From contig CALCST010000012.1 in assembly GCA_937894065.1 (NCBI GenBank), positions 12,508-36,507 on the forward strand: a stretch of DNA of 24,000 nt, in the 5' to 3' direction. The stretch's first letter is position 1; the number at the start of each line of letters is the position of its first letter. Shown here piece after piece: positions 1-24,000 of this stretch. The stretch comes from an uncultured Parabacteroides sp. (GTDB lineage Bacteria; Bacteroidota; Bacteroidia; Bacteroidales; Tannerellaceae). The position numbers and the translations under genes were made by a program. Below the pieces are notes generated by a model, which worked only from the letters and a program-made list of their open reading frames with translations, was not told the DNA's origin and made no database searches.

Positions 1-52
1 TGATATATTTATTAAAGAGTAATATTTTTCCTGCAGTATTCTCTTTCTTGTT

Positions 53-622
53 TTATAATTCTATATCATCACTTGATACAATCCCGTTTATTATAGAATA
101 GAATGTAAGTCCGGATACGGTTTTTATTCCTAATTTACTGGTTATGTTTTTTCGGTGAGAAAGAACCGTATTCAGACTTATATTTAAGTTATCTGCAATT
201 TCTTTATTTGTATATCCTTTTACTATTTGCTGTAAAACATCTGTTTCTCTATTTGATAGGAATTTACTATTTTCAGAATCTGAGTTATTATTAAAACTTG
301 ATGCTAATATTGGCTGTAAAATATCAATAATAGATTCTATATTGGAATTTGTAGGTATAATATTACAATTTGATGTATGTTCATTATTTGAACAGATAAC
401 AAATGTTTTATTCCTTTTCAACAAAAAATAGTCAATGTTTGATGAAAATATTTCGCTATTGGTGAAATAAAAATCAAAAGAGTCTGTGGTCTTGGAGAAT
501 TTATGAAAAGATTCGAATTGCTCAATAAAAAAGTGAGGGAAAAAATCGTTTAATATACTCTGTAGTCCTATTCTTTGGAAACAATCAGGTATGATTATTG
601 CTATTTGTTTGTTTTTAGTCAT
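53..622 (-). CDS. LuxR/GerE-family transcriptional regulator with a receiver-like (probably pseudo-receiver) N-terminal domain
   Basis: The C-terminus has a GerE-type HTH (ETDVLQQIVKGYTNKEIADNLNISLNTVLSHRKNITSKLGI). The N-terminus resembles the receiver beta1 strand (IAIIIPDCF). By eye alignment to NarL, the acidic pair reads PD and the phospho-acceptor position reads N/T (FDFYFTN). The gene starts 9 bp downstream of the preceding gene on the same strand. Confidence 0.8.
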   Translation of the reverse strand: MTKNKQIAIIIPDCFQRIGLQSILNDFFPHFFIEQFESFHKFSKTTDSFDFYFTNSEIFSSNIDYFLLKRNKTFVICSNNEHTSNCNIIPTNSNIESIIDILQPILASSFNNNSDSENSKFLSNRETDVLQQIVKGYTNKEIADNLNISLNTVLSHRKNITSKLGIKTVSGLTFYSIINGIVSSDDIEL

Positions 623-631
623 ATAAACAAA

Positions 632-1342
632 TTATTTACATAAATTCTCCATTGCAGATACAATTGGAGAAAGGATACGATATCTTATCCTGTTGTGCTG
701 TTTTACATCTTTTTCAAGACTGTTGATTGCAAATATTACAGCATAACATAAGTTCTCATCATAATCTCCAGATATATGCTTTATCATAATGCTTTTTAAA
801 TCGGCAAGCAAAGCTTCAATTGAATCGTCATTAGCTTCTTCAGACTGAAGATAAAATCCTTTTTCAGAATCAATATGTCCGCTTTGTCTGATTTTGCCTG
901 ATAATTCAATGCAATATGGAAACCATCTTTCTTCATCATCCTGTATTCTGGCAATAAGTTCTTCTTTGAATGAAGAAAAGAAACGTCCGATAATAGATAT
1001 TGTCGGATTATCAGGTTTACTCATATGGATAAAAGAATCCAAATGACGTTCAATATTTGGAATTTGGTATTTTATGTAATAATGATTTGTCTTGTTCAGA
1101 TAGTCAATAATCTGAGATGTATGAAAACTTCTGAGTTTGCTTTCTGGGAAATACTCTTCATTTAGGAAAGTGTTGATTACGGCAAGAAAGAAATCCGTAT
1201 CAATATTATAATCATTACAAATTTCATAGACTGATTTATCGCCTAATCCAAGACGAATTCCCAGTCTGTTTAATACTGGAATAAGTGAGGGGTGTTCTTC
1301 AACCACCTCACTCATTTGTATATTTGGGTATATTAGTGCCAT
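632..1342 (-). CDS. Hemerythrin/RIC(ScdA)-like domain protein (divergent)
   Basis: The N-terminus (EEHPSLIPVLNRLGIRLGLGDKSVYEICNDYNID) resembles the ScdA_N-type domain. IIDYLNKTNHYYIKYQIPNIERHL resembles the first hemerythrin/RIC helix motif, and the C-terminal HNRIRYRILSP is a degenerate HxxxE-type motif. The track ORF extends to 1438 but overlaps the upstream gene, so I place the start at ATG 1342 (alternative 1315). Confidence 0.5.
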   Translation of the reverse strand: MALIYPNIQMSEVVEEHPSLIPVLNRLGIRLGLGDKSVYEICNDYNIDTDFFLAVINTFLNEEYFPESKLRSFHTSQIIDYLNKTNHYYIKYQIPNIERHLDSFIHMSKPDNPTISIIGRFFSSFKEELIARIQDDEERWFPYCIELSGKIRQSGHIDSEKGFYLQSEEANDDSIEALLADLKSIMIKHISGDYDENLCYAVIFAINSLEKDVKQHNRIRYRILSPIVSAMENLCK

Positions 1343-1352
1343 ATATTGTATA

Positions 1353-2309
1353 TTATGCTTCTTCCCATTGTTTGCGTAACAAATCAACTGCAGTTGTAAT
1401 TGCTGCAGCACGATCTGAACCCTGACAGCCACATTCAAAGCTTACATATTTATTATATCCGATAGCTTTTAAACCTTTGAAACCGTCAATGTAGTTATCA
1501 GCGTCGCCATCTTCACCAGGCATACTTCTTCTCTTTCTGCTGGCAACATGCACATGCTGCAAATATTTACCTGCAGAGATGAATGCACCCATATCTGATG
1601 TTTCTTCCCAAGTCATGTGCCAGAAGTCACCCATACATCTAACACCAGGATTGTTGATATCTCTACACAATGAAGCTGCATCTGCTACTTGACGAAGATA
1701 GAAACATTCTTTTCTGTTAAGTGGTTCAAATATTACAGATGTACCATGTTCTGCTGCGTAATTACCCATTTCATTGAATTGTTCGCACAAGAAGTCTCGT
1801 GTAGCCTGATCGTGTGGCATTACAGGTTTCTGTCCATTGAATGCAGGAACGATAATTACTCCCACAGAACCCAGCTCACCAGCAGCAGCAATGATTTCTT
1901 TCATTGTATCCATGCACTGTTTTCTGATTTTTGGATCTGTTGAAATAATAAATCCTTTGAATCCAGCGCAGATAGCACTCAGTTTAATATTTCTTCCATT
2001 CAATGCTTTTTTGAATTCATCAACACGCTGAGCGAGATTTCCTCCACCAGGTTCTATACCTACAATTCCCAGCTTTTCCATGAAGTCAAGCTTTTCATTC
2101 AAGCTTTCACCCGGAGCAACACCTTCTTGCAATGATAGATTCAATGCAGCCGAAGAAGAATATGGTATTCCTTCAAATTTTGTTTGAGTATTATTATTTT
2201 GCGCTGCTTGTTCTTGTTTGTTATTGCATGATGCAAAAACAGAACCGCCAGTAGCTAGAGCAGCACCTGAAATAGCTGTTTTTAGGAAATTTCTTCTATT
2301 GAGTTCCAT
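1353..2309 (-). CDS. Tat-exported lipoprotein, sugar phosphate isomerase/epimerase (xylose isomerase-like TIM barrel) family
   Basis: A twin-arginine motif (NRRNFLK) is followed by the lipobox FASC. The body matches the AP_endonuc_2/xylose-isomerase-like fold by eye (GIVGIEPGG, IFEPLNRKE, HVHVASR). Confidence 0.8.
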   Translation of the reverse strand: MELNRRNFLKTAISGAALATGGSVFASCNNKQEQAAQNNNTQTKFEGIPYSSSAALNLSLQEGVAPGESLNEKLDFMEKLGIVGIEPGGGNLAQRVDEFKKALNGRNIKLSAICAGFKGFIISTDPKIRKQCMDTMKEIIAAAGELGSVGVIIVPAFNGQKPVMPHDQATRDFLCEQFNEMGNYAAEHGTSVIFEPLNRKECFYLRQVADAASLCRDINNPGVRCMGDFWHMTWEETSDMGAFISAGKYLQHVHVASRKRRSMPGEDGDADNYIDGFKGLKAIGYNKYVSFECGCQGSDRAAAITTAVDLLRKQWEEA

Positions 2310-2330
2310 AGTGATAGAGTTATTAAATTT

Positions 2331-2377
2331 AAAGAGTTTTTATCCTCAAAATATATGTATGGGGATAAAAACTCTTT
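2331..2377. other. Intra-operon hairpin with a 15-bp perfect stem
   Basis: AAAGAGTTTTTATCC (2331-2345) pairs with GGATAAAAACTCTTT (2363-2377) across a 17-nt loop. It lies in the 87-bp gap between the dehydrogenase and TIM-barrel genes. No U-run follows on the minus-strand transcript. Confidence 0.5.
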
Positions 2378-2396
2378 ATTATGTTATAAGATTTAC

Positions 2397-3782
2397 TTAT
2401 TTTTTATCGATAGGTTTACCTGGAACAGGAACAGTGAATGAGCTCATATCCATTTTACCCAAATTCAAATCTTTTGGAGTATAATCAAGTGGAGAAGCTG
2501 TCATTGCATCCCAAGTTGTTTCGCTACCAGTGTAAGCAGATTCACGTCCCATGATAGCAGCCATATTTGCTACAGCTGTTTCAGTTGCCTGCTGGATAGG
2601 TTTCTTGCTACGGATGCAGTTAATCCAGTTTACATGTTCCAATGTATATGGGTCAACTTGTTTGTATTTAGCTTTCTCAGCATCATGATCATATTTCCAA
2701 ACAACATTACCAGCCAAATCTTTGATTTCCATTGTAGCACTGTTCCATGAACCTTTAGTACCCTGGATAAATTCGCTTACGTTGTTTGCGCAACCATCAA
2801 TCTGACGGCACATACTATGCAAATGAATACCATTTTCCATAGTGAAGTCTACGCTGAAGTTATCATACTGGTCTCCAGTAAGACGACGCTGACGAGAACC
2901 GAAACCAACAGCTTTCACAGGTTTCAAACCACTGAACCATGTAAATACGTCGATATTGTGAACGTGCTGTTCTACGATATGGTCACCAGACAACCATTTC
3001 CAGTTAACCCAGTCTTTAATCATCCATTCGCAGTCGCTCCAGCCCTGCTGACGTTCGCGATACCACAACATACTCTGGTTCCAATAAACGATACCGCCAG
3101 TGATTTCACCGATCATACCTTCCATAATTTTCTTGTATGATTCGATGTAGCTACGCTGGTGGTGACGCTGAGTACCAGTAACAACAGACAAACCTTTAGC
3201 TTCTGCCTGTTTAGCTGTAGCCATGATTGTACGATAACCTGCTGGGTCTACACAGATAGGTTTTTCCAAGAATGAATGTTTACCTTTTTCAGTTGCATAC
3301 TGGAAATGTATAGGACGGAAAACAGGAGGAGTTGCAATGATAACAACATCAACACCACTGTCAATTAACTGTTTGTAAGCTTCCAAACCAACAAAACGTT
3401 TGTCAGCAGGAATATCTATATTTTTTTCTTTCTTCAATTTGTCAGCCAAAGCATCAACTCTTTCCTGGAATGTGTCAGCAAGCGCTGTAATTGTTACACC
3501 ATTTGCAGCATTAAGGAAGTTGAAAGCAGCACCTGAACCACGGCCACCACAACCGATTACACCAGCCTTAAGTTCCTGTCCGTCGCTTGCCAAATCAGGC
3601 AATTCTGGAGCATAATAACTACCTGGTTCTTTCAAAGGTTTGTTAGCACTACTACCTTCTGCAGATCCGCCACCGCAAGATGTTAATACACTTGCTGTAC
3701 CTGTACCCATAGCTCCAAGAGCTCCTGCCATTACTGAACTTTTCAGAAATGATCTTCTACTAATTCCGTTTTCTTTTTTCAT
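2397..3782 (-). CDS. Tat-exported Gfo/Idh/MocA-family NAD(P)-dependent oxidoreductase (periplasmic sugar/glycoside dehydrogenase-like)
   Basis: A twin-arginine signal (SRRSFLKSSVMAGALGAMG ... LTSC) precedes a Rossmann GxGxxG motif (GVIGCGGRGSGAA). The core EKP motif (FLEKPICVD) is typical of Gfo/Idh/MocA enzymes. Confidence 0.85.
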   Translation of the reverse strand: MKKENGISRRSFLKSSVMAGALGAMGTGTASVLTSCGGGSAEGSSANKPLKEPGSYYAPELPDLASDGQELKAGVIGCGGRGSGAAFNFLNAANGVTITALADTFQERVDALADKLKKEKNIDIPADKRFVGLEAYKQLIDSGVDVVIIATPPVFRPIHFQYATEKGKHSFLEKPICVDPAGYRTIMATAKQAEAKGLSVVTGTQRHHQRSYIESYKKIMEGMIGEITGGIVYWNQSMLWYRERQQGWSDCEWMIKDWVNWKWLSGDHIVEQHVHNIDVFTWFSGLKPVKAVGFGSRQRRLTGDQYDNFSVDFTMENGIHLHSMCRQIDGCANNVSEFIQGTKGSWNSATMEIKDLAGNVVWKYDHDAEKAKYKQVDPYTLEHVNWINCIRSKKPIQQATETAVANMAAIMGRESAYTGSETTWDAMTASPLDYTPKDLNLGKMDMSSFTVPVPGKPIDKK

Positions 3783-3811
3783 GATATAAATATTAAAGCT
3801 TTCTGTATTGT

Positions 3812-5380
3812 TTATTTGTTATTGTATTCACAAACTACTCGGAAGCCAATTCCTTTGATGTCTGAATACCACCAAATACTTTTTGGCTGCTGAGGATCTG
3901 TCTTAAGCCACAAATCATGCTGAGTACATCCTCGAGATGCACATCTTACATCTGCTGCATCAGATGTATAGTTACCTCCTCTGACTACCCATTCTGTACC
4001 TTCTGTTACCAATGGATTTGTCACATTGTCGCCACTCTTCTTATATGCTTCAGGGTCGTATTTATCAGCGCAATATTCCAATACGTTACCCAGCATATTT
4101 TTCAGACCGAATGGATTTGCTTTTACAGTTTCCGGATCCTGTGTCTTATTCTGGCTGTTTTTAGCATAAATTACATATGAACTTATGCTGTCAGTTTTAG
4201 CTGCAAAGAATTTTCTCCAGAAACCTTGGTCTGAGAAATCAGAAGGATCACCACTGAAGAAGTATGGAGTTTCGCTGCCGCCTCTGGCTGCATATTCCCA
4301 TTCAGCTTCTGTTGGGAGTCTATATTTCTTACCAGTCTTTTTAGACAACCATTGACAGAATGTTTCTGCAGCATAATGAGTCATAGTAATAGCTGGTCTG
4401 TTTCCGCCGCCCCAACCTTGATCCGGGAATCCGAATGGAGGAGTAGGTCCTGAAATAGCATCAACATTAGGATCACTGTTGTTTGCATAAACAGTTTCAG
4501 GCGGAGTTCTACCTTCACTCATTGTATTTCCATAGAATGCCCAATACTGATCCCAAGTAACTTCCAGCTCTGCCATGAAGAACTGGTCAACAGTAACTGT
4601 ACGAACAGGGCTTTCATCATCCTTATGGAAATCTTCACTTTCAGGGCTACCCATTTTAAATGTTCCGCCAGGAATAGCTTTCATATTGAAAGAAACCGCT
4701 GTTCCTGGAATTTGTTCTGTATAGTCTTCGAATGAAGTTACAGTTGTTGCTTCTTTGAAGAATTTACTTGTGTCAACTGCAGCAGCAGCTTCCAATCCCG
4801 GAATACCACTCATTTTTGAATGATTATAATTAGGATTGTAATGTCCGGCGTCAAGGTGACAGCTTATACATTGCAAATCTAATTTCTTTTCATTCTCATC
4901 ATAATATAGATGGGCTGTGATTCCATCATTTGTTATTCCTTCTGGGAACAGATTCTGATGACATTCTTTACAAGATTCGTTAGGAATATATTTTATGGCA
5001 TGTTCCAGCTCAGATTTTTGTTCCCAGTTAAAGTCTGCACTGTCCTTTGTCAGATAAGACCAAGCATCAGTAAGACCAAGTTTTAATTTCGCAGAATAAT
5101 GATCCCAAGTCTGGCTCTGAGGCGGAAGATGGCAGTCAACGCAATGCGTCAATACTCCACTACCATTATTGACATGCTTTGATAATTTCCAGCTGTCATA
5201 TACATGCGGGTGTACGTGGCACATCATACAAGATTCATCACTTGAGAAATATACAGATGTCTTATATGCTCCTATCATTACACCAGCACCAAGCACAATA
5301 CCTATGCCGAGTATGAATTTTTTAGAAGAAAAAAAGTTGTTTTTTTTCTTTATGTTTTCAAAGTTGTTATTTGTAGTCAT
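3812..5380 (-). CDS. Membrane-anchored NapC/NirT-like tetrahaem cytochrome c fused to an FGE-sulfatase (SUMF1/EgtB/PvdO-like) domain
   Basis: There is one N-terminal TM helix (FILGIGIVLGAGVMIGA) and four CxxCH haem motifs (CMMCH, CVDCH, CKECH, CISCH). The C-terminal half carries FGE-family motifs (RLPTEAEWEYAARGG, GLKNMLGNVLEYC, VVRGGNY, GFRVV). The track start at 5386 is TTG, so ATG 5380 is preferred. Confidence 0.8.
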   Translation of the reverse strand: MTTNNNFENIKKKNNFFSSKKFILGIGIVLGAGVMIGAYKTSVYFSSDESCMMCHVHPHVYDSWKLSKHVNNGSGVLTHCVDCHLPPQSQTWDHYSAKLKLGLTDAWSYLTKDSADFNWEQKSELEHAIKYIPNESCKECHQNLFPEGITNDGITAHLYYDENEKKLDLQCISCHLDAGHYNPNYNHSKMSGIPGLEAAAAVDTSKFFKEATTVTSFEDYTEQIPGTAVSFNMKAIPGGTFKMGSPESEDFHKDDESPVRTVTVDQFFMAELEVTWDQYWAFYGNTMSEGRTPPETVYANNSDPNVDAISGPTPPFGFPDQGWGGGNRPAITMTHYAAETFCQWLSKKTGKKYRLPTEAEWEYAARGGSETPYFFSGDPSDFSDQGFWRKFFAAKTDSISSYVIYAKNSQNKTQDPETVKANPFGLKNMLGNVLEYCADKYDPEAYKKSGDNVTNPLVTEGTEWVVRGGNYTSDAADVRCASRGCTQHDLWLKTDPQQPKSIWWYSDIKGIGFRVVCEYNNK

Positions 5381-5416
5381 GCACAAATGTAATTTTTATG
5401 GTATTTCATGTTAGCA

Positions 5417-5477
5417 AAAATCGGGAATAAAAATACTAATTTCCAAATAAAGGAAAAAAGATTTTATCCCCGATTTT
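5417..5477 (-). terminator. Candidate terminator or processing hairpin after the GH2 gene
   Basis: On the minus strand, AAAATCGGGGATAAAA is followed by a 29-nt loop and then TTTTATTCCCGATTTTT. This gives a 16-bp stem with one G-U pair that ends in a U-run. The long loop makes it atypical. Confidence 0.4.
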
Positions 5478-5511
5478 CTAAAAGTAGTTATAATTTAACT
5501 TTTTTAACCAA

Positions 5512-8655
<3,144 letters not shown>

Positions 8656-8663
8656 TTACTTAG

Positions 8664-8671
8664 CAAATATA
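8664..8671 (-). promoter_or_regulatory. Bacteroidota -7 promoter box (TATATTTG) upstream of the GH2 gene
   Basis: The plus strand reads CAAATATA, which is TATATTTG on the minus strand and matches TAnnTTTG. It lies 36 bp upstream of the ATG at 8628. Confidence 0.4.
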
Positions 8672-8765
8672 CGCTATACATTTTTATAAAAGAAAAAAAC
8701 AATAAAAAAAGTTCAAAAAAAGGATTGGTATATTCCGTTGTTATAAAAAACTGAAAATATCATAG

Positions 8766-9533
8766 TTAACATATTATACCAAGGTCTTTTGCAACTCTGC
8801 ACGCTTCAATAGAGTTTTTTACTTTTAGTTTGCCTAAGATTTCTTGTCGGTGTCTGCTCACGGTGTTTATGCTTATAGATAAATATTCAGCAATATTTTT
8901 GCTCATCAAACCTTTATCTATAAGTTTCAATATTTGTATTTCCCTTTCAGATAAAATTTTCGGGCATTTTCTTTTCCCCATTTCTGTTATATCTCCCGTT
9001 GCTGAATTAACCAAAATACTATTATATGGAATGTCTGATATTAGAGGGTAATATAAACACAGAGCTAGCCATAAACTGTTGTCAACCGGAGATGAAACAT
9101 AAAATATCCTATGTACAACAGGTATGAAATTCCCGTTTTTATCTCTCATCCTTAATTTATTTATAAGATAATAATCGGGACGCTTTCTTTTAGGAAGGTG
9201 TCTTATGAAATGGAAGAATCTTAACTCTTGCAGATATTTATTGTATAAATCTTCGGGGAAAATAAGATCTAGTATTTCTTTTTCCCAAATAGAATCGATT
9301 CTGTTTCCTTCACCGGGAATACTCTTTAATCCTAATGTGCTTGAAAAATTACCGTGATATATATAGCTTTTGTTTGATTGCATGTCGCTCAATACGGAAA
9401 TGGAATTTTCTATTTCCGAATAACCTTTTGCTATTGTTTTATATTTATCCAGTTCTTTGTTATATATAACTTTCTCAAAAGAAGAAAAACTTTGTTGAGA
9501 TAGCTCATCATTCAATTTGTCCGCTATATCCAT
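8766..9533 (-). CDS. LuxR/GerE-family regulator with a PAS-like N-terminal sensor domain
   Basis: The C-terminal HTH is SEREIQILKLIDKGLMSKNIAEYLSISINTVSRHRQEILGKLKV. The N-terminus has PAS-like signatures (IFPEDLYNKY, RMRDKNGNFIPVVHRIFYV). Confidence 0.75.
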   Translation of the reverse strand: MDIADKLNDELSQQSFSSFEKVIYNKELDKYKTIAKGYSEIENSISVLSDMQSNKSYIYHGNFSSTLGLKSIPGEGNRIDSIWEKEILDLIFPEDLYNKYLQELRFFHFIRHLPKRKRPDYYLINKLRMRDKNGNFIPVVHRIFYVSSPVDNSLWLALCLYYPLISDIPYNSILVNSATGDITEMGKRKCPKILSEREIQILKLIDKGLMSKNIAEYLSISINTVSRHRQEILGKLKVKNSIEACRVAKDLGIIC

Positions 9534-9578
9534 GCAAATTGGTTATTTATAATTATTGTGCTTATTGTTTTAACAATC

Positions 9579-9594
9579 TACATTTGCAAAAGTA
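9579..9594. promoter_or_regulatory. Two abutting -7 boxes forming a near-palindrome, TACATTTG|CAAAAGTA
   Basis: TACATTTG (9579-9586, plus) lies 28 bp upstream of the acetyltransferase ATG. CAAAAGTA (9587-9594), which is TACTTTTG on the minus strand, lies 54 bp upstream of the LuxR ATG at 9533. Both match TAnnTTTG. Confidence 0.4.
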
Positions 9595-9613
9595 ATGAAA
9601 AACGTAATCAAGA

Positions 9614-10171
9614 ATGGAAACTGAAAAAGAAAAGTGTCATAGAGGTTTACTTTATGATGCCAATAATGATAAAGAGCTATTGGCTGAACGACAAGTTTGT
9701 AAGGATATTTGTTATGAATATAATCAGCTCCATCCGTCAGAACTGGAAAAAAGAGAAGAAATAATAAAACATTTGTTTGGAAAAACAGGAGATAAGTTTT
9801 TGATTGAACAGCCTTTTTATTGTGATTATGGCTATAATATAGAAATTGGTGAAAATTTCTATGCCAATGTCAATTGTGTGATACTTGACGGTGCAAAAGT
9901 CCGTTTTGGTGATAATGTTTTTGTTGCGCCAAATTGTGGATTCTACACCGCAGGACATCCTTTTGATGTTAAGCAGAGAAATGACGGGTTGGAATATGCC
10001 TATCCGATTACTATAGGAAATAATGTATGGATTGGAGCTCAGGTGTGTGTATTGCCCGGAGTTACAATAGGCGATAATTGTGTTATTGGGGCCGGAAGTG
10101 TTGTTACTAAAGATATTCCAACAAATTCGCTGGCTGTTGGAAATCCTTGTAAGGTTATAAGGAAAATATAG
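9614..10171 (+). CDS. maa: Maltose/galactoside O-acetyltransferase (Maa/LacA family, hexapeptide repeat)
   Basis: By eye the protein is collinear along its whole length with E. coli Maa. Matching segments include the N-terminal GLLYDANNDKELLAERQ..YN, CDYGYNIEIGENFYANVNCVILD, and the C-terminal hexapeptide repeats IGNNVWIGAQVCVLPGVTIGDNCVIGAGSVV. Confidence 0.8.
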   Translation: METEKEKCHRGLLYDANNDKELLAERQVCKDICYEYNQLHPSELEKREEIIKHLFGKTGDKFLIEQPFYCDYGYNIEIGENFYANVNCVILDGAKVRFGDNVFVAPNCGFYTAGHPFDVKQRNDGLEYAYPITIGNNVWIGAQVCVLPGVTIGDNCVIGAGSVVTKDIPTNSLAVGNPCKVIRKI

Positions 10172-10194
10172 AAAAGATGTCAATCAAAATATCG

Positions 10195-10282
10195 GCTCAC
10201 CTAGGTGGTTCAATCAGCTCACCTAGGTGGATTGATTAACTCACCTAGGTGAATCAATTGGCTCACCTAGGTGAATCGGTTT
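10195..10282. repeat. Four tandem 22-bp units, each carrying the perfect 10-bp palindrome CACCTAGGTG
   Basis: CACCTAGGTG occurs at 10198, 10220, 10242 and 10264, an exact 22-bp phase. Each copy is preceded by (G/A)CT. The 12-bp spacers carry an AATCAAT/ATTGATT motif in alternating orientation. The array starts 24 bp after the maa stop codon. Confidence 0.9.
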
Positions 10283-10470
10283 TGAGATGCCTATCATGTG
10301 ATATTTTTAATAAGAAAAAGAGATATTTTTATAGTTATAATCTCAGGGTTTATTGGAATATATGATATTCTCGGGTTATAAACTTCCTGATGTTATATAT
10401 TATATAATGTAACTTCCGGTAATTTCGGTTTGAAAACTAAAATAATGTTTAATATAAAACTGTTGTGGAA

Positions 10471-11124
10471 ATGACAAAAAAATTATTTGTGGGCTTGATG
10501 CTCTTGTTTGTATCTCAGTTATCTTTTTCTCAAACATTAGAGAAAATGCAGTGGTTCAATGAACCTGAAAAATGGGAAATTAAAGATAAAACTCTGTCAA
10601 TGTTTGTAACTCCGCAAAGTGACTATTGGCGTATTTCTCATTATGGTTTCACTGTTGATGACGCACCTTTCTATTATGCAAATTATGGAGGAGAGTTTGA
10701 AGCTAAAGTGAAAATCACTGGAAAATACAAATCCCGTTTTGATCAGGCAGGACTGATGATTCGTATTGACCATGAGAATTATATCAAGGCAGGAATTGAA
10801 TTTGTTGATGGTAAATATAATTTGAGTACTGTTGTTACTCATAAAACATCTGATTGGAGCGTGATTACTCTCGACGAATCAATTCCTTATATATGGATAA
10901 AAGCAGTAAGACGTTTGGATGCAATCGAGATTTTCTATTCGTTTGATGATAAGGAATATGTTATGATGCGTAATGCCTGGATGAAAGATAATACTCCTGT
11001 TCAGATAGGTGTTATGGCTGCTTGTCCGGACGGCGACGGATTTGAGGTAACTTTCGAGCATTTTAAAGTTAAGCATCTTCCGGATATGAGGAGATTGGAA
11101 TGGCTTAAGAATAACGCAGAGTAA
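10471..11124 (+). CDS. Secreted DUF1349-family protein (concanavalin-like beta-sandwich)
   Basis: The signal peptide is MTKKLFVGLMLLFVSQLSFSQ. It is followed by WFNEPEKWEI...TPQSDYWR...FDQAGLMIRID, which I recognise as DUF1349-like. The track start at 10465 is GTG, so ATG 10471 is preferred. Confidence 0.6.
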   Translation: MTKKLFVGLMLLFVSQLSFSQTLEKMQWFNEPEKWEIKDKTLSMFVTPQSDYWRISHYGFTVDDAPFYYANYGGEFEAKVKITGKYKSRFDQAGLMIRIDHENYIKAGIEFVDGKYNLSTVVTHKTSDWSVITLDESIPYIWIKAVRRLDAIEIFYSFDDKEYVMMRNAWMKDNTPVQIGVMAACPDGDGFEVTFEHFKVKHLPDMRRLEWLKNNAE

Positions 11125-11150
11125 TATTTTGTTTTTATATCATTATTATA

Positions 11151-11190
11151 ACCGGTTGAGGCATATATGTTCTTGGCCGGTTTTTTGTTT
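11151..11190 (+). terminator. Rho-independent terminator after the DUF1349 gene
   Basis: ACCGGTTGAG, a 12-nt loop and TTGGCCGGT form a stem that includes G-U pairs. It is followed by TTTTTGTTTTT. Confidence 0.5.
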
Positions 11191-11202
11191 TTATGCATGT
11201 TT

Positions 11203-11336
11203 GGATTTTCTTCCGTATGTAACGGGATTTTCTTTCGGAAGAAAAACAAATTACTTCCGAATGTAAATGGATTTCCTTCCGTAAGTAATTGGGGCTTTCT
11301 TCCGAAGGAAAAACGTGTTTTTCTCTATAAGGAAAT
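11203..11336. repeat. Degenerate array of about 22-bp period (six units) with core TTCyTTCCGnAnG / CGGAAG
   Basis: Units start near 11203, 11225, 11248, 11269, 11292 and 11314. Two roughly 45-bp super-units align well: GGATTTTCTTCCGTATGTAACGGGATTTTCTTTCGGAAGAAAAAC and GGATTTCCTTCCGTAAGTAATTGGGGCTTTCTTCCGAAGGAAAAAC. A 10-bp perfect inverted repeat pairs TTTTCTTCCG (11207-11216) with CGGAAGAAAA (11236-11245). Confidence 0.6.
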
Positions 11337-11475
11337 GTTTTAGATTGGAGTTATGTATTTATTAATTGTATGTTTGTGTTTTTAAAATATAGAATATATA
11401 GTGGTATTTCTTATATTTTATTTCAAAAATGCGAAAAAAACTTACGGATTTGTTTTGATGTTTTAAAAAAGGCTG

Positions 11476-11483
11476 TATCTTTG
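11476..11483 (+). promoter_or_regulatory. Candidate leu operon -7 promoter box (TATCTTTG)
   Basis: The box matches TAnnTTTG. TTTG elements lie about 18-25 bp upstream (11449-11457). It sits about 23 bp upstream of the leader ORF. Confidence 0.45.
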
Positions 11484-11505
11484 CAGTGGTTTAAAAAATG
11501 GAAAT

Positions 11506-11580
11506 ATGAAACAGACACGATTGCATAATCTATTGAATACATTGGGTATTATTCTACTCTGGCAACAGGATAGGAAGTGA
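11506..11580 (+). promoter_or_regulatory. Candidate Leu-rich leader peptide ORF (24 codons): MKQTRLHNLLNTLGIILLWQQDRK
   Basis: The ORF starts at ATG 11506 and ends at TGA 11578-11580. Six of 24 codons are Leu (TTG, CTA, TTG, TTG, CTA, CTC) and two are Ile. It lies between the promoter box and an intrinsic terminator directly upstream of leuA. Confidence 0.45.
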
Positions 11581-11615
11581 GTTTGTGCATATAAGTGTTT
11601 GGATAAAGTTATAAT

Positions 11616-11657
11616 AAAGCCTTTCTCGCTTCCTGCGGTGAAAGGCTTTTTATTTTG
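11616..11657 (+). terminator. Intrinsic terminator (putative attenuator) 30 bp upstream of the leuA start
   Basis: AAAGCCTTTC (11616-11625) pairs with GAAAGGCTTT (11640-11649). An inner CGC/GCG stem sits inside, and TTTATTTTG follows. No plus-strand gene ends upstream, so a regulatory role is more likely than gene-end termination. Confidence 0.6.
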
Positions 11658-11686
11658 TAATAAAGAGATAAAAAACATATACTACT

Positions 11687-13183
11687 ATGTCAGACAGATT
11701 ATTTATTTTCGATACAACTCTTAGAGATGGTGAACAAGTTCCGGGTTGTCAGTTGAACACTGTTGAGAAAATACAGGTTGCGCGAGCATTGGAAGCTCTT
11801 GGTGTGGATGTTATTGAAGCTGGATTCCCGGTATCAAGTCCTGGAGACTTTAAAAGTGTGGTTGAGATTTCGAAGGCTGTAACTTGGCCTACGATTTGTG
11901 CTTTGACTCGTGCTGTTGAAAAAGATATCGATGCTGCTGCAGAGGCTTTGAAATATGCAAAGCGTGGCAGAATCCATACTGGAATAGGTACTTCTGATCC
12001 TCATATTCGTTATAAATTCAATTCTACACGCGAAGAAATTATCGAGCGTGCTGTTGCGGCTACAAAATATGCCAAGAAATATGTTGAGGATGTTGAATTC
12101 TACTGCGAGGATGCCGGACGAACTGAAAATGAATATTTGGCACGTGTGGTTGAGGCGGTAATCAAAGCCGGAGCAACAGTTGTGAACATCCCTGATACAA
12201 CAGGGTATTGTCTTCCTGATGAATATGGAGCAAAGATTAAGTATTTGATGGAACATGTTGACGGTATTCATAATGCAATCCTGTCAACTCATTGCCACAA
12301 CGACTTGGGTATGGCAACTGCCAACACAGTTCAGGGTGTTCTGAATGGTGCACGTCAGGTGGAAGTGACTATTAACGGTATAGGTGAACGTGCCGGAAAC
12401 ACTTCGCTTGAAGAGGTTGCCATGATTTTCAAGAGCCACAAGGAAAGAAATATCATTACGAATATAAATACTACTAAGATTTACAGCACAAGCCGGATGG
12501 TGTCAAGCCTGATGAATATGCCGGTGCAGCCTAACAAGGCTATTGTGGGACGTAATGCTTTTGCTCATTCTTCAGGAATTCATCAGGACGGTGTGCTGAA
12601 GAATGTTCAGACTTATGAGATTATCGACCCGAAAGAAGTTGGTATCGATGATAATGCAATTGTTCTTACAGCACGTAGCGGACGTGCGGCATTGAAACAT
12701 CGCATGCATGTTCTGGGATTGGAAGTTGACCAGGAACGTCTTGACAAGATTTATGAAGACTTCCTTAAACTTGCCGACAAGAAAAAGGAAATCAATGATG
12801 ATGATATCCTTGTTCTTGCAGGTGCTGACCGCTCACAGAATCATCATATCAAACTTGAATATTTGCAGGTTACAAGTGGTGTAGGTGTACGTTCTGTAGC
12901 AAGCGTAGGTTTGAATATTGCAGGTGAGAAGTTTGAAGCTGCTGCAACGGGTAATGGTCCGGTTGATGCTGCAATTAAGGCTCTTAAACAAATCATTCAC
13001 CGTCAGATGGTGCTTAAGGAATTCACAATCCAGGCAATCAGCAAAGGTAGCGATGATGTGGGCAAGGTTCATATGCAGGTTGAATATGACAATCATATTT
13101 ATTATGGTTTCGGTGCAAACACAGATATTATAGCTGCTTCTGTTGAGGCTTATATTGACGCAATCAATAAATTTGTGAAATAA
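11687..13183 (+). CDS. leuA: 2-isopropylmalate synthase
   Basis: The sequence has [20 protein letters not shown] and a C-terminal LeuA dimerisation/regulatory domain. It is 498 aa and is the first gene of the leu cluster. Confidence 0.95.
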
Positions 13184-13187
13184 GAAT

Positions 13188-13266
13188 ACAAGGCTTCAGA
13201 GGTAAGGTTTAAGTAGGAAATGTTTATTTCCTGTTATATATTGCTAACTTGTTTCCTTGTCAATCT
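13188..13266 (+). repeat. Intergenic repeat family, copy A (leuA-leuC spacer)
   Basis: ACAAGGCTTCAGA (13188-13200) is identical to 21903-21915. CTTGTTTCCTTGTCAA (13248-13263) is shared with 16946-16961 and, with one C/T difference, with 21977-21992. Confidence 0.55.
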
Positions 13267-13301
13267 TTCATATCATGCAAAACTTAAAAATGTAAAGTAA
13301 A

Positions 13302-14699
13302 ATGTCAAATACATTATTCGATAAGATTTGGGACGCCCACATTGTTCAGAAGGTGGAGGAAGGTCCTACTCAATTATATATAGACCGTTTGTATTGCCAC
13401 GAAGTGACCAGTCCGCAAGCTTTTGCCGGACTGCGTGAACGTGGTTTGAAGTGTTTCCGCCCGGAAAAGATTTATTGTATGCCGGACCACAACACTCCGA
13501 CTCACGACCAGGACAAGCCGATTGAAGATCCGGTTTCACGCACTCAGGTTGATACTTTGGCTAAAAACGCTGCTGATTTCGGTTTGACTCATTTTGGTAT
13601 GATGGACAAGCGTAATGGTATTATCCATGTGGTTGGTCCGGAACGTGGTCTTACTTTGCCGGGAATGACAATTGTGTGCGGCGACTCTCACACTTCAACT
13701 CACGGAGCTATGGGTGCTGTTGCTTTCGGTATCGGAACAAGTGAAGTTGAGATGGTTATGGCTTCGCAGTGTATCCTGCAGTCAAGACCAAAAACAATGA
13801 GAATCACAGTTGACGGAAAACTGGGCAAAGGTGTGACTGCTAAAGATGTAGCTCTGTATATAATGTCGAAAATTACAACCAGCGGCGCAACCGGATATTT
13901 CATTGAATATGCCGGCGAAGCTATCCGCAACCTTACAATGGAAGGACGATTGACATTGTGTAACCTTTCAATTGAAATGGGTGCGCGCGGAGGTATGGTT
14001 GCTCCTGATGAAACTACATTTGAATATATCAAAGGCAGAGAATATGCTCCTAAAGGAGAAGAATGGGAAAAGGCTCTTGCTTATTGGAAAACATTGAAGA
14101 GTGACGATGATGCAGTGTTCGACCACGAAGTTCGTTTCGATGCTGCAGATATTCAGCCGATGATTACATACGGAACAAATCCGGGTATGGGAATGGCAGT
14201 TTCGGATACAATTCCTACAACAGAAGGAATGAACGAGGTAGAAAAAGGTTCGTTCGATAAATCTCTTCAGTATATGGGATTCAGCGCAGGCGAGAAACTT
14301 TTGGGAAAGCCTGTTGATTATGTTTTCCTTGGTGCTTGTACAAACGGACGTATTGAGGACTTCAGAGCTTTTGCTTCGATAGTGAAAGGACGCCGCAAAG
14401 CTGACAAAATCATTGCATGGTTGGTTCCGGGTTCATGGATGGTTGATGCACAGATTCGTGAAGAAGGCTTGGATAAAGTTCTTGAAGAAGCTGGTTTCGA
14501 AATCCGTCAGCCGGGATGTTCTGCTTGTCTGGCTATGAATGACGATAAGATTCCTGCAGGAAAATATTCAGTGTCAACAAGTAATCGTAACTTTGAAGGC
14601 CGTCAGGGTCCGGGCGCACGCACATTGTTGGCAAGTCCGCTTACGGCAGCTGCTGCAGCTGTGACTGGTGTTATTACAGATCCGAGAGAATTCTTGTAA
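13302..14699 (+). CDS. leuC: 3-isopropylmalate dehydratase large subunit
   Basis: Aconitase-family motifs are present ([31 protein letters not shown]). The protein is 465 aa. Confidence 0.95.
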
Positions 14700-14762
14700 A
14701 CTAGTCAACATATTCTCTTAAAGTTTAGTTTGTGAAACTAGAGTAAATAATTTAAAGACAAA

Positions 14763-15353
14763 ATGAAACAAAAATTCGATATATTGACAAGTACATGTGT
14801 TCCTCTTCCTTTGGAAAATGTGGACACTGACCAGATAATACCGGCACGCTTCCTGAAGGCTACAGACAAGGAAGGTTTTGGTGATAACCTTTTCCGTGAC
14901 TGGCGCTACAATGCCGACGGCAGCCTTAATGAATCATTCGTCCTGAACAATCCGAAATATAGCGGACAGATTCTTGTTGCCGGAAAGAATTTCGGTTGTG
15001 GCTCGAGCCGTGAACATGCTGCATGGGCAATTGCTGGTTATGGTTTCCGTGTAGTTGTGTCAAGCTTTTTCGCCGACATTCACAAAAACAATGAATTGAA
15101 TAACTTTGTGCTGCCTGTTGTGGTTAGCGAATCTTTCCTTCAGGAATTGTTCGATACAATTGCTGCTAATCCTAAAACAGAAGTTGTGGTTAATCTTCCT
15201 GAGCAAACAATAACAAATACAGCTACAGGAAAGAGCGAGAAATTCGAAATCAATGCTTATAAGAAGCATTGTCTGATGAACGGTTTGGATGACATAGATT
15301 TTCTTGTTTCAAATAAGGACAAAATAGAAGAATACGAAAAAAGGCAATCATAA
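14763..15353 (+). CDS. leuD: 3-isopropylmalate dehydratase small subunit
   Basis: The aconitase swivel-domain motif GKNFGCGSSREHA is present. The protein is 196 aa and the gene directly follows leuC. Confidence 0.95.
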   Translation: MKQKFDILTSTCVPLPLENVDTDQIIPARFLKATDKEGFGDNLFRDWRYNADGSLNESFVLNNPKYSGQILVAGKNFGCGSSREHAAWAIAGYGFRVVVSSFFADIHKNNELNNFVLPVVVSESFLQELFDTIAANPKTEVVVNLPEQTITNTATGKSEKFEINAYKKHCLMNGLDDIDFLVSNKDKIEEYEKRQS

Positions 15354-15367
15354 AAAATATATTGCTT

Positions 15368-16882
15368 ATGATAGAGATAATGGATACGACACTTCGCGAT
15401 GGCGAGCAGACTTCGGGTGTATCATTTGCGGCACACGAAAAGCTTGGTATTGCCCAGGTGTTGTTGAGCGAGATGAATGTTGACAGGCTTGAGATAGCTT
15501 CGGCACGTGTTTCGGATGGTGAGTTTGAGGCTGTCCGGAAAATTGCTCATTGGGCAGAGCGTGCCGGTTTCCTGGACAGGCTTGAAGTGTTGGGTTTCGT
15601 TGATGGCGGTGTTTCCGTAGAATGGATTGAGTCTGCCGGTTGCAAGGTGATGAATCTTTTGTGTAAAGGTTCATATAAGCATGTGACTGAGCAGTTGCGT
15701 AAAACACCAGCTGAGCATATTGCCGACATTGAAAGAAACATTTCTGATGCCGTTTCACGCAATATGAAGGTGAATCTCTATCTCGAGGATTGGTCGAACG
15801 GAATTCAGGCATCACCTGAGTATGTATTTAACTTTATGGACTCACTCAAGGATATGCCCGTGGAGAGATTTATGCTTCCGGACACTTTGGGTATTCTGAA
15901 TCCTGAAGATACTTATAATTACTGTAAGATGATGGTTGATAAATATCCGGATATTCATTTCGATTTCCATGCACATAACGATTATGACCTTGCTGTGGCT
16001 AATGTCTATTCAGCTGTTAAGGCAGGAGTGAAAGGTATACATACAACCGTTAACGGATTGGGCGAAAGAGCAGGTAATGCTCCATTAGGAAGTGTTCTTG
16101 CAGTGATAAAGGATCAGCTCAAAGGAGAAACATCGTTGCGCGAAGAAAAAATAACACGTGTCAGTCATATCGTAGAAACATATTCAGGAATACATATTCC
16201 GGGAAACAAACCAATTGTTGGAGAATATGTTTTCACTCAATGTGCCGGAGTTCATGCTGATGGTGACAGCAAGAACAATCTTTATTGCAATGCCCTTTTG
16301 CCGGAACGCTTCGGCAGAGTGCGTGAGTATGCTTTGGGTAAGACTTCCGGTAAAGCTAATATACGTAAGAATCTCGAATCTCTTGGTATCGACCTCGACG
16401 AGGCTTCAATGCGTAAAGTGACAGAGCGTATCATTGAGTTGGGCGACAAGAAGGAAGTCGTTACTCAGGAGGATTTGCCATATATCATTGCCGATGTTCT
16501 GCATCACGACAATATGCAGGAATCTTCGAAAATAAAGATTCTGAATTATTCGCTTTCTCTTACTCAGGGATTAAAACCTGTTGCAACGGTGAAACTGGAG
16601 TTCTATGGTGAATCTTATCAGGAATCTGCAACCGGCGACGGACAGTATGATGCTTTCGTACGTGCATTGAGAAAAATATATTCTGACCTTGGTCGTCCGT
16701 TCCCAATGCTTACGAACTATTCTGTGTCAATTCCTCCCGGCGGACGTACAGATGCTTTCGTCCAGACAGTAATATCATGGAACTATGCCGGAGTTGACTT
16801 CAAGACCAGAGGTTTGGATGCCGACCAGACTGAAGCGGCAATTAAGGCAACGGTGAAGATGTTGAATAAGATTGAGCAGTGA
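15368..16882 (+). CDS. LeuA/CimA-family synthase paralog (citramalate synthase-like or second isopropylmalate synthase)
   Basis: The sequence has [21 protein letters not shown] and a C-terminal LeuA_dimer-like region (ATGDGQYDAFVRAL). The track start at 15362 is TTG; ATG 15368 or 15380 is preferred. Confidence 0.8.
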   Translation: MIEIMDTTLRDGEQTSGVSFAAHEKLGIAQVLLSEMNVDRLEIASARVSDGEFEAVRKIAHWAERAGFLDRLEVLGFVDGGVSVEWIESAGCKVMNLLCKGSYKHVTEQLRKTPAEHIADIERNISDAVSRNMKVNLYLEDWSNGIQASPEYVFNFMDSLKDMPVERFMLPDTLGILNPEDTYNYCKMMVDKYPDIHFDFHAHNDYDLAVANVYSAVKAGVKGIHTTVNGLGERAGNAPLGSVLAVIKDQLKGETSLREEKITRVSHIVETYSGIHIPGNKPIVGEYVFTQCAGVHADGDSKNNLYCNALLPERFGRVREYALGKTSGKANIRKNLESLGIDLDEASMRKVTERIIELGDKKEVVTQEDLPYIIADVLHHDNMQESSKIKILNYSLSLTQGLKPVATVKLEFYGESYQESATGDGQYDAFVRALRKIYSDLGRPFPMLTNYSVSIPPGGRTDAFVQTVISWNYAGVDFKTRGLDADQTEAAIKATVKMLNKIEQ

Positions 16883-16904
16883 GGAGAAAGAGCTGAGGAG
16901 CTAA

Positions 16905-16988
16905 GAGGTTAAAAGTTAAGTAGATGTTACTTGCTTTCTGTAGCCTTGTTTCCTTGTCAACTTGTTCCTTCTTTATCTTACTTGCGAA
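16905..16988 (+). repeat. Intergenic repeat family, copy B (after the synthase paralog)
   Basis: GGTTAAAAGTTAAGTAG ... CCTTGTTTCCTTGTCAACTTGTTCC ... CTTGCGAA is collinear with the 21888-22024 element apart from an internal deletion. Confidence 0.5.
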
Positions 16989-17005
16989 TCATAAATCATC
17001 TTTAT

Positions 17006-17179
17006 ATGAAGATATACATATTATTATTCATAATATCTCTTGCTCTTATATGCTTGGTTGCAAGGTTTGGTCCTTGGATGGAGCTAAGAGATGGAAATCT
17101 TCTTATACATGTAGTTGCCGCAGCTTTAATCGCGGGAATAATATATGCGATATTTAAAATTGTAAAACATTTGGATTAG
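17006..17179 (+). CDS. Hypothetical small membrane protein (57 aa, two predicted TM helices)
   Basis: The sequence is MKIYILLFIISLALICLVARFGPWMELRDGNLLIHVVAAALIAGIIYAIFKIVKHLD, with two hydrophobic stretches. It is on the same strand as its neighbours, inside the leu operon between the synthase paralog and leuB. There is no homology evidence, and part of the upstream track ORF lies in the repeat element. Confidence 0.35.
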   Translation: MKIYILLFIISLALICLVARFGPWMELRDGNLLIHVVAAALIAGIIYAIFKIVKHLD

Positions 17180-17226
17180 GCAAGCTTGTAATCTGATAAG
17201 TAATATCTGATTCCTTTTGCCTCATC

Positions 17227-17270
17227 AACTAATAAACTCAAAAACTAATAAACTTAAAAACTAAAAATAT
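17227..17270 (+). repeat. 16-bp tandem repeat (about 2.5 copies) directly upstream of the leuB start
   Basis: The copies are AACTAATAAACTCAAA, AACTAATAAACTTAAA and AACTAAAAATAT. The repeat ends 3 bp before ATG 17274. Confidence 0.7.
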
Positions 17271-17273
17271 ACC

Positions 17274-18341
17274 ATGCAATTTAAAATAGCAGTCCTGGCC
17301 GGTGACGGAATCGGTCCGGAAATATCAGTTCAAGGCGTCGATGTGATGACAGCCGTATGTGAAAAATTCGGACATGAAGTAAAATATGATTATGCTCTTT
17401 GCGGAGCAGCAGCAATCGATGCGGTAGGAAATCCTTTCCCAGATGAAACTTATGAAATCTGTAAAAATGCAGATGCCGTTTTGTTCTCTTCTGTTGGTGA
17501 TCCGAAATATGACAATGATCCGACAGCGAAGGTTCGTCCGGAACAGGGATTGCTTGCTATGCGCAAGAAATTAGGTTTGTTTGCCAATATCCGTCCGGTA
17601 CAGACATTCAAATGTCTTCTTCACAAATCTCCGTTGCGTGCTGAGTTGGTTGAAGGCGCAGATTTCCTTTGTATCCGCGAACTTACCGGAGGAATGTATT
17701 TCGGAGAAAAATATCAGGACAACGATAAAGCATATGATACAAACTATTATACTCGTCCTGAAATCGAGAGAATTCTTCGTGTAGGTTTTGAATATGCGAT
17801 GAAGCGCCGCAAACATCTTACAGTTGTTGACAAGGCAAATGTTCTTGCTTCATCTCGCCTTTGGAGACAGATTGCTCAGGGAATGGCTCCTCAATATCCG
17901 GAAGTACAGACAGATTATATGTTTGTTGATAATGCTGCAATGAGAATGATTCAGGAACCGACATTCTTTGATGTTATGGTAACTGAAAATACATTTGGTG
18001 ATATATTGACAGACGAAGGTTCTTGTATCAGCGGTTCTATGGGCTTGCTTCCTTCTGCTTCAACAGGCGAAAGTACTCCGGTGTTTGAACCTATTCACGG
18101 TTCATGGCCACAGGCTAAAGGTTTGAATATTGCAAATCCATTGGCTCAGATTCTTTCTGTAGCTATGTTGTTCGAATATTTCGACTGCAAGGAAGAAGGT
18201 GCTTTGATTCGCCGTGCCGTAGATGCTTCTCTTGATGCTTGTGTCCGCACTCCTGAAATTCAGGTTGAAGGTGGAGAAAAATATGGAACCAAGGAAGTTG
18301 GTGCTTGGATTGTGAATTATATCCGTAATTCGGAAAAATAA
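17274..18341 (+). CDS. leuB: 3-isopropylmalate dehydrogenase
   Basis: The N-terminus [13 protein letters not shown] and the motifs [10 protein letters not shown]-like ([12 protein letters not shown]) and [10 protein letters not shown] match the family. The protein is 355 aa. Confidence 0.95.
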
Positions 18342-18368
18342 CGAACCTGTAATTTACAGAATATAGAA

Positions 18369-18420
18369 AGCCCTGGAAGGACAAAACTCTTATCGTTATG
18401 TCCTTTCAGGGCTATTTTCA
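18369..18420 (+). terminator. Rho-independent terminator of the leu operon
   Basis: AGCCCTGGAAGGACA (18369-18383) pairs with TGTCCTTTCAGGGCT (18399-18413), giving a 15-bp stem with one G-U pair. ATTTTCAAAATTT follows. Confidence 0.7.
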
Positions 18421-18431
18421 AAATTTATCAC

Positions 18432-18439
18432 TACTTTTG
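18432..18439 (+). promoter_or_regulatory. Candidate recQ -7 promoter box (TACTTTTG)
   Basis: The box matches TAnnTTTG. It lies 34 bp upstream of ATG 18473 and downstream of the leuB terminator. Confidence 0.4.
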
Positions 18440-18472
18440 CCTGCTGAACAAAAAACTAACCGGCTAACGGAA

Positions 18473-20302
18473 ATGAACAGATTACTGTCTTTACTCAAAC
18501 AATTCTTCGGATATACATCTTTTCGCCCTTTGCAGGCAGACATAATAAAACATATTTTAGAGAAAAAAGACGCGCTGGTGCTGATGCCGACCGGCGGTGG
18601 AAAGTCTATTTGCTTCCAGCTTCCGGCAATATATCTTCCGGGTGTGACTATTGTTGTGTCTCCTCTTATAGCATTGATGAAAGATCAGGTGGAAGGTTTG
18701 GTAAATAACGGTATTCCGGCAGCTTCACTTAATAGTATGATGCCAGAGGCAGAACAGCAGCGTGTGAAGCAATTGGCACGCCAAGGCAGACTGAAGCTTA
18801 TTTATATTTCGCCTGAGAGAGTGAAGGCTGAGGCAGACTGGTTCCTTCCGAGCCTGAATGTTTCGCTTATTGCCATTGATGAGGCGCATTGTGTTTCGCA
18901 TTGGGGACATGATTTCCGTCCGGAATATACTCAGCTTGCCATATTGAAAGAGCGTTTCCCGAATGTTCCGGTTGTTGCTCTGACTGCAACAGCAGATAAG
19001 GTGACACGCACAGATATAATAAAGCAGCTGAATCTGCATGAGCCGGGAATTTTCATTTCCTCGTTCGACCGTCCGAATCTTTCTCTTACCGTTGAAAAAG
19101 GATTGAACAAGAAAGAGAAAATCCAGGCAATAGTCCGTTTTATCCGCCGTCATCCGAAACAAAGCGGAATTGTGTATTGCCAGAAACGTAGTGACACGGA
19201 GATGCTTTCAGATGAGCTTTCGATGTATAATATTGATGCAATTCCTTATCATGCCGGACTTCCGCATGATGTCCGAGAGCAGGCACAGAATGATTTCATT
19301 TCCGACAGGGTGAATGTTATCTGTGCAACTGTAGCTTTCGGTATGGGAATAGACAAGAGTAATGTCCGCTGGGTGATACATTATAATATGCCCGGAAGCA
19401 TCGAAAATTATTATCAGGAAATTGGCCGTGCCGGTCGTGATGGTGCACCGGCAGATACTTTGTTGTTCTATTCCGTCGGTGATTTGATTTTGCTACGCCA
19501 GTTCGTTGAGGAAAGCGGACAAAAAGAAATAAATTCCGATAAGTTGGAATGGATGCGCCGCTATTGTGAAGCAGATGTTTGCCGTCGTCGTGTGTTGTTG
19601 AGCTATTTCGGTGAGGAATCGAAGGAAGATTGTGGAAATTGTGATGTATGTAAGAATCCTCCGGTTCGTTTCGATGGCAGTATTCTTGTGCAGAAAGCTT
19701 TGAGCGGAATGATTCGTACAGGCGAGCAGGTTGGTATGAATATGCTTATAGATATTCTTAGAGGCTCGTCCCGCGCCGAGATTATATCCAAAGGCTACAA
19801 TATGCTGAAAACATACGGTGCCGGACGAGATTTGCCTTTCAAGGTGTGGAAAGAATATATCTATCAGATGATACAGCTGGGCTATATCGAGATTAATCCT
19901 ATGTCCAATTATACGCTGAAATCTACAGAAAGTGGCAGAAACGTGCTTTTCGGCAAAGATACAGCTCAGTTGGCACGTTATCGCGAGCGTGTAGTTGAGT
20001 CAAGTCAGTCATCTTCAGGATATAAAGCCACGCCAATTCGTCCAAAACAATCTGTTCCAGTTGATGAGTCACTATTGGATGCTCTTATGCAACTGCGTAA
20101 GCAATTGGCAGAACGAGAGCATAAGCTGGCATACCATATTTTCTCGGACGATTCTTTGTATGAAATGGTTGCCCATAAACCTGTGACTCTTGCCGAGTTT
20201 GGAATGATTCGCGGTGTAGGCGATATAAAGTTGGAGCGTTACGGACGTATTTTTGTTTCCCTTATTCGCTTCGTATTGAAGATGCCGAAATTGCCTCAGT
20301 AG
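18473..20302 (+). CDS. recQ: ATP-dependent DNA helicase RecQ
   Basis: Motifs present are FGYTSFRPLQ, MPTGGGKS, DEAH (IDEAHCVSHWGHDFRPEY), the Zn-binding C..C..C..C (CRRRVLLSYFGEESKEDCGNCDVC) and a C-terminal HRDC region. The track start at 18398 lies inside the leuB terminator stem. ATG 18473 gives 609 aa, which I recall is the length of E. coli RecQ. Confidence 0.9.
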   Translation: MNRLLSLLKQFFGYTSFRPLQADIIKHILEKKDALVLMPTGGGKSICFQLPAIYLPGVTIVVSPLIALMKDQVEGLVNNGIPAASLNSMMPEAEQQRVKQLARQGRLKLIYISPERVKAEADWFLPSLNVSLIAIDEAHCVSHWGHDFRPEYTQLAILKERFPNVPVVALTATADKVTRTDIIKQLNLHEPGIFISSFDRPNLSLTVEKGLNKKEKIQAIVRFIRRHPKQSGIVYCQKRSDTEMLSDELSMYNIDAIPYHAGLPHDVREQAQNDFISDRVNVICATVAFGMGIDKSNVRWVIHYNMPGSIENYYQEIGRAGRDGAPADTLLFYSVGDLILLRQFVEESGQKEINSDKLEWMRRYCEADVCRRRVLLSYFGEESKEDCGNCDVCKNPPVRFDGSILVQKALSGMIRTGEQVGMNMLIDILRGSSRAEIISKGYNMLKTYGAGRDLPFKVWKEYIYQMIQLGYIEINPMSNYTLKSTESGRNVLFGKDTAQLARYRERVVESSQSSSGYKATPIRPKQSVPVDESLLDALMQLRKQLAEREHKLAYHIFSDDSLYEMVAHKPVTLAEFGMIRGVGDIKLERYGRIFVSLIRFVLKMPKLPQ

Positions 20303-20876
20303 AAAGTACAACTTCACCGAAAGGAATCATAGCGTTGAAAAGGCAGATTTTACTGTAAGAATGTATTGAGGAGAATTCTATTTCATTTTCTTTAATAATT
20401 CCGCTTTCTAGCAAATAAGAGCGCATAGTTCCTTTCAATAAAGGAGTAGTTGGAGTTTCCCATTTCCCGTAATAATTCAACAAGGCAATGTTGGCAATTG
20501 AAGTATCCGTAATATGACCGTTTCTAATAATTAATACATCATCACATTCACCGCGCAAGTCATAAAGTCTGTTCAGATTATTTCTGTCTTCATACTTGTA
20601 GCCGTAGTCAATGCTATTGCATTCAACAATTTGCAAATATTCTACTTTTCTGATTTTGTATGGAAAATATTCCACTTTTTCGATGTTCTTGCCATAAAGA
20701 ATCCTGCATCTTGTGCGATCTTTATATTTCTCAGGAAATTCAATTATAGAAGATAAATCTGGAACAGTGCATTCCGGATAGAAATACTTCATAGTGCTGT
20801 GCATTCTCTTTTCATGGAATTTGAGATTTTTTACGGCACCATTCTCTATTCTTATAGTTTCAATAAATCGGCACAT
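20262..20876 (-). CDS. Aminotransferase class IV family protein, aminodeoxychorismate lyase (PabC)-like
   Basis: The protein is 204 aa. Its start overlaps the stop of the upstream chorismate-binding enzyme gene by 17 bp. The N-terminus (FIETIRIENGAVKNLKFHEKRM) and the size are typical of short Bacteroidota PabC-like proteins. The assignment rests on context plus weak motif recognition. Confidence 0.6.
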   Translation of the reverse strand: MCRFIETIRIENGAVKNLKFHEKRMHSTMKYFYPECTVPDLSSIIEFPEKYKDRTRCRILYGKNIEKVEYFPYKIRKVEYLQIVECNSIDYGYKYEDRNNLNRLYDLRGECDDVLIIRNGHITDTSIANIALLNYYGKWETPTTPLLKGTMRSYLLESGIIKENEIEFSSIHSYSKICLFNAMIPFGEVVLSTEAISASSIRSE

Positions 20877-21840
20877 ATATTTTCTGTATCATTTCATTGT
20901 ATTCACTGTTTAATTCGCTTCGTGATGTAATTCCACCACCGCTTTTGAAGAAGAATTTGTCTCCGTCTTTCTCTATGAAACGAATCATAACGGAGCTATC
21001 GAGGTTTTCTCCATCGAAATATCCCATAATCCCTGTATAAAAACCTCTGTTGTATGTTTCAGCTTCAGAAATTATCTCTTGTGTTTTCTTTTTAGGCGCA
21101 CCGGAAATTGATCCAGCGGGAAGTAGAGAAAACAGGATTGAACCAATATTGTTCTGCCAATTATCCTGCAATTTACCCCGCACTTCAGAACTTACCTGAA
21201 GAAGAACACCTTTATTTGTCTGTATTCTGTCAATATATCTGTATTTTGGAACAGAAACATCAGAAGCGATTATGCTTAAATCATTTCTGATTAAATCAAC
21301 TATAGTGGCATGCTCGGCAGCTTCCTTCGGGTCATTCATTATTATGGATTCAGCATTGGGGAGCGAAGCGTCAATAGTCCCTTTCATCGGATAAGAATAT
21401 ACATATCCGTCTTTTATCCTGATAAATATTTCAGGAGAGAAAACAATGAACTTGTCTCTAAGCATAAGCTTGTATAAAGCTTTCGCTCTGAAGAACAACT
21501 CCTCTAATTGTAAGTTTATATTGATAGGAGTGGAGCAGGTGAGATTCACAAGGTAAGAATTACCTTTATTGATATTATCTTTAACGATGTTGAAAGATTT
21601 CTCATAATCCTTAATGCTCTGAGGAAAAATCTCAATTTGAGGATTATTTGAAGACGTGTATTTTGTTTTGAAGTTGGAGAATCCGTTGAAGTCGTATAAT
21701 ATTGAAGAACTGTCGGTCGAATCAGCTTCTTCAACAATTATGTTTTCTTGCAGATAGTCGATAATAAAAATAAAAGGATGTTTTCTCGTTCCAAAACTGT
21801 TCATTAAAGAAATTGCATTTTCTTTATTGATAAAGCGCAT
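20860..21840 (-). CDS. pabB: Chorismate-binding enzyme, aminodeoxychorismate synthase component I (PabB)-like, short form
   Basis: C-terminal chorismate-binding motifs are present (PAGSISGAPKKKTQEIISEAE..RGFYTGIMGYFD, MIRFIE, GGGITSRS). At 326 aa it lacks the long N-terminal domain of canonical PabB/TrpE. Confidence 0.75.
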   Translation of the reverse strand: MRFINKENAISLMNSFGTRKHPFIFIIDYLQENIIVEEADSTDSSSILYDFNGFSNFKTKYTSSNNPQIEIFPQSIKDYEKSFNIVKDNINKGNSYLVNLTCSTPININLQLEELFFRAKALYKLMLRDKFIVFSPEIFIRIKDGYVYSYPMKGTIDASLPNAESIIMNDPKEAAEHATIVDLIRNDLSIIASDVSVPKYRYIDRIQTNKGVLLQVSSEVRGKLQDNWQNNIGSILFSLLPAGSISGAPKKKTQEIISEAETYNRGFYTGIMGYFDGENLDSSVMIRFIEKDGDKFFFKSGGGITSRSELNSEYNEMIQKIYVPIY

Positions 21841-21858
21841 TTTTTAGTAGGTCTTTGA

Positions 21859-22038
21859 AATTATATTATTTAAGTTTCGCAAGTTGCTCAACTTAAAAGT
21901 TAACAAGGCTTCAGATACAAGTTGACAAGGTCAAAACAACTGAAACTTTACATTTATCATCTAAAAACCTTGTTGACTTGTTTTCTTGTCAACTTGTTAC
22001 CTGCAAGTTGAGCTTGCGAAACTTGAATTATATTATTT
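21859..22038. mobile_element. MITE-like intergenic element: roughly 20-bp terminal inverted repeats flanked by 13-bp direct repeats (repeat family copy C)
   Basis: The direct repeat AATTATATTATTT occurs at 21859-21871 and 22026-22038. The left TIR is AAGTTTCGCAAGTTGCTCAACTT (21872-21894). The right TIR is AAGTTGAGCTTGCGAAACTT (22005-22024); its reverse complement, AAGTTTCGCAAGCTCAACTT, differs from the left TIR only by a 3-bp indel. An internal inverted repeat pairs CAAGTTGACAAG (21919-21930) with CTTGTCAACTTG (21986-21997). No ORF lies inside. Confidence 0.5.
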
Positions 22039-22518
22039 TTTATCAAGTAAAAACTCGTTGATTTGCTTGATAAATTCATCTTTAGGAAGAGCTCCTTGCG
22101 AAACCATAGGCTTTCCTTCTTTAGGAACAAATAAAATGGTCGGGATACTTCTTACACCGAAAACAGCAGCAAGTTCCTGTTCGTTATCAACATTTATTTT
22201 ATATATAACGATATCGTCCTTATATTGTGCAGCCAATTCTTTAAGAATGGGAGCCACAGCCTTGCAAGGTCCACACCAGTCTGCATAGAAATCAATAATG
22301 CAAGGTTTATCTCCTTCGTAAACCCACTGGTTTGGACTCTTTTCATAATTGAAAACCTTGTTAAGAAAGTCGGCTTTGTTTAAAACTATGACTTCACCTG
22401 CCTTTTCGCTGTTTACTGTTGTATTTTCCTTTCCTGAGTCATCTGTTTTAGCAGACATGCTACAGCTTAAAGTCAAAAAAGAAATAGCAAATAGTAATAG
22501 GTTTCTAACTTTTCTCAT
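22033..22518 (-). CDS. Thioredoxin-family lipoprotein
   Basis: A signal peptide with lipobox (LLLFAISFLTLSCS) precedes the WCGPC active site and a thioredoxin fold (IIDFYADWCGPCKAVAPIL). Confidence 0.85.
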   Translation of the reverse strand: MRKVRNLLLFAISFLTLSCSMSAKTDDSGKENTTVNSEKAGEVIVLNKADFLNKVFNYEKSPNQWVYEGDKPCIIDFYADWCGPCKAVAPILKELAAQYKDDIVIYKINVDNEQELAAVFGVRSIPTILFVPKEGKPMVSQGALPKDEFIKQINEFLLDKK

Positions 22519-22560
22519 TGTCTGAATAATTAATTGATTGTCTTTTGTTTTTTAGTTATT

Positions 22561-22568
22561 CAAATATA
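22561..22568 (-). promoter_or_regulatory. Candidate -7 promoter box (TATATTTG) for the thioredoxin gene
   Basis: The plus strand reads CAAATATA, which is TATATTTG on the minus strand. It lies 42 bp upstream of the ATG at 22518. Confidence 0.4.
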
Positions 22569-22650
22569 CTAATATTTTTCTGATTAGAAAAAAATTGCCC
22601 TTAAATGAAAATTTTTTCTTCAAAACTATTGCATATTCAAAAATAATACC

Positions 22651-22658
22651 TACCTTTG
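22651..22658 (+). promoter_or_regulatory. Candidate -7 promoter box (TACCTTTG) for tRNA-Ser
   Basis: The box matches TAnnTTTG and lies 46 bp upstream of the 5' end of the tRNA. The leader contains a small hairpin (CAATCG..CGATTG). Confidence 0.4.
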
Positions 22659-22704
22659 CACCGCAATCGAGAGAGAACGATTGGTTAACAAGGTGAGAAA
22701 TTTT

Positions 22705-22790
<86 letters not shown>

Positions 22791-22817
22791 AAGGTATAAT
22801 ATTAACAAATAAACTGA

Positions 22818-22852
22818 AAGCTACAAATCATTGATTTGTAGCTTTTTTTTAT
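22818..22852 (+). terminator. Rho-independent terminator after tRNA-Ser
   Basis: AAGCTACAAATC, loop ATT and GATTTGTAGCTT form a 12-bp perfect stem. A run of Ts follows (TTTTTTTTATTTT). Confidence 0.75.
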
Positions 22853-23119
22853 TTTCTGAAAATCACTTTCCAAGACTTCATAAATACCGAAAAAGACATT
22901 GTTTCGTTACTAAATCGTTACCTATTAATTATTGGAAAAAATAGTAACGATTTGTTTGTGAATTGTGTGATATTTAGAGTTAAAGAAACTCAAAATTCAA
23001 TTTTTTCATTTGATTAATTCGGCTTTCTTTTTTTTCTTTAGAAATCTTTTATTGGGGCGCTTCTTTGTTAACCTATGGTGCTCCGTTCAATTGGTATTTA
23101 TAAATTATAAGAATTAATT

Positions 23120-24000
23120 ATGGCTAAAATATATACCCCCAGTTCTCTAAAGGAACTTAAAGAGTTAGTTAATGATAAGAACGTTCGTCTCGATGATATT
23201 GATACTTCTCTGATTACGGATATGACAGAGCTTTTTAAAGACTCAAAACGTAAAAGCTTTGATGGACTTGAAACGTGGGATACCTCGAATGTTACTACGA
23301 TGAAAGGCATGTTTTACAGGGCGAAATATTTCAACCATCCAATAGGAAACTGGGACGTTTCAAAGGTGGAGGATATGTCGTACATGTTTTGTGAAGCTCC
23401 AGCCTTCGATCAGCCGATTGAGTTTTGGGATGTCTCGAACGTTCACTATATGGATTCCATGTTCGCTTGGGCGTACAGCTTCAACCAGCCGCTTGGGCGC
23501 TGGAATGTTTCGAATGTATGTAACATGAAAGCTATGCTGTATTTCGCAAAGAATTTCAATCAGCCACTTAATGATTGGAATGTATCAAAGGTTTATACCA
23601 TTACATGCATTTTTTGCGGTGCGAAAAGTTTTAACCAGCCACTAGACAAATGGGATACTTCGGGAATACAAGAAATGGCATATGCATTCTCTGAATGTTA
23701 CGAGTTTAACCAGAACATCGACTCTTGGGATACGTCGGATGTCACATATATGGATGGAATGTTCGACCGTGCGAAAAACTTCAACCAACCTCTTAACTCG
23801 TGGAAGACTGGCAATGTAAAATTTATGAGGCGCATGTTTCAAGGAGCGTCAAGTTTCAACCAACCGCTTGACAAATGGGATGTGAGCCGCGTCGAAACAG
23901 CAGAAATGATGTTCAAGAATGCGACGAGCTTCAGCCAGCCTCTCTATATGTGGCAGATATCGAGAGATTGCGATGTCAACGATATGTTCCTGGATGCTCC
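23120..24000 (+). CDS. DUF285 / BspA-like leucine-rich-repeat family protein (5' partial view; runs off the window edge)
   Basis: The frame is open from ATG 23120 (in-frame TAA at 23108) to the window end at 24000. It is absent from the supplied track because it has no stop codon in the window. It contains about ten tandem 25-aa repeats of the form W(D/N)(V/T)SxVxxMxxMFxxAxxFNQPLxx starting at 23276. No signal peptide is obvious at the N-terminus (MAKIYTPSSLKELKELVND). Confidence 0.85.
   Translation, partial: MAKIYTPSSLKELKELVNDKNVRLDDIDTSLITDMTELFKDSKRKSFDGLETWDTSNVTTMKGMFYRAKYFNHPIGNWDVSKVEDMSYMFCEAPAFDQPIEFWDVSNVHYMDSMFAWAYSFNQPLGRWNVSNVCNMKAMLYFAKNFNQPLNDWNVSKVYTITCIFCGAKSFNQPLDKWDTSGIQEMAYAFSECYEFNQNIDSWDTSDVTYMDGMFDRAKNFNQPLNSWKTGNVKFMRRMFQGASSFNQPLDKWDVSRVETAEMMFKNATSFSQPLYMWQISRDCDVNDMFLDA

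Follow-up and report, generated by a model that had tools for sequence, protein, structure and literature searches.

Our sequence analysis suggests, with a likelihood slightly above even, that the gene at positions 3812..5380 of the window (the whole stretch of DNA analysed, 24,000 nucleotides) encodes a membrane-bound subunit that carries off the electrons of a sugar or glycoside dehydrogenase of the Gfo/Idh/MocA type, exported to the periplasm by Tat, with a flavin in the path of the electrons. The encoded protein joins a NapC/NirT-type tetrahaem cytochrome to a domain of the formylglycine-generating enzyme (FGE) fold that has lost the FGE catalytic cysteines. Literature searches found no description of this fusion architecture, in agreement with the preliminary description of this DNA, which knew of no characterised function for it. 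The gene and its membrane and haem features are the following.

3812..5380, minus strand: tetrahaem cytochrome–FGE-like fusion gene, 522 aa (ORF; Pfam PF03264 and PF03781)
5264..5317, minus strand: membrane anchor helix, residues about 21-39, FILGIGIVLGAGVMIGAY (hydropathy)
4856..5230, minus strand: tetrahaem region with four CxxCH (motif positions)
5216-5230, minus strand: haem motif CMMCH, residues 51-55
5129-5143, minus strand: haem motif CVDCH, residues 80-84
4958-4972, minus strand: haem motif CKECH, residues 137-141
4856-4870, minus strand: haem motif CISCH, residues 171-175

Read from TTG, the fusion ORF spans 3812..5386; the ATG at 5380, used by gene callers and by the exact-sequence look-up and in agreement with the end coordinate of the preliminary description, gives the protein of 522 aa, in which the stretches quoted earlier (RLPTEAEWEYAARGG, GNVLEYC, VVRGGNY and GFRVV) are all present. 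The 90%-identity cluster of the fusion has 4390 members, among them WP_215667991.1 of P. merdae, and the P. merdae protein was found on at least 1000 contigs.

The layout of one transmembrane helix followed by four CxxCH motifs, which had been likened to NapC/NirT, was borne out by hydropathy, by the motif positions and by Pfam (Cytochrom_NNT PF03264, E 1.5e-22, 80.6 bits where 24.1 is the cut-off, with the match running from position 10 to 173 of the 174-position profile). The anchor helix (Kyte-Doolittle mean 1.85) is the strongest hydropathy window and is unmatched elsewhere in the protein, a helix spans residues 22-46 in the full-length predicted model, and a Lys-rich N-terminus, predicted to be cytoplasmic, precedes it. 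Because of this positive-inside N-terminus and the single transmembrane helix, the remainder of the fusion is predicted to be periplasmic. All four CxxCH lie within 125 residues, as in NapC, NrfH, CymA and the N-terminal domain of TorC, where a single N-terminal transmembrane anchor is likewise combined with four CxxCH in about 125 periplasmic residues. The four motifs are invariant in 34 orthologues (alignment A1) and also in more distant fusions, the least similar of them 36% identical (A2). Further invariant His residues in the haem half, 57, 59, 69, 157, 180 and 187, are candidates for the distal haem ligands. Unlike the NapC/NirT family, the protein carries an FGE-fold domain and scores far below every NCBIfam equivalog or subfamily cut-off (NrfH, 67.5 versus 134.2; TorC, 49.7 versus 478.2; napC_nirT, 35.8 versus 310.6; NapC PRK10617, 29.6 versus 349); its first haem motif reads CMMCHVH, against CxxCHxM in NrfH. 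The cytochrome half presumably trades electrons with the menaquinone pool, and a CcsBA haem lyase gene directly behind the L086 cassette is a supporting hint of haem binding.

The second half of the protein contains the following features.

3821..4750, minus strand: FGE-fold domain (DPQxPKS subfamily), residues 211-520 (Pfam, AlphaFold2, Foldseek)
3860..3910, minus strand: subfamily-specific insertion WLKTDPQQPKSIWWYSD, with the W..DPQxPKSxWW signature
3932..3979, minus strand: lost catalytic Cys-pair site, GGNYTSDAADVRCASR, with Ser473 and a 3-residue deletion (HMMER alignments, column statistics)

Pfam confirmed the FGE-family domain already noted after the haems (FGE-sulfatase PF03781, E 3.9e-40), and its AlphaFold2 model reached a mean pLDDT of 90.2. 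Foldseek returned PvdO (5hha, E 9.8e-18) as the best structural match, followed by the FGEs 2q17, 6s07 and 1y1e (E about 1e-16 to 1e-15), and solved PorK chains match the domain as well. With FGE/SUMF1 (1y1e, 2q17, 6s07) the fusion shares the fold and the motifs RLPTEAEWE, GNVxE, RGG and GFR; unlike them, it is devoid of the Cu-binding catalytic Cys pair and has the W..DPQxPKSxWW insertion and a [ST]..P[TS] loop. The insertion signature is invariant or nearly so in alignments A2, A3, A4 and A5 and was not found in generic FGE-domain proteins. Other residues invariant in the subfamily are R479, R483, W491, D495, P496, P499 and W503/504.

The catalytic site was compared by HMMER alignments to the solved FGEs 6s07, 2q17 and 6muj. 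The T. curvata FGE stretch 'GGSFLCHESYCNRYRVAAR' aligns with 'GGNYTSD---AADVRCASR' of the fusion, 'GGSFLCHESYC' of 6s07 pairs with 'GGNYTSD---A', and 'RGGSYLC' of the S. coelicolor FGE corresponds to 'RGGNYTS'. The column of the first catalytic Cys holds S or D in 130 of the 142 family members, and S or D at position 473 together with the deletion is found subfamily-wide. The earlier claim that the Cys pair is lost thus stands for the catalytic pair, but the protein does contain a C-x4-C, since the continuation CASRGC, missed when the string was ended at CASR, gives C480-x4-C485. This second pair lies 7-12 residues past the lost catalytic site, is complete in only 3/34 close orthologues and 3/142 family members, and is not homologous to the FGE catalytic pair. 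C485 aligns with a T. curvata FGE Cys outside the catalytic CHESYC stretch, and C480 is presumably the counterpart of the structural Cys in 'RCAAR' of human FGE. Cys342 and Cys517, which presumably correspond to the structural disulfide of human FGE, are invariant in the 34 close orthologues; in the wider family Cys517 is mostly replaced by Arg.

Profile annotation confirmed that there is no sulfatase gene in the window. The adjacency of sulfatases in other genomes was checked as well: neither the 57 related neighbourhoods nor nine loci annotated with Pfam (L083-L092 set) showed a recurrent sulfatase family. The subfamily differs from true FGE/SUMF1 in that its genes are linked to those of Gfo/Idh/MocA, ApbE and TIM-barrel proteins and never to sulfatase genes. 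Formylglycine production, doubted from the outset, is unlikely because the catalytic Cys pair is missing throughout the subfamily and no sulfatases recur, and we regard the fusion, as judged from its sequence, as not being a formylglycine-generating enzyme. An unusual but genuine sulfatase-maturating enzyme, with the haems as electron source or sink and C480-x4-C485 as a relocated active site, would accord with the strong Pfam FGE-sulfatase match, with the occurrence of a C-x4-C pair in the window protein and with the database name of its homologues ('formylglycine-generating enzyme required for sulfatase activity'). These names, however, are automatic domain-level labels, and the Ser and deletion at the homologous catalytic positions, the poor conservation of C480/C485 and the lack of sulfatase neighbours effectively refute this explanation, to which we give almost no credence.

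The genes surrounding the fusion are the following.

2397..3782, minus strand: Tat-exported Gfo/Idh/MocA oxidoreductase, 461 aa (Pfam GFO_IDH_MocA and TAT_signal)
1353..2309, minus strand: xylose-isomerase-like TIM barrel with Tat signal, 318 aa (Pfam AP_endonuc_2, E 3e-30)
632..1315, minus strand: conserved 227-aa protein after the TIM barrel, likewise placed in L001, L085, L088 and L089
53..622, minus strand: GerE/LuxR-type regulator closing the cassette (Pfam GerE, E 1.7e-17)
5512..8628, minus strand: secreted GH2 beta-galactosidase upstream of the fusion (NCBIfam Bga2A, 1030 bits)

The Gfo/Idh/MocA gene begins 29 bp downstream of the fusion gene, and its product carries a TAT_signal match above the Pfam cut-off (23.3 bits). 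Since this protein falls outside the BT_2158 glycoside 3-dehydrogenase family (NCBIfam NF058561, 25.8 bits versus a cut-off of 750), its substrate class is only putative; its nearest solved relatives are remote and comprise inositol dehydrogenases (E 6.5e-9), DgpA1 (3e-6) and the glucuronide 3-dehydrogenase P2B11 (3e-5). The TIM barrel matches PDB 3kws with E 2.5e-156, followed by the 3-keto-D-glucoside 4-epimerase 6wn6 (E 1e-21), and is related to the 3-keto-D-glucoside 4-epimerase YcjR. In cassettes of Parabacteroides and Tannerellaceae the 227-aa protein trails the TIM barrel; it has no Pfam match, its orthologues giving only sub-threshold Hemerythrin hits (E 0.005-0.009). The regulator has kept its place in L085, L088 and L089. 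The GH2 beta-galactosidase is not at the equivalent position in L085, L086, L087 and L088 and is neighbouring context outside the conserved module.

Comparison of 57 loci of the DPQxPKS subfamily, spanning six or more phyla (Bacteroidota, Planctomycetota, Verrucomicrobiota, Acidobacteriota, Gemmatimonadota and KSB1), with 23 generic FGE-domain loci revealed a Gfo/Idh/MocA homologue adjoining the FGE-like gene in 40/57 versus 0/23 (Fisher p = 2.5e-11), as a rule on the same strand and 4-300 bp downstream. This adjacency favours the suggestion made in the preliminary description, that the domain serves the Tat dehydrogenase next to it by docking it or accepting its electrons. ApbE was encoded within 6 kb in 21/57 versus 0/23 loci, and a TIM-barrel homologue was adjacent in 15/57 versus 0/23; 17/57 subfamily loci have no adjacent Gfo gene, several of them being cut by contig ends. 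Unbiased clustering of 1322 neighbouring ORFs yielded only four real families present in at least 8 loci, including Gfo, ApbE and TIM. An RR motif of the Tat type was seen in 36 of 41 Gfo homologues and 12 of 14 TIM-barrel homologues. ApbE stands next to the FGE-like gene even where no Gfo gene adjoins it (L017, L028, L039, L053 and L057), and Pfam confirms ApbE in L028, L086 and L092. As to the N-terminal module, FGE-like proteins carry a NapC/NirT tetrahaem cytochrome, a PSCyt1 cytochrome c with one or two haems, ApbE (P0214 is an ApbE::FGE-like fusion protein) or none. The order of genes is 3keto-disac_hyd, YceI, FGE-like, Gfo, ApbE, TIM in a Pontibacter operon; ApbE, NapC-FGE fusion, Gfo, TIM and then CcsBA haem lyase in Prevotella sp. 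10(H) (L086); and GH95, FGE-like, Gfo, Gfo, 3keto-disac_hyd in an Echinicola PUL, while SusC/SusD in L083 and L085 indicate a glycan-utilisation setting. As judged from these neighbourhoods, the linkage of the FGE-like genes with those of Gfo/Idh/MocA, ApbE and TIM-barrel proteins is shown to be specific to this subfamily and phylum-spanning, and the domain to have been fused repeatedly and independently to c-type cytochromes and to ApbE.

The linkage to ApbE drew attention to one further feature of the FGE-fold domain.

4442..4462, minus strand: DAISGPT loop, residues 307-313, candidate ApbE flavinylation site with Thr313 as candidate acceptor

The canonical ApbE flavinylation motif is D-x-x-[S/T]-G-A-[S/T] (PMC12052999). 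DAISGPT fits it at 6/7 positions, with Pro replacing Ala, and the loop motif of the subfamily is D-A-[VI]-[ST]-[GR]-P-[TS]. Among the 142 family members, D is kept in 140, [ST] at -3 in 140 and [TS] at position 0 in all 142, Pro occupies -1 in 139, and -2 is Arg in 78 and Gly in 46. Exact canonical sites occur in the fusions of L007 (DGISGAT), L010 (DGITGAT), L013 (DAVSGAT) and L014 (DVISGAT), and likewise in fusions P0127 and P0128; a flavinylated site that has Pro at -1 is not known to us. The loop motif is in part ancestral sequence of the fold, because true FGEs share D-A-V (T. curvata 'DAVVPEAPWW'). The AlphaFold2 model gives the loop, which is probably flexible, low confidence (pLDDT about 56), and standalone FGE-like homologues have signal peptides, the Thr313-bearing domain being predicted to be extracytosolic. 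No conserved flavinylation motif was found in the Gfo, TIM-barrel or ApbE proteins of the module. The window contains no ApbE gene and most NapC-type fusion loci have none adjacent, so a housekeeping ApbE elsewhere must be assumed for them.

The ApbE linkage and the flavinylation-like motif, neither of which figured in the preliminary description, suggest that the domain does more than dock passively and serves as a redox module with a cofactor of its own; we infer that it carries covalent FMN. The preliminary description had named an oxidase module fed by the haems among its possibilities; flow from the dehydrogenase toward the haems and quinone is likelier. Like the known ApbE-flavinylated extracytosolic modules, which include NqrC/RnfG FMN_bind, NosR, PceC, DUF2271, DUF3570 and the FMN domains of urocanate and fumarate reductases (PMC8238504, PMC12052999), the FGE-like domain is predicted to be periplasmic, has ApbE adjacent or fused and a seven-residue loop from Asp to Thr/Ser, and would mediate between haems or membrane and a two-electron active site. 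It differs from them in having an FGE/C-type-lectin-like fold instead of FMN_bind, with Pro for Ala and often Arg for Gly in the loop. The FGE-like family is unmentioned in the flavinylation surveys PMC8238504 and PMC11334425, and the term 'sulfatase' does not occur in the ApbE review PMC12052999. Our wider proposal, tentative and rated at somewhat less than an even chance, is that the FGE fold has been repurposed as an unrecognised ApbE-flavinylated redox domain, with the variant loop motif as its site, wiring Tat-exported, NAD(P)-bound Gfo/Idh/MocA enzymes to respiration, with the outlet being NapC/NirT to menaquinone in gut Bacteroidales and a fused cytochrome c in Planctomycetota and Verrucomicrobiota. 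In aerobic Bacteroidota, YceI or other carriers may possibly serve as the outlet.

The same observations can be read without a flavin. The FGE-fold domain would then be a cofactor-less dock or adaptor holding Gfo/Idh/MocA against the haems, and the adjacent ApbE would serve something else or the cofactor would be non-covalent. Pairing with Gfo (40/57) does exceed pairing with ApbE (21/57), the loop differs at -1 and -2 from what is canonical for ApbE, and purely structural proteins of the FGE fold exist, such as PorK/GldK, which gave the best NCBIfam score of the fusion (95.4 bits). With no mediator between two-electron and one-electron steps, however, the passage of hydride from NAD(P)H straight to haem would be chemically awkward, and such a dock leaves the ApbE enrichment (21/57 versus 0/23) and the P0214 fusion to be explained otherwise, with no other conserved module protein bearing a flavinylation motif and the loop hydroxyl residue kept in 142/142 members. 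We consider this flavin-free partnership rather unlikely.

The rank of PvdO among the matches raises another explanation, by analogy, in which the domain itself acts as a catalytic small-molecule oxidoreductase, as in the proposed oxidation of dihydropyoverdine by PvdO, with the haems removing or supplying electrons; its substrate might be a keto-sugar or enediol made by the Gfo and TIM enzymes. PvdO is both the best structural match and the second-best NCBIfam match, it is likewise periplasmic and without the FGE cysteines, it is required for the oxidation of dihydropyoverdine, and the subfamily's own invariant residues could shape a new pocket. Against this, the fusion scores 90.5 on the PvdO model with a cut-off of 500, the resemblance being one of structure only, and PvdO, which is found in a pyoverdine gene context, possesses neither the DPQxPKS insertion nor the [ST]..P[TS] candidate flavinylation motif (HMMER alignment) nor a cytochrome fusion. 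No metal-ligand set is evident in the FGE-fold domain, and the ApbE linkage stays unexplained unless the flavin is the catalytic cofactor, whereupon this explanation merges with the electron-output reading. As a separate explanation it is improbable. Kinship to the EgtB/OvoA sulfoxide synthases, to which 'nonheme iron enzyme' in the NCBI name refers, was considered as well: EgtB-type enzymes have their iron-binding His triad in an N-terminal DinB-like domain, no DinB domain was detected by Pfam in the fusion, whose N-terminus is the cytochrome, and the NCBIfam scores for EgtB (50.7 versus 360) and OvoA (30.4 versus 400) lie below their cut-offs.

In the preferred electron-output reading, the Gfo/Idh/MocA enzyme would be exported folded with tightly bound NAD(P) and would oxidise a periplasmic sugar hydroxyl to a keto-sugar, which the co-exported TIM-barrel enzyme would epimerise, isomerise or eliminate. 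The FGE-fold domain would re-oxidise the reduced nicotinamide by means of FMN, linked by ApbE through a phosphoester to Thr313 of DAISGPT and acting as a two-electron/one-electron converter, and the electrons would proceed along the NapC/NirT module, by way of its four c-type haems, into menaquinone and on to fumarate reductase in this anaerobe. We infer both the physical contact of the fusion with the Gfo/Idh/MocA dehydrogenase and the identity of a sugar as its substrate, while flow from dehydrogenase to haems to quinone is the most likely direction. This would set the fusion apart from the NapC/NirT family, with quinone reduction as the proposed direction and an NAD(P)-type dehydrogenase in place of a terminal reductase as the partner.

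NapC/NirT proteins usually oxidise quinol, and the quinone reductase direction is less common. The flow might accordingly be reversed, with NapC/NirT oxidising menaquinol and feeding Gfo/Idh/MocA as a periplasmic keto-sugar reductase through the FGE-like domain. The characterised NapC, NrfH, TorC and CymA are mostly quinol dehydrogenases, and NrfH is the best equivalog match of the cytochrome (67.5 bits). The characterised 3-keto pathway also includes reduction of 3-keto-sugars (bioRxiv 10.1101/2024.03.25.586180). By textbook potentials, however, menaquinol, at about -74 mV, is ill suited to reducing NAD(P)+, at about -320 mV, and the same FGE-like/Gfo module comes with a fused PSCyt1-type cytochrome c in Verrucomicrobiota and Planctomycetota. 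Such cytochromes are expected to be of high potential, suited only to accepting electrons, and a reversed flow appears quite improbable to us.

The proposed pathway can be compared with two known systems. The BT2156-BT2159/AL1-AL4 3-keto-glycoside pathway of Bacteroides and Alistipes likewise combines a Tat-exported Gfo/Idh/MocA with a xylose-isomerase-like TIM barrel, and DUF1080/3keto-disac_hyd genes and a glycan-utilisation setting recur in loci related to the window. As described, its cluster has genes for a TIM-barrel protein, a DUF1080 protein, a regulator and two oxidoreductases, and mention is made of neither a cytochrome nor an FGE-like gene; its Gfo/Idh/MocA oxidoreductase, the glycoside 3-dehydrogenase BT2158/AL3, carries tightly bound NAD that must be recycled by means left open (PMC8121099; bioRxiv 10.1101/2024.03.25.586180). 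Unlike that cluster, the window has a Gfo outside the BT_2158 family, and whereas those authors propose recycling of NAD by 3-keto-sugar reduction, the window cassette would encode a dedicated respiratory outlet. It was also suggested that NAD recycling 'might also occur via ... cytochromes' (bioRxiv 10.1101/2024.03.25.586180). The membrane-bound glucoside/lactose 3-dehydrogenases LacABC and ThuAB, which have a cytochrome c subunit, resemble the proposed pathway in converting periplasmic glycosides to 3-keto-glycosides with electrons passing to the respiratory chain via cytochrome c, and they are also associated with DUF1080 hydrolases (PMC9007349). They employ, however, an FAD-dependent GMC-type dehydrogenase, in contrast to the NAD(P)-bound Gfo/Idh/MocA with FGE-fold domain and NapC of the window, and the proteins are unrelated; LacABC is considered unlikely to operate in Bacteroides (PMC8121099).

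Periplasmic C3 oxidation of glycosides by Gfo/Idh/MocA enzymes has recently emerged as a broad alternative route for the breakdown of glycans, glucosinolates and the drug acarbose in gut Bacteroidales. The module presents an encoded candidate answer to NAD re-oxidation for a sister family of these enzymes, in the form of a dedicated flavin/haem wire into the menaquinone pool. The close relation of the TIM barrel to 3KWS, solved with its function unassigned, lowers the barrier to experiments. Should the flavinylation be real, the ApbE substrates would come to include a new fold, recognised at a variant motif, and a function would be found for many proteins mislabelled 'formylglycine-generating enzyme' or 'nonheme iron enzyme'. 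If our wider proposal is true, P. merdae and other abundant gut anaerobes would have a quinone-linked respiratory route for periplasmic sugar or glycoside oxidation, and the recycling of the nicotinamide that such periplasmic dehydrogenases bind so tightly would be explained.

The gene cassette that begins with the fusion of a NapC/NirT-type tetrahaem cytochrome and a formylglycine-generating enzyme (FGE)-like domain comprises the following genes of the window, which is DNA of an uncultured Parabacteroides:
3812-5380, (-) strand: the fusion, 522 aa
2397-3782, (-) strand: Tat-exported Gfo/Idh/MocA oxidoreductase (Gfo)
1353-2309, (-) strand: Tat xylose-isomerase-like TIM barrel protein (TIM)
632-1315, (-) strand: protein of the 227-236-aa family, without Pfam family
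53-622, (-) strand: GerE/LuxR-type regulator

The ORF listing extends the fusion gene to 3812..5386 (-) if a TTG start is counted; an exact-sequence match was obtained only for the 522-aa product of ATG-5380 and none for the TTG version, confirming the end coordinate of the preliminary description. The 90%-identity cluster of the fusion holds 4390 members, including proteins of P. massiliensis and P. merdae (WP_215667991.1, the latter on at least 1000 contigs). Homologues are named 'SUMF1/EgtB/PvdO family nonheme iron enzyme' by NCBI and 'formylglycine-generating enzyme ... / nitrate/TMAO reductase-like tetrahaem cytochrome' by JGI, which are automatic labels at domain level. The tetrahaem NapC/NirT plus FGE-like architecture first read from the sequence was borne out by Pfam matches to Cytochrom_NNT (NapC/NirT, E 1.5e-22) and FGE-sulfatase (E 3.9e-40), by the sole strongly hydrophobic segment (residues 21-39, behind a Lys-rich N-terminus) and by four haem motifs (CMMCH 51-55, CVDCH 80-84, CKECH 137-141 and CISCH 171-175, all in 522-aa numbering). 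None of these four CxxCH motifs, nor any of six other His residues, varies among 34 orthologues (71-88% identity) or among fusions with as little as 36% identity. The cytochrome part scored far below the cut-offs of all NCBIfam equivalogs, namely NrfH (67.5 vs 134), TorC (49.7 vs 478) and NapC/NirT (35.8 vs 311), and is a separate branch within the NapC/NirT superfamily, as assigned by Pfam, and not NapC, NrfH, CymA or TorC.

The FGE-like domain had been described as lacking the catalytic cysteine pair of FGE and any CxxxxC at that position. The HMMER alignment to solved FGEs, which sets T. curvata 'GGSFLCHESYCNRYRVAAR' opposite 'GGNYTSD---AADVRCASR' of the fusion, upheld the loss of the catalytic pair. 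The absence of CxxxxC holds at the catalytic positions and fails downstream, where the sequence runs on as ...RCASRGC... and gives C480-x4-C485 (CASRGC, residues 480-485, window 3926-3943, (-) strand) just past the lost site, at positions that are not homologous to it. A relocated FGE active site was dismissed on conservation, since no more than 3 of the 142 family members, and 3 of the 34 close orthologues, have both cysteines, so that these cannot form a conserved active site; given the latter count, the pair would seem to be an accident of the lineage or an additional disulfide.

Furthermore, the FGE-like part carries two features that an alignment of distant relatives shows to be missing from canonical FGE, PvdO and generic FGE-domain proteins: an insertion ahead of the last GFR strand, W-x-x-x-DPQxPKSxWW-x-[ST]-[DE] (WLKTDPQQPKSIWWYSD, residues 491-507), and a loop motif before the RLPTEAEWE helix (DAISGPT, residues 307-313). 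It represents a distinct subfamily. The AlphaFold2 model of the domain, built with 142 diverse sequences, was confident (pLDDT 90.2) with the exception of the DAISGPT loop (~56), and that of the full-length fusion, built with 34 close orthologues, was unusable (pLDDT 44.6). The top structural match of the domain model was PvdO (5hha, E 9.8e-18), followed by a Treponema variable protein, FGEs, ToxD, CalU17, PorK and EgtB; with 90.5 bits where the PvdO family model demands 500, the likeness to PvdO is a resemblance and not membership.

Comparison of gene neighbourhoods was based on 80 loci, one genome per species, in which ORFs were called and compared with the proteins of the window; the set contains no orthologues above 63% identity and was complemented by look-ups of the contigs encoding those proteins. 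The subfamily signature (or a truncated member) was present in 57 loci and a generic FGE domain only in 23. A homologue of the Gfo gene was a neighbour in 40 of the 57 subfamily loci, ApbE in 21 and a TIM homologue in 15, against 0 of the 23 generic loci in each case. Since many contigs stop near the gene, these are minimum counts. The Gfo association was significant in a first split of 53 vs 27 loci (Fisher p = 2.5e-11), and the usual place of the Gfo homologue is 4-300 bp downstream, in the same orientation. Unbiased clustering of 1322 ORFs within 6 kb returned exactly the four families of the module as the real families found in at least eight loci; other clusters (2, 3, 7-11) were antisense 'shadow' ORFs produced by ORF calling in high-GC loci and were discarded. 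Among the Gfo homologues, 36 of 41 begin with a twin-arginine motif, as do 12 of 14 TIM homologues, and the Gfo protein of the window exceeds the Pfam TAT_signal cut-off. Several public gene calls for this Gfo begin 17 codons late (444 aa vs 461 aa), which drops the twin-arginine signal SRRSFLK, so that such annotations would wrongly predict a cytoplasmic enzyme.

The subfamily domain itself was found in several architectures:
with a NapC/NirT tetrahaem cytochrome: Bacteroidales, Prolixibacteraceae, Draconibacterium, Rikenella, KSB1, Acidobacteriota
with one or two PSCyt1-type cytochrome c domains: Verrucomicrobiota, Planctomycetota
with an ApbE flavin-transferase domain: homologous protein P0214 (ApbE E 3.3e-68)
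with an FG-GAP-like region
alone behind a signal peptide: Flavobacteriia, Sphingobacteriia, Chitinophagia, Cytophagia

The repeated independent fusions to c-type cytochromes argue for electron exchange between the subfamily domain and haem, and the electron-output modules of the system appear to be interchangeable. Tandem pairs of subfamily genes were seen in some Planctomycetota loci, and some generic loci hold several paralogues with large fused N-terminal regions, kinase-like or other (L036 9065-11490, L041 1394-3654, L079 and L062 for both observations).

In extracytosolic electron-transfer proteins, the residue that receives FMN from ApbE is the final Thr/Ser of the motif D-x-x-[S/T]-G-A-[S/T] (PMC12052999; PMC8238504). 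The loop motif of the subfamily resembles this site in composition, as follows.

Composition of the subfamily loop over 142 sequences, with position 0 as the candidate acceptor
Position -6: D, 140/142
Position -5: A or G, 139/142
Position -4: V, I or L, 139/142
Position -3: T or S, 140/142
Position -2: R 78, G 46 of 142
Position -1: P, 139/142
Position 0: T or S, 142/142

The motif is followed by x-P-[YF]. Position -2 is always G in the NapC-type fusions, several of which carry the exact canonical site (DGISGAT, DGITGAT, DAVSGAT, DVISGAT, DAISGAT and DAITGAT). Gfo or TIM as the target of ApbE was dismissed, as no [ST]GA[ST] or D..[ST].P[ST] motif is conserved in either. The lack of a comparable conserved motif in the Gfo, TIM and ApbE homologues of the subfamily loci, the persistence of ApbE next to the FGE-like gene where no Gfo is adjacent (loci L017, L028, L039, L053 and L057) and the ApbE::FGE-like fusion link ApbE with the FGE-like protein. 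Evidence of the latter type, fusion with ApbE, led to the discovery of DUF2271 as an ApbE substrate, as recounted in a passage of PMC8238504. Counting against flavinylation, the leading D-A-V of the loop is shared with true FGEs and the window contains no ApbE gene. To our knowledge, no verified flavinylation site has Pro at -1. The sole change at -1 reported in the relevant section of the review, Ala-to-Val, left ~50% flavinylation (PMC12052999), and the Flavin-tag paper contains nothing on Pro at this position. Covalent flavinylation of the FGE-like domain is plausible rather than established, with chances approaching even; there is a substantial chance, somewhat short of even, that the FGE fold serves in the module as an ApbE-flavinylated domain, which would be a categorically new use of it.

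The gene content of annotated loci places the module in the following contexts:
Pontibacter sp. G13 (L092), tight operon: 3keto-disac_hyd (DUF1080), YceI, FGE-like (7001-7984), Gfo/Idh/MocA, ApbE (9325-10353), TIM barrel
Prevotella sp. 10(H): divergent ApbE upstream of NapC-FGE fusion, Gfo, TIM, CcsBA cytochrome c synthase
Echinicola pacifica: SusC/SusD locus that holds the FGE-like/Gfo pair together with GH95, another Gfo and a DUF1080 protein
Parabacteroides and Tannerellaceae: fusion, Gfo, TIM, ~230-aa protein, GerE regulator, in the same order as window 53-5380

No sulfatase was present in these annotated loci. The ApbE upstream and the fused ResB/CcsA cytochrome c synthase downstream of the Prevotella cassette (L086 6808-14362, JOMI01000001.1) are both maturation enzymes that the cassette would need. 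In three Bacteroidota loci a YceI-like gene adjoins the standalone FGE-like gene, in two of them between FGE-like and ApbE (L092 5612-11331, Pontibacter sp. G13, CP134696.1; L028 10972-11514; L053 10912-11454). YceI proteins are a periplasmic family binding polyisoprenoids or quinones and might stand in for the cytochrome as a quinone link where the haem module is not fused. The 227-236-aa protein and the GerE/LuxR-type regulator are kept directly after the TIM gene in Parabacteroides and Tannerellaceae (also L085 11916-13201 and L088 11938-13229); two orthologues of the former matched Hemerythrin below threshold (E 0.005-0.009), a member of its cluster is named as an HTH regulator in one NCBI record, and it may act as the sensor partner of the LuxR-type protein. 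The upstream beta-galactosidase LacZ was rejected as part of the operon function because its adjacency to the cassette is not conserved.

Other genes of the window lie between a second LuxR regulator (8766-9533) and a leucine-biosynthesis cluster, or within the latter:
9614-10171, (+) strand: maltose O-acetyltransferase-like hexapeptide transferase
10465-11124, (+) strand: DUF1349 protein with a signal-peptide-like start
11687-13183 and 15362-16882, (+) strand: two HMGL-like/LeuA-type synthases, presumably isopropylmalate synthase and a citramalate- or homocitrate-type paralogue
The cluster also holds aconitase-type large and small subunits and Iso_dh.

As a working mechanism, the Gfo/Idh/MocA enzyme would be exported by Tat in the folded state, would hold non-exchangeable NAD(P) by analogy with GFOR and BT2158 (PMC8121099) and would oxidise a sugar hydroxyl in the periplasm. 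The keto-sugar would then be processed by the TIM barrel. The FGE-fold domain would re-oxidise the bound NAD(P)H, most simply via FMN on Thr313, and pass single electrons to the four haems and on to menaquinone. The oxidative direction is favoured because menaquinol lacks the reducing power needed for NAD(P)+, and because the same module is fused in Verrucomicrobiota and Planctomycetota to PSCyt1-type cytochrome c domains, which are assumed to be high-potential electron acceptors. The TIM barrel is close to PDB 3KWS (E 2.5e-156), then to the 3-keto-D-glucoside 4-epimerase YcjR (E 1e-21) and after that to ketose 3-epimerases, with an NCBIfam match under cut-off to the 5-keto-L-gluconate epimerase IolO. 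As 3KWS, a structural-genomics 'putative sugar isomerase' without assigned function, is so closely related, the module has one component for which a close homologue has already been crystallised and solved. The window Gfo falls outside the BT_2158 family (25.8 bits vs 750) and its solved relatives are remote only; its likely field, to judge from the recurrent neighbourhoods with DUF1080/3keto-disac_hyd genes and PULs, is glycosides or the chemistry of 3-keto-glycosides.

No description of the fusion, the FGE-like/Gfo pair or the FGE-like/Gfo/ApbE module was found in open-access papers and bioRxiv, an absence that is not proof, and the same sources returned no papers for NapC with FGE-sulfatase, sulfatase-modifying factor with Gfo/Idh/MocA, or ApbE with Gfo/Idh/MocA. 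Queries for flavinylation/ApbE with formylglycine and for PF03781/FGE-sulfatase matched, to judge by titles and abstracts, other topics only, and a single match that joined 'electroactive' with FGE-sulfatase proved to be an unrelated biosensor reference. By term search, the flavinylation surveys PMC8238504 and PMC11334425 mention neither FGE, sulfatase nor Gfo, and 'sulfatase' is absent from the ApbE review PMC12052999. We thus regard the feature as real and widespread and, within the reach of the literature search, uncharacterised.

The core inference of the preliminary description is supported, and comparative genomics extends a curious fusion to a conserved module with three or four parts (FGE-like redox domain, Tat Gfo/Idh/MocA dehydrogenase, ApbE and TIM barrel). 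Going beyond sequence, conservation and context, we infer that the module probably connects a periplasmic dehydrogenase to the respiratory chain. Nasseri et al. reported that the NAD of the periplasmic dehydrogenase is not exchangeable, and recycling of the tightly bound NAD 'might also occur via ... cytochromes' (bioRxiv 10.1101/2024.03.25.586180; PMC8121099). Liu et al. proposed a sugar co-substrate for BT2158 and considered that the short electron-transport chain of B. thetaiotaomicron 'probably precludes' cytochrome c-dependent 3-ketoglycoside dehydrogenases (PMC8121099). The module presents a concrete, encoded candidate for cytochrome-type NAD recycling in a sister family of periplasmic Gfo/Idh/MocA enzymes.
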